Shown here: positions 1 to 64,000 of the stretch, one piece after another | Numbering within the stretch: the first letter of the stretch is position 1 | Layout: each line of letters opens with the position of its first letter | Assembly (NCBI GenBank): GCA_951406725.2 | Contig: OX597815.1 | Span: forward strand, 179,304,001 to 179,368,000 | DNA from: Octopus vulgaris | Taxonomy: Eukaryota | DNA length: 64,000 bases | Direction of reading: 5' to 3' | Notes under the pieces: model-generated | Seen by the model: the letters and a program-made list of their open reading frames with translations, nothing else | Told to the model about the DNA's origin: nothing | The model's database searches: none | Position numbers and translations under genes: made by a program

Positions 1-2
1 GT

Positions 3-36
<34 letters not shown>

Positions 37-208
37 CACTCACACACATACATCACCTACATATATATAATGCATGCGTGTGCATGCCACGTATGTGCGC
101 TAGTGTGTCCTATGCGTGCCGATGCGCGCATGTGCCCGCCCGCACGATATGCTGTGAGCGTGCGCGCGTCCCTGTGTGCTTGCTCTGGATGTGCTTCCAG
201 GGGGTATG

Positions 209-2371
209 TTAGAGTATGTTTAGTTGTGGTCTGTATTTTTGAATAAGATTACTTTCCTTATTTATTCGTGTTTGGTCTGTGGTGTTGTCCGAGCATTGGT
301 ATAGTGGGAAGACTAAGAATTTGGGGGACTTATTGTGTGCACAAAGGTCTAAGTGTCCACTTAGTGGTATCTGTCTTGTGGAGGGGTCCCTCAGTTGTTG
401 TCGGTAAACTGTCATTCTGTCTCTGAGGGTAAGGCTCGTTTGCCCTATGTAGTCTTAGTGGCATCCTTCACACCTTATGACGTAGAGTAAATTTTTTGAT
501 GCGCACGTGAAGTTATTTTTTATGATGAATGTGTGTCCCGAGTGGAACTTGTACGACGATCCCTCAATGAGGTGGATGCAGGTCTTACAGTTGGGGCGAC
601 CACATTTTTTGATGGTGAGCGGTGGGTTTGTGTTGTGTAATTTTGCGTTGGTGAGGAGGTTTTTTAGGGATTTAGGTTGTCTCTTACTTTTTATTATTTT
701 ATGAGCTGCCAGTATTTTTTTCAGGCGTGGGTCTTGATTTAGTTGTGGAATGTTGTTGTATATAATAGTGTAAGCTTCTGCATTCCTTGGGTTGTGTGTT
801 GAGAGATAAGGGAGGCTATTGACTGTACTGTGGATGTGTTTGGGTTTTCGAAGGTCTTGAATGTTGATTGATTTGGCCCGTTCTATTCCGTTGTCTACTA
901 GTGATGCCGGGTAATGTCTTTCGAGAAGAATTGCCCTTAGTTCCCGGAGTCTTCTATTTCGTGTTGTGTCATTTGAGACAATAGTGCAGATTCTTCTCGC
1001 TAGGTTGAAGGGGATATTTGTCTTTGTGTGTTTTGGGTGATTGGAGGTGAATAGAAGGTATTGTTTAGAGTCAGTGGGTTTGTAATGGATGTCAGTTTCA
1101 ATGTTGACGCCTTTTTTAATGATTAGGATGTCAAGAAAAGGGAGTTGGTCCTGACTATATTCCATTGTGAATTGAATGTTGTTATTTACACTGTTGATAA
1201 GGTTTTTGAAGTCTATAAGTTGGTCGAGTGTGTGGGACCATAGGATGAGGCAATCATCTAAGTAGCGTTTCCAGTTCTCCAACAGGTATTTGTGGAAAGA
1301 CTGGCCGTACTTATATTTGGATTTTTCATAGATATGTGATTCCAGGTAGGCCATCACCAGGTTTGCATAGGTAGGTGCAACTTTCGTACCCATTGCAGTC
1401 CCTGAGACCTGTCTGTAAGTGTTGTTGTGGAAATACATGAAGTTGTTTTGCAGAATAAATTTGAGGCCCTCAATTATGAATTCTTTTTTAATTCTTTCCG
1501 GGATCTCATTGGGATATTTATCCAGCCAGAATTTAATGGCTTCCAGTCCAAATTCATGTGGGATTGTGGTGTAAAGATTAATAACATCAAAAGAAACGAT
1601 TAAGGTGTCTTTATCGGCATGTTTGGGGAGATGGTTTAATAGGTCCAGGTCATCTCTTACAATACTTGGAATGTGTTTCAGTATTGGCTTTAAGATGATA
1701 TCTATAAAGTTGCTAAGTCTGTGTGTTTCACAACTTGGGCCTGCCACTATTGGTCTCAGTTTGAGATCAGTGGGATGTGGTATAGTGATGCAGGTTGAAG
1801 TGGACTTTTTGCAAGCTTCTGTGATAATTTGACTCTTGTGTATTTTTGGAAGCCCATAGAGTGTGCTGGTTTTGCAATTAAATTTAGTAATGTAGTCGCA
1901 TTCCTTTGCTGTCAAGTAATTCCGGTGTTGGTAAATGAGTGCCTTCAGATTGGTCATTGTTTTGGATTGCTGGTAGTCGACTACTCTTTCGTAGTATGTG
2001 GTATCCTCTAAAAGGAGAGATACAGAGTTTTTATATTGCTCAGTATTCATAACAACGACCGTACTACCCTTATCAGCTTCCTTTATTGTGACGTCATGAT
2101 TGTCTCGTAGCGTATGGATGATTTCCCATTCTCTTTTACTGGTGTTGGGTTTGAGTTTAGGTTGTGGGAGTTCACCATAAGGGAAGTTGGAGATGTAATC
2201 GCAAAATTTGTCTAAGGTTTTGTTTTTGCCTTTTATGGGATTATAGTTGCTTTTGTTGGTTGTTTGGCAGACCATTGTATTCGTCGTTATTATTAGTTTT
2301 TCTGTCAAAAAATTCCTCTGTGAGGCGTAATTTTCTGCAAAAGTGCGAGATGTCATCCTGTACGTGTACAA
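209..2371 (-). mobile_element. Penelope-like retroelement (PLE), RT + GIY-YIG endonuclease, probably Neptune clade; 5'-truncated, one frameshift and one premature stop
   Basis: 638-aa ORF carries PLE RT motifs YGLPKIHK, LRPIVAG, SFDVINLYTTIP, GTAMGTKVAPTYANL, WKRYLDD, LPFLDI, YKPTD, SNHPKH. Cys linker KCGRPNCKTC follows, then NLLYVIRCEGCH*DYIGQTSLTLRDR, which continues in frame past TAA (455-457) to 209. N-terminal DISHFCRKLRLTEEFF lies in another frame (frameshift about 2260-2300). Confidence 0.95.
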
Positions 2372-2814
2372 TTAAGTGTATATATTTGTGTGTATGTGTG
2401 CACTGTATATATGTATATTGTAGGTGTGCTATATGTGCATGAATACATGTATATGCATTGCGTGTATATATATGTATGCATTGTGTGTGTATGTATGTTA
2501 TGTGTGTGTGTGTGTATATATATATTATATGTATGCGTACGTGTATGTGTATGCATTGTATGTATGTGTGTTGTGTGTATATGTGGTACATCTATGTATG
2601 TGTATGTAAACACTATTTATATGTATATGTGTATATATGTATATGCATTGTCTATATATATATATATATTATATGTATGTATTGCGTATGTATATTGCAT
2701 GCATATATTGTGTATGTATATTACTTACATGCTGTATGTGTGTATTGTATGTGTGTATATATATGCTAGGTGTATTTATGTGATATTTATATTATGTATG
2801 TATGTGTGCGTGTG

Positions 2815-2851
<37 letters not shown>

Positions 2852-3070
2852 GTGTGTGTGTATGTGTGTTATATATCTGTGTATGTTATATATAGATACA
2901 TGTTATATTTGTGTGCTGTGTGTATATGTGATATATGTGGGTGCGTTGTGTGTGGGTGTGTGTGTTCTGTGTGTGTGTGTGTTGTTTGTATGTGGTGTGT
3001 GTTTGTATACTATGTGTGTGTGTGTGTGTTGTTGTGTGTGTGTGTGTTTGTGTGTATATATATGTGTGTG
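2372..3070. repeat. Compound (TG)n/(TA)n/(TATG)n microsatellite
   Basis: Direct inspection. Confidence 0.95.
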
Positions 3071-3429
3071 ACAAACAGACGCTGTCTGACCAGCAGGCAC
3101 GGACACATCTATTCACACCCGCATACTAACCTCCTGATAACCCCAAAATCATTCATGCATAAAGGGGAAGTATACACCACATTGGCTACTTCTTCTGTTC
3201 TCTCAGTTCAGCCTTTCTGCTAATACTGACAGGTCAGTAAAAACATACTTAAAATATTCTGAGATGTACAAAAAATCCATTTTAATTTTTGCTGTCAAAA
3301 CGCTGTATATATATACCAAAGATTGTATATATATACATGTAATGTGACAATTTGCGACAACCAATAATTAACGCAACCAATTCCCAATAATATATTTGTT
3401 TTATCCTTTTCTGCCAAATTTTCCCAAAT

Positions 3430-3655
3430 AATGTGACAATTATGTATAAAAAAACATTTTTGAATTCATAATATCCAATGTGACAATTATGTAAAAAACT
3501 TTTTGAATGCATAATATTCAATGTGACAATTATGTAAAAAACTTTTTTGAACCCATAATATCCAATGTGACAATTATGTAAAAAACTTTTTTGAATGCAT
3601 AATATTCAATGTGACAATTATGTAAAAAACTTTTTTGAACCCATATTATTCAATG
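3430..3655 (+). repeat. ~43-47 bp minisatellite, about 5 copies with alternating variants
   Basis: Unit aatgtgacaattatgtaaaaaactttttgaa(tgcataatattc/cccataatatcc). Confidence 0.9.
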
Positions 3656-3669
3656 TTTCCTTAAATGTA

Positions 3670-3710
3670 ACTTTTGACAATCTTTTACCAAAGAGTGAAA
3701 CCGGTTAAGT
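3670..3710 (+). ncRNA. Minimal type-I hammerhead ribozyme candidate (U3-A8 core variant)
   Basis: actt-TTGACAA-t-ctttt(acca)aagag-t-GAAA-CCGG-TT-aagt: 4-bp stem I, 5-bp stem II, palindromic stem-III loop; followed by AATAAA and (TA)n. Confidence 0.6.
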
Positions 3711-3749
3711 AAATAAACATAGTTTAAATTGCATTTTCAAACCTTTTTT

Positions 3750-3779
<30 letters not shown>

Positions 3780-3784
<5 letters not shown>

Positions 3785-4157
3785 TATTATAAAAGGCAGA
3801 TTTTATCTGCCTCCCTTTGGGAGTTATACAAATCTACAATATAGGATTTCTTCAATTACAATTTACCTAGCAATTTTAAGAGTACAATGCATCGCGTCAT
3901 GCCAGGTCCAGTTTTTAAAATTTAAACTCCAATTAAGCAAAATTTACAGAAAACTCACATTCTGGTGTGTGTGTCAAATGCTTTTCTTAGTCTGGTTTAC
4001 ACCACACGCAAACGCACACACACAGTGGGCAGCGAATAAAATGAAAGTAATTTACTTACTGTAGTGAGTGATTCTTTCACTCTGCCTCCCACTTCCTCTT
4101 TCAACACAGACACGCAAATATATAAATAAAATTGTAAGCTAACGTGCGTGTGTGTGA

Positions 4158-4190
<33 letters not shown>

Positions 4191-4869
4191 TGAGGGTGCG
4201 CGCGTGTGTGTGTGTGTGTGTGTGTGCGTGTGCGTGAGTGTGTGACAGGAAAGTTTTTTACGACGAATATAAGTAGCAGAAAGATAAGACAGTAAGGTGT
4301 GATTTGAGGGAGATTTGGCTGCTATTTCTACCATGTCTAGCTGCCATGTAGGGGTCTCCCTCATAGGCTCATACATACATATATACATAGATAAGACAGT
4401 AAGGTGTGATTTGGGGGAAATTTGGCTGCTATTTCTACCAGGTCTAGCTGCCATGTAGGGGTCTCCCTCATAGGCTCATACATACATATATACATAGATA
4501 AGACAGTAAGGTGTGATTTGGGGGAAATTTGGCTGCTATTTCTACCAGGTCTAGCTGCCATGTAGGGGTCTCCCTCATAGGCTCATACATACATATATAC
4601 ATAGATAAGACAGTAAGGTGTGATTTGGGGGAAATTTGGCTGCTATTTCTACCAGGTCTAGCTGCCATGTAGGGGTCTCCCTCATAGGCTCATACATACA
4701 TATATACATAGATAAGACAGTAAGGTGTGATTTGGGGGAAATTTGGCTGCTATTTCTACCAGGTCTAGCTACCATGTAGAGGTCCCCCTCATTGGCTCAT
4801 ATATATATACATACATAAGACAGTAAGGTGTGATTTGAGGGAGATTTGGCTGCTGTTTCTACCAGGTCT
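3780..4869 (+). mobile_element. Probable non-autonomous Helitron 5' portion carrying a minisatellite
   Basis: Begins TCTCTTATTATAAAAG after an A, like the 5' end of the Helitron at 5625; no 3' hairpin or CTAG found. Confidence 0.4.
4282..4869. repeat. 107-bp tandem repeat, about 5.5 near-identical copies
   Basis: agataagacagtaaggtgtgatttg recurs at 4282, 4389, 4496, 4603 and 4710; ORF starts are spaced 107 bp apart. Confidence 0.97.
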
Positions 4870-4935
4870 GTTAGGCCTTCTCATGTAAACTCAAGCTTTC
4901 TTATGCCTTGAACATAAGACCAAAGCAGAGAATGT

Positions 4936-5170
4936 ATTCTTTTATTCTTCTGCTTTTTCCAGCCATTGGTCTGTGGCCATGCTGGGGCAATGCCTTGAAG
5001 AATTGTAGTTTAATGAATCAACTCCAGTTTTATTTTTGTAAGCATTGTACTTATTCTATCTGTTTCCACTAGGTGACAGGGATGTAAACAAACCAACATT
5101 CGTTGTCAAGCAGTGGTGGAGGACAATCACAAGCACAGACACGCACACACACACACATACATGCATACAT
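4936..5170 (-). mobile_element. SINE family A, 3' half
   Basis: Matches the tail of the full-length copy at 60901-61317. Confidence 0.75.
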
Positions 5171-5199
5171 ACATATATATATATGTGTGTATATATATA

Positions 5200-5535
5200 T
5201 TGCAGCGTGGAAGGTGTTTGTAAGCCATTTAAGAAACACACAAAAACCGTTACATTCACTTCAACATTTAAATTTCATTTGCCAAAATATTTTCGTCGCT
5301 TTGAGACCGCGACCTGTTCACTGACAAAAATATCGTGCTAACAGGTCGCGGTCTCAAAGCGACGAAAATATTTTGACAAATTAAATTTAAATGTTGAAGT
5401 GAATCTAACGGTTTTTGTGTGTTTCTTAAATGGCTTATAAACACCTTCAACGCTGCAACTGTTTTCGTTCCAGCACACGATCTCAGATCAAGTCACTTGC
5501 TATGCAAGTACATCTCTGTAACTATTTATACATTT
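5200..5535. mobile_element. Inverted (foldback) PLE-type terminal-repeat element within (TA)n
   Basis: 5200-5318 is the reverse complement of about 5340-5458; contains an HHR motif; flanked by (TA)n. Confidence 0.7.
5278..5328 (-). ncRNA. Minimal type-I hammerhead ribozyme candidate (G3-C8 core variant)
   Basis: Minus strand: tttgtca-GTGAACA-g-GTCGC(ggtctcaaa)GCGAC-GAAA-ATAT-TT-tggcaaa; 7-bp stem I, 5-bp stem II. Confidence 0.65.
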
Positions 5536-5624
5536 ATATATATATATATATATATGTATATTGTTAAAAACAGTAAGATAACAAAAGAAAGAAAGAGACC
5601 TCAATATTATGTAAATAGAGGAAA

Positions 5625-6018
5625 TCTTTATATATAAAAGTGAGGTTGTGTGTCTGTCTCCTACGATTTAGATTCCTAACTACTCCCACATTTTGCGGTG
5701 CAGTTTAACCAAAAGCGGGTATCTTATAGTCGTGATTCATATCGAGACCGTCTGGGTATTAGCGCGCGTCTACGATGAGTCTACGATTTAAAAAAAAAAT
5801 TACCATCAATTTTTCCCATTTTTAATCCATTTTTGACATATATAAGGGAAGTAACTCTCTAAAATTTATTATTAAATCTCAGAACGTAAAAAGCTACAGT
5901 AACACCCCTCCCCCTTTGTGGTTAGCCATATTGAGATGTCTATTATACTTTACATCTCTAAAAATGCTTATATAATTATTTCCCTTACAAACCCGAGCAA
6001 CGCCGGGCGATACTGCTA

Positions 6019-6019
<1 letters not shown>
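5625..6019 (+). mobile_element. Non-autonomous Helitron
   Basis: 5' TCTTTATATATAAAA; 3' hairpin cccgagcaacgccggg about 8 nt before terminal CTAG; inserted between A and T. Confidence 0.85.
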
Positions 6020-6055
<36 letters not shown>

Positions 6056-6785
6056 GTAAGTGTGCGTATGTGTGGTAGTATGTGGTAAATAATTCCATTT
6101 GTGTATATAGGTTCACAAACTCTTGAAATGAAACTTATTTCAATTTCTTTGCCATGATAAAACTTTCTTACAATAGCGCAAGCTTCGTTAGCAAATACAA
6201 TATAATAGACAGTTCGAAATCAAACATATCTGTCAAATATTAATGTTTGCGATAGATTGCGCAGGGAATAGAGGGTCAAACGTGGGAAATGAGTATTGAT
6301 CCTCTGACTGTCATGCTATACAATTCGATTATCAAAGAATAGAATTCAATATAAACAGGAGAAATAGTGAAAAGATAAGTAGTGTTGATCAATAGAATGC
6401 ATTATAAACGACATAAAAATTGCAATTTGTGTGTACAGAGACACGACTCGGTGGACTACAAAATACTGTCCATGGCAAGGTTTGGTATAAATCTCTCTCT
6501 CCCTCTGACATTTTGTGTATACGGGTGTTAACATTTAAAGTGATGGCGAGTTTCGAGGAACTGAGGTTCACGACCTCGAACCCATTATCAGCGCGTTCTG
6601 TAAAAGTACAATGACATGGAGAAAGAGAAAGAGAGAGAGAGAGAGAGAGAGAAGGAGGGAGGGAGGGAGTTGAAGGAAGGAGCAAACAGTCTGACTAAAT
6701 TGTATAGATGTTAAAAGAATTATTTCGGTAGTAAATGCTCTGAGCTAATCGGTTACATTAGAATATTTTTAATATATTAATATAT

Positions 6786-6973
6786 AGGCCAAGCGTGGAT
6801 GTGTGGTAAGAAGCTTGCTTCCCAACCACATGGCTCCCGGGTTCAGTCCCACTGCGTGGCACCTTCGGCAAGTGTCTATTATAGCCTCGGTCTCACCAAA
6901 GACTTGTGAGTGGATTTGGTAGACGGAAACTGAAAGAAGCCCATCTCTGTTTGTTTGTCTGTCTGTCTGTATG

Positions 6974-7039
<66 letters not shown>

Positions 7040-7196
7040 AATGCGTGTGTATGTGCTTGTCCCCCACCGCCGATTGAAAACTGGTGTCGGTGTATTTACA
7101 TCCCCGTAACATAGTGATTCGGCAAAAGAGTCCAATAGAATAAGCACCAGGTTTACAACATAAGTTGTGGAGTCAATTTGTTCGACCGAAACCCTT
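6786..7196 (+). mobile_element. SINE family A (tRNA-derived head, CORE-like segment, internal microsatellite)
   Basis: gtggatgtgtggtaag...ggttcagtcccactgcgtggcacc...gatttggtagacggaaactgaaagaagccc. Confidence 0.85.
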
Positions 7197-7753
7197 AAAA
7201 TAATAATTAAAAAGAATTATCTTAAATTTATACGAAAAAAATATATATGTGTCTCCATATATAGACGAGATGACGACAAAATATCTTGATTAACACGATT
7301 TCATTTATTCACAATTAACTATAGTAGCGGGACCCGTGGAAATTCTACAGAACGAAATGACTAGAAAGATCTATTTAAGAAAGAAAGGCTGATTTGCATC
7401 TTTACTGTTCATAAATCTCACAGTTGCCTTAGCAATAAACGATAGAAGAATATGCAATAGCAATCTATACAATACTTGATACACATATCATTCGTTAGTA
7501 TTTAATTCTATTGAAACTGTAAGATCAATAATTAATTGCATATCCCTTATTACGCAATATTTTACCATAATTACTTTACATTATGTACAATTAATGTACA
7601 CTGAACAATATAGAAAATATACACAATGTTTTTATTTGAATGATTAGTATTAATTCCATTGAAAATTTTAAAGAATAACATCTACAGCTACTTTGTCGAA
7701 AATTAATAAAAAGTGAATTTCCAGTCACAAAAATGCATTATATGATCTTAAAA

Positions 7754-8019
7754 TTTGCCAACATAACATGGCAGTCCTGGTTTAGGACGAATGTTGCTGT
7801 AATTTAGCCCTAGGAGACATCGTCTCCAGCTGGCTATACGACACGATCTGTATCCTTATGTTTTCGAATGGAATCGAGCTGAGTGGGGGTGCTAGATTCC
7901 CTTGTTCAAAAATATATGGACACAGATCCTGTCATATAACCAGCTGTAGACGATGTCTCCTGGGGCTAAATTACAGTAACTTTCGTCCTAAATCAGGACT
8001 GCCATGTTATGTTGGCAAA
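7754..8019. mobile_element. Foldback/MITE-like element that is almost entirely palindromic
   Basis: tttgccaacataacatggcagtcctg... and ...caggactgccatgttatgttggcaaa; arms about 125 bp including inner ggaatcgagc/gctagattcc. Confidence 0.8.
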
Positions 8020-8439
8020 CAATCTTTACTCTAAAGTACTGTTGCTGAATATTTCTCGTTGTGAGATTTACAAATAGTAATTTTCTAATTTAAAATTTCC
8101 CTCTGCATTATATTCCTCTTCCTTTCTTTTATCTTAACCTCTTACTTCAACAAACTCCTTAACCATGTAATTCTCCTCTTCACGTTTCGTTCTTTTTCTT
8201 TTCGCCTCTCAGTTCCGCTAACGACGTGACAGCGTAGTGATTGGAATCGTCTATCTGCTATCTGATTCAATCTCCTTCCCTCCTTCTCTCTCTCTCACAC
8301 TTCCTCTCTCTCTAACTCTCCCTCCCTCTCCCTCTCACTCACGCCATCTCTCACTCACTTTACCTCCTCTCTAACGTGTGAATGAAGAAACCAGTAGAAT
8401 TATATTATAAGTGAATGATTATGTGTGTGTGCGTGTGTG

Positions 8440-8491
<52 letters not shown>

Positions 8492-8769
8492 TGTGTGTGT
8501 ATTTATTTATGTATACATTTCTGTATGCGTTCAAATATATTCAATCAATTTCCTCGAAAAAATAGTACCGCAGTAGGTAAGAGAAATTCATGATCGTAAA
8601 TACTATCTCAATAATGCCTGTGTTTATTTTATCCTACAGATGCCTGCGCTGCATTTCTAACTGGAACCTTCCGTTCTTCTGAAGCCTTTTTCATGTTTAC
8701 CAATATGAATATTCTGAAGAGTACACATACACACATATATTGATACATATAATGCACACACACACCACA

Positions 8770-8813
<44 letters not shown>

Positions 8814-9355
8814 GATGTATCACGCAGTGAATATGTACGTTGTTCGAATGACTAACATGATATATGAAGCTGCATATTTACAGACATGTTTCCTATTAGC
8901 TTTGCTTCGGCAAAGCTGTTGTACAGAAGTAGCTGATATGTATCGAAGGAATATATAGATTTCTTTTTTTTTATTTCATCACTTGAGTTTATTTTATCCT
9001 AAGACTTTATATCTTTAGACGTTTCGTCGAATTTAAAAAATGATATATTGTTCGCGGTGAATATTCCAGCGTTGTATTGAGATGTTATGCAAGTAAAGAA
9101 GATTTTCCTTTTTTTGGGTTGTATTGCCAAATGTAAGCTTTATGAACACAGAGACATTCAAGCAAGCAGTGTGTTATTTAATATCAGCGACCTTATTTAA
9201 AACAATGAACAGTAAATATATTAGCCTTACTTTGCAAGTAAATACAGTGGAAAGACACTACAGGAAGGGATTTCTGCATCAATAAGTTATTAATGCACGA
9301 AAAAACATTTTGATATGTAAGTTTATTGGAAAATTAATAAAAAATGAATTTAACA

Positions 9356-9387
<32 letters not shown>

Positions 9388-9504
9388 TCGAATGGATGAA
9401 ACTGCATCAAATAAAGGCAGCTGCTTTATTTATGCCTCCTCACCCTTCTCCTCTTCCGAATGTCAAAAAGATGTATGGATGTATGTATCTTTCAACTTTA
9501 TTTC

Positions 9505-9885
9505 TTAATATTTGTTTTTGGCTTGTGTGCATGTGGCCATGCTGCAGCACCTTCTTGATGAATTTATAGCTGAATGAATTGACCCCCAGACGTGTTTTTC
9601 CTAAGCCTTGTTACTTATTCTATCGATATCTTTTGCCGAACTACTACGTTACGGGGGCGTAAGCACAGCAATAGCAGTTGTCAAGCGGTAATAGGGGACA
9701 AACACAAACAGAAGACACGCATACACACACACATACATAGATACACACATACATATATACACACATACATACACACATATATACACATACATACATATAT
9801 ACATACATACATGCATGCATACATACATACATTCATGCATGCATACACACATACATACATACATACACACACATACATACATACA

Positions 9886-9916
<31 letters not shown>

Positions 9917-10065
9917 GACGGGTTTTCAGTTTCCGTCGACCAAATCCACTCACAAGGTTTTGGTCGGCCAGAAGCTATGGTAGAAGACAGGTGTCATGCA
10001 GTGGGACTGAACCGGGAACCATGTGGTTGAGAAGCAATCTTCCTCCCATACAGCCACGCCTACGC
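9505..10065 (-). mobile_element. SINE family A with an expanded (CATA)n centre
   Basis: Head at about 10060 (cagccacgcctacgc on +), tail at about 9520-9550. Confidence 0.8.
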
Positions 10066-10348
10066 TTATGTATGTGTGTGTGTATGAATGTATGTATGTG
10101 TGTATGTATGTATTTGTGTGTATGTATGTATGTGTCTGTGTGTATGTGCGTGTGTGTGTGTGAGTATTCAGTTTATTTCAAGATTTCTTACCAATAGAGA
10201 AAGAACCGATTTCTAACTTAGATCCAGGTCTTGGGGTTTGACGATAGGCCATAAAGTTAAATCCTTTATGGACGGGAAACTCACGATAACACCATAAACC
10301 AGCCTTCACCAGGAATACATACATACATATATACATACATACATATAC

Positions 10349-10396
<48 letters not shown>

Positions 10397-10397
<1 letters not shown>

Positions 10398-10685
10398 GAG
10401 GCGCAATGGCCCAATGGTTAAGGCAGCGAACTCGCGGTCGCAGGATCGCGGTTTCGATTTCCAGACCGGGCGTTGTGAGTGTTTATTGAGCGAAAACACC
10501 TAAAAACTCCACGAGGCTCCGGCAGGGGGTGGTGATCCCTGCCGTACTCTTTCACCACTCTTTCTCCCACTCTTTCTTCTGTTGGCCTGCTCGCTTAGCC
10601 AGCGGGGTGGCGTCATTCGAAGGCTAAAACAATGCGAACGCATTGTGACCAGCGATGTGTAACTACATCTTGTGGACTGGTCGGT

Positions 10686-10692
<7 letters not shown>
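10397..10692 (+). mobile_element. SINE family C, tRNA-derived
   Basis: Box A TGGCCCAATGG and box B GTTTCGATTTCC in a tRNA-like head; unique body; flanked by microsatellites. Confidence 0.75.
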
Positions 10693-10734
<42 letters not shown>

Positions 10735-10736
<2 letters not shown>

Positions 10737-10865
10737 GGCAAAAAGGACCAATTGAATAAGTACTAGGCTTACAAAGAATAAGTCCTGGGGTAGATTTGTT
10801 CGATTAAAGGCGGTGTTCCAGCATGGCCGCAGTCAAATCAAATAACTGAAACATGTAAGAGAATA
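10735..10865 (+). mobile_element. SINE family A, 3' tail
   Basis: aaggcggtgttccagcatggccgcagtc...actgaaac. Confidence 0.8.
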
Positions 10866-12296
10866 ACAGAACATGTCGACTGTCTGCAGTTTCAAACTGA
10901 ACATCCACCACACCCACCACATCCAGCTCATCCGCCCAGGAATATCTTTTGTATTTACCGTAGACGTAATTCTTTTTACCCGTTGTTGAGTCCACGAAAA
11001 ACTGAAACAGTCTCGCCGACGAAACAAACATACTGGATGACGTATATGATATCGTGCTTCTGATTTGGCGTAGGTTATGCTTCAACAGAAAAATAGTAAG
11101 ACTTATTCCTTCATTTGCCAAAAATTATATTAAATACCTCTTAAAGAGGCAGAATTATCGTGATATCTCTGTGATATGGGCTTTCTAAAAGTAGAGTAGA
11201 ACATACAACGCACATCATTTACATTAAGAGACTATTTTATTTCGAAATATAACATTGCAGGTATCATAAATAACAGGATCTAAAGAAAAGTTTAATCGAA
11301 ATGGTAGAATATAAACTGCAATGGAATTCGAAATGAATTAAAATCTTTGATAATATGAATTTCGGTGGTACCATTTCAGTCCCGAAATAAAATTAAGTAA
11401 AGCAATCTAGTTATTAGGGAAAATCTCATAAAGCATCATACGGAATAAGAACTATTAGGTTATGTATAAATTCTTCCTGACATTAAATTCCTACGCAAAA
11501 AAGATCAAAAATGGAAAGTATGAAATCAGCAATTGCAGAGATGTTCTTTCAACGTTTATTAGAATCTCTTATAATCTAGGATTTGGCAGCAGTCTCCTAG
11601 ATTTAGAAGTAAGCATAAAACACTTACGGAAGGTTCTGTAGTATCAGATGTTACAGGCTTAGGAACAAGTCTACTACACGAACTACAAAGCCATCTTGCA
11701 GCTAACAAGTTTTAAGACAACAGCGAAAGTCCAAATCACGATGTTCTTAGTATTTTGAGACGTAAACCAGTGATAATCTCACACGAAACGGAGTAAATTA
11801 TACATAACGAATTTAAAAGACTATGTTTTCATTCTGAAATACAAATGCTTGCTAAAACTAATATTCCATATAAAAGCTTATAAAGATCAGGTAAAAAGAA
11901 AGTCTACAAATTACAGATATGCAGCTTACTATCTTAATGTGTTTCTACATTCCTACTTTTGGTTACCTTTATTTCCACGTTTATAAATAATCCTAACACA
12001 AATTGTTGTTACTCGATCAAATATCGATCACAGACCCTTGAGCATAAAAGGAAAGGCGTTTTAACGGTTTATCAAAACTTTCAAAATTGAATCCATCAGT
12101 CATGAAGTAAATAAACAGAGGAAATATATCAAATATTTTAACTTCGTGGCGTCTTTCGCAAATGTCTTCCACTGTGTAACCTCAGGCCGAGCGAACTCTT
12201 GTCAGTGGTTGTTGGGATAGATGGGAACTGAAAAAAAAAACCCTGTCGTGTATATGTATACATATATATAAATACACACACATACACACACATTTG

Positions 12297-12349
<53 letters not shown>

Positions 12350-12366
12350 ATGTGTGTGTGTGTGTA

Positions 12367-12757
12367 TACGAGCAAAACGCTCCCCCTCGTCCAATGGACG
12401 GTGCTGAGTTGTCAAACATTTAAACCAAATTTTCTCAAAACAACTTGTCCGACCGTCCCATTTTGTGGCATTATTTCAAGCCAAACGGCTTTTTTTGCGC
12501 AAACTGCACGTGCATTCTTCTCGCGTACGCGTACTATCGATTGCAACAGCTGATGTACTTGCGCGTACAAATGCACGTTCCCACGGCTTTATCGATCGCA
12601 TTCTCACCTGGAATCGATTTTTGTAATTTTTTCAAGACTTATACACGCCCTGATACTGTCGGTATCTACATATGAAATTTGAGCGCAATCGGATCGAGGA
12701 TGCCCGAGATCCTAGAAGACACACAGACAGACAGACGGAACGGATTTTATATAATAT
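12367..12757 (-). mobile_element. Non-autonomous Helitron (HINE/DINE-like)
   Basis: Minus strand starts tatattatataaaatccgttccg(tctg)n; ends with hairpin cgtccattggacg followed by CTCG/T. Confidence 0.65.
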
Positions 12758-13054
12758 ATATATATATATACAAAAAGAAGAATATTAATAAGGATCATCA
12801 CGAAGTTGCATAGCATTAACTTTAATCCTCTTTCTATATATCTACTGCTTTGCATAGACTTACACCTGTTTCAACTGCGCCAATTAGTAACTGTTGCAAT
12901 TGCAATCCTCCTATAATACCGGTGCAGTTTCTTGTGTATGCGTGTGTGTGTGTGTGTGTGTGTGTGTTTGTGTGTAGGAGAAAAGTAGTTTCGAATCCGT
13001 GAGAAGCCAATGAAGGAGCATCTACATGGTCACAGAAACAGAAGCCAAACGCTT

Positions 13055-13498
13055 ATTACCTTTTATCTTTAATTTATTTTGATAATTAGGCAGCGGCCTT
13101 GCTGGGGCACCACCTTGAACAATTTTCACTCGTAGGAATTGAGCCCTGCACTTATTTTTTTAAAGCCTTGGTGCTAATTCTATCGCGCTCGGTTGCCCAA
13201 CCGACCGGTAAGTTATGGGGACGTTAACACATCAACACCGGTTGTCAAGCGGTGGTGGAGAAAACACGCAGTCACACGCACACACACATACACACACACG
13301 CACACACACATATACCCACACGCACATACACGCGCACACCCATATACAACAGGCTTCTTTCAGTTTCCGTCCACCAAATTCAATGAAAACGCTTTGTTCA
13401 CCCCGAGGCTATAATAGAAAGCACTTGCCACAAAGCGTCTATGTAGTAGGAGTGAATCTAAAACCATACTCCTTACCAGACAGCCCCACCTGCGCCTA
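13055..13498 (-). mobile_element. SINE family A, diverged
   Basis: ttcagtttccgtccaccaaattc; head cacctgcgcct. Confidence 0.75.
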
Positions 13499-14351
13499 TC
13501 CTTTAAAATTACAAACTTGAAAAAGGCGATATTAGAAATGTCGTTTTAGACAGACTATTTCTCGAAAATAAACGGAACAGTTACTGTTGAAATGTCTTTG
13601 ATCCTTGGCCTTCTTGATCGGAGACGATTCGGGGAGAAGCGAACAACAAGAAAACCAGAACCAGTCATGACAAAATCAGTCTCAACAAAAATGGCCGAAC
13701 AACTGCGTGTATGTTTAATTCTCTGGTCTTATGGAGAGTTGAAAGAAATAATTAAAAGAAGATATTTGTTTAGGCATGCAAAACAAATATAAAAGCAAGT
13801 GACAGGAAACATCCTAATTGAGAAAGTTGTTTGTATCATGTATACACGAGGATATATAGCTTAGCAAATTTTATAATCCAATTCAGCGTTAATGTGTCTC
13901 TCTATAAGCTGTGGATTTGTTTAGTCCTTGTCTCACAAAATTTCATTGATTTCGCTATTGTGTTACGGCACATAACCGTACGCTAATCAGAAAATAACTT
14001 ATTGCATTCGAAAATCAATTTGGCTCAATACGTAAAGCTTTATTTATCCATTTACAAAGAAAATAATAAATAAGTTGCGGAAACAATTTCCGTGTTTAAT
14101 GCATTCGTGGAAATAGTTTAGTTATAAGTGAATGATTTCGATCTGTTTAAGAGATTTCTATTGCTATCGCTTTCTTCATGGACAATTAGATAAAGAACTA
14201 CAAGCAACGATCTTGTGTATTTGATCGACTACAACAAATGATGGAAAACATTCAGCAACAAAGATATTCTTCAGCAAAGAGACAGATCCTAAGAAAGCGA
14301 CCTTAAGAATGTTAATATACATATATATATATATACAGACTAATAATATAT

Positions 14352-14404
<53 letters not shown>

Positions 14405-14476
14405 TATATACGTGAGTGTGTATAAGTACTGACACTTTTTCAGTTGCTGTCTCTATGATTTAAATTCAAGAACACT

Positions 14477-14535
<59 letters not shown>

Positions 14536-15177
14536 GAACTACTTCTACTGATAATGATGATGATGATGATGATGATATCTTGTATTGGCTACTAGGTCCA
14601 AATACAATAATAAATATGTATATCTATATGTATTGTATTTACTCACACACATACATATGCATATATATATATATATACACATATATATATATATACACAT
14701 ATATGTATACACACACACACATGCGCATAAATAACTTAATGAATGACTGAAAATTCATGAAACCATTTTCTCAGCATCTAGAATATACGTGTTTGTGTGC
14801 GTCATTCTAATTCGAATCGGATTTTATTACGAGACTGGCAACATTTACTTGGATAATTAGATATACGTGAATAGATTTATAAATTGGAAATAATTCCATC
14901 GGACTTCTCTTCTCTCTCTCTCTCTCTTCCGCCTTCCCTCTCCTCCTCTCTCCTCCTCTCTCCCACGCACACGCATTTCTATATTCAAAGATTTTCCCAC
15001 AAAGTTGGATTCTCAATATTAGTGTATACGTGTTCAACTACACAAATAATAACATTTTGACCTATCATGTGTAACAGCCTAACAGAATAGTCATGATATT
15101 CTACGAGCAAAAAACGGTGGAATTCTGCCTATACATAGAAACATACAAGAAATATATACATACATACATACGCACAA

Positions 15178-15590
15178 TCATACATCATAAACAGTTGTCT
15201 GAAAATATCATCACGGTATTATCTACCGATGAGACATGATGTTGTAGCTAGGACACTATAATGAAATCCGTCGGAAGGATAACTCCGAGGACAAAGAAAT
15301 AAGAACGTAAGAAATAGAAACCATAGCCACTCGTAATAAAAAAGAATATTAGTGGAATGTCCTAGTGAAGACCTCAATAAAATGTAAGCACAACAGACCT
15401 GACATAATAATTTGGCTTAGAGAAGAGAAACTGTGCACAGTTGTGGAAATTAGCCGCCCAGCGGATGTTAACGTAAAGCTGAAGATCAGTGAAAAAGGAA
15501 AATACCTATGCTGAACTATTGAGGAATCTACAGCTACTTTATCCAAGTTCAGGTTTATACCTGTAATTATTGGGCCCCTGGGATAATTGA
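15178..15590 (+). pseudogene. R4/Dong-type LINE relic, zinc knuckle plus restriction-like endonuclease
   Basis: Translates as HIINSCLKISSRYYLPMRHDVVARTL...KHNRPDIIIWLREEKLCTVVEISRPAD...FRFIPVIIGPLG (RHD, RPD and E motifs). Confidence 0.85.
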
Positions 15591-15618
15591 CTTTCCCGTT
15601 CCATGAAGCTGCTGTATG

Positions 15619-15673
<55 letters not shown>

Positions 15674-15675
15674 AA

Positions 15676-15939
15676 CAATTAAGATTCAAATGAATTCAAA
15701 TGAATATGGTACTTAACTCAGGTGCACCAGAATTTTTTTATGGTATTAACCATAAAATTATATGGAGTGATTATAACCAAGAAAAAAGCAACAATAATGG
15801 ATCGGTAGTTTAGTACAATTATTTCATACTATAAACATTTTATTTAAAGCTGTAAATTTGCAGCTTTAAATAAAATGTTTATAGTATGAAACGATTGTAC
15901 TAAACTACCGATCCATTATTATTGTTGCTTTTTTCTTGG

Positions 15940-15944
<5 letters not shown>
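15676..15944. mobile_element. Foldback element in (TA)n, PLE terminal-repeat-like
   Basis: 15772-15853 is the reverse complement of about 15858-15944; centre gctgtaaatttgcagc. Confidence 0.65.
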
Positions 15945-15978
<34 letters not shown>

Positions 15979-15987
15979 GTGTGTGTG

Positions 15988-16027
<40 letters not shown>

Positions 16028-16057
16028 TATGTTTGTGTGTGAGTAAATACATATATA

Positions 16058-16319
16058 CATATTACACTGCTTAAATACCAATCTTGAGAATTTAGGCTTC
16101 TCAAAACCAGAAAGGAGAAAGCTAATTCGAAGACTACAGATCCAAGCCATCACTAGAACTTTGAAAATCTATAAAACTTTCCAGAAGTTTATCTTTTAAA
16201 TATATAGGAGCATGTTTAGACATGCAACTATATGCATGAGAATACATACATCAAACATACAAATCTGCACATACATACGTACGTACATACATACATACAT
16301 ACATACATACATACATACA

Positions 16320-16351
<32 letters not shown>

Positions 16352-16460
16352 AAAATACCCTGCTGTTGATGTTGAAATTCTAACGAAGGAGCCTAGAATC
16401 TCGGCTCTTTCTCCATTGGCAGGAAATCTTAAAATAAAACTGAACAATGACAACAATACA
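16058..16460 (+). pseudogene. 3' end of the R4/Dong-type LINE (ORF end plus 3' UTR)
   Basis: TNLENLGFSKPERRKLIRRLQIQAITRTLKIYKTFQKFIF* continues the 15178-15590 fragment. Confidence 0.75.
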
Positions 16461-16868
16461 TAGCTCATGCACTGTTGTAGAGGTCAGATGCCCAACTGAT
16501 GTGAATGTACGATCAAAAGTCTAGGGAGAAAAGAACACTTAGGGGGAATTAACGCAGAACATTCAACTTTTGTACTTTGACTGCAAATTCTCGTTTGTAC
16601 CAATGAGTAGAAGTGCATCAGGTCATGTACCAACAAATTTACACAAAAACCTAGAAATACTAGGTTTTTCGAAGAAAGAACAGAAGAAACTGACTCCTTT
16701 ATATAAAATCTGGCCTTTGTCACTGAATAAGGATAAGTCTTTCTTCTCTAAAGAGCGTTTAATAAAGTGTAAAATGGCGGCCCACCCCAGTTCAACCCCT
16801 CCCCGCAAATCAAGAGCATAGTAAGAATTTATTTATATTCTTAGTTCAACTGCATTAAGGCTTTCAAT

Positions 16869-16909
<41 letters not shown>

Positions 16910-16969
16910 CATTCTTCGTGTATATCAGTGCCTAGATCTAATTTAACATTTTCCGTTTCAGTTGTTATT

Positions 16970-17367
16970 GGTTCCAGACTTTGATACGAAACCAGTAGCT
17001 TCATGGAACGGGAAAGTCGATTACATCCGCACCAGTGCTCAACTGGTACTTAATTCATCAACCTCGAAAGGGTGAAAGGCAAAGTCGACCTCGGTGGAAT
17101 TTGAACTCAGAACGTAAAGACGGACAAAATACCTATTTCTTTACTACCCACAAAGGGGCTAAACGTAGAGGAGACAAACAAGGACAGATAGACGGATTAA
17201 GTCGATAATATCGACCCCAGTGCGTAACTGATACTTAATTTATCGATCCCGAAAGGATGAAAGGCAAAGTCGACCACGGCGGAATTTGAACTCAGAACGT
17301 AACGGCAGACGAAATACTGCTAAGCATTTCGCCCGGCGTGCTAACGTTTCTGCCAGCTCGCCGCCTT
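16970..17367 (-). mobile_element. SINE family B (tRNA-like head, Meta-domain-like core) with internal duplication
   Basis: aaggcggcgagctggcagaaacg...gttcaaattccgcc...gcctttcatcctttcgggatcgataaattaagta. Confidence 0.85.
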
Positions 17368-17559
17368 AATTTTAGTTAATATTATATTAGACTAGTCCTA
17401 AATTCGGCACATTTGTCTAGTCTCATTTTGCTGCATCGCTTTTGTGTATTTACATAGTACCGGATTGATTTACTTCTAAACGCTTTGTTAATTTCCCCAT
17501 TTTAATATTTAAATAACTTTGAACTTTAATGAACATGACTCCGCTTTATATAATATATT

Positions 17560-20400
17560 TCAATTAGTTACCTGGGAAGGTCATTCATCCTTAATGAGTG
17601 ATATATCTTGATTAATCTTGTGAAATTCTCTGCTGGGTAAGTCTTATACGCACCCTCAGACACACACCTTCAGACAAACATGATATCAGAATGGATTTTC
17701 TTCATGTGCCTACTCTTTCATATATTTGGACTTGATGTTGTAGTTGTCATCAACGTAATTGTAATTCCTCATTTAAAATTTAGTTGATTGTTTATACAAA
17801 AGTGTTTATCGTTATTAATGGTAGAGAGAAGAAAAATATGATCCTATAAAGAAAAGAGTGATTTTTCTATTATCTACTCTTTGTTTTAAGTTCTTGATAT
17901 CTTTTAAAGTTTTTTTGTCATAAGATCGTTTTCGGAGCCTCTGTGGCTACATGAAGGAATACAAGTTATCTTCAGAACGGAAACCAAATATTTATCACAG
18001 AATGTGCTTCGCTAAACATACTCGAAGTCTCGAAGTTGATGTTAAACCGGGAAATAGTACAATGGTTGATACACACTGCCTTCATTGGGTGAAGATTTTG
18101 TCTATGTATTCTGTAGCGTCGTATATTCTGAAGAGTACCATAATCGAAAACTTTCCAGTAATTTATCCATGTCATACGCTTTTCCTTCTATCTTCTATAA
18201 GTGCTTCGTTTGCTGTATTTAATGTGGTTAATACATACCAAACACTATATGTTTACTGATTTTCTGCGTGCATGTATCACTTTCAGGCACGTTTTCAAGT
18301 CCTCCGACAAGATAATAATATTTTATCTTCCACATAAACAGCTTCGGTACTGAGTACTTTCATTGATGTCTCCTTGAGTGTTTTTTTTTCTTATTTTTCG
18401 TATTTTTTGCAAACATCGGATTCTGTGAAATAAAAGTTAAGGCTTTCCAAGCTTCTTATTATCCAAAATATCTTTCCTAGCATAATTTCCTGGATTTCTC
18501 TATATAACGTTTTCCCTATTATTTTCTTGGCTTTTTCATTTCCATATCACACTCTCGCATTTCTATTTCACTGATTTTAGGATAGCTTTTCCTGTTAATC
18601 GTTTGTTGTATTCTATCCTTTTTTCTTTTTTGGACATATCCATTGGGTTGTTAGTATTCTGTTGCTGTCTTTTCACAGATGATAGAGAAGTGAGGGGGGC
18701 TGGGAAATGATAACTTATTATTATGTTAGGGTTGAAAACCGTTTGGCTCAATAGGGAAATAGTTTCTGAATAAATCATATTCATTTTATTGTTGAACATA
18801 TTTCTCGTTGAATGTAACTGCATTTAGTTACTATTATTCCGAGATACGCATTTATTCGTAACTTGAAGCGGGGTTCTAGAGTTATTTAATAGTGATTGCG
18901 TTTAGATAAGTGTTATTTTCTGTATTATTTCTCCCAGTTTTTCATTTAGTTGGTCCTGCTTTTAACGTTGTGATTTGTGCTGCTATTATGTTTGTTGTTA
19001 TGCATGGGATCTGCGGGATGCATTTATTTTCGTTTGTTACTGGAATGCATATTTCAATCCTCGTTTTTGTCCTTATACATATTCTCTCTTTGTTGTGACG
19101 TCAGTCATCAATCACATTGTCGCAGTTCAAAAAATGTTGAGACAAAAATAACGTACAATGCATTAGAGTATCCAAATTCTGTCTACTGTATCAACAATTA
19201 TATATGCTTTTCTCTTGTCGTTACTCATAAGTGTTACATAGCTTTATTGGCCGGTGGTAGGCGTCAGTAAATAAAAGTCTGGAGTTTGGAACATTAAGTC
19301 CTTCTACGGATGACGAACGAATAGAGTGGAGTCAACTTTTGAAAAACTCCGGAAAGACTTTGCATTTCAAGTTTTGACAACTAAAGTGAAATCTAGCAAA
19401 GAGGTTTTGTGCTGGAAGAGGGGATCTTATATGAGTTCCAATCACCATTTTCTAATCCTTAGTTATTATTCTGCTTCAGGTCAGCATAACAGGATTGTAG
19501 TAACGGACAAGATGGCCACGAGGGCGGTCGTTTTAGTTGCTGAATTGTGTATCCCATACAAATGCATATAGATTAAAAATTGCAAGAGGAGCTGAGGATC
19601 GTCTTGAGGGAGTTTGATCACAATAACCGAACGAATAGATTTATCAGAAAACTACCATAATCTGTGATATAATAAAAGTAGTTGAACATCTTCGATGTGG
19701 TTGGTGTATAAGGACAAAATGGATTGACTTTTAACAAAGTAGTTCTACATGTACCGTTGCTAACTGAAATTCTTTTTGATTTGATGAATATATCTCATCC
19801 ACCAAAATTTATGTTGATCGAATATTTTATAACATTTTCTCGTCGGTTGGTTTGTATTTTTGTTACCTTGTGTATCGTAAATTACAATGACGTCATTAGC
19901 TGATGTCTGAAACCTTGACATCTCCCATTTCCTGCTTTGACTTCGGGCGTTTAAGAAACGACAAATATGAGCTTGGTATGAAACTGGCTAATTTGATAAT
20001 CTGACGAACCATTATCTTCCGTATCTGCTGTTATTCAATTTCCACAAATTTTATTTCGTACATTACAGTATTCTCTAACGTATACAACCAAGTAATGAGT
20101 GGTGCTGCAACACATACGAAATCTAAAGTGCCACTGAAGAATGCCTTCAGGATATAAAGTTCTCAGATATAAGCAACACCCAAAGAAAAAAATGGCTTGG
20201 AAAACCGCAGCCGGAATCCACCTGTACCCGAGACTTCGGTGGGAGGGGACTTCTTATACATTGCAAAACAATTATTTACGACTAACTTCCGGACCAATGA
20301 TGTTCAGTTCCTGAAAGAAATATAGGGTGGAATTAATGATCAGACGTGTGAGGGTCCCTAATCTAATCCCGTAGATTACATATTTCCTTCTAATATCAAA
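17560..20400 (-). pseudogene. Heavily decayed R4/Dong-type LINE
   Basis: MTWINYWKVFD resembles the RT motif WIDYKKAFD; A-rich N-terminal region resembles 25270-26400; boundaries uncertain. Confidence 0.35.
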
Positions 20401-20411
20401 GCATTTTTAAT

Positions 20412-21302
20412 TATTGGGTCACCCCATAAATAATGCGGCTTTTTCAATTCCATGAACAAAATGTTGGAGGAGGCCAGGATAAACTACCTGCATCAACTTG
20501 CTATAAAGCTGGGAGTAATTTTACCTTGTTCTTATTTTTAGTGCAAGTTTTGAAGAGTACAGTTCGATTTTAGCAGTTATTTTTCCAAAGCTGTAATGGA
20601 TGTGACAAAGGAGTGTATTCGGCATATTTTGCTTTATGAGTTCAATAAAGGCAACAAAGCAACAGAAAGTGCGAGGGATATTAATGCAGTAAATGGGGAT
20701 TGGACTGTAAGCGTAAGCCAGTGTCAACGGTGGTTCCAGAAATTCTGAGCCGGAAACTACAGCCTAGAAGATGACCCACATCCTGAAAGATCTGTAGAGC
20801 TCGACGAGGACGTCCTGCAAATCCTGGTGGAACAAAATCCCATTGTAACTGTTGAGGATCTAGCAGAGAATCTTGGATTTGATCATTCAACGATTCATCG
20901 ACGCCTGCATGCCCTCAGAAAAGTCAGCAAATTGGGTCAATGGGTTCCTCACAAACTTTCCGGTTCTAATGGTGCAGCCACATACAGTAAGGATGACATT
21001 CCAAAGGCTGGAGCAGTTTGAATGGGAAACGATGCCCCACCCACCCACCATATTCGCCGGACACTTCCTCATCTCATTATCATTTATTCTGCATTCTTCA
21101 AAATCATTTCGACGGAAAAAAATATGAATTCTGTAGACAAGGTCAGAACAGTCACGGACAAGTGAATTTTGGAAGAGGGGCCTTGCAAGTCTAACAGATA
21201 GATGGAAGAGCATTGTAGAAAATAAAGGAGAGTATATTTTAGATTAAAAAAGAACTTTGTTTATCTTAATTTTGAAAAATAAAAGAATAAAAAGACTGCA
21301 TT
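20412..21302 (+). mobile_element. Mariner transposon with internally deleted, pseudogenised transposase (20596-21247)
   Basis: Left TIR-like tattgggtcaccccataaataatgcgg; MDVTKECIRHILLYEF...QRWFQKF*...GQWVPHKLS, then PHT...WETMPHPP and GEYILD*. Confidence 0.92.
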
Positions 21303-21724
21303 CTTCTTCTTTTTCTTCTTTTTATTCTTCTTCTTGTTCTTCTTCTTCTTCTTCTTCTTCTTCTTCTTCTTCTTCTTCTTCTTCTTCTTCTTCTTCTTCT
21401 TCTTCTTTCTCTCTCTGTCTCTATATTTTTTTAAGGTAATAAATATCTTTCTTTTGACAATTATTACTTATTTCATTATTTTGTAAAAGCACGAAAAGAT
21501 TTAATAAAAGTCAGTTTAGAAAATATTCTATGCACGCCGTGTCCCGATGGTGGTACATATAAAACACACACACACGCACGTAAATATGTGTGTGTGTGTG
21601 TGTGTGTGTGTATAAATATATTTGGTTTAGGGTTTGTAAATCTATGTATACATGAATTATATTAGTCAATCAAATTCAATTTTCTTCGAAGTTTCGGCCA
21701 GCTTAAGGCATCATCAAACTGCTT

Positions 21725-22690
<966 letters not shown>

Positions 22691-22749
22691 ATATTCATAA
22701 GGTGTATATTAGACTATTGACTTCTTCAGGTTGGTGCCGATCCCATCGA

Positions 22750-23470
22750 TTTCAGGAGTGTTTTACTCCATAACGGTAATGTTGTCTCTACGTATATCAA
22801 CACGGTCACCTTTCCCTACTTACACATGTATCGAAAACACAGTCTCCAACCGGCAGGTGGCGATAATTTCGAATCTTGGCCGTTAAATTCGCAAAAATTA
22901 TTAGAGCGTCCGATAAAATTCTTAGCAGTCTTTGTTCTGGTTCTCTGGGCTTTAGGTTGGAATCATATCAATGTGAACTTTGTTCTACATTCTTTCGAGA
23001 TCAAAGGTGGTCGATGTGTGGTATCGTAAGAAAGTCGAACGAAACCGTATTTCTTGCTGATGTCTGCAATCAAATTTCTTGGGTGTAGACTTAATCCTTC
23101 ACCTGGTTTAACACTCGTACTTAATAATCCTTGGGTGTCTTCAGCGAAGTTTATTCGGCTGCGAGAACGGGCCAGGCTTCTAATTTGAGGAATGCTTCCT
23201 CTATTCCTCCATCCAGTCTTGGAAACTCTGAAAAATAAAGTTCCTGGATACAGCCCTACTTTCTCTGACTTAATGGCAAATAAATGGGAAAGTAACAATA
23301 ATATACCACGTCCACCGTTTCGTCCAAACCCCTTGTATTTTGGCTGTTTTCACTAGTATAAATATCTATTTGATGTCGAAACAGCTTGTTGAAATTCTGT
23401 TGGGGTACCTCAAAGGTCGGCTTAAAATACGATTGCTTGGAAACAGAAACACACAAACTAAATACCACCA
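22750..23470 (-). pseudogene. Decayed RTE-like reverse transcriptase relic
   Basis: Frameshifted remnants resembling GVRQGC.L.P.LF, the RTE LxRLxxxxK insert and ..YG. Confidence 0.4.
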
Positions 23471-24059
23471 ATAAATAACTACACTATCCTTACTTCATGT
23501 ATATCTTCCAGTTTGTTTCAATGTTAAAAGCCTTTATGCTCACTCATTCATATCTTCTTCATTTTGTTTTGGTGATGATAAAATATACACAGCAATATAC
23601 CAGCGATTACGTCAGGATGCTGCACTTTCGTTAGACATGTTTACAACTAGATGCATAAAGCTAATAGGAATAAAGTGTTTCGTCGTAGTGAAAGGTGCTA
23701 GAGGAAAAAATATATAAACGAAGAGAAATTGGATTACGTGAATTTCATATAAATTTCCCAAGAATATTTTCATTTGCTATAACGAAATAAAGTGACAGAG
23801 AGGTTAGAGCCGATCTCAGATATGACAATACCGTTTATAAGCCAGGTTCCCATCTACTTACAGCTGGGTTCCTTCACTGCAGGAATCATTAAGAGAGTGT
23901 CTTCTATCCGAGAGAAATCGGAGTGACAGAAGCTTGTCAAATATGAACGGAAGCTATTTCTGGATAGCAAACAGGTTTAATACTATCAGGTGATCCCTGA
24001 ATTTCTTTAGCGGATTTCCCTCCAATTGCAAGCATCCAGACCAACACTCCTATCAAAAG

Positions 24060-24788
24060 AATACATTTCAGGAAGAGTGCAAATGGTTACAAGAGTTGTT
24101 TAAGGATGAGGAATCAAACACCGATGTTTCCAGAGGTGAATTATTCAACCCCCAAAGAATTCCTCTCAACACATGTCAATCACGTTCCCCAATTCTTCTG
24201 CTTGTGATCAGAGATGCACATATCGTCGGCCACGAAGGGACATGCTGAACTGGTTACGGTCAAGCAAAGTGACACTGGGGTAAAATAAACGAAGCCCAGT
24301 ATACCCATCATGACTATCCGTCTGATAAGGGTGCACCAGGCACATACATCACAACCATATGTGTGTGAGATGGTGATCTCATATCAAGATAAACAGCACA
24401 TGACCTTGCAGGTGGGGCCCAGGTAGAATTTTCTTCTGGTCGAGTAGCCCATCCTGCTCAAAAGGTCCCCGAATAAGGATTGTTTAAAGATGTTGAACGA
24501 ACCACCCATGTTTCCAGAGGTGAATTATTCAAACCCCAAAGAATCCCTCTCAACACATGGCTATGAGGCTCCTCCACAACTTCTGCTCGTGATCAGAGAT
24601 GCACATATCATCAGCCAACAAAGGACATGCTCAACTGGTTAAAGACAAACAACTGACAAGCAAATCTGTGGTATTGCGCAGAATATTTGTTGTAAGTCCA
24701 TCTTTTATACCAAGACAAAACAATGTACAGGATAACACTTCCAATCAGTTAAGATCAGAAACCATGAGAGCCACTGCCTGGTACTGCA

Positions 24789-24790
<2 letters not shown>
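24060..24790 (-). repeat. Interspersed repeat with a partial ~385-bp direct duplication, next to (ATT)n; possible 5' region of an RLE LINE
   Basis: atgtttccagaggtgaattattcaa...gtgatcagagatgcacatatc occurs at about 24124-24225 and about 24508-24610. Confidence 0.5.
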
Positions 24791-24856
<66 letters not shown>

Positions 24857-24857
<1 letters not shown>

Positions 24858-25019
24858 GGCGCAGGAGTGGCTGTGTGGTAAGTAGCTTGCTAACCAACCA
24901 CATGGTTCCGGGTTCAGTCCACTGCGTGGCATCTTGGGCAAGTGTCTTCTGCTATAGCCCCGGGCCGACCAATGCCTTGTGAGTGGATTTGGTAGACGGA
25001 AACTGAAATAAGCCTGTCG

Positions 25020-25060
<41 letters not shown>

Positions 25061-25270
25061 GTCTGTGTTTGTCCCCTTAGCATTGCTTGACAACTGATGC
25101 TGGTGTGTTTACGTCCCCGTCCAAAAGCGGTTCGGCAAAAAAGACCGATAGAATAAGTACTGGGCTTACAAAGAATAAGTCCCGGGGTCGATTTGCCCGA
25201 CTAAAGGCGGTGTTCCAGCATGGCCGCAGTCAAATGACTGAAACAAGTAAGAGTAAGAGTAAGAGTAAGT
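24857..25270 (+). mobile_element. SINE family A, full length
   Basis: aggcgcaggagtggctgtgtggtaag head, central microsatellite, (aagagt)n tail. Confidence 0.92.
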
Positions 25271-26400
25271 AAGTCTGTAGATATTCTGTCAGTTTATTGT
25301 ACGTTTGTTTTACTGCCCAAATTTTATTCCAAAATTCCTGCATTTCTTCTTTTGATGGGCCATGCTTTACTGTAACTGATATTTTCCCTATCTTCCAGTA
25401 AAATATTTTTTGGATTATTTTTGAACATGTTGTCCTTGAAGAACCTAACGCGTTTTTCATACCTTGCTATGCAAGCAGCTTTAGCGGATACCTTTCCCTT
25501 GATAGTTCCTTTGGTGGTATCGATGTATAGTTTTCATATAATACTTTTTCTTTAATTTTCGGATTTTTGTTGATTTGATATTCTTCTGAAACTTAAGGTC
25601 TTTCAAACAGACCTAAGTAACTGAATTTCGTGTTGGATACGCTCTTGCCAAATAGGCTGTTGTGGGAATGTTGTCGTTTTCTAATCTTTTCATCACATAG
25701 AATCGTTGAGATCTTCGCGGATGCATTGTTGCGGCGATTGAGATCTGTAACATCAGCATCATTAGCTGAAATTACATCCTTAAGTGCAAGGCGGATTTTG
25801 TCAATCACTTTCAGGTTTTGATTAGAATTGCGAATTTTTGGGAGAGTGTCGCGTTCACTCATTTTGGTTTTATTTAATGTTCAGCCATTCAATCAGGATT
25901 TGCTTTTTTAGATCCTGTAGTTCTGTTGGGTCAATTTCTAAGTGACTTTCTTCATCTATCTGATTTTTATCTTCCTTGATGTTTATGGCTGCTTCAGAGA
26001 GTATTTCACTTGGCTTATCAGTTACATTTACTCTTTCTATCATTATTGCATTTTTATCAGACCTGGGTTGGTCTGTAATTATTTCCTCTATCGTATCTTC
26101 TTTAGCTGCAACTTCGTTCCTTTTGTCCCTTACTGATTATTTAATTTGGTCAATCTCTAATTCAATTTGTAATTTCTTTTTCATAATGTTTCTTCTGACG
26201 TTGGCAAGTTTGTTGCTTTTTATGCAGGATCTTACTTCAGGGTGCTTTTCCCTCAAGTTGAGGTAGGTTTTTTCAGTATTAGATTGATTTGTGGGGAAAC
26301 ACATGGCACGATAGAAGATCATAAGAACTTCTTTATTATCTCCTCTTGACCATTTTTCATTCTTTTTCTTTTTCTAGCTTCTTAAAGCTAACAGATCTGT
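25270..26400 (-). pseudogene. R4/Dong-type LINE ORF, N-terminal relic
   Basis: IFYRAMCFP...TYLNLREKHPEVR...SNKLANVRRNI and KIFYWKIG...PSKEEMQEFWNKIW are typical pre-RT motifs. Confidence 0.75.
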
Positions 26401-26870
26401 ATTCTTCTGCATATTTTTGTTTACAGATTCCTCTCCTGACCTAGTTTCTTTTCTGGTATTTTTAAACTTATGAAGAAACTAACTTCTGTGTTAGCTCGAA
26501 GAAAATCGTTTTATTATTGTTTTGCTTCGTTTGTGACACGTGCTTTCATATTCGTGTACGTGCTTCCTGTAAATTTCACATACTCGTGTAAACATTGGGG
26601 TGTTTGTTAAGTCATATGGGTATTAATGTGTATACATGATTGTATGGACATTCGAGTAGATGCGTAATTAATCAATTCACGCACTCACCCTTTTGTAAAC
26701 TTTCCGATGTCGGTTTTGCACGTGTCTTTCGCACATTTTTTGCTGAAACATCGTGCATGGGAGAAACTGTGCTTTTTATGGCAGTAAAATTTCGTTTTTT
26801 GTTATTATTTTCGTTTAAAGGCCGCTTCCTTCAAGTTTTCTCTCCCTATACACACACACACACACACGCA

Positions 26871-26902
<32 letters not shown>

Positions 26903-27011
26903 TATAAATATATATATATAAAGGGAAAGTTTACGAAAATAAACAAAAGACGAAGGCAGGTGAAGTACAAACAAACAAATGTATTAGTATAGCGCTCAGG
27001 AATAGAAAAAG

Positions 27012-27049
27012 TCTTTTACGTTTCGAGCCTACGCTCGTCGACAGAAAGA
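27012..27049 (-). ncRNA. Minimal hammerhead-like motif (A6U variant) in a (TA)n-flanked repeat (26920-27106)
   Basis: Minus strand: tcttt-CTGTCGA-c-GAGC(gtag)GCTC-GAAA-CG-TA-aaaga. Confidence 0.5.
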
Positions 27050-27413
27050 TACACATAAAAAAGCAAGGAGAGAAAAAAAAATGCGTGTAGGAGCTAACGA
27101 TCTATCATATATATATATATATATATATATATACCCGACAATAATAGTCCGTACATGTATTTACGCACCAATGATCTTTTTTTTCTTTTCTCTTTGCAAA
27201 CGTGAGACTAATAACACCTATGTGAAAACATACCTCTCGTGTTTTTTCTTGTTTTTGTTAATTCATGCTTTTGTTAATTCACACTGAATCTCCTCGAGAA
27301 CTACGTTAAGGGTACGCGAAGCTGTTCCGTTGATCAGATCAACTGGAACCTTCGTCGTCGCAACCGACGGAGTGTCACGCGCATACACACACACACATAT
27401 ATATATATGTGTG

Positions 27414-27467
<54 letters not shown>

Positions 27468-27770
27468 TCTTAGCACTTAGATATGGTTAACCACATCGAA
27501 GGATAGGTACGACAAAAAATTGTTTAGAATAAACAAATTCTATGGTACTTCAGTCGACGGGTAAATCCCGAGTTCGCTTCACTGGATTTCATACAAAGTA
27601 TTCAATCACGATATCACAAAGACGAATTGAGAATTATAAAGCTTCAAAATTTTATTTATTGTAATAAACAAAGTGTGAAGATGTATAATTCTCTATTATG
27701 CATATATACATGTATGTATGTACGATATATATATATATATATATGTATGATATATATATATAAATGCATG

Positions 27771-27808
<38 letters not shown>

Positions 27809-27913
27809 AAATGTATCTATAATATATAGTGTGTATGACGTATTTAAATATATACATATTTAGAGAGAGATAGGGATATATATATAATTGTACGATCTCT
27901 CTCTCTCTCCCTA

Positions 27914-27963
<50 letters not shown>

Positions 27964-29218
27964 ACTCTCTCTCGCTATATATTTATCATATCATATGTTC
28001 AGATTTCTGTCGAAAGTAAGAACTCAAAAGTAAAGATTAGGAAACTGGAAGTATCTTTGCGTTTCCGAACTTAAGCTCCTCTTCTCTCTAGTGTGACATA
28101 GAAATAAGAAGCTTTGAAGAAAGAACAGAAGGCATGTGTAACAAAAAAAAAAAAAAACTCCCAGAAATTCTTGTTGTTCTGAGGCAAGTTATGCTGGAAA
28201 TAGCGCAGTTTGAATAACCTCCATTGAGGTAGTACGAATGAGATTTCCTTCATGCAAGGAAAATAGACGAGCAATTGTGTGAAGCTTTTGTATTTGTGCG
28301 CTCGTTTGTACGTTTTATATTAATTTGTGCTTTGTGAACCCGTCCTGTATGAGCTGGTACATATGGATGTTCAAGCCATGCTTGTGCGCATGTGTGTATG
28401 CAGGTGTGGGTTTGTTGCCTGTGGTGTGAGCTTTTTATTGCGTTTTATGAACAGTGTATATACACACATCTATGCATAAATACATACTTATGTAAGCACC
28501 CATATATACCTATGTATGTATATATACATGTACCCCACGCGTACGGAAAACCGACTTTCTACCGTCGAGGGCTTATCTGACCCATATATTAGACTATTTT
28601 CTTTGGTCAATATACGGTGATCGCTTATAAGCTTTAAGCTTATAAGCTTTAAGCTTATAACATACAATTATTATTGTTACTCACCACCACTTCTCAAATC
28701 ATCGCATATATGTATGTATGTATGTATATATATATATATATTTCAACAATTGAGGGTAAAATTAATTAATTATTAATCAATTTCACCAAGTATTCAGTAT
28801 GTAAAGGGACCATTTAAGGCGAATTCAAATTATTACATTATATAAAAGGGCTTAGTAAAATAAATTACTTTGCCACATACTGAACTCATTAGAAATAGTA
28901 GCTAAAAAAACTTTTTTAAAACTATTTCTAATACTTAAAGAAAATCTCTCTCATATAGTGTTTGCTCAATTCAACTCACGAAAGTATGGGGGTAAAGACA
29001 TTAAAAAATCAAATGCAAAGGTTATTTGAGAACGTACGTTTCAAGATTAGTCAACTCGACATTTCTATCATCAGCTCAGAACTCCTTGGTTTGGATTTGA
29101 AAACACTGAAAGTGGGAGCATACCCTTTCGGCTTCTTATCGCTTCTGAAGATCTGCTCGAAACTAACAGTGCCAGCAAACCCAAAATATGCAAGCGAAGA
29201 ATTTCTGCTCTCCCCTTT

Positions 29219-29300
<82 letters not shown>

Positions 29301-29414
29301 GTGTGTGTGTAAGGGCACACAATGCACCTACCTGCTAGAAAGAGGAGTTAAAATCAAATAGAAAGAAGATAACTATGGATAACTGCTTCGAAACCCCCAC
29401 CGTCTAAATCCGGA

Positions 29415-29575
29415 TTACAAATTTACATTTTTTACCAGTAATAATTGGAGCACTTCGTTTTGTAAGTAAATGCCTAACTGTCAGTCTGGATAAGCTGGGT
29501 TCTCGCATATTACAAATACAATCTGTAAGCGGAACAATAAAACTATGCAAGACTTTTCTCAGATTGTATTTGTAA
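29415..29575 (+). pseudogene. RLE-LINE C-terminal relic
   Basis: PVIIGALRFVSKCL..SLDKLG..RILQIQSVSGTIKLCKTFLR, homologous to the 15560/16100 segments. Confidence 0.7.
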
Positions 29576-30443
29576 AAATTTAAGGAATGAACATTTAAGG
29601 AATAAACATTTAAGGAAATTAAGAAAACATTTAAGGAAAATAATTTAAAGAGAAAAAAATACGAGTAAAAATTACGAATAAAGGTTCCGAATAACGATTA
29701 AAGAATTGTAAATTAATAAATACGAAATAAAAATGAAATAATAATGAAACAACAATGAAATAATAATGAAATAAAATAGAGACGAAGATAAAACGAATGT
29801 TAACTTATCTTTTCTTTCCTCGGCGAAAATTAGACAAAGCTACATCTTGCAAATAAGGTAAAATCCGCATTTGATAATACCTCTGCATAGGAGGTACTAC
29901 AAATAAATGTCAGAATTTCTTTATTTGGCACCACGGCCACAACACTGAGGGGTACACTACAAGGACAGACACAACACCACAATGGGGATATAAAACATAA
30001 AACGAATGAGAATGAAATGTTATATAAAAATGAAATGGCTGCATAGGCCCCATTGCCATTTGAACGTTTATACACACTATTTACAATCGTTCTATTTTTC
30101 TATTGTTTTTTCTTAATCATCTCTTTTTTTCCTCTTTCTTTTTTCATTGAAACATTTTTACTTTTTCCTTTTTTTTCTTTCAACAAAACAATTTTACTTT
30201 TCTTTTTTTTTCCATTTTAATACCTCATGTAAGGCTCCAAGTCTCTGCGTTCAACTACAGGTGTCATTCAACACGTGCTTTTTTTAGCTCGTGCGGTGAA
30301 GACGTTATGTCGTTGTGAAAACGGCGTTACGCGTTCGGTTCTGTTGGGAATTCTGAAAAGTCGGTTTTAGTTATAAGGTTTATTAGTTTTTATTGATTTT
30401 CACTGGTGAATTTAGTCTGTCTGTTTGAGACAGACGAAGGAAA

Positions 30444-31050
30444 ATGAGTTTTCCCTCGTTAAGAGGAGGAATGGAGGTGACAAAAAGAAGAATGTTCAGT
30501 GAGTCGGACTTATCGTCTTCCGAAGAAGAATTAGTGGAAGCGGTAGGAAAGATGGACATGGTCTTACAAGGAAGAACATATGCAGGAGCAGCGAAACCAG
30601 CGGAAAGGGAAATAAGTTACCGGAATGCCAAGATATGATTAAAAAGGTAAACGGGGAGGCGGAATTATTGCTGTCGAACAGGAAAAAGAACAAGATGGAA
30701 AGAAAGCAAATAACGTACCTAGTATTTGCTAACGAAAAGAAAAAAGTGGATATAATAAACATGGAAACGGGAGAGGAAGCCCTAAAAACAATAGAAGAAG
30801 AAATAATCTTCCTCGCAAGAGGGAACAAGTATGCCACAGTGGTGGTACAGTATATAAACGAGGAAACAGCAAGAAGAATGGCTGCAAAGACAATAAAAGC
30901 TGATAAGGTAACACTTCTACCCACTTAATATGAGGAGAAGAACCACAAGGATTAGGGTGGATGGAATACCACCAGATATCGACGCGGAATTGGTAGTAGC
31001 AGCGGTCATCTTTGGAAATGAGGAGAAAGTTCTCAAAACCTCTTCAAATT
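30444..31050 (+). pseudogene. LINE ORF1 (gag-like; Tx1/L1-type) relic with frameshifts
   Basis: Three abutting ORFs: ..RTYAGAAK.., IIFLARGNKYATVVVQY..LLPT, MRRRTTRIRVDGIPPDI. Confidence 0.6.
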
Positions 31051-31144
31051 CCTCCACTGTCGCAATCTCTATCTTTCTCGCTGATATTTATCTATATCTA
31101 TATCTCTCTCTCTATATATATATACACATACATATATATATATA

Positions 31145-32160
31145 TCCTTAAATCCTTAAATCCTTAAAAATGTTTCAGCCCGAAGGCTGCGGCCATGCTG
31201 GGGTACCACCGTTGAATGAGCTGCACTAGTATGTGAATCCACCTCTGATACGTGGCACTTGGTCAACAAGGGAGTTCGATGCCGCTGCCCGCATCTGTGT
31301 CTCCTTCCGAGAGGTAGGTTCATCTGGGAACCCTGACAAGAAGAGATCCAGTTTAGTTTTAAAGAAACCCACATCCACACCATGCTAGTCTCTCAGGCAT
31401 TTAGGGAGGCTGTTGAAGAGCTGTGATCCTCTGAAACCCAAGCTGTTGCAGTATCTGGTCCTGTATTTTGATGATGATGTTGGAATCTTTGGCACCATGC
31501 AGTGGCGCCCCGTTCTGCGGTTGGGGTAACTTTGAATGCCAAAGTTTGGGACAAGACCCTCCAGGATTTTCCAGATGTATATCACTGCATATCTCTCCCG
31601 CCTTTGCTCTAGGGAAAAGAGTTTTAATAGTTTCAGTATTTCCCAGTAGCTGATATGTTGCATTGAGACGATCTTCTTAGTGTAGCTTCTTTGAATTGCT
31701 TCGAGTTCTGCTGTTAGCTTTATATTGTGTGGTGACCATAGTTGGGAGCAGTAGTCCAAGCGGCTGAGGACGAAATTTTTCCAAAGGACCATCAATGTCT
31801 CCTTCTCTCTTGTTCTGAAAGTTCGGAGAATCCATCCAGCTAGCCGTCTGCATTTTATCACCAAATTAGTAATATGCACTTGGAAAGATGCATCATTGCT
31901 CATGTCAATGCCCATGTCACGCACTGATTTTGACTCAGAAATTACAATTCTTCCCGGGCCAGTGTATCCAGTCTGCATGTCGTTTACCTTTGTGTGCCGG
32001 TAGCGCATGGCCTGTAACTTCCCTGCATTAAACTACATGTTGTTGTCCTCAGTCCACCTGTATATTGTATCCAACTCCTGTTGCAGATGTGCGATATTTC
32101 CAGCGTTTTGCATTGTGCGGGAGACTTTTGTGTCATCTGCATAGCTAGCAAGGGTGGCCA
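31145..32160 (-). mobile_element. CR1-clade LINE, 5'-truncated (RT C-terminus, 3' UTR and octamer tail)
   Basis: SYADDTK; VRDMGI; GWILRTF; SRLDYCSQLWSP; LEAIQR; LFSLEQRRER; tail (tttaagga)3. Confidence 0.92.
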
Positions 32161-32187
32161 TATATATAAATATATATACATATATTT

Positions 32188-32220
<33 letters not shown>

Positions 32221-32224
32221 CAGC

Positions 32225-32455
32225 TGTGTGTATGTATGAGTTTGCATTTGTCCCGCCGTACCACTTGACAACTAGTGTTAGTTTATTTACGCCCCTATAA
32301 CTTAGTGGTTGGGCAAAAAGAGACTGATAGAATTAGTACCAGGTTTATAAGTAGGTACTGAGGTTGATTGATTGGACTAAAAATTCTTCAACGCGGTGCC
32401 CCAGCATGGCCGCATTCTAATGCCTGAAACAAGTAAAAGTTGAAAGATAAAAGAT
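32225..32455 (+). mobile_element. SINE family A, 3' half
   Basis: cggtgccccagcatggccgca...tgaaacaagtaaaag. Confidence 0.8.
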
Positions 32456-32572
32456 ATATGTAAATCTTACTTTTAAACCAACAACCATCTGTTGAGAAAA
32501 TTATGGGGAAAATGTACTGAACCTTTCCGCTAAAGAATAAAAATGAATTGATTGATAACTCTTTCTTAGCTT

Positions 32573-32785
32573 AAGGCGGCCAGCTGGTAGAATCGTCACT
32601 GTACAGGACAAAATGCTTAACGGCATTTCTTCAACCTTTATGTTCTGAGTTCAAATGCTGCCCGGGTTGACTTTACCTTTCGTCCTTTCGGGGTCGATGA
32701 AAGAAGTACCTGTTGAGCACTGGGGTCGATGTAATCGACTTAGCCCTCCTACAAAATTGCTGGCTTTGTACCAAAGCTTGAAATC
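32573..32785 (+). mobile_element. SINE family B
   Basis: aaggcggccagctggtagaatcg...cctttcggggtcgat. Confidence 0.8.
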
Positions 32786-33305
32786 GAAATTACTCTCGTT
32801 GCTGGCTCACAAAAGGAAACAAAATCCTGCTTATGTTTTGCAACCCTCAAAGGAAGGAGGAGATAATGTCAAAAAATTAAGAATTATTCTCTCAAACTTA
32901 GTTTGTTATATTGTGTGTACAGTAAGTGTCGACCACTTCTATATGAGATAGAGCTCCATGTAGATTATCAAGATGGAGTCGGCCACCAACATAGTGGTCA
33001 GTCGGCTATTGTACTTAGTAGTGTTACTAGTTATGATATACAAAGCATATGAAGATAAACACCAGCGTAAATATTCGGTTCCTACATACGTTTCACCGCG
33101 GCAGTCATTTGGAGCTCAGCATAGTTCCAAGTGCATTTTGATACCTGACTGAAATGAATCATCGAGGGGACACTTTATGGTATTCTTTTACAGGGAACAT
33201 TAGTTTATTAATCAGCGTTTCATAAAGCATGTGAATGTTACACTGAAAAGTGAGGTTATAGAAAAGAGGGTAGAACTAACCTCTTGACATTATCGCTAAC
33301 GTTTG

Positions 33306-33841
33306 AAGGCAGCGAGCTGGCAGATACGTTAGCACGCTGGGCGAAATGCTTAGCGGTATTTCGTCTGTCGCTACGTTGAGTTGAAATTCCGCCGAGCAAG
33401 ACTTTGCCTTTCATCCTTTCGGGGTCGATTAAATAAGTACCAGTTACGCACTGGGGTCGATATAATCGACTTCATCCGTTTGTCTGTCCTTGTTTGTCCT
33501 CTCTGTGTTTAACCCCTTATGGGTAGAAATAGGTATTTCGTCTGCCGTTACGTTCGATTAAATAAGTACCAGTTACGCACTGGGGTCGATATAATCGACT
33601 TCATCCGTTTGTCTGTCCTTGTTTGTCCCCTCTGTGTTTAGCCCCTTGTGGATAGTAAAGAAATAGGAAATATGTATTTCGTCTATTTTCACGTTCTGAG
33701 TTCAAATTCCACCGAGGTCGATTTTGCCTTTCATCCTTTCGGGGTCGAGTAAATAAGTACCAGTGAAACACTGGAGTCGATGTAATCGACTAATTAGTCC
33801 CCTCCCCCGAAATTTCAGGCCTTGTGCCAATAGTGGAAAGG
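33306..33841 (+). mobile_element. SINE family B with internal tandem duplications and a 17-bp TSD
   Basis: TSD attatcgctaacgtttg at 33289-33305 and 33842-33858. Confidence 0.92.
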
Positions 33842-35319
33842 ATTATCGCTAACGTTTGGGAAGATTGCAAAGAGAAGTTACAATAATGAAATAACAGGGA
33901 CACCATAGGATTTGTCTCCGAAGAACTCATCTTACGCACCTCTATTTAATATGTTCTTTGTGCTACATGACTCTTGCACTGGTAAGCTCGAATATGGAAG
34001 AAGGAATCGTTTCTTGATTGTAGCTGTTTTCCTGGAAAAATATAAACGTCATAAATCTTATTTTCACTGAAGCGAATCTGATTGGTCATTCATTGTTGTA
34101 GCCTAATTACGAAAGTTTGGCTTTGTTTAGAGCTAATTCCAAACGATAAACTCATATTATTTTTTTTTACTTCGTGTAGTATTTAAACAAATTACAAAGA
34201 TTATATTTGGTTTTTCTAAATACAGACATTATTATTTTCTTTCTACATATCAGGATAAAAATCGGTGAGCAGACCAACTCAACTACATATTTCCAGACAC
34301 CGGGAAATCTCTTAAAAAGACATCCAGGTGTAAACGTAAGAAATGTAATCTAGGTGGGACACGATATCTCATGTCTTTGAAAGTCAGAATTGGTTTCGAA
34401 AATATGAACACCTGAAATTGTTATATATATAAAAAAGCAAACCCAGACCTATTTTGAAAAAAAATGCCAACATTTTCGTTAAGGAGCAGGGGGTGTTTCG
34501 TCGAAAGTTTTATCTTCTGATATATTTTGAATATAAAGCTTTACATGTATTTGTGGCAATTAAATCTAGTAATATATTTTGAGAGGAACTGAATTATTTA
34601 ACACTCTTTCTCTATAACCTAATCAGATATTTTAATTACGGAAGGCGGTAAAATGATTTCTTCGGATAAAATAAAAGAACTTATTGAATGTCATGTATTC
34701 CAGATGTGCATGATAATCTGATTGACTACGTTCTTCTATTATAAATGCACTGTAATGGCGAATGTCCTACCAACATAGACAACAGCAATACTTGGTGAAT
34801 GTTCCATGTATACCCATTAACATAGCGATTACTTTAAGATCTTCGCAAAGATTCCATTGGTGATCGTTGTATTGAATTACATTAAAAGGAATTTGCCTGT
34901 TAACATAAGATTCTCTTAAATGTGTTGAATAAAAGGTAGAGTCAGATGGTTTTACATTTTCGATATGCAAAAGAAGCATCTGTTAAACTTTGAAGTAATA
35001 GATTTATATAATGCACCATTGGCTAACAACATGCCTTTCAGATAAATTTACAAAAAGCCCATTAATGTCATGAAAATAAGAGGCGGTACCACCCACTTTG
35101 AAATAAAATGCTAACTCGAAACTAAGTTTCGTAATAGTTTACTGTTACACTTTCTTCAAGTTCCTTTCTTTCTAAGGAGACAACAAAAACCCTGCGTTGC
35201 TTTTTAACGATTCTAAATCATCCACAAGAGTGCTCAAAGTTTCCCAAGTGTAAAGAATTGGACCCATTCCCCGTTCCGGTCCTATTGCAAAGGCCTTTGG
35301 AAAGTGAAACTTCATTCAT

Positions 35320-35603
35320 ATCTACATTATTTACATTTGACGGATATTTGTCCTCATCTTGTTTGTTGTTAACACAACATTTCGTCTGATATACCCTCCA
35401 GCCTTCATCAGGTGTCTTGGGAAAATTTTGAACCTGGGTTCTCATTCCTAAGGTATTTTTCGATATTATTATTATTATTATTTAGGTCAGTGCCTGGAAT
35501 CGAACTCGGAATCTTGCGGTTAGTAGCCCGCGCTCTTAACCACTACGCCATATGCCAAATGTAAATAATGTACATAATTCCTCACCTCTTAAATATAGAA
35601 CTG
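35320..35603 (-). mobile_element. tRNA-headed SINE (family E) with an internal hammerhead and an inverted 3' fragment
   Basis: Head 35556-35485 with box A TGGCGTAGTGG and box B GAGTTCGATTCC; then (AAT)n and HHR; 35557-35603 is the element's 3' end in the opposite orientation. Confidence 0.8.
35371..35416 (-). ncRNA. Minimal type-I hammerhead ribozyme motif
   Basis: Minus strand: gacac-CTGATGA-a-GGCTG(gagggtatat)CAGAC-GAAA-TG-TT-gtgtt; one stem-II mismatch. Confidence 0.75.
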
Positions 35604-37379
35604 TTTCATACGTATCTTCATGCTTAAAACATGACAATGCTTAATTATGCGATACATGTCTACGATCCGAATTCAACATGGGGTAAATAACAGTGCTTAT
35701 CTCCTAGAAGAAAACATTTTAATATTAACTACACAAAAATCAACAATCTGTAAGGTTACTCTTTCTGTTCATGCTGAATTATTGACGCTGCCCACAGTAA
35801 CGAGGATTTCTTATTCCCATTTATGCATAAAAGACTGTAAAAATTTAATGTGATGTCTGTGGCTTGTTATTGTCACCTGACAGTCAAAATATAGATTCGG
35901 TATCTTTTAAAGATCTGTTATATTATTTTGCTATCGTGATATTGTGATGCTGCTCCCTATAAATAGTAAATTAGTTCCAGGTGGGTTCTAAATTCTCTCG
36001 GTATTTGGATAGCCTAGTTAGGATATGTTAAAAGAAAGAAAACGTCTTAGTGAAAACAATATTGTAGATTAACCGCCATATTCGTGCATTTATAAGTAAA
36101 TTTTAAGATGAAAATATTTGATTTGAATATTGAATTATAAGGCAAATACTGGACAAAAATACAACAAATGATCTGCTCTCAGAAACATCCGTGCTGCGGG
36201 GATGGGGGTGGGGAGAAATCTCGAATGTTTCTAAATTAGCGTAAGAAAAAATACACCCCAACAACTTTAAATACACCACCAAATCATCTCTGATGAAAGT
36301 TGCTCTGGTTGGCGTGTTACGTACACTGCTATGATGAAATGTTAACTTTGAAAATTGATGCTACATCAATAGCTTCATTAGGTCTAGGGATATTTCAGAA
36401 GATGCATAGGGTCTAACAAGACTCTTCTACGCAGTTAATTGGATGATATTGGTGGAAATAGAGTGGCTAATGAGTGGCCTTTGCTGAAGAATTTGTAATT
36501 AGATAAGATATTGAAATTAGATATGAAAAATGTGTTACTTGACAGTCCATAATTTGCTGTAGAATTCGAAAAAAGCAGATAAGACTTTAATTGGGTTCTT
36601 TTCATTGAAGTAGACACAATCGCCATATCTCAATATGTTTGTCAGTTTTGCATATTTTATTTCGGTTGAACAAACAACTGTTTCAAAGACATTTTTTTAT
36701 AAGCGAAATAATTTGGTCTAATTTGTGATTGATTGAGAGTATTGATAAAACATTTATTTTATAATTGATTTATTTACATTGGTGATGAGGGGAAATTTCT
36801 TTTGAAGTAGGGCTAATGTTTTAGAGGGACCTGAAATGCAATACTTACGTTTACTTGGTATCAAAGAGAGTGTTTAATCGAGTCGATATGATCTATTATG
36901 AGGACATTTCAAAAATAACGAATCAATCACCTTAGATTTAAATAGGTACCAGAGAGTAAAAAAAAAAAACAGGACTGGTAATTTGATGAATGTTTTCTTA
37001 GCTTGCACTATTGAGTTCAATTTCTCCATTAGGAAAAAGCTACCTTCGAGAGATCAGCTTTCTTAGTGAGAGACCAGTGTCACAATGTAGGAGATAAGCT
37101 GTTCCAACACAATGAAATCGAGAAATGAACCTCAGATTATTCTGACCATTGTAATCTGGAAGATTGAGTCTTCAGCCAGACACTGAAAGAGCCCCACTGT
37201 GGTCTCTTTGACATTATATTTACCATTTGTGTAATCAGTTTCTTCTCCATCCTCACATACGTTCTTCACACCGGAATGTCTTCTTTACTGGTCGGATCTG
37301 ATTCACGTCAACGAGTAATGATCTACAAAACCGTTATCCGGTTAATATCGTTCGTAGGTGAAGGGATGGCACAATGAAC

Positions 37380-37960
37380 ATCGTATATCAATATCTGAGT
37401 CCTGCTGTACCTAAAAAAAACTCATGGCAGAGACCCCCCTCTTCACATTCCAGGACAGTATCATTTATATCCTCTCCCAATTCTCGCGCTTACAATGTCC
37501 AGCAAGGAAGATAACACGATATCTGTAAAACCCGTTGTGCATCTCAGAATATCACACACTCTGAAACGGATTCAGCGAGCTAAACATTCAGTGTTTCTCG
37601 TATCATCATCATTGTTAAGTGTTCAGCTAGGTGTCTAGAACTTCTTCTAGGTTTTATTTCAAAGCCCTTACCAGAAATGGTATCAACTGACACATGTAGC
37701 ACATAGTCAACGACAATGATGAAGAGAAATGGGGCGAGTGTGTCTCCCTGCAGTATTCCGGCTTTAAGTATAACTCAAAGTCATTTAATGATTCTCCAAA
37801 CGATAAGAATATGGTTCGATTCCTTTCCTCCCAGAAATCTGGAAACAGTGAGTGTTCATGACTCTTAAGCATCTTATTTTGCATGTATGAGATAAGCATC
37901 AAATATGGCATAGTAAATATAATGCTTGCTGATGGAGGGTTCATTCTGCTATGTTCCTTT
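37380..37960 (-). pseudogene. RTE-clade reverse transcriptase relic
   Basis: KAGILQGDTLAPFLFIIVVDYVLHVSVDTISGKGFEIKPRRSSRHLAEHLT..DD at about 37765-37600. Confidence 0.8.
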
Positions 37961-38321
37961 CTCTTCCATCAATCGCTGAAGCCTTGTAACATTGTCATGA
38001 CTTCTATCCTTCCTTACTTTTCCGACTAAGCAGTAAAGAGAATTTATTTTCGTTGAAATAAACATCTAGTGAGCAATAAATCCATAGATCCCACACCTTG
38101 TCAGCTACTTTGTAAATCCTAACATTCAACAATGAGTTACATAAAACTACTTTTACTTGAAATTTCTCAAATCTGCATCTGCTCCTGTTTTCCTAATCCA
38201 TCATCTGACACACTATTAAGTAGGATATATCAGCAACTTACATTATACAGTCTAGCCTGCTAAAGTCATTACTTTCTTAGAGATCGTGAACATTTTACTG
38301 ACTGAACACACGTAACGTTCA

Positions 38322-38652
38322 TCTATATCTAGCTGAGAATGTGTGTGGGTGTGTGTATCTGTCTCTCTGTCTATCTGTGTGTCTGTATGTGTGCATCACT
38401 AAAACTCGAGAACTACCCAGCTGATTTCATTCAAATTTTACACGTGATTACTTCGGGTCCATGCAGTATCATAGGCCCAAAAAATGTTCAACGTATTGCC
38501 TAATGCGAGCTCGGAACAATCTCTCATCTCTTACACTATTTCAGTATTACATGTCAAAAGTGAAACAATAACATCTCTATTGTAATGTTAGATACTTTCA
38601 GTTTAATAGTTTCGATATTAATACTCAAACTATTAAAGTGAAGCTATTATCT
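38322..38652 (+). mobile_element. Non-autonomous Helitron-like element, 5' portion
   Basis: TCTATAT start, (tgtc)n, then aactcgagaactacccagctgatttcattcaaattttacac, similar in layout to the 12367-12757 element. Confidence 0.45.
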
Positions 38653-38682
38653 CACATATGTACATGCATACACATACACGCA

Positions 38683-38720
<38 letters not shown>

Positions 38721-38892
38721 ATGTATATATATATGTATATGTATATATATGCATGTATATATGTGTATATACATCTGCACATATGTATGTGTATATATAC
38801 TTGTATACATATATAGATTTATATGTCTATATATATGTATGTATATATATATGTGTATATATATATATGGTATAAATATATGCATGTATATA

Positions 38893-38934
<42 letters not shown>

Positions 38935-38939
<5 letters not shown>

Positions 38940-39340
38940 TTGTACCCCCATCATCGCTTGACAACCGATGTTGCTGCGCTTACGTCCATGTAACTTAGCC
39001 GTTTGACAAAAGTGACTGATAGAATAAGTACTAGGCTTACAAAGAATAAACCCTGGGGTCGATTTCTTCGAGTAAAAGCGATGCTGCAGCGTGGGCGTAA
39101 ACACACCAACAAAAGTTATCAAGCGGTGGTCGGGGAAAAATACCCTCATACACACACACACACACGTATATATTACGATGGGATTATTTCAATTTCTGTC
39201 GACCAATTCCACTGAAGGCGTCGGTCGACCAAAGGCTACATCAGAAAACACTCGCCGAAAAGATACCATGCAGCGAGACCGAAACCGAAACCATGTGGTC
39301 AGGAAGCAAGCCTCTTAGCACACAGTCACACCTGCGCCTA
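38935..39340. mobile_element. Two family A SINE fragments fused in opposite orientation
   Basis: Plus-strand 3' half 38935-39090 joined to minus-strand 5' part 39095-39340. Confidence 0.7.
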
Positions 39341-40177
39341 CATTAGACAAAGAAACAAATCAAAGCAAACAGACAGAACTCCACTTTCAATTTTTTAATG
39401 ATTGACTGCGCAGAGAATTTTGTCAGAGCGTTATAATGTCACTACATGTTGCTGGAGTTAGAATAATGATGGATGGGATTACTGCTTTTTATTCTGTCAT
39501 TCTTGAAAGATCAAAAGGCAAAGTAGGATTTGTATTAAAAATATATTATAATAAACATGTTTAATTATAAATCCAGTATTTTATGGCTTCCTATATCATC
39601 AGTGATCAATATGGTTTGATGGAATGTTTATTTAGATCACTGGCTCCCAACCGATTCCATTTGACCCTTGTGCATTCATATAAGATTTTGGTGTTAAAAT
39701 TTATGCGCCATAAATTCGGTATTCTTTTGCAATACACAACATATTTAAACCATTTTTCGCCCAATTCGTAATAATATTCATTCATAAGAGGTTTTAGACA
39801 TCGAATGATTCTGTCGTTCCGCCCACCTAAGTAATTTACTCAGAATCAAAGGATTCCACAGGTTAAAAATAGTTGAGTATCACTGATTTAGATGCCTTTT
39901 ATTGCAGTGGGGGGATGTATAAGAAGGATTACTTCTTGTCTTGTCTTCTATATTTAACAGAATTTATCAGATCCTACTTTGAATTCCTCAAAGAGCCTTT
40001 GAAAACTTTCAAAAATCTGGAAATTGCAACTTCGAGTGGGAATAATAAATCACTTTGAAAACGAGACATGAGCAATAATAAAGCAAATTATGTTTGGTTA
40101 GAGGAATAAATGTCAGAATTATAAAAATCAATAAAGGTAGATTTTCTGAAGCCTAAAAGACTCACCAAGCCCCGAAT

Positions 40178-40181
40178 GAGA

Positions 40182-40223
<42 letters not shown>

Positions 40224-40777
40224 GAGAGAGAGAAGTGGGCAGAGACTGAGAGAAAGAAACAGGGACAGAGAATGTGGGAAAGAGAGAGAGAGTGAAAATG
40301 AGAGAGTAAGAAAGAGCAAGAAAGAGAGTGAGAGAGAGAAAAAGAAAAAGACAGAGAGAGAAAGAGTAAAAAGAAAAAGACAGAGGGAGAGAGAGTAAAA
40401 AGAAAAACAGAGAGAGAAAGAGAGTAAAAGGAAAAAACAGAGAGAGAGTAAAAAAAAAAGAGAGAGAGAGAGAGTAAAAGGAAAAGGACAGAGAGAGAGA
40501 AGGGGACAGAGAATGAGAGAAAGATACGGATAGAGAATGAGGGAAAGGAAGAAAGAGAGTGAGATAGTAAGAAAGAGCGAGAAAGAGAGTGAGAAAGAGA
40601 GAGAGAGAGAAAAGAAAGAGAGAGAGAGTAAAAAGAAGACAGAGAGAGAGAGAGAAAAAGAAAGAGAGAGAGAGAGAGTAAAAAGAAGACAGAGAGAGAG
40701 TGAGAGAGTAAAAAGAAAAAGACAGAGAGAGAGAGAGTAAAAGGAACAAGACAGAGACAGGGAGAGTAAAAGGAAAG

Positions 40778-40809
<32 letters not shown>

Positions 40810-40830
40810 AATTGAGAGAAAGAGATAGTA
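40178..40830. repeat. ~650-bp polypurine (GA-rich) tract
   Basis: Direct inspection. Confidence 0.95.
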
Positions 40831-42851
40831 ATGGAACGCAATGGAAATAATATCTCTTTCTCTTTATTTATCTTTTACATTTCTTTAGAAAATTGATGTT
40901 TACAGTCTTAATATATTTTATATGGATATCATCTTTTACTTTTTTGTGTGCAAACGGTTTTTGTTAGATCATGATAGTTTTGATTGTTGATTTATGACTG
41001 AGAAGCAAATACATGCTTACATTAATCCCGGGATTATGCAATCTCTCAAAAAGCATTTTCGTGTGGATAAAAGGATTTTTATCTGAAGGTGGCTTTGTAG
41101 TTATCAGACGCATCGACCAGTGCTACAGAGTAGTTATTACGTTGTTATTCCAAATTGTGTGGACTTCAAATCAGCATTATTACAATAATTAAACGTAAAC
41201 ACGGATTAGCTTTTTATTATCTATATAAACTAATATCTCGACATAATTTATGTGAGAATTCGCCAGCAGACTGAGAAAATTAAAATGGTAAATGTTAAAT
41301 TTCAAACTACTTCTGTATGATGACGTCTGAGAAAAAAAAATTCTCAGGATTACGTCTCCGATGGAGAAGAAGCAATTGCAGAGAACCTGCACGGTGAGTA
41401 ACAGTAGCCATAACGAGGGAAAGATAATTAACGGATTCATGGCGTGTATCTTGAGGAAATAGTATTCAACTTGTTAGTTCAGTGAAGCAAATATCGTTGT
41501 AATTGCGGGAGATCATACCAAGACAAGTAACATCAAATGCAGCTGTGAGATAGAAGTCCTTGAGTGTTGGTGAGCAAGGAATTTGGTTGGATTCAATAAT
41601 TTTTGTAAGCACAGCAACAACACCATCCTTGACATATGGTTTCTGAATTTGATTTTTGAGTTGGGGATAGGATAATTCATTAAGTGTGGAGTATTACCAG
41701 CCTTCAAATGGACAGGATATAAATGTTACGCATCTGGTGCAGTCGTGAATGGAGAAACTTATGGGGTCTTACGCTCCAAATTATAGAAATTAATTAAACG
41801 AGATTTTAATTTCACGCTGTGCATGGCTGGAAAAGTTGAGATGTAATCATGGTTGCTTGGTATCTTTCAATGCGCTGTTGAAGAAACATACTGTGATGAA
41901 AATAGTGGGCGAACTAATGACGAAAGGTCTAGGTCAATGTTTTAGAAATAGAAGCTAAAGATCTCTTTTAAATGATATCCTGCCGTCTTAAAAATACATC
42001 ACATCAGATGATGTAGTTCTACATGAACATAACTAATAAAACACGCTGAAGGTTTATGGGCATCTTCAGAACTTAAATCAGCATTGAGGAACAAATTTCA
42101 ATGAATCGAATTTCTGTGAAAAACAGGGATGTCAATGCTAAATAATAAATATATAATACTTAGCGGCAATAGTTGAAACTCTAATTTTATTATATTTTCT
42201 CTTGATAATTATCGTGGAATGATATTATCATTCCAGAGAGGAACTTTGAATGTTGATTGAGGTTTATTTTTATGTATATGTGTGTGGGTGTGTGTGTACA
42301 TATACATATATATGTAGTATGTATGTACGTATGTATGTGTCGCAGTATTTTTCAGAGCTTACCGCTAATTCAATTCTTAACCAAATGGGAAACCATTAAT
42401 ATTTTAATAGAAAACTGCTCCCTAGCTACATTGAGATTTGGTCCTGTAGAAAAAAGTTTACATTAAAATTTATAGCGATGTTATAAGAGAGTAAGTAACA
42501 CCACAAATCAAGTGCGGATCTAAATAATTTCTTTTTATCTTAAAATCAAAATATATTTATCTTAGCTTTTATGATAGAAGAAAGCGTGACGAATTTCATA
42601 GTTTTGGTCCCATGCAACAAAAAATTGTATGAAAAAAAGTTGTGAGATAAAATATCATGAAAAAATATAAGTAAGGCAAAAAATTGGATTTAAGTATAAT
42701 TAACTTTCTTATTTAAAAAAAAAACTGGTTTAATTAAGCTTAAATGATAGAACTCAATTCGATGAATTTCATGGTATCAATCTCATGCAATAAAGTTTTA
42801 AAAGAAAAAAGTTATGAGTGTTTGTTTCTCAAATTTGAGGGTGACAATATA

Positions 42852-42992
42852 TAAGGTTGTCCCAAAAGTTCGTAGAAAGTCTTGGAAAATAATGGTCTTT
42901 ATTTTGAGGAATAATTTTTGTCGTTTTTGTTAGTACTTGGCGAGTAAAAATTCAATTTTCGCAAGTGTTTACGAACTTTTGGGACAACCTAA
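42852..42992. mobile_element. Tc1/mariner-type MITE
   Basis: 21-bp perfect TIR aggttgtcccaaaagttcgta / tacgaacttttgggacaacct; TA flanks. Confidence 0.85.
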
Positions 42993-43464
42993 TAGTTCTA
43001 TACTTTTTTTATGAATATAGTTCTATAAGGGGACTTTTAATACATGTCACCGGCATCATTGAGGTATGGAAATAACTTAGGCAATAACTCAAGCAAATTT
43101 TACTGTGAATTTGTTGCTATAGGTAGATTTTACCGTAATATATCACTACTTTTTGTATTATTCTATTTATTTTACTAATCATGTACTACTATTATTTTTA
43201 TAACATATTTTCAAATTTCTAAATATTAACTAATAATTAAAAAAATGAATACTTTTTAAAATGCAAAAGATATTTTGAGTTATTTTAAATTTGTAATAGA
43301 AGTAATAAATAGAAGTAATAACTTGTAATACAATTTTTATTTTTAATAAAAGGTAATATTATATAATTTTAAATATTTTATTTGAAATTTTATACTTAGT
43401 TGCAATATTTTAAGTAAAAGTTTTCTTGTTCTGTACCAGATTTATAATCTTAAGAATATTATTT

Positions 43465-43702
43465 CTCTTAACTACGACGCCATATGCCCATAGTTAAGAG
43501 CGCGGGATAGTAACCCCAAGATTTCGAGTTCGATTCCAGGCAGTGACCTGAATATTATTATTATTAATAATAATAATAACATCGTAAAATACCTTAGGAA
43601 CGAGAACCGAGATTCGAAATTTCCCCAATACATAAGATGAGGACAAATATCCGTCAAATGTAAATAATGTACATAATTCCTCATCTCTTAAATATAGAAC
43701 TG
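43465..43702 (+). mobile_element. Second family E SINE copy; HHR deleted, 5' end inverted
   Basis: Same head, (AAT)n and 3' end as 35320-35603; the segment between ccaatac and aagatgagg is missing. Confidence 0.8.
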
Positions 43703-44274
43703 CATGAGTTTATTCACGTTTTGACATTTTACTAATACTGTATTTTTGATATATCTATTCTGCAATTGTTCTTGAATGTCCTGTTTCTAAATGATTAATT
43801 TACTGAAGCAGTTATACACAAATTCCATGAAACAGAACTAAAGAAAAGAAAATTAAGGTTTAGTGGAAACATTTCATTATGAATTTTGGGAATTTATACA
43901 TTATACATAAGCAATCAAAATAATGTCCTGAAGCAGAACAGAGCAGTGATCTATAGACAGAAACTAGTGAACGAATCAAAATAGAAGATCAATATTGTAC
44001 CACAAGTAGGACAATAAAAACAATGTTGCTACAAAGTGTAGCAGGAAATTTTGCTTTTGTCGAGAGTTTGATAAACGACACCCACAAAATGTCGACAGAA
44101 ATACAACGAATTCTGTAGAGAATTTTCTTCTAACTGTAGCTACCTTTACACCTTTGACTAAATTCGTCGTTTCTGGTAAATACACAAGAGTCGTGTTCTC
44201 TTTCCATCTGTGATATAAAATTATCTTTGCACCGTCTATGCTTTTCATAGCCAACATTATTTTGTTGTTCGAGG

Positions 44275-44918
44275 TAGGCGTGACTGTGCAGAGCGGAATT
44301 TGCTTCTCTACCATGTGGTTCCAGGTTCAGTCTCAGTGCGTGACACCTTGGGTCAGTGTCTTCTATTATAGCCTTGGGCCAGCCAAAGCCTTGTCAGTTG
44401 ATTTGGTAGACGGAAACTGAAAGAAACCTGTCGTATATATATATATATATATTTCTAATAAAGTCGTTGGTACGTTGTAATATTATTTCGAGGTAAGCCT
44501 TCCTTGGCGGTAGAGATCCGTTCTTGAGTGAAGTTACTGAATAAGATTTCGCCAGTGTCAAACGATTGTTAGTTGTTGGAACTCTTCCGGATGGGAGTTT
44601 CAATATGTCGCTTAGGCATTCCGAGATGAATAAGCCTGGTGTGGAAGTCAACATACGTATGCTTCAGAACGAAGTGTGAGATGAGTATAGAGTGATAATA
44701 AGAAAATGAAATGGCCAAGGATTGAATGATGGACTTCATTAGCTTACTACTGTCTCTGCTATAGAATGCAGTGGTGTCATAGTGTTGTTAACGTTCCCGT
44801 AACTTTGCAAATTGTCAAAAGAGACTGATAGAATAAGTACCAGGCTTAAAAGAAATAAGCGCTGGGGTCGATTTGTTCGACTAAAATTTGCTCCAGCATA
44901 ACCGCAGACTAATGACTA
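44275..44918 (+). mobile_element. Family A SINE split by an insertion in its central (TA)n
   Basis: Head 44275-44435; tail 44780-44918. Confidence 0.7.
44452..44560 (-). pseudogene. N-terminal fragment of a second PLE ORF
   Basis: TSLKNGSLPPRKAYLEIILQRTNDFIRN resembles the PLE N-terminal YS.KNIP.P...Y...LI.K...FI.RMRW. Confidence 0.5.
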
Positions 44919-46000
44919 CGATATACTTCCGCTTTCTGAAGCAGAAAGCTTTACGCATTTAACACGTTTAAATCCACCTTTTGCTCTTCATCTCCTTTTA
45001 TATCAATAATAATCTTCTGAAAATTGTTTTCTTTGGATTAGAGCTCTGGCCAGTGAGATGATTTGGTCAGTTAATCATCATTGTAACATTTTCTCTGGAT
45101 TGGCCTGTATGTAATTTCTATCGAAAGAACGATACGGGAGATCTTACGTCATCAGAAACAGTCACATGTCTAGAAACTGCAAGTGAGTGTGGCAATGACA
45201 GATAATATGTTAACAGCGAAAGAAAGTAGTCTGAACGAAGAGACTTTAGGAAATAGCTGTCTCGTGAAAAGAACTATGGTAGGAAACTCGTAGAAAAGTT
45301 TTTCATTTTAATCAGTCAAAGAAACATTAATCTTATATATGTAAAAACATTGATAAATGAGTTTTGACATTGCGTTTATATCATATGATACCGTACATAT
45401 TATTCAGTTATTAATAATTGAGTAGAAACTTTAATTTGTACAAAAAACGCCATTCAATCTAATATTTCTTGCGAATTCAAATGTCTTCTATATTAAAATA
45501 GATTTGCTTTACATAACAGTAAAGAAAACGTATTCAAGCCCACTTTTATATAATTTTTACTATTTCTATCTTTTATTCTTTATGAAAAACCTAGAATCAG
45601 TTCCGTAATTTCTTTAAAAAACTTGTAAGTCGAAAATTCGCCTGTGAGATATAGAATACGATTCACTAAATATGATACGATTCAAACCTAATTGCATAGG
45701 ACGGCAGGCATTCAATTTAAAACTTTCTCAGTGTTTAATTATTTATACTATAGAAAACTTTCGAGCTATATTTACGTATATTCGGTAAAGAATCATTATT
45801 ATACGCCCCCCCCAAAAACTCCCAGAAAGGTTGTTTATATATTTTACTATACAGAATGTTACCACATAACTCTGTGAGTTTGCTAATTTATCTCTCAGAA
45901 TACATACATACACACACATACACACATATATATATATATATGTGTATATATATGTATATTTATATATGTATATATATATATATATATACTCGTATATACG

Positions 46001-46090
<90 letters not shown>

Positions 46091-46227
46091 CATTTTTTGG
46101 TGTGTATTGTGGTTTTATATACATATATATATATACATATATATATATACACGTATATACATATATATACACGTATATACATATATATACATGTATATAT
46201 ATATAAATACACGTACATACATACACA

Positions 46228-46271
<44 letters not shown>

Positions 46272-46633
46272 TATATATATATGTATATATATGTGTGTGT
46301 GTGTGTGCGCGCGAAAGAATTTGTATGTGCAACTGTCAAATAATTATATAGCTTAGAGAAAAATGCGAAGTCAGCTCTTTCAATTAATTCTCAATAAGTT
46401 TGTTTTGGTTATTCATCGAAATTATTTTTGGTTAGGCAAAATGAAAACAGGTTATTGTCATCAATTACTTGTATGCCAATATGATTAACAATTTCACACC
46501 GCAGCCATAAGTTTCGGGTTTCGAACCTATTCTGTTGTACACCAATAAGCGTGATTATATTTTATTTTCCTCTCAATTTAGTTTCTATATTTTGCCACTG
46601 AAAGTATACAAGTCAAATTCTTAAATATGGCTT

Positions 46634-47318
46634 TGTATAAATATAAACTTGTAACCGGTTCAAATATGGTTGAGGCATATTTGAAACTGTAAAAAAAGGC
46701 CATTTTCTCTATTTTGCCATGGAGACAATTTACTGCTGCAGTCAAATAGGTTTAAATACACTGAGTCAGCACACAGCGTCCTCTAATCAGACTGGGATGC
46801 GTGCATTTCGGAGTGGTTATCCCTTCCTCAGCAACAGATACTAGAAAGGCAGACGTTGCGAACTAACACAAGGGACATTTTCCTATTATGATGTCCCCGC
46901 GATCGTTCAGTGACTGGTTATGCCATTTCTTACGGCTTCAAATATGCCTAAAGCATAACAAAAGTTAGTATTAAAGACTAATGTTTAGACATGACTAAAT
47001 ACAAACGTCAACAATGACATGTATCGCATAATATGCTTTTGTTTACAACACGTATACATATAAACTACTGGGTGACATGTATGTATACATAGGGATCTGT
47101 CTTTCCGGTCTCTGGGGCTAAAAAGGAGATAACCACTCTCAAATGCATGTATCCAACAGCAATATGGGTAGGGAATGTTCTGAGCTGACTCGGTGCATTT
47201 ACACCTAATTGTCTACAGTGAGAAATTTTCACAATGACCAAATATAGTGAATGGCTTTCTTACGGGTTCGAATATGCCTCAAATGTATTTGAACTGGTAA
47301 TAAACTTGTATTTATGCA
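46634..47318. mobile_element. Old non-autonomous DNA element with ~100-bp imperfect terminal inverted repeats
   Basis: 46634-46735 matches the reverse complement of 47217-47318 (ggttcaaata..tgaggcatatt.gaa). Confidence 0.7.
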
Positions 47319-47332
47319 TGCATACATACATA

Positions 47333-47563
47333 CAGGGTTGACCAAGAGTCACCTGACACTAAATCAAAATTCCTTAAATACTATCTGTAATTCTGTATTG
47401 ACTCAAGTGGAAAAACGGTGTCTCAAAAGGACTTCAGTTTGAAAAATTTTCGTATTGTTTCATATTTCGATGCTTTTATTAAATTCATTCAGTTGTTAAA
47501 CATAAATGAATCTCAGAATGAAATGGTTTTGATTTACTGTCTGGTGACTTTTGGCCAACCCTG
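47333..47563. mobile_element. Tc1-type MITE
   Basis: TIR cagggttgaccaagagtcacc / ggtgacttttggccaaccctg; TA target duplication. Confidence 0.9.
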
Positions 47564-47582
47564 TACATAATACCTACCGATC

Positions 47583-47613
<31 letters not shown>

Positions 47614-49276
47614 CCCCCACACACTCACATACATACACGCACATATTCAGAGGTTACTTTCTTGTGTAAAAAATAGGAATTAGTACTTAATATATCTAAC
47701 AAGGAATGTCTTTTATTTGCTTGAATTACACTTTTTTGTGACTCAAGTTTCGTGCCACAGCATCCGTCAATTACTATAATTTCGTTTTATATCCAGCGTT
47801 GAGCAGCCATATATTTCTGTCTTTCATTTCGATTGTTAGGTGCCACGCATTTGTTTTGGTGTGTATTGTGGTTTTTTGTTTCTTTGTTTTTTGATATATT
47901 GTTTCGTTTTGTTCATTTAGGAGCATGTATTCAGGTTTTTGCGTGTGATATTGTTTGCTTATATCATGATTTGTTCTTTTCGTCGGTATGTACACATATA
48001 TTAACATTCACGCATATATAGGTATATATACAAATATACATACGTGTATACATATACATACACCAGTTGATATATAAACTTATTTGTTAAAGAAACTTGT
48101 TATTCATGGAAAATTTTCTCTTCATCACATTTACTCGTGTTTTGAAACTCTGAAGACCGTATTTCCTGTTGGCTAAAATGTTGACATTGGAAAAAAAAGG
48201 ATTTTTAATGGTTCATTGGTTGAACTCTGTTTTTATCATTTTTGAAAGATCAGATATTTTTATAGATATGAAGATGCCCAGTTTGCTAAATTGTACACAA
48301 GTTTTCACAGTTCGTTAGTCGCTCGCTATGAATATAATTTTTGTGTTTGAGCGGTGTTTATTGAATAGTTTTATGGTCCGGCGGCCATATCTAAATTTTG
48401 TATATGTGGTTTTCGGTTTTCTCTATCTGTTTCTAAAAGTATTTCTATGTGCGTCTATATCTGGGTGGTATTTGCGTGCTTTGTTTGGATTATCTCTGTG
48501 TGCTTCAATCAACGTAAATATATGATCAACTCCTGTAATCGCATAATCCATTTAATGGCTACCAAATTCTCAGAACGACAAACGGGAGTAGCTTTTTGTA
48601 TAAAAAGGATTTATTGACAAAGGAAATTAAAATATAGACATTAAAAAATTTCTTCCAAAACATTTTGCATGAAATATATATTGCGTTGTGATGGTGAGCC
48701 GAAAATAATATTTCCTTAATTTAAATAACAAAATTAGCAAGAAAAAAATTCATTATCATTAAAGAAAATTTATCTTCAGAAGAACAAGAGAGAGACGTTC
48801 CGATATATCAATCAACAAAAGATTTAATATTACGGGAGATATGCAAAAAGGAAAATAGCACTGATCTATGAAAGCACTGTCGACTATTCCGAAAATGGTG
48901 TAGTCTTACTGGCTGTCTTTGGTGAAGCATAGTCAAGAAAATAAGGACTTGACAGGTCCTCGGAAAAATGTAACTCTCTAGAGCTTAAATTATACAGATA
49001 TCTGAAGAAACCATTTATGATAACATTACTAGCATTTTTAACGTCACTGAATTTCTAATCAAAGCAAAGGAAAATACTTCTATCTCTTGTGCTAAATTTG
49101 TTTCCATCTCGTAGCAGCAGAGAGGAACAGTTAGTACATGGCACGACACCAGTCAAACTACGTCATCTAAATCAGCCAATGAGAAAGAATCTCACTCATT
49201 CCCGCTCATCATAATTAGATGTTGAGAACGCTTCACCGCTTGGAACTAACGTTCGATCTTTTGCAAATTTTTAGCA

Positions 49277-49337
<61 letters not shown>

Positions 49338-51201
49338 ACACACACACAAACACACACACACACATCTGAAGTTGACCATTTCAACGCCGCATACTTATTC
49401 TCTCTTGCTGAAGACTGCTTTCAACTCTCAGGAATACGTTTGTTAAACAGTATCCTTTCAAAGTTAATAAATTTATCCAACAATAAAATAGACACAAACC
49501 TAGAATTTCATAGGGTGTATAATCATTTAGAATACCAATTATTTTATTACACTCGGAGATGTGAGATAGAAATTCGATTCCAGTAGTAGTTAGAACATTG
49601 TTCATTGTGGTAGGACTGGATATTGGCTGTTTGACAAGTTTATTTTAAAATACTGACGTAAAGAGAGCTTTCTATTCATATATACATAGAAGAGGAAACA
49701 AACGGATAATTATCATATTATACAGCCATCAGTCCCAGAGAACTATGGAGTTACGCTAGAGGAACACAGCATAAACTAGGAAGATTCGCGTGATTATCCT
49801 GGATGTCTTTGTTTGTATTTTCTGAGTCAGAAGCCATTTTCCTGAGCCAGAAGCTAATTTCTGTCAGATGGCTGTGTTAATGATTGTTTGTTCGAGATAT
49901 CATTTCAGATGTTTATTGAAGTGCTTCGATGGAAATGATCTTATTCTCCATTCATGAAATTCCATTGTTTCAGTAGAGAGAACATAATCTACGCGCTGAT
50001 CAAATTAACAACGGTCGAAACGATGGTTTTATTCTTATATTGTGAGAATTATCGGTTGATTTAGAAAATGAAATATTTAGATATAATTCTAATCATAGCT
50101 TTGTAAATTCATTATGGAATCACCGGAACTCTTCGCAATTGTGGAATATCAAAGACCTCGTTATGTGGTGCTCATAGGTCAATCTGAATTATCCTCGGTA
50201 CTGTGCATGAAATTCCAAGTGGCATTAATGATGGTAAATCAGCTCAGTAAACTAGTCAATCAAATTCTCTTCAGTCACACAGCGTTACTCCCCTTTCAGT
50301 AGGGACTCACTTAAGTGTTATAACCGGAACATGATGATATGAACTTTTTATTGTTCAATAGACCCCAACCCTCTAATTATTCTTGCTGTAACGCTACATT
50401 TACCCGCGAATGATGCCCAATACTCTGTCAACTCTTATCAAACATATTTATGTGTTTACGTGTTATTATATACCCCCTTTAAGATTATTTTTATCATATC
50501 ACTCCCTATATATTGTTTGCAGTGGTGCAGAAGAAATGAGTAAGGTACAATTCAATTATTAAGTTTGCTAGGCGTGTAGGGACCGAAACAAGAACTAGAA
50601 ACTCTACAAAATCATAAACAGTTTGCTCCACGCTTGGAACTTTGGTTTCCTGACTTTTAATTTTTAATTTCCTCATATTAATCTCGCTTCCCAATCATAT
50701 GGTTCCGGGTTCAACCTCACTGCGTGACACCTTAGGCTATGCCTTGTGAGTGGATTTGGTACACGGAAACAGAAGGAAGCCCGTAGCATGAATATATGCA
50801 CACACACACACACACACATTAGAAGAAATAAGGTACTCAGAAATCTGGATGGTTTTATATTTACAGATTTTTATGAATATGTCACATGTTTTTATAAATC
50901 ATATATCAGCGCTTGCATCTACTCTAGTAGACTCTTCAGAAATCTGAAGAGTCTTCTAGAGTAGATTTGCAGGACCACTTTTCTGTGAGTGAACTTAATG
51001 CTTGGGTTCAAATTCGAAACCGATGTCTCTAAAGCCAATAAAAATTTTTAAGTGTTAAGACCAAACCAGTAATTAAATATAAGTTGAATATCTATGAATT
51101 TTCAAAATTGAAAATTGATTATTTTCTGTTATCATATAAAAGATGAAATGCAAAGTGATGATAAACGCAGTATACAAAATATATAAATGCTCTAATAGGA
51201 G

Positions 51202-51354
51202 ATTTCATCTTTACGTTCTGAGTTCAAATTCCGCCGAGGTCAATTTTGCCTTTCATCCTTTCGGGATCGATAAAATATGTACCAGCTGAACACTGGGGTC
51301 GATGTTATTGACTTACTCCATTCCCCCGAAATTGCTAAAGTTTGAAACTAATAT
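51202..51354 (+). mobile_element. 5'-truncated family B SINE with an 11-bp TSD
   Basis: TSD tctaataggag at 51191-51201 and 51355-51365. Confidence 0.85.
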
Positions 51355-51469
51355 TCTAATAGGAGGATTGCTGCAAAAAGCCAATCATAAAACCCCATAT
51401 ATATATCGAAGATAGCTCCGACTACCAAAAGTAAGTGCTTTCATTTACTATATTTTCCCTTCTAAAGGT

Positions 51470-51830
51470 ATTTAACTCGAACCATGTTTACCACTTTCAT
51501 CAGGGTTTCACCAAATCTCCTTGAGGGGAGACTCGTTCTCTACACATTCATCTTCTCCAAATGAAACTTGAGAAATCTGATCAGGTCAGGGAGAAAAGTG
51601 TTTATTATCAGTTCTTTCGGCCATGTCCACCCATACGCCATCTTTTGTCATAACCACCAGAAATATGAAAAAAACCTACCCTACCCTTTCCTACCAAAGA
51701 AAGGCGATGAGATAATCCTGACGATGTACTCGGTCGATTGTTGCTTCATCGAATATATGTGAGCAGCTTCGCAAAGTTTCATCATGATTGGAATAATGAT
51801 CGATACGGGTGGAGAACGATTTCCTCACTC
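51470..51830 (-). pseudogene. Tx1/L1-like ORF2 C-terminal relic
   Basis: NHDET.. and LVVMTKDGVW...DLIRFLKFHLEK remnants. Confidence 0.4.
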
Positions 51831-52614
51831 TGCACGCATGTCGAGTGAACTCGTGTGACAAACGTTCGTCCTTGTAATTTACCAAATGACGTTTTACATA
51901 ATAGAACATTATTTGACTATTACGAAAAGTATTTACTAATGTCAATTGAATACCCGCGTATCAAACAGGAAACGAAGCGAAAACGAAAATGTTGGAGGAT
52001 AACTGTGTACGTAATTTGTCCGGCTCTTATCATAATAAAGTTTTAGAGATGAAAATACAATCAACCGTCACGTGTAAAGAAACTAACGGAAAGCGAGTCA
52101 TATTAACAACACACCAATTTAATCCATCTCTAAAACTTTAGTAAAAATGATAAACAAGGCAAAGAAAACTCGTAAATTTAGGTAAAGGATTAGAGAGAAA
52201 TGCATTCTTTCAGCTTAATGGAAATATGCATGAAAAATGAAACGGAAAACCCCCAGCATTGCTGGGGGTTTAATCATAATATATGATTAAAACAAATAAA
52301 CAAAATAAACGGTGTTCGATGAAGATGTTGAAAGTGTAAGTAAAGATCCAGGCTTTAGTCTTCATATTTTGCAAATAAACCATAGAAAGTAAAATGAAAA
52401 CGAGAGAAATATATTTGTATGCTGCATACTTTCATATTTTATAGCTGTTGAGTATGCATATTTAAAAACATGCGTAGTTTACAGCTACATTCTCACGAAA
52501 GAGAAATTATATTTTTTATGTTAAATATAAAGAGAAAATAATTATGGATTCCAAAGGACTTGCTAATTTAAGAAGAAATGCTTTCATATCCGAAAATGTA
52601 TCAATGCTTAAAAT

Positions 52615-52820
52615 ATTAGTTTCAAATTTCAGCACAAGACCAGAATGTTTGGGGGAGAGAGTAAGTCAATTACATCGACCCCAGTCTTCAACTGGTACTT
52701 ATGTTATCGACCTTGAAAGAAGGATGAAAGGCAAAGGGGATCTCGGTGGAATTTGAACTCAGAACATAAAGATGAATGCAATGTCGCTAAGTATTTCGCC
52801 CGACACGGTAACGATTCTGC
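52615..52820 (-). mobile_element. SINE family B, diverged
   Basis: aggatgaaaggcaaag...ggaatttgaactcagaac. Confidence 0.8.
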
Positions 52821-53649
52821 TTTAACAATACTTAAGATATTCAAAATCATAACAAAAACATAGAACGAGAATAATAAAAAAAATCATCGAGAACTTAAGT
52901 CAGGATCAGAGATCTAATATTTTCAAAACCACATAACCAAACCCAACATGACAAGCAGACGATCAATCAACAAAACTGAACTTGAATAACTCAAACAAGA
53001 ATAGAAATAAAAGAAAAGGTGAGAAAAATGGTAGAATAGAAAATTCTTTTGATGAAAATCATCAATACGGTGAGAAAAGTTTTAAAATAATTGAAATCGA
53101 TATGAGATCTTAGAGACCAATTAAAATATCTCAAACATCTAGGGATGAGAGTTAATGAAGAAATAGCTTGTATAGTTAAAAAAAAAATGCTAGCCTAGTC
53201 ATTGAAAAATTAAATGAAAACAGACACAAAAATCAATATCACCAGGGTAAACGAAATACTGTATAGAGAATACACAATAGTTACAAATAAAATTTGGCAC
53301 GCTCACATAAGCTAGCCGTATAGAAATTTGAAAACCCAAGAAAACAACATGAAAATGAAACATACGGAGGAAAATGGTTAAAAAGAGATGTCTTAACCTT
53401 TTATGAAATCAATATTTAAAAGATATAGAAGACAGAATAGAGAAATATAACTGAAATATGCGAATAAAAAGTAATATCTGACATCGAAGAACGTTAAAAA
53501 CAAAAGAGTCCCCCCAAAGCTGCGAGCGAACCGATTCTCCAGGCCCAAAGGATTCCATCAAGAATTAGATATACATAAAATGGCAGTGAAGGAAGTATCC
53601 AGCGCGGGAAACATTTTGGGTAAGATCAAAGGATCACCGTGGACAAGAC

Positions 53650-53691
<42 letters not shown>

Positions 53692-53808
53692 AAATCAATC
53701 ATCAACCATCAGAAAATACCCAATCAATACTTTATTAAACCATTACACAATAGCAATGATATTATACATTAATATAGTACAAATATAACAAGACATAGAA
53801 ATATATTT

Positions 53809-53936
53809 ACATTGTAGCTGACAGCTGTTTCGGCCGTGAAGACAGGTATGTCCCATTTAACCTATTAGCCATATAAAGCAGGTATAAATGAGACATTAAC
53901 AAGAATGGCTCACGGCCTCTTCAGAGAATTTAATGC
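53809..53936 (-). ncRNA. Type-I hammerhead ribozyme with canonical core and a large stem-II insertion
   Basis: Minus strand: ct-CTGAAGA-GGCCGTGA[~70 nt with inner stem]TCACGGCC-GAAA-CAGCTG-TC-ag; stem I interrupted. Confidence 0.75.
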
Positions 53937-56203
53937 AAGTATGAAATAAAATTTACATATAAATATAAATATGTGTGCATACACACTCATATTCTTACAT
54001 ATATATATACACACAATAATACAATATAAACAATATAGATCAATATACATTAACAAACACAATAATGTTCCATATTGAACTCACAGTTCTATAACTAACA
54101 TCAAGGAACCACAACATGTACACTCACATTTAAAGCAGGCATATATATTGAACAGTCCAATTTATTAAAATGTGTCATTACACAAAAAGTCAATAAAATT
54201 AATATTAATATTAATAATAATAATAACAACCACGACTGTACCATCCAATGCAAGCGGACATCCACATATATACTCAATCAGTCGAATTCCTCTGCCCGCA
54301 TGGTATTGATTTTCATAGATGGATTCGCTTGGCTTATAGTTTTAAATTTGAATTACAATGGAAATTTTACGGTTAGTTAGCTAGGAAACATACACACGCG
54401 CACGCACATCCACAAATCGTGCGCACATACATACATAGTTATATGTATACACACACACACACACACACACATACACACAGACATACCCACATACACAACC
54501 AAATCATAAATAAATAAATAAATAATATAAGAGGTAGTATCGCAACTATACACATGCAAAACAGAGGAACTCAACCGATTGCACATACATGCATTCAGAC
54601 ATCCAGACACCCCGGACGACACCATGGCCGTGGTATTAACTAAGTATTTACAAATAGATCCACTCACATATGTCAATAAATCAGTAAATGCAAACATACA
54701 TATAATTATATCCAGATAGAGAGTGTAATTTGTCATAAGGTACATAATTCATATGACACCGTATTTTTCGTAAACATAATATTTTATAACTAAAAATGTC
54801 CGCAACTTTACCGCTATGTTTTATTCAAACATTCGCTAAATTATAAAGTATAGAATACCCGTTTCTGTTTGTCTATCAAAAGACATAAAAATATATATAT
54901 ACTAAGTTAACATCGGTTTATAATAATTAAATTATAAGAAATTAATTGTAAAAAGTCAAAATACGCTAATATTCTAAGATATATAATCAAAATAACTCCT
55001 TATAGCTTATACAGATAGCATCCCTACGTAAGAAATCTAGTATTATTACAATACTAATATTTTCCTATTTAAACCCTCACCAACGAACTAATAGGATTAC
55101 ACTCACATCTACATGTCCATATGTATACTCATGTGTAACAACAAACCTATACATACACACCATATATTTTCACATATAATGTGCGTGTAAACATTCGTAG
55201 TACTTATATATATATATATTTTTAAGTATCAGTGGACACATAAATACATATATAATAATTAACAGGATTTAGCATTAAATAATATCAGTGGACATATAAA
55301 TACCTATAAAGCAATTAACAGGACTTACCAATAAATAGTATATAAGTAAATAACAATAAATTAAATTAATTATAAGTTAATAATTGTAATTACTTAAAAT
55401 TAAAATGTAATAAAATAAAATAAGATGAAATAATTAAAATTAAAATGAAAATATAAGTAAAAGTTTGTATATATATATATATATATTATTATAATAAATA
55501 ATGGATATGTATGTATATATCTACATATAAATAAATAAATAAATAAATAAATAGATAAATACCATAGAATACAAATTAAGATAAATACAAAGGTAAACCT
55601 AATATATAGTACTGCTAATATGTATATATCCACATATACATAAATGAATAGATAGATAGATAAATAACATAAAATAAAATGAAAAATATACATTGAAATG
55701 AGTACATAGATAAACTTAGTATACAGGCTACTATTATGTAAATATTTACATATAGATAAATGAATAAATAAATAGATAAATAACATAAAGTACAAATCAA
55801 GATGAGTACAAATATAGACTAAATATATAAGACTGCTAATATGTATAAAGCCACATATAAGTAAATGAATAAATTTATTAATAAATAACTTAAGATACAA
55901 ATTAAGATTAGTACAAAGATACACATGTATGTATATATATGCTTGAAGACGGTCATAACAAATGATGAATTGTGGGTTTATGTTTTATGACCCCGAAATC
56001 AAGGCTTGAAAGGAATCCTACTTGAAAGGAACAAATGTTCAAGATGTCGAGGAACTCCATGAGAATGTGACGCGCAGCTGTTCGTTATCCTCCAAAAGGA
56101 ATTCTAGGAATGCTTCCATGAATGGAAGCGACGCTGAATAGTGTGTAGCTTCAGAAGTGGGCTACTTCAAAGGGGAGGAGATGCCGAATTTATATGTGCA
56201 GTA

Positions 56204-56416
56204 CTGTAACCCCTCGCCGTATAGCGGTTCACTTATCGCGGTTCACTTATCACGGTTTATTATTTAAGTTTACATCGGTTCTTTCGTGGTGTTGTTTTGC
56301 ATTTATGATAAAATATATATATACAAATTATAAAAATAATAATAAAAGAAATACAGTACAGTACTGTTTCTACTTCGCGAAATTTCACCTTTCCCGCGAT
56401 AGTCGGGAGATTACTG
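56204..56416. mobile_element. Tigger/pogo-type MITE
   Basis: ta-ctgtaacccctcgccgtatagcgg ... ccgcgatagtcgggagattactg-ta. Confidence 0.65.
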
Positions 56417-57204
56417 TAGTTTACTTTTTGTAGCACCAGCGACGATATATTTTGATTAAACCTCGTATCTGTAAACAAAATGACGAACCTATACAAAAAA
56501 AAAATACCAGAAATAGAGATAAACAACACGGAGATTGAAAATAGAAACCCTCTGTATAACAATAGACACCTTAGAAATTGGGAAAAAATGATAAACACGA
56601 ATATGTGATAGTAGTAATTTAAAGATTTACACACGTAAACAACACGACGGAAAAGAGAACGACGTATATGACGCAGTAAACTTTTAAATCTATTCACGTT
56701 AATACTCGTTGCTAAAATATAGTTGCGTCTGGATTTTCAATGAAAGCAAACAGGACCACTGAATTAAGACCACTGAAATAGTTTTACAAATAATCATTAT
56801 TTATAACACCAGCCTAAGAGGAGAAAGTGTTAGACGATGAAATCGACCCCAATACATGACAGGTATTTGATTTTCTCGTCATCAAAATGGTTAAATTATA
56901 AACGACGATTTTATCCAGTGTTTTGGGTTGAATTTACAGCAGAGAGATCTTATAGGTCTTACATGACTCAGACTAGAAAATATGCCCCGTTATTTCGTGT
57001 GGTTCTTTCTCCATTAACCTTTTAAAGGGAGACAGGGTTCTCTGGTTCTCCTTCTTTAGGTATAGATATGTTATTTCTCTATTTGCTCTTTCCAATAACT
57101 CTGGGAGGAAAATGGGAAACATTATCTGGTTTTACACAATACTCCGATTTAATTCTGTTTTTACTAATTGCGAAAAAAAAAAAAACTCATCTGAACACTA
57201 AGAC

Positions 57205-57239
<35 letters not shown>

Positions 57240-57261
57240 ACAGCAACAATAATGGTAGTAA

Positions 57262-57478
57262 GCCTTTTTGCTATAGACACAGGGTATGAAATTTTAGGGA
57301 AAGGGGCTGGTCGATCACATCGACCCTGGTGCTCAACTCGGTACTTATTTTAGCGATCCCGAAAGGATGAAAGGCAAAATCGACCTCAGTGGAGTTTGAT
57401 TTCTGAACGTAAAGACGGACGAAATGCCGATAAGCATGTTATCCGGAGTGCTAACAATTCTGGCAGCTCATCGCCTTA
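57262..57478 (-). mobile_element. SINE family B
   Basis: cccgaaaggatgaaaggcaaaatcgacc; head cagctcatcgcctt. Confidence 0.8.
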
Positions 57479-57837
57479 ACAACAACATTAATAGTAAAGC
57501 TTCCGTTTTTTGGATTTTTTGCATACATTTTTTTGCATACGTTCTTGGAAAAGTTTTCTGTCTGCTAAATTCCACTCACGAGATATTGGTCAACCAGAAA
57601 CTCGAACAAAAGACATTTATCTAAGGTGCCTCACAGCGGAAATGAACCAGGAGCAGCGTGGCTACAAAGCGAACTTCGTGACAACAGAACCATGTCTGCG
57701 TCTATGTATTTATGAAACTACATTCCTTGCCTGTTTATTATACCATTATTAATTAAATAGAATTATTTTGAAAATTGTAATGATATAATCTATTTATCTA
57801 CATGTGTCTCGTTCTTCTTCCCTCTCTCTCTATCTAA

Positions 57838-57916
<79 letters not shown>

Positions 57917-58271
57917 AACATATATATATATGAAGTGTCTTTATACATTTTGATAAGATATTAATGTTTATCATTCGAGACTCTTATTTATTTAATATAA
58001 TTGTTCCACAAACCAGTGTGAAACTTGTGATATTATCAAAACAAAAGTAGAAAGTGTGATTTTCTGACTTTTGCTGAGGTCTTTATTTACTTAACTGAAA
58101 TACTGCGTACTATTTGCAATCAAAAATCGAAATAGGCGCTTACCAACCACATGGTTCCGGGTTCAGTCCCACTACGTGGCACCTTGGGCAATTGTCTTCT
58201 ACTATAGCCTCAGGCCGACGAAAGCCTTGTGAGTGGATTTGGTAGACGGAAACTGAAAAAAGCCCGTCGTA

Positions 58272-58310
<39 letters not shown>

Positions 58311-58484
58311 ATTCTCTAAAAGAGATATAGACAGTAACTGCTCGATAACATAAGGGACTAAAGCCATCTGAATATGGCTAGGGACAGGGCAGGTGGTGGG
58401 GGTGTTACTGTTGCATTTATACGTCACCAGAAAGGCTACACCGTCACGGTGCCCTTAACCTGCAAAGGGAGGTAATTCCCCGAT

Positions 58485-58558
58485 GAAGCGGAAACCACAC
58501 ACGGACCATGGTTTCAAGGTGTATTGCCTATCGTCGGCGTGTGGTAGGCTTCCGCTTC
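58485..58558 (-). ncRNA. Type-I hammerhead motif (array copy 1)
   Basis: Reverse complement of 59019-59092. Confidence 0.65.
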
Positions 58559-58844
58559 CTCGACGAATCCTCACTCTGCAGGATATTCATATATAGATTT
58601 TCAAGCAAAATACATTTGCTGATTTCGAAAATCTGTTCGAAAGCAATAATAATTCTCTAAAAGAGATATAGACAGTAACTGCTCGATAACATAAGGGACT
58701 AAAGCCATCTGAATATGGCTAGGGACAGGGCAGGGTGGTGGGGGTGTTACTGTTGCATTTAGCCCCAGGCGAACATCGACGTCACCAGAAAGGCTCGACA
58801 CCGTCACGGTGCCCTTAACCTGCAAAGGGAGGTAATTCCCCGAT

Positions 58845-58918
58845 GAAGCGGAAACCACACACGGACCATGGTTTCAAGGTGTATTGCCTATCGTCGGCGT
58901 GTGGTAGGCTTCTGCTTC
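58845..58918 (-). ncRNA. Type-I hammerhead motif (array copy 2)
   Basis: As copy 1, with one substitution in distal stem I. Confidence 0.65.
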
Positions 58919-59018
58919 CTCGACGAATCCTCACTCTGCAGGATATTCATATATAGATTTTCAAGCAAAATACATTTGCTGATTTCGAAAATCTGTTCGA
59001 AAGCAATAATTCGTCGAG

Positions 59019-59092
59019 GAAGCGGAAGCCTACCACACGCCGACGATAGGCAATACACCTTGAAACCATGGTCCGTGTGTGGTTTCCGCTTC
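59019..59092 (+). ncRNA. Type-I hammerhead motif (array copy 3; U4C core)
   Basis: cacacg-CCGACGA-t-agg(caataca)cct-t-GAAA-CCATGG-TC-cgtgtg; stem I extended by gaagcggaa/ttccgcttc; predicted cleavage after 59073. Confidence 0.65.
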
Positions 59093-59378
59093 ATCGGGGA
59101 ATTACCTCCCTTTGCAGGTTAAGGGCACCGTGACGGTGTCGATCCTTTCTGGTGACGTCGATGTTCGCCTGGGGCTAAATGCAACAGTAACACCCCCACC
59201 ACCCTGCCCTGTCCCTAGCCATATTCAGATGGCTTTAGTCCCTTATGTTATCGAGCAGTTACTGTCTATATCTCTTTTAGAGAATTATTATTGCTTTCGA
59301 ACAGATTTTCGAAATCAGCAAATGTATTTTGCTTGAAAATCTATATATGAATATCCTGCAGAGTGAGGATTCGTCGAG

Positions 59379-59452
59379 GAAGCGGAAGCCTACCACACGC
59401 CGACGATAGGCAATACACCTTGAAACCATGGTCCGTGTGTGGTTTCCGCTTC
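59379..59452 (+). ncRNA. Type-I hammerhead motif (array copy 4)
   Basis: Identical to 59019-59092. Confidence 0.65.
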
Positions 59453-59669
59453 ATCGGGGAATTACCTCCCTTTGCAGGTTAAGGGCACCGTGACGGTGTC
59501 GAGCCTTTCTGGTGACGTCGATGTTCGCCTGGGGCTAAATGCAACAGTAACCCCCCCTGCCTCCTACATATATATATATGTCTATATCTTTTAGAGAATA
59601 TATAACAGATTTTCGAAATCAGCAAATGTATAAAATCTATATATATCCTGCCGATGAGGATTCGTCGAG

Positions 59670-59739
59670 GAAGCGAGCCTACACCGCCGACGATAGGCAA
59701 TACACCTTGAAACCATGGTCCGTGTGTGGTTTCCGCTTC
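59670..59739 (+). ncRNA. Type-I hammerhead motif (array copy 5, damaged stem I)
   Basis: Core intact; small deletions in the 5' strand of stem I. Confidence 0.5.
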
Positions 59740-59894
59740 ATCGGGGAATTACCTCCCTTTGCAGGTTAAGGGCACCGTGACGGTGTCGAGCCTTTCTGGT
59801 GACGTCGATGTTCGCCTGGGGCTAAATGCAACAGTAACACCCCCACCACCCTGCCCTGTCCCTAGCCATATTCAGATGGCTTTAGTCCCTTATG

Positions 59895-59954
<60 letters not shown>

Positions 59955-60900
59955 ATGTGTTTGTGTGTCTGTGTTTGTTCCCCCAACATTGCTTGACAAC
60001 CGATGCTGGTGTGTTTACGTCCCCGTAACTTAGCGGTTCGGCAAAAAGAGACCGATAAAATAAGTACTAGGCTTCCAAAGAATAAGACCGGGGTCGATTT
60101 TCTCGACTAAAGGCGGTGCTCCAGCATGGCCACAGTCAAATGACTGAAACAAGTAAAAGAGTAAAAGAGTATAGGCTCGAGAGTATGCGAGATGTTTCAC
60201 TCTATTAGAACACATCTAGCTTTATGAAGAGAACGTAAAGAGAGGCATTGTGTTGGTGAAAACCTGAACTGTAAGTTTGTTTTAATGGCTGAGTCAGAGA
60301 AAATGAGCTTCCATGACAAGTAGAAGGAAAGTAAGAAATTATTCTCACATTGGAGACCTTATCCACATGCTTGCGACAGAGTGGGCACCTTTAATAAACG
60401 TAGCTGAGTGCTTGGTGAATGAGTTAAACCAGATGGCGTATTGTTGCCTGTCTGTCAAAAGAAAAGCGTCTGCTTTAAAAGATTTCCGAAGTAATCCGGA
60501 GGAAGGCATCCTCATTTGACGTAATCGTTTTCCCACGGCCATTTCAAGTTTAGAATCTAGTGATTGTGAAGACAGCGCTGTATACTCCAGTGAGTAAATA
60601 ACATTTTTAATGCAACTTTGAACTTAGTTTCCTTCGATTTAAGTCGGAGCTGATAAAATTAAAAGAATAAATAAATGCAGGCTAGACGTTTGTGTTGAAG
60701 CAAATGACAGTATTATTGTTCTTCAATAACTGAATATCTGTATCAATATAAAAGCATCGTAATAAAGTTGGAGGATAGGAGAGTGTGCAGTGTTGATGGC
60801 TTCCTAGCAGTTTGTTTTGTTCTTGTACATAAAGGAACCGAATCGAACAACAACCAACTTTGCCTTTCATTATTTGCAAGGTCGATAAAACAAGTATACA

Positions 60901-61317
60901 GGCGCAGGAGTGGCTGTGTGGTAAGTAGCTTGTTTACCAACCACATGGTTCTGGGTTCAGTCCCACTGCGTGGCACCTAGGGCAAATGTCTTCTACTATA
61001 GCCTCGGGTCGACCAAAGCCTTGTCAGTGGATTTGGTAGACGGAAACTGAAAAGAAGCCCGTCGTATATATGTATATATATATATATGTATATGTGTGTT
61101 TGTGTATCTGTGTTTGTCCCCCTAGCATTGCTTGACAACCGATGCTGGTGTGTTTATGTCCCCGTAACTTAGCGGTTCGGCAAAAGAGACCGATAGAATA
61201 AGTACTGGGCTTACAAAAGAATAAGTCCCAGGGCTGAGTTGCTCGATTAAAGGCGGTGCTCCAGCATGGCCGCAGTCAAATGACTGAAACAAGTAAAAGA
61301 GTAAAAGAGTAAAAGAG
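60901..61317 (+). mobile_element. SINE family A, full length, young
   Basis: tRNA-like head, CORE-like accttgggcaagtg variant, microsatellite centre, (gtaaaaga)n tail. Confidence 0.92.
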
Positions 61318-61340
61318 ATAATTATTTAGCCAACGATGTA

Positions 61341-61580
61341 GAAGGCGCGTGGCTAAGTGGTTGATCTTAAAGTCGTGAGTTCGATTCCAAGAGGTGTGTT
61401 GTGTCCTTGTTTTGTCCTTGTATTTCTTGTTGCTCCACTTCATTCACTTGGCAAAACTGAGTTGTACCTGTAATTCAAAGGGCCAGCCTCATCACAATTT
61501 GTGTCACGGCGAATCACCCCGAGAACTACATTAAGGCCATGCATGTTTATGGAGTACTCAGCCATTTGCATGTTAATTCC
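61341..61580 (+). mobile_element. SINE family D, tRNA-derived (related fragment at about 27282-27377)
   Basis: Box A TGGCTAAGTGG, box B GAGTTCGATTCC; shared cgagaactac.ttaagg. Confidence 0.7.
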
Positions 61581-61645
61581 ACATTCAGAAAGGGACAGAG
61601 GGAGAGGGAAACTGACCCTGTACTCATTTAAAAGAAATTGATATA

Positions 61646-62340
61646 ATGATTCCAAATTTTTGCGACAAGGGCAGCGTGGGGGAGGAGATTAAGTCGATTA
61701 CATCGATCCCAGTTCGCAACTGGTACTTAATTTATCGACCCCGAAATGATGAAAGGCAAAGTGAACCTCGGCGAAATTTGAACTCAGAATGTAGCGGCAG
61801 ACGTAATACTTATTTCTTTATTGTCCACAAGGGGCTAAACATAGAGGGGACAAACAAGGACAGACAAACAGATTAAGTCGATTACATCGATCCCAGTTCA
61901 TAACTGGTACTTATTTAATCGACCCCGAAAGGATGAAAGGCAAAGTTGACCTCGGCGGAATTTGAACTCAGAACGTAGGGGCAGGCGAAATACCTATTTC
62001 TTTACTGACCACAAGGGGGTTACACACAGAGGGGACAAACAAGGACAGACAAACGGATTAAGTCGATTACATCGACCCCAGTGCGTAACTGGTACTTAAT
62101 TTATCTATTTCTTTACTACCCACGAGGGGCTAAGCACAGAGGGGACAAACAAGGACAGACAAACGGATTAAGTCGATTATATCGACCCCAGTGCGTAACT
62201 GATACTTTTTTAATCGACCCCGAGAGGATGAAAGGCAAAGTCGACCTCGGCGGAATTTGAACTCAGAACGTAAAGACAGACGAAATACTCGCTAAGCATT
62301 TCGCCCGGCTTGTTAACGAATCTGCCAGCTCGCCGCATTA
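61646..62340 (-). mobile_element. SINE family B with multiple internal tandem duplications
   Basis: gaggggacaaacaaggacagacaaac recurs three times; core recurs three times. Confidence 0.9.
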
Positions 62341-62807
62341 AATAAAGAAAAAGAGATTAATATAATGAAGGACTGAAACCCGATGAAGCAAAATATCCGA
62401 CGGTTTCCTTTGATGAGAACATTGAAAGCAGCTCATCACTCGAAAAGGTGATAATGTATTTGATGATTGTGAAAGTTTTAGTTTGTTTAACCTTTCATTT
62501 GAATAAAATGTAATTGCATCACCTGTGTATGGGTTTTAATTAAAAGGTTTAAACAGTGCTAATTAGATGAGAGACAGAAAACTATTAATTGGTTCATTAC
62601 ATGGAAAAGTAAAAATAAAAAAAAAGTATTGTGACATAAATACAAACCAGAGGAAATATAAGAATGGTAAGGTTGCTGTTTCAGAAGCATTTTGACTTTG
62701 ATCAGTAGGTGTCATCTCAATCTGATGATTCCATGTTTAATGGAGAGTTCTAGAGAGAGAGAGATGACATCCGTGCGAGTTTTGTAGGCGTTAGGTTTAG
62801 CTGCATC

Positions 62808-63150
62808 AAGAGGCGAGCTAGCAGAAACGTTAGCACGCCGGGCGAAATGCTTAGCAGTATTTCGTCTGCCGTTACGTTCTGAGTTCAAATTCCGCCGTGG
62901 TCGACTTTGCTTTTGAAGGCGGCAGCTGGCAGAAACGTTAGCACGCAGAGCGAAATGCTTAGCAGTATTTCATCTGCCGTTACGTTCTGGGTTCAAATTC
63001 CGCCGAGGTCGACTTTGCCTTTCATTCTTTCGGGGTCGATAAATTAAGTACCAGTTACGCACTGGGGTCGATGTAATCGACTTAATCCGTTTGTCTGTCC
63101 TTGTTTGTCCCCTTTATGTTTAGCCCCTTGTGGGTAGTAAAGAAATAGGA
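62808..63150 (+). mobile_element. SINE family B with duplicated head
   Basis: Head repeated at about 62810 and about 62916. Confidence 0.9.
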
Positions 63151-63257
63151 TTTGTTGCATTCATGGGTGTAGCACCTGGCTACAAGGACTCTGCTATTCT
63201 GAGGAGAAGCAGTCAGAAATGGTGAAGAAACTTGGGATATTCGATCTTTTTTTTATA

Positions 63258-64000
63258 ATCTTCTCTTTCACATTTTTCAGTCATTAGACTGTGGCCATGC
63301 AGGGGCACTGCCTTGAAGAATTTTAAGTCGGATAGATCGACCCAGTACTTATTTCTTAAAGTCTGCTGTTTATTCTATCGGTCGTTTTTGCTGAATCATT
63401 AAGTTACAGGGATGCAAACATGTCAACACCGGTTGTCAAGTGGCGGGCCGCGGGACAAACACACACACAGAGTATATATATATATAGTTCGGGTTTCTTT
63501 CACAAGGTTTTAGCCGGCCTGAAGCTATAGTAAAAGACGCCTGGCTATGGTGTCACGCAGTGGGACTGATCCCTGAACCATGTGGTTGGTAAGCAAGCTT
63601 CTCACTGCATAGTTACGCCCGTGACTTTGAAGATAAAATAAGAAATTGGAGGCGTGGCTGTGTGGTAAGAAGATTGCTTCCCAACCACATGGTTCCCGGT
63701 TCAGTTCCACTGCGTGGCACCTTCGGTAAGTATCTTCTGCTATAGCCTTGGGCCGTCAAAAGCCTTGTGAATGGATTTGGTAGACGGAAACTGAAAGAAG
63801 CCTGTAGTAAACATATATGTATATACTTGTGTATATGTGTCTGTGTTTGTCCTCCATCATCGCTTGACAACCGACGTTGGTGTGTTTACGTCCCCGTAAT
63901 TAGAATTTCGGTAATAGAGACCGATAGAATAAGTACCAGACTTACAAAGAATAAGTCCGGGTGGTGCTCCAGCCTGGCCACAGTCAAAATGACAGAAACA
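63258..64000. mobile_element. Two divergent family A SINEs (63258-63620 minus; 63650-64000 plus)
   Basis: Family A head, core and tail motifs in each orientation. Confidence 0.85.

What the first reader, a model, noticed from the sequence alone, without database searches (positions are those of the whole stretch)
5278..5328. Natural G3-C8 hammerhead core (GUGAACA)
Seen: 7-bp stem I, 5-bp GC-rich stem II, GAAA, palindromic AUAU loop and a UU site, but the core reads GUGAACA. Known: C3-G8 is a tertiary Watson-Crick pair and the swapped G3-C8 double mutant rescues activity. Standard CUGANGA searches would miss this motif. A double compensatory change argues for selection on catalysis (inference).
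Basis: partly seen in the sequence, partly recalled or inferred. Interest (0 to 1): 0.75.

Follow-up and report, generated by a model that had tools for sequence, protein, structure and literature searches.

The report
Swapped-core hammerhead in Penelope retrotransposon
An abundant, recently active jumping gene in an octopus-like genome carries a small self-cutting 'hammerhead' RNA motif in which two paired core letters have traded places while related elements keep the usual order, so it looks like a natural working variant, although cutting has not been shown.

Summary
The motif is real, on the minus strand (5328-5278): 7-bp helix I, core GUGAACA plus one extra G, 5-bp helix II, palindromic loop III, UU site. 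It is not a one-off. It is the 3' pseudo-LTR hammerhead of a Penelope-like retrotransposon family with 7,720 G3-pattern matches and young RT/GIY-YIG copies; 26 of 30 ORF-selected loci carry G3-C8. An older related family keeps G3-C8 (19 of 29 copies) while N7, the loops and a helix I pair changed. Related families have C3-G8 at the same place. This supports selection on the fold and on the 3-8 pair. Catalysis is untested. Against strong activity: a predicted G3-U17 pair, the extra G, and no excess of copies starting at the cut site. The window copy is probably dead, locked in a 119-bp hairpin inside another repeat. In print I found natural U3-A8, and G3-C8 only as a laboratory mutant; four key papers could not be read. 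This scan has noted G3-C8 before, in phages and protist elements (unchecked notes). Verdict: new variant of a known kind.

The parts
5278..5328 (-). Minimal type I hammerhead motif with G3-C8 core, extra G between 9 and 10.1, 5-bp helix II, palindromic loop III; predicted cut between 5285 and 5284
5315..5321 (-). Core positions 3-9, GUGAACA (G3 = 5321, C8 = 5316)
5200..5339 (-). 5'-truncated copy of the 3' pseudo-LTR of the Penelope-like family 'A', without tail, ending in (TA)n; left arm of the palindrome
5340..5521 (+). Inverted second copy, truncated inside the core (lacks the helix I 5' strand and G3-U4-G5), with the ~60-nt tail; frame 5430-5519 resembles the ORF start of sister family B
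3781..6018 (+). ~2.2-kb host repeat that carries the palindrome as a passenger; 94-99% identical copies elsewhere; ends look Helitron-like (rule recalled)

Best explanation
The motif is the pseudo-LTR hammerhead of a Penelope-like retrotransposon lineage in which the tertiary C3-G8 pair was replaced by G3-C8 long ago and has been kept since. Shown: it lies ~1 kb behind the RT + GIY-YIG ORF and 56 nt before a frame that resembles a sister family's ORF start; it is homologous to canonical-core hammerheads of related families; and it is conserved as a structure. From established knowledge: position 8 acts through its 2'-OH and the pair with base 3 positions it, so G3-C8 keeps the geometry at reduced rate. 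Inferred: it is a slow ribozyme that needs an intermolecular helix III (dimer through the palindromic loop) and probably the element's protein. It would cut tandem or read-through transcripts after U17 to free an RNA starting just before the ORF, while the 3' copy usually stays uncut so that reverse transcription can start in the tail. The window copy is a truncated, inverted genomic fossil spread by another repeat.
For: Position: core ~1,000 nt after the stop of 839- and 1,025-aa RT/GIY-YIG frames. 26 of 30 ORF-selected loci have G3-C8, 1 has G3-U8, 3 have no core within 1.5 kb. Older family A' (29 copies): G3 in 20, C8 in 25, G3-C8 in 19, C3-G8 in 0. In A' N7 is C not A, helix II has 6 bp, loop III is 2 nt but still palindromic, and the 2.6-1.6 pair is G-C instead of U-A. 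Related families B (58% amino-acid identity over 634 aa; tree (A,(B,C)) 99/87) and C, and further families, have C3-G8 in the same register with the same extra G and a related helix II. No variant letter at 5% or more over the core in contigs of four organisms. Helices I and II form in the autonomous context with p 0.5-1.0. Partial rescue by C3G/G8C, and protein dependence, in the anole Penelope hammerhead. The extra nucleotide and palindromic loop III are hallmarks of PLE hammerheads.
Against: No cleavage data. G3 is predicted to pair with U17 (p 0.48-0.65), like the inactive C3-G17 fold described in PMC3884650. The extra nucleotide is G, outside the published consensus H; I recall that an extra G was harmful in a viroid hammerhead (no call). 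The designed double hammerhead (-24.2 kcal/mol) is less stable than the alternative dimer (-29.4) and than two monomers (-26.4). No excess of 5' ends at the cut site (52 versus controls of 35 and 234). Sister families deviate too (B has C9; C has an imperfect helix I), which suggests loose constraint in this clade. In the anole element, cleavage was not needed for insertion in vitro.
Confidence: 0.62

Rival explanations
1. The fold is kept for a non-catalytic role (binding of the element's protein, translation or promoter control just before the ORF), and the natural RNA no longer cleaves at a meaningful rate.
For: All genomic copies examined run through the cut site, and there is no 5'-end hot spot. 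Cleavage was dispensable for insertion in vitro in the anole element. Predicted G3-U17 pair. Core deviations in sister families. Reaching G3-C8 needs a passage through an unpaired state.
Against: A purely structural role does not obviously need the exact U4-G5-A6, A9, G12-A13-A14, A15.1-U16.1 set plus a restored 3-8 pair in two diverged families. No unpaired-core subfamily was found: 32 scattered C3-C8 copies against 7,720 G3 matches.
Confidence: 0.27
2. The motif is a dead relic: two neutral substitutions hitch-hiked in a successful element and restored a pair by chance.
For: One in three double substitutions gives a Watson-Crick pair. Copy number reflects transposition, not selection on the RNA. 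Naiad-type PLEs proliferate without canonical hammerheads.
Against: Between A and A' the changes inside the motif fall in loops, N7 and compensated pairs. Young and older A majorities differ at 5 of 9 loop II positions and 0 of 42 other motif positions (partly circular, since many older copies were picked by a helix II pattern).
Confidence: 0.09
3. The window locus works as a long hairpin (siRNA or miRNA-like precursor), and the hammerhead likeness is incidental.
For: 119-bp, 96% inverted repeat; helices I and II have probability 0 in the whole palindrome; sub-threshold plant miRNA hits.
Against: Inverted 5'-truncated copies are a normal PLE insertion product (L121-L123, L125). The motif exists unpaired behind the ORF in autonomous copies. 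This explains the fate of the window copy, not the motif.
Confidence: 0.02

Closest known systems
Minimal type I hammerheads (min-HHR) in the pseudo-LTRs of metazoan Penelope-like elements (Cervera and De la Pena 2014, PMC4209133)
   Same: Type I topology, extra nucleotide between 9 and 10.1, G10.1-C11.1, vestigial palindromic helix III, location in the pLTR, thousands of dispersed truncated and inverted copies.
   Different: Core is G3-C8, not C3-G8; the only core covariation described in the text I read is U3-A8 (Schistosoma). The extra nucleotide is G where their consensus is H. Helix I is 7 bp, longer than their 4-5 bp.
Natural U3-A8 hammerheads (Perreault et al. 2011, PMC3088659; Cervera 2014)
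   Same: Natural compensatory change of the tertiary 3-8 pair.
   Different: U3-A8 needs two transitions; here the purine and pyrimidine swap places (two transversions).
Anole Poseidon element PAc hammerhead and its C3G/G8C mutant (Frangieh et al. 2024, PMC11167929)
   Same: pLTR hammerhead just before the ORF start and tail; the engineered double mutant has the core state found here and is partly active; protein-assisted.
   Different: There G3-C8 is engineered; here it is the wild type of a young family. This ORF has a C-X3-C-X2-C linker before GIY-YIG (Neptune/Nematis-type trait).

Membership tests
Hammerhead ribozyme (type I) | Three-way junction with helices I and II closing the core | tested here: met
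   compensated pairs between families
Hammerhead ribozyme (type I) | U4 G5 A6, A9, G12 A13 A14, A15.1-U16.1, H17 | tested here: met
Hammerhead ribozyme (type I) | Literal C3 and G8 (CUGANGA) | tested here: not met
   G3 and C8 in 95 of the first 100 matches
Hammerhead ribozyme (type I) | Watson-Crick complementarity of positions 3 and 8 | tested here: met
   G-C in families A and A', C-G in B, C and others
Hammerhead ribozyme (type I) | Stable helix III (monomer, or dimer through a palindrome) | tested here: inconclusive
   Palindromic loop kept in A and A', but the designed double hammerhead is not the lowest-energy dimer
Hammerhead ribozyme (type I) | Site-specific self-cleavage after H17 | not testable with these tools
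   Indirect genomic test showed no excess of copies starting at the site
Rfam hammerhead families | Score at or above the gathering threshold | tested here: not met
   canonical-core relatives also score nothing, so the test has no power for this minimal form
EN+ Penelope-like element | Single ORF with RT and C-terminal GIY-YIG endonuclease | tested here: met
   1,025-aa frame with GIY-YIG PF01541 E 1.8e-5; RT motifs read from the sequence (DV..LYP, G..IG, YVDD); Pfam RVT_1 did not score
EN+ Penelope-like element | pLTR hammerhead, optional tail overlapping the ORF start, inverted 5'-truncated copies, (TA)n targets | tested here: met
Neptune or Nematis clade | CX2-5CxxC linker before the endonuclease; placement in the RT tree | tested here: inconclusive
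   Linker present (trait); no named reference elements were in the tree

The most novel reading that the evidence does not exclude
G3-C8 with U17 and the extra G is an evolved brake: a hammerhead tuned to be nearly silent alone and switched on only by dimerisation or by the element's own protein, so that the 3' copy stays uncut for reverse transcription. Together with C3-G8 sister families in one genome it would be a natural allelic series for the open question of what Penelope hammerheads do, and would point to a class of animal ribozymes that CUGANGA searches miss.
Probability: 0.3. Interest if true: 0.68.

Novelty: new variant of a known kind. Interest (0 to 1): 0.5.

Why it matters
The C3-G8 tertiary pair was established by crystallography and engineered double mutants, and natural covariation in the papers I could read stops at U3-A8. 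Here the full purine-pyrimidine swap is the wild type of a young animal retrotransposon family with thousands of copies, is kept in an older related family, and has canonical sister families in the same genome as controls. That is evolutionary support for the pair. It shows that descriptor searches undercount hammerheads, and it gives a ready test set for whether Penelope-element hammerheads must cut, and how fast. It does not reveal new chemistry or a new kind of element.

Tried and rejected
1) Rfam at gathering and E-value thresholds: no hammerhead hit for the window or for L120, L131, L158.
2) The young PLE ORF at window 455-2371 as the parent: rejected; none of 30 loci showed the motif.
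3) A preserved C3-C8 intermediate subfamily: suggested by L078, L079, L160, L190, L199, L230, but rejected. C3-C8 is 32 of 57 C3 hits, scattered over flank types, and a DNA search seeded with a C3-C8 copy returned mostly G3 copies (20 of 29). L078 is a lone C3-G8 copy in family A context and is unexplained; chance double mutation is plausible. Two narrow tail patterns only returned the copies they were built from.
4) 5'-end hot spot at the cut site: 52 matches, 18 of them explained by inverted-arm microhomology, against 35 (18 single-T slips) and 234 (67 of the first 100 from one indel variant); no excess. The flanks were not inspected.
5) Metagenome scan for relatives: 1 weak locus, not used.
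6) Expression: runs guessed to be RNA hold the sequence only as contigs, which cannot show transcription or ends.
7) The helix I and loop III columns for the family A and A' rows are mis-registered by my parser; searches give the correct parse.
8) Literature: searches found no natural G3-C8. Lunse 2017 (PMC5785218), Martick and Scott 2006, Przybilski and Hammann 2007 and Nelson and Uhlenbeck 2008 were not held, and one Cervera supplement file was not searchable; any of these could mention it.

Full report
OBSERVATION. The described motif is on the minus strand. Read from 5328 downwards it has a 7-nt helix I strand, the core GUGAACA (G3 = 5321, C8 = 5316), one extra G (5314), a 5-bp G+C-rich helix II with a 9-nt loop, GAAA, AUAU, U16.1-U17, and the 3' strand of helix I (7 bp, one G-U). 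Folding recovers helices I and II (z -2.1; 7 of 200 shuffles as stable). A relaxed scanner finds this one hit in the window and none in 40 local shuffles. Rfam has no hammerhead hit, but it also misses canonical-core relatives.

LOCAL CONTEXT. The motif sits in the left arm of a 119-bp inverted repeat. The right arm is a second copy on the plus strand that starts inside the core and carries an extra ~60-nt tail; the left arm ends in (TA)n and (TA)n follows the tail. In a transcript of the whole palindrome, helices I and II have probability 0; without the upstream arm they have 0.3-0.75. The palindrome is a passenger in a ~2.2-kb repeat with 94-99% identical copies elsewhere. So this particular copy is very probably inert, and the question moves to the family.

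FAMILY STATE. The genome (2.8 Gb) holds 2,109 exact matches of a 27-mer over helix II and loop III. With the core left free there are 1,472 matches; 95 of the first 100 have G3 and C8, and none has C3. A G3-anchored pattern gives 7,720 matches, 99 of the first 100 with C8; matches include both arms of palindromes and host-repeat duplicates, so they are not insertion counts. Contigs from four runs of four coded organisms show no other letter at 5% or more over the core; variation is mostly at CpG sites, loop II and flanks. These organisms may be close relatives.

PARENT ELEMENT. Loose ends led to 5'-extended copies and to decayed RT and GIY-YIG frames about 1 kb upstream on the same strand. A search with that piece found a young family with many identical hits, with open frames of 839 and 1,025 aa (GIY-YIG E 1.8e-5, Pfam RVT_1 not scored) and inverted truncated copies upstream. 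Of 30 loci chosen by the ORF alone, 26 have G3-C8, 1 has G3-U8 and 3 show no core within 1.5 kb. The tail frame starts 56 nt after the predicted cut and aligns with the ORF start seen in a tandem array of a sister family (score 42; 0 of 2,000 shuffles). This is the layout of a Penelope-like element with a pLTR hammerhead (PMC4209133, PMC8557442, PMC11167929). The nearest named homologue is labelled Octopus vulgaris (P0001), and a part of it is encoded in this genome at 100%.

COMPARATIVE TEST OF THE 3-8 PAIR. Sister family B (58% identity over 634 aa) has C3-G8 at the same place, with C9 (39 of 43 pattern hits in 30 loci). Family C has the canonical CUGAAGA (84 of the first 100 of 304 C3 matches are C3-G8; 25 such loci among 30 inspected all have C-type flanks, and one links to a PLE frame). 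Further canonical relatives share the inner helix I pairs, the extra G, the 4-nt loop III and the UU site, and some share the helix II strands of family A. A tree of a 120-aa region (57 of 62 rows long enough) gives (A,(B,C)) with support 99/87. The tree alone does not polarise the change; polarity rests on C3-G8 being the consensus of metazoan PLE hammerheads. An older family A' (29 copies after leaving out the query) has G3 in 20, C8 in 25, G3-C8 in 19 and C3-G8 in none. It differs from A at N7, in a sixth helix II pair, in loop II, in a shorter but still palindromic loop III, and in a compensated helix I pair. A' was tied to A by flank and tail similarity; no ORF was found within 1.5 kb of these copies. 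Young and older A majorities (24 and 33 copies) differ at 5 of 9 loop II positions and 0 of 42 other motif positions (partly circular). I found no intermediate subfamily: 32 C3-C8 hits, scattered, and one lone C3-G8 copy in A context.

HOW IT MOST LIKELY WORKS. Known: G12 is the general base and the 2'-OH of position 8 the general acid (PMC6155905); C3-G8 is a Watson-Crick pair of the active fold (PMC3884650); G8C costs 10^5-fold and C3G partly restores it (PMC8495972); the same holds for a PLE hammerhead, which cut only with the element's protein and whose cleavage was not needed for insertion in vitro (PMC11167929); metazoan min-HHRs cut weakly and only as multimers (PMC4209133). Inferred: the family-A motif is a slow, dimer- or protein-dependent ribozyme that processes tandem transcripts just before the ORF, while the 3' copy mostly stays intact, as every ORF-linked copy shows. 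U17, shared with most canonical relatives, may have allowed the swap by avoiding a G3-C17 pair; PMC3884650 notes that a G3-C8 variant fares better with G17 than with C17.

EVIDENCE AGAINST. No cleavage is shown. G3 pairs with U17 at p 0.48-0.65 in the autonomous context. The extra base is G, outside the published H, and I recall, without a call, that an extra G harmed a viroid hammerhead. The designed double hammerhead is about 5 kcal/mol above the best dimer. Copies do not preferentially begin at the cut site. Sister families carry their own deviations. A role of the fold without cleavage therefore stays open (0.27).

LITERATURE. Read: PMC4209133 (parts 1-2 of 4 and supplement passages; one file not searchable), PMC11167929 (parts 1-2 of 4 and passages), PMC3088659 (section 8 and passages), PMC10085705 (section 14 and passages), the 2026 retrozyme preprint (part 1 of 5), and passages of PMC3884650, PMC8495972, PMC8557442, PMC6765202 and PMC6155905. 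Term searches in PMC11014351 and PMC12192606 gave nothing. Natural covariation reported in what I read is U3-A8 only. Searches found G3-C8 only as a laboratory mutant. Lunse 2017, Martick 2006, Przybilski 2007 and Nelson 2008 were not held, so priority is not settled. Earlier notes of this scan report G3-C8 cores in phages and protist PLEs; they are unchecked, I did not test them, and they are not used as support.

VERDICT. Observation confirmed. It works like, and is homologous to, a PLE minimal hammerhead; it fails the literal CUGANGA rule and meets the pairing rule; activity is untested. New variant of a known kind; interest 0.5.

Noticed in passing
window 455-2371 (-): 638-aa frame of another, very young Penelope-like family (RT, CxxPxCxxC linker; Pfam RVT_1 E 4e-8) with a stop at the start of the GIY-YIG region; many 99% copies in the genome, 14,245 candidates; no hammerhead seen within 1.5 kb of the match.
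   Followed up: partly
window 3781-6018: ~2.2-kb composite repeat starting TC and ending in a hairpin plus CTAG inside (TA)n, Helitron-like by a recalled rule. It holds a 107-bp tandem array (4282-4869), the PLE palindrome and a smaller repeat from ~5624; it occurs as inverted pairs in L031, L033 and L034.
   Followed up: partly
L131, L149, L203 (family B): Young PLE family whose hammerhead has C3-G8 but C at position 9 and a bulged helix I; tandem array with a ~4.6-kb period and a 1,311-aa frame.
   Followed up: partly
L157-L186 (family C): Canonical core but helix I mismatched next to the cut site; 84 of the first 100 of 304 C3 matches are C3-G8.
   Followed up: partly
L078: Single decayed family-A copy with canonical C3-G8 and T at 10.1; L079 and L199 share C3 and T10.1. 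Chance or a small old subfamily.
   Followed up: partly
window 5318-5324: Base 3 is the centre of a perfect 7-nt inverted repeat, so a micro-inversion or template switch could flip C3 to G3 in one step (inference).
   Followed up: no
L040 near 1750 (-): A family-A copy follows a different, decayed canonical-core hammerhead-like stretch of another repeat.
   Followed up: no
window 31385-32032 (-); 61686-62207; 62816-63022: C-terminal piece resembling a CR1/L2-type LINE protein (recalled), and tandem copies of SINE-like repeats.
   Followed up: no

What the first reader, a model, noticed from the sequence alone, without database searches (positions are those of the whole stretch)
58306..59898. 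Retrozyme-like 360-bp tandem/inverted array, each unit with a type-I hammerhead
Seen: a non-coding 360-bp unit, two copies on minus and about 2.7 on plus, joined back to back at about 59010 and inserted in the central (TA)n of a SINE. Each unit has cacacg-CCGACGA-stem II-GAAA-CCATGG-TC-cgtgtg, an extended bulged stem I, and a palindromic stem III (ACCATGGT) suited to dimeric folding between tandem copies. Known: metazoan non-LTR retrozymes are small tandem HHR-bearing repeats that yield circular RNAs and are thought to use Penelope-like machinery; PLE insertions often have an inverted 5' segment. Inference: this is a young cephalopod retrozyme family producing a ~360-nt monomer or circRNA. I do not know of it being described, but I cannot search. 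Caveat: U4C and U10.1-U11.1 depart from the canonical core.
Basis: partly seen in the sequence, partly recalled or inferred. Interest (0 to 1): 0.92.

Follow-up and report, generated by a model that had tools for sequence, protein, structure and literature searches.

The report
Young ribozyme-bearing mobile tandem repeat
A 360-base non-coding unit carrying a variant self-cleaving RNA motif has recently spread through this animal genome as ready-made tandem arrays, and the shape of those insertions suggests that a small RNA circle is copied round and round by the enzymes of Penelope-like retrotransposons.

Summary
Observation confirmed. Window 58305-59898 is one insertion of a young dispersed family: 424 exact ribozyme-core matches genome-wide, control 0. 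It is a non-LTR retrozyme by anatomy. Rfam misses the window's motif, but relatives show it is a true type I hammerhead: 7 of 19 pairs change on both sides, including the C3-G8 core pair, and one relative matches HH9. U4C is the family state and recurs in other repeats here, including an autonomous Penelope-like element. Insertions carry Penelope-type marks: 33 of 40 have an inverted arm, 29 of those 33 have a ~44-nt tail on one end only, and 37 of 40 touch (TA)n. Units within an insertion share one haplotype in 35 of 40 loci (shuffled mean 4.6), as expected if one monomer is copied repeatedly. Cleavage, circular RNA and the partner enzyme are inferred, not shown; no Penelope-like element homologous to the unit was found. 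The superfamily has at least 10,954 motif matches. No cephalopod retrozyme turned up in 8 paper searches. The scan noted a ribozyme-free element of similar architecture in another genome, but not this family.

The parts
58305..59010 (-). Inverted arm, about 2 units, 5'-truncated at q278, 3' end at q282 (tailed end)
59010..59898 (+). Second arm, 2.7 units nominally, 3' end at q242 (short end)
59010..59369 (+). Reference 360-nt unit (q1-360), 46.7% G+C, no coding frame conserved
59019..59092 (+). Type I hammerhead with bulged, extended stem I: distal stem q10-21/q72-83, loop 1, proximal stem q25-30/q65-70, core C3 C4 G5 A6 C7 G8 A9 at 59040-59046, stem II with U-U base and 7-nt loop, GAAA 59062-59065, palindromic stem III, predicted cut after 59073
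   Evidence: sequence; folds; covariation
59379..59452 (+). Second intact hammerhead; predicted cut after 59433, giving a 360-nt monomer 59074-59433
59687..59720 (+). Third plus-strand core; 5' strand of stem I damaged, active fold 13 kcal/mol above the minimum
58864..58897 (-). Hammerhead core of the inner minus copy
58504..58537 (-). Hammerhead core of the outer minus copy
58305..58344 (-). Tail (q243-282), present at this end only
59124..59140 (+). Small hairpin q115-131, kept with substitutions in relatives
   Evidence: read by eye, not counted formally
59168..59189 (+). Central motif shared across the superfamily; function unknown, candidate recognition signal
   Evidence: 10,954 matches, control 1
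59558..59690 (+). Decayed stretch with many small deletions, private to this locus
58270..58305 (.). (TA)n target, left
59896..59944 (.). (TA)n target, right
58140..58269 (+). Left half of the interrupted host repeat (SINE-like)
   Evidence: D7
59945..60171 (+). Right half of the interrupted host repeat
   Evidence: D8, D10

Best explanation
A non-autonomous Penelope-dependent retroelement of the non-LTR retrozyme kind. Shown: a dispersed 360-nt non-coding unit with a structurally conserved type I hammerhead, inserted as arrays with Penelope-type ends. Inferred cycle: (1) an array is transcribed as a multimer; (2) neighbouring hammerheads pair through their palindromic stem III and cut after q64, releasing 360-nt monomers; (3) monomers are ligated to circles, in which the lone ribozyme is held in an inactive fold; (4) the reverse transcriptase and GIY-YIG nuclease of a (TA)n-targeting Penelope-like element nick the target and prime on the RNA at two A+U-rich points 44 nt apart (q242, q286), one per DNA strand or by fold-back; (5) the enzyme runs round the circle a variable number of times, giving two oppositely oriented, randomly 5'-truncated arms of identical units. 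U4C probably slows but does not abolish cleavage.
For: Dispersed young family: 225 matches (the 150 listed are 96-100% identical) among 40 scored of 633 candidates. Covariation over 14 variants of four lineages: 95.9% of cells paired, 7 of 19 pairs with changes on both sides, C3-G8 to U3-A8 in 5 rows, slid controls 29-53%. A relative matches Rfam HH9 at E 1e-5 with both tertiary loops aligned. Stem III stays a palindrome in three different sequences. Dimer brings the active fold to 4.8 kcal/mol above the minimum against 7-9 for the monomer. Circular monomer folds at z -6.2. Inverted arm in 33 of 40; one short and one tailed end in 29 of 33, as described for Penelope-like elements (10.1101/2021.04.23.441226, passages). 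(TA)n on at least one side in 37 of 40; ~13-nt duplications at 2 of the 3 other sites. 3' ends lie mid-monomer and arms cross the cut site repeatedly; 1 of 73 5' ends falls at q60-70, 2.2 expected. One haplotype per insertion in 35 of 40, shuffled mean 4.6, maximum 13; six locus-variant cases fixed in every covering unit, five across both arms. Intact RT plus GIY-YIG elements that also end in (TA)n are present.
Against: No cleavage or circle shown. No Rfam hammerhead hit for the window's motif even at E 10; the HH9 hit of the relative is 28.2 bits, under the 52-bit cut-off, and a relative with a canonical core gave no hit. The predicted minimum-energy fold is the inactive one for monomer and dimer alike. 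U4C lowers activity considerably in vitro (PMC3088659), and 8 of 9 predicted frog retrozyme dimers did not cleave in 10.64898/2026.07.22.740005. No Penelope-like terminus homologous to the unit among loci L051-L095 and L099-L129. 5 of 40 loci are mixed. The 14 rows are related and hand-picked, so the shuffle counts are not probabilities. The 40 loci were the best matches to a full unit, so they are biased to long, young arrays.
Confidence: 0.75

Rival explanations
1. Same element, dead ribozyme: in this youngest lineage the hammerhead no longer cuts, and Penelope-like enzymes copy uncut multimeric transcripts of homogeneous source arrays.
For: U4C plus U-U at the base of stem II; inactive minimum-energy fold; no 5' ends at the cut site fits uncut RNA as well as circles; a homogeneous source array also gives homogeneous daughters.
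Against: U4C is fixed in a distant lineage too (30 of 32 motifs) and occurs in three unrelated repeats while G5, A6, A9, GAAA and the cut triplet stay invariant; variants fixed through one array but absent from the other 39 loci (A84G, A168G, G132T) need a monomer-copying step somewhere; 5' truncation alone would shorten arrays over generations.
Confidence: 0.15
2. Single terminal repeats of a Penelope-like element insert first and arrays grow afterwards by unequal crossover or conversion, the route proposed in 10.64898/2026.07.22.740005.
For: Explains homogeneity within an arm; mosaic 12-unit array L031.
Against: Variants are shared across oppositely oriented arms (5 of 6 fixed cases); both ends keep exact insertion marks; arrays are dispersed over many contigs; unit-private divergence is only 0.25% in these best copies; no parent element found.
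Confidence: 0.06
3. A DNA-level rolling-circle (Helitron-type) or satellite process, with the hammerhead as a passenger.
For: A Helitron-like repeat shares q168-225 at 74-76% (the Helitron label is recalled) and also sits in (TA)n.
Against: Random 5' truncation, inverted arm, one-sided tail and ~13-nt duplications are retrotransposition marks; RNA-level covariation.
Confidence: 0.03
4. The array or inversion is an assembly artefact.
For: The window copy has a cluster of small deletions that could be sequence error.
Against: The same architecture with different junctions at 33 of 40 loci and in three related families; the unit is present in independent runs.
Confidence: 0.01

Closest known systems
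Metazoan non-LTR retrozymes (coral, mussel, axolotl; PMC7229834, parts 2-4 of 6 read; supplement unreadable)
   Same: 150-450-bp tandem unit, type I hammerhead per unit, G+C under 50%, no coding frame, self-paired circle predicted; mussel units are 350-390 bp; axolotl HHR_Amex2 also has a U-U mismatch at the base of stem II.
   Different: Non-canonical core fixed in the family (U4C; sister lineages U3-G8 and U3-A8); inverted arms, one-sided tail and (TA)n targeting, which that paper's main text does not mention ('inverted' 0, 'microsatellite' 0 occurrences); ribozyme predicted blocked in the circle, which that paper reports only for some mussel circles; expression not shown here.
Vertebrate non-LTR retrozymes as derivatives of Penelope-like terminal repeats (10.64898/2026.07.22.740005, parts 1-3 of 5 read; supplements closed)
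   Same: Same proposed dependence on Penelope-like elements; co-occurrence in the genome.
   Different: That study covers 31 vertebrates, three insects and a coral, finds sequence homology to terminal repeats, and suggests local amplification; here no homologous parent was found, while insertion marks and haplotypes point to arrays made at insertion.
Endonuclease-bearing Penelope-like elements (Neptune-like; 10.1101/2021.04.23.441226 passages; PMC4209133 parts 1-2 of 4)
   Same: Partial tandems, inverted 5'-truncated copy, tail on one end, microsatellite bias, hammerhead near the 3' end; U3-A8 covariation known from schistosome elements.
   Different: No RT or nuclease; ribozyme has the full loop 1 and loop 2 architecture, not the minimal form; tail 44 nt against 30-40 quoted.
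Rfam Hammerhead_HH9 (RF02275) and Hammerhead_1 (RF00163)
   Same: A relative aligns over the whole HH9 model, E 1e-5.
   Different: Below cut-off; the window's motif is not detected; the RF00163 genome search (73 scored of 263,217 candidates) returned 6 matches, none homologous to the unit.

Membership tests
non-LTR retrozyme | Short (150-450 bp) tandem unit, dispersed in the genome | tested here: met
   360-bp period; 40 loci on many contigs, 1.8-11.9 units each, median 3.5
non-LTR retrozyme | Type I hammerhead structure in each unit | tested here: met
   core departs from consensus at position 4
non-LTR retrozyme | Self-cleavage as monomer or dimer | not testable with these tools
   folding only
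non-LTR retrozyme | Expressed as monomeric linear and circular RNA | tested here: inconclusive
   single 390-nt contigs (360 plus overlap) in X1 and X2, but these runs are only guessed to be RNA and tandem DNA gives the same cycle
non-LTR retrozyme | No protein coding, no LTR structure | tested here: met
   longest ATG frame overlapping the array 84 aa, spanning a junction; arrays end in (TA)n with no LTR pair; PBS and PPT not searched separately
non-LTR retrozyme | G+C under 50% and strongly self-paired circle | tested here: met
   46.7%; circular fold -119.8 kcal/mol, z -6.2 on 60 shuffles
non-LTR retrozyme | Target duplication longer than 4 bp when present | tested here: met
   ~13 nt at 2 of the 3 loci with no (TA)n flank; undefinable inside (TA)n
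non-autonomous Penelope-like element | Inverted 5'-truncated copy and tail on one end | tested here: met
   33 of 40; 29 of 33
non-autonomous Penelope-like element | Sequence homology to the terminal repeat of an autonomous element | tested here: inconclusive
   none among 45 loci taken from the 148 GIY-YIG matches (150 scored of 6,136 candidates), none among 30 motif loci; most candidates unexamined
autonomous Penelope-like element | RT plus GIY-YIG frame | tested here: not met
Rfam hammerhead families | Score above curated cut-off | tested here: not met

The most novel reading that the evidence does not exclude
Each insertion is the fossil of one rolling-circle reverse transcription of a single 360-nt RNA circle by a Neptune-like enzyme that recognises it without terminal-repeat homology, and the lineage repeatedly keeps deliberately weakened hammerhead cores (C4, or U3-G8) so that circles survive as templates. 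The genome then holds a natural series of core variants, with over ten thousand superfamily copies missed by standard ribozyme searches, and a young element-enzyme pair in which retrozyme mobilisation could be reconstituted.
Probability: 0.35. Interest if true: 0.75.

Novelty: new variant of a known kind. Interest (0 to 1): 0.55.

Why it matters
That animal retrozymes move by Penelope-like enzymes copying RNA circles has been a hypothesis (PMC4209133, PMC7229834, 10.64898/2026.07.22.740005). This family is young enough to keep the marks of the reaction (two fixed priming points, inverted arms, one haplotype per array), and intact candidate enzymes with the same target lie in the same genome, so the hypothesis becomes testable. 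The recurring U4C core also shows that consensus-based searches undercount animal hammerheads.

Tried and rejected
Rfam on the window region at three widths: only microRNA-like and other chance hits. A canonical-core version of this family: 2 matches, both 5' junction products, so rejected. Search for the autonomous parent: unit against GIY-YIG loci, Penelope-like proteins against retrozyme loci; the adjacent frames (L199, L245) are separate insertions in a shared (TA)n. The second U4C repeat (L055 type) was followed upstream for ~1.5 kb and in two 9-kb stretches without finding its coding part. Public runs: no RNA holder listed, so nothing is concluded on expression. Pile-up of 5' ends at the cut site: none; the 8 starts at q1 are an edge effect of the query. 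In-phase copying of private variants between loci: 17 of 129 variants recur, 2 at the same ordinal from the 3' end, and several are alignment artefacts, so no clear sign. Fewer private changes in the core (1 against 5 expected) is too weak and biased to use. A second ribozyme (twister, HDV-like) in q90-220 was considered by eye; no Rfam support and folding z about 0. Earlier scan findings by sequence: none.

Full report
Observation. The stretch 58305-59898 is as described. With q1 at 59010, a minus arm of about two units (5' start q278, outer end q282) is joined back to back to a plus arm (q1 to q242 of a third unit). Five hammerhead-like cores are present. The middle of the plus arm is decayed and the third plus ribozyme has a damaged stem I; whether that is mutation or sequence error I cannot tell. 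The array splits a host repeat at its (TA)n; an unbroken copy lies at 60934-61311. The host is an animal genome of 2.8 billion bases; that it is an octopus-like cephalopod rests on recalled resemblance of its repeats.

The family. A DNA search of G000 scored 40 of 633 candidate places and gave 225 matches; the 150 listed are 96-100% identical. The core-to-cut-site pattern matches 424 times, the reversed control 0. A canonical U4 form of this family does not exist: its 2 matches are junction products. I read all 40 scored loci. They are biased to long, well-kept arrays.

Insertion anatomy. 33 of 40 have two oppositely oriented arms with 3' ends facing outward. In 29 of the 33 one arm ends near q242 and the other near q286, so a ~44-nt tail sits on one end only; 3 have two short ends and 1 is irregular; the 7 one-armed loci end at either point. 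37 of 40 touch (TA)n, 30 on both sides; 2 of the other 3 have ~13-nt duplications. Partial tandems, an inverted 5'-truncated copy, a 30-40-bp tail at one end and microsatellite bias are the marks given for Penelope-like elements in 10.1101/2021.04.23.441226 (passages). The 3' ends are in the middle of the predicted monomer, arms cross the cut site up to eleven times, and 5' ends do not gather at it (1 of 73, 2.2 expected). The template therefore was not a cut linear monomer; it was a circle or an uncut multimer (inference).

One template per insertion. At three diagnostic sites, 35 of 40 loci have one haplotype in all units; in 10,000 shuffles the mean was 4.6 and the maximum 13. Six locus-variant cases are fixed in every covering unit, five across both arms; three of these variants occur in no other of the 40 loci. 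Five loci are mixed: two by a single-site difference, three (L031, L039, L050) by apparent template switching; in L050 both arms begin with sequence of a sister subfamily, which favours one arm being a fold-back copy of the other there. This pattern fits repeated copying of one monomer, as proposed in PMC4209133 and PMC7229834, better than later crossover, but a homogeneous source array is not excluded.

Is it a hammerhead? Rfam gives no hammerhead hit for the window. Relatives settle the structure. A sister subfamily has U3 and U4 in place of C3 and C4 (44 aligned segments in 26 loci). A family at 80% identity with a 358-nt period (276 pattern matches, control 0) has U3-A8, a G10.1-C11.1 pair and a shorter palindrome; one copy matches HH9 at E 1e-5, 28.2 bits against a cut-off of 52, with loop 1 and loop 2 aligned. 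A more distant family (2,467 candidates, 40 scored) has C4 again in all 32 motifs read, 30 with an otherwise intact core, in 29 loci. On 14 hand-picked variants, 95.9% of cells pair and 7 of 19 pairs change on both sides, including the C3-G8 pair; slid controls pair 29-53%. The rows are related, so this is four or five independent lineages, not 14. An older relative has the canonical core (L233) but no Rfam hit. A shared central motif matches 10,954 times, control 1.

The two departures. PMC3088659 (passages and section 8) reports U10.1-U11.1 and U3-A8 as natural, and U4C as much slower in vitro yet compatible with viroid infectivity. PMC7229834 reports a U-U base of stem II in an expressed axolotl retrozyme. 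Here C4 also occurs in three unrelated repeats: the L055 type (547 candidates), the L067 type, and the 3' region of an RT plus GIY-YIG element (L091, L094), which has the U-U mismatch as well; other copies of that element have U4. So C4 is recurrent in this genome's Penelope-associated ribozymes. Folding puts the active form 7-9 kcal/mol above an inactive rod in the monomer and 4.8 above in the dimer: consistent with cutting in multimers and locking in circles, but not proof of any cutting. In 10.64898/2026.07.22.740005, 8 of 9 predicted dimers did not cut.

Expression. No listed run is on record as RNA. In X1 and X2 (two organism labels, two studies, RNA only a guess) the unit assembles as one 390-nt contig, that is one unit plus overlap; X17 and X18 hold it too, with U at the free position 7. 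Tandem DNA gives the same cycle, so this shows presence under four organism labels and nothing about transcription or circles.

Partner. The genome holds many Penelope-like elements (148 GIY-YIG matches among 150 scored of 6,136), including a young family with intact 781-aa frames ending in (TA)n. None of 45 such loci shares sequence with the unit. The partner is inferred from the insertion marks and is unnamed.

Novelty. The kind is known. Eight paper searches listed no cephalopod retrozyme; an octopus repeat annotation (PMC13282606, part 1 of 3 and term counts) has no mention of ribozymes; PMC10886601 (passages) is not relevant. The library lacks most subscription papers, Repbase and Dfam were not available, and supplements of PMC7229834, one file of PMC4209133 and those of the preprints could not be read; any could name this family. 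I rate it a new variant of a known kind: fixed non-canonical core, and clear Penelope-type insertion marks on a retrozyme.

Noticed in passing
window 212-2371 (-): A Penelope-like RT plus GIY-YIG coding stretch, 57% identical over 685 aa to the 781-aa family; longest open frame 638 aa.
   Followed up: partly
window 7760-8080: An old, decayed relative of the same superfamily, also with an inverted arm.
   Followed up: partly
window 5650-6020; L031, L123: A repeat that looks Helitron-like (label recalled) shares q168-225 of the unit at 74-76%, possibly a captured piece of a superfamily member.
   Followed up: no
window 3674 (+) and 29074 (-): Two further hammerhead-like motifs from a relaxed scan, each with look-alikes in other loci; probably ends of other Penelope-like repeats.
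   Followed up: no
L055:196-338: Abundant repeat end (547 candidates) with a minimal U4C hammerhead, inverted arms, ~70-nt tail and (TA)n target; coding part not found.
   Followed up: partly
L081-L090: Young Penelope-like family with many intact 781-aa frames, an upstream frame, and a minimal U3-A8 hammerhead in the 3' region.
   Followed up: partly
L222:1501-1547 (-): A solitary canonical hammerhead scoring 45.5 bits on RF00163, in sequence that did not match these repeats; possibly a single-copy ribozyme.
   Followed up: no
L199, L245, L250-L252, L167: Different (TA)n-targeting elements pile up side by side in the same microsatellite.
   Followed up: partly
window 4282-4869 and 61686-62207: Other tandem arrays, periods 107 and 184/110.
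   Followed up: no
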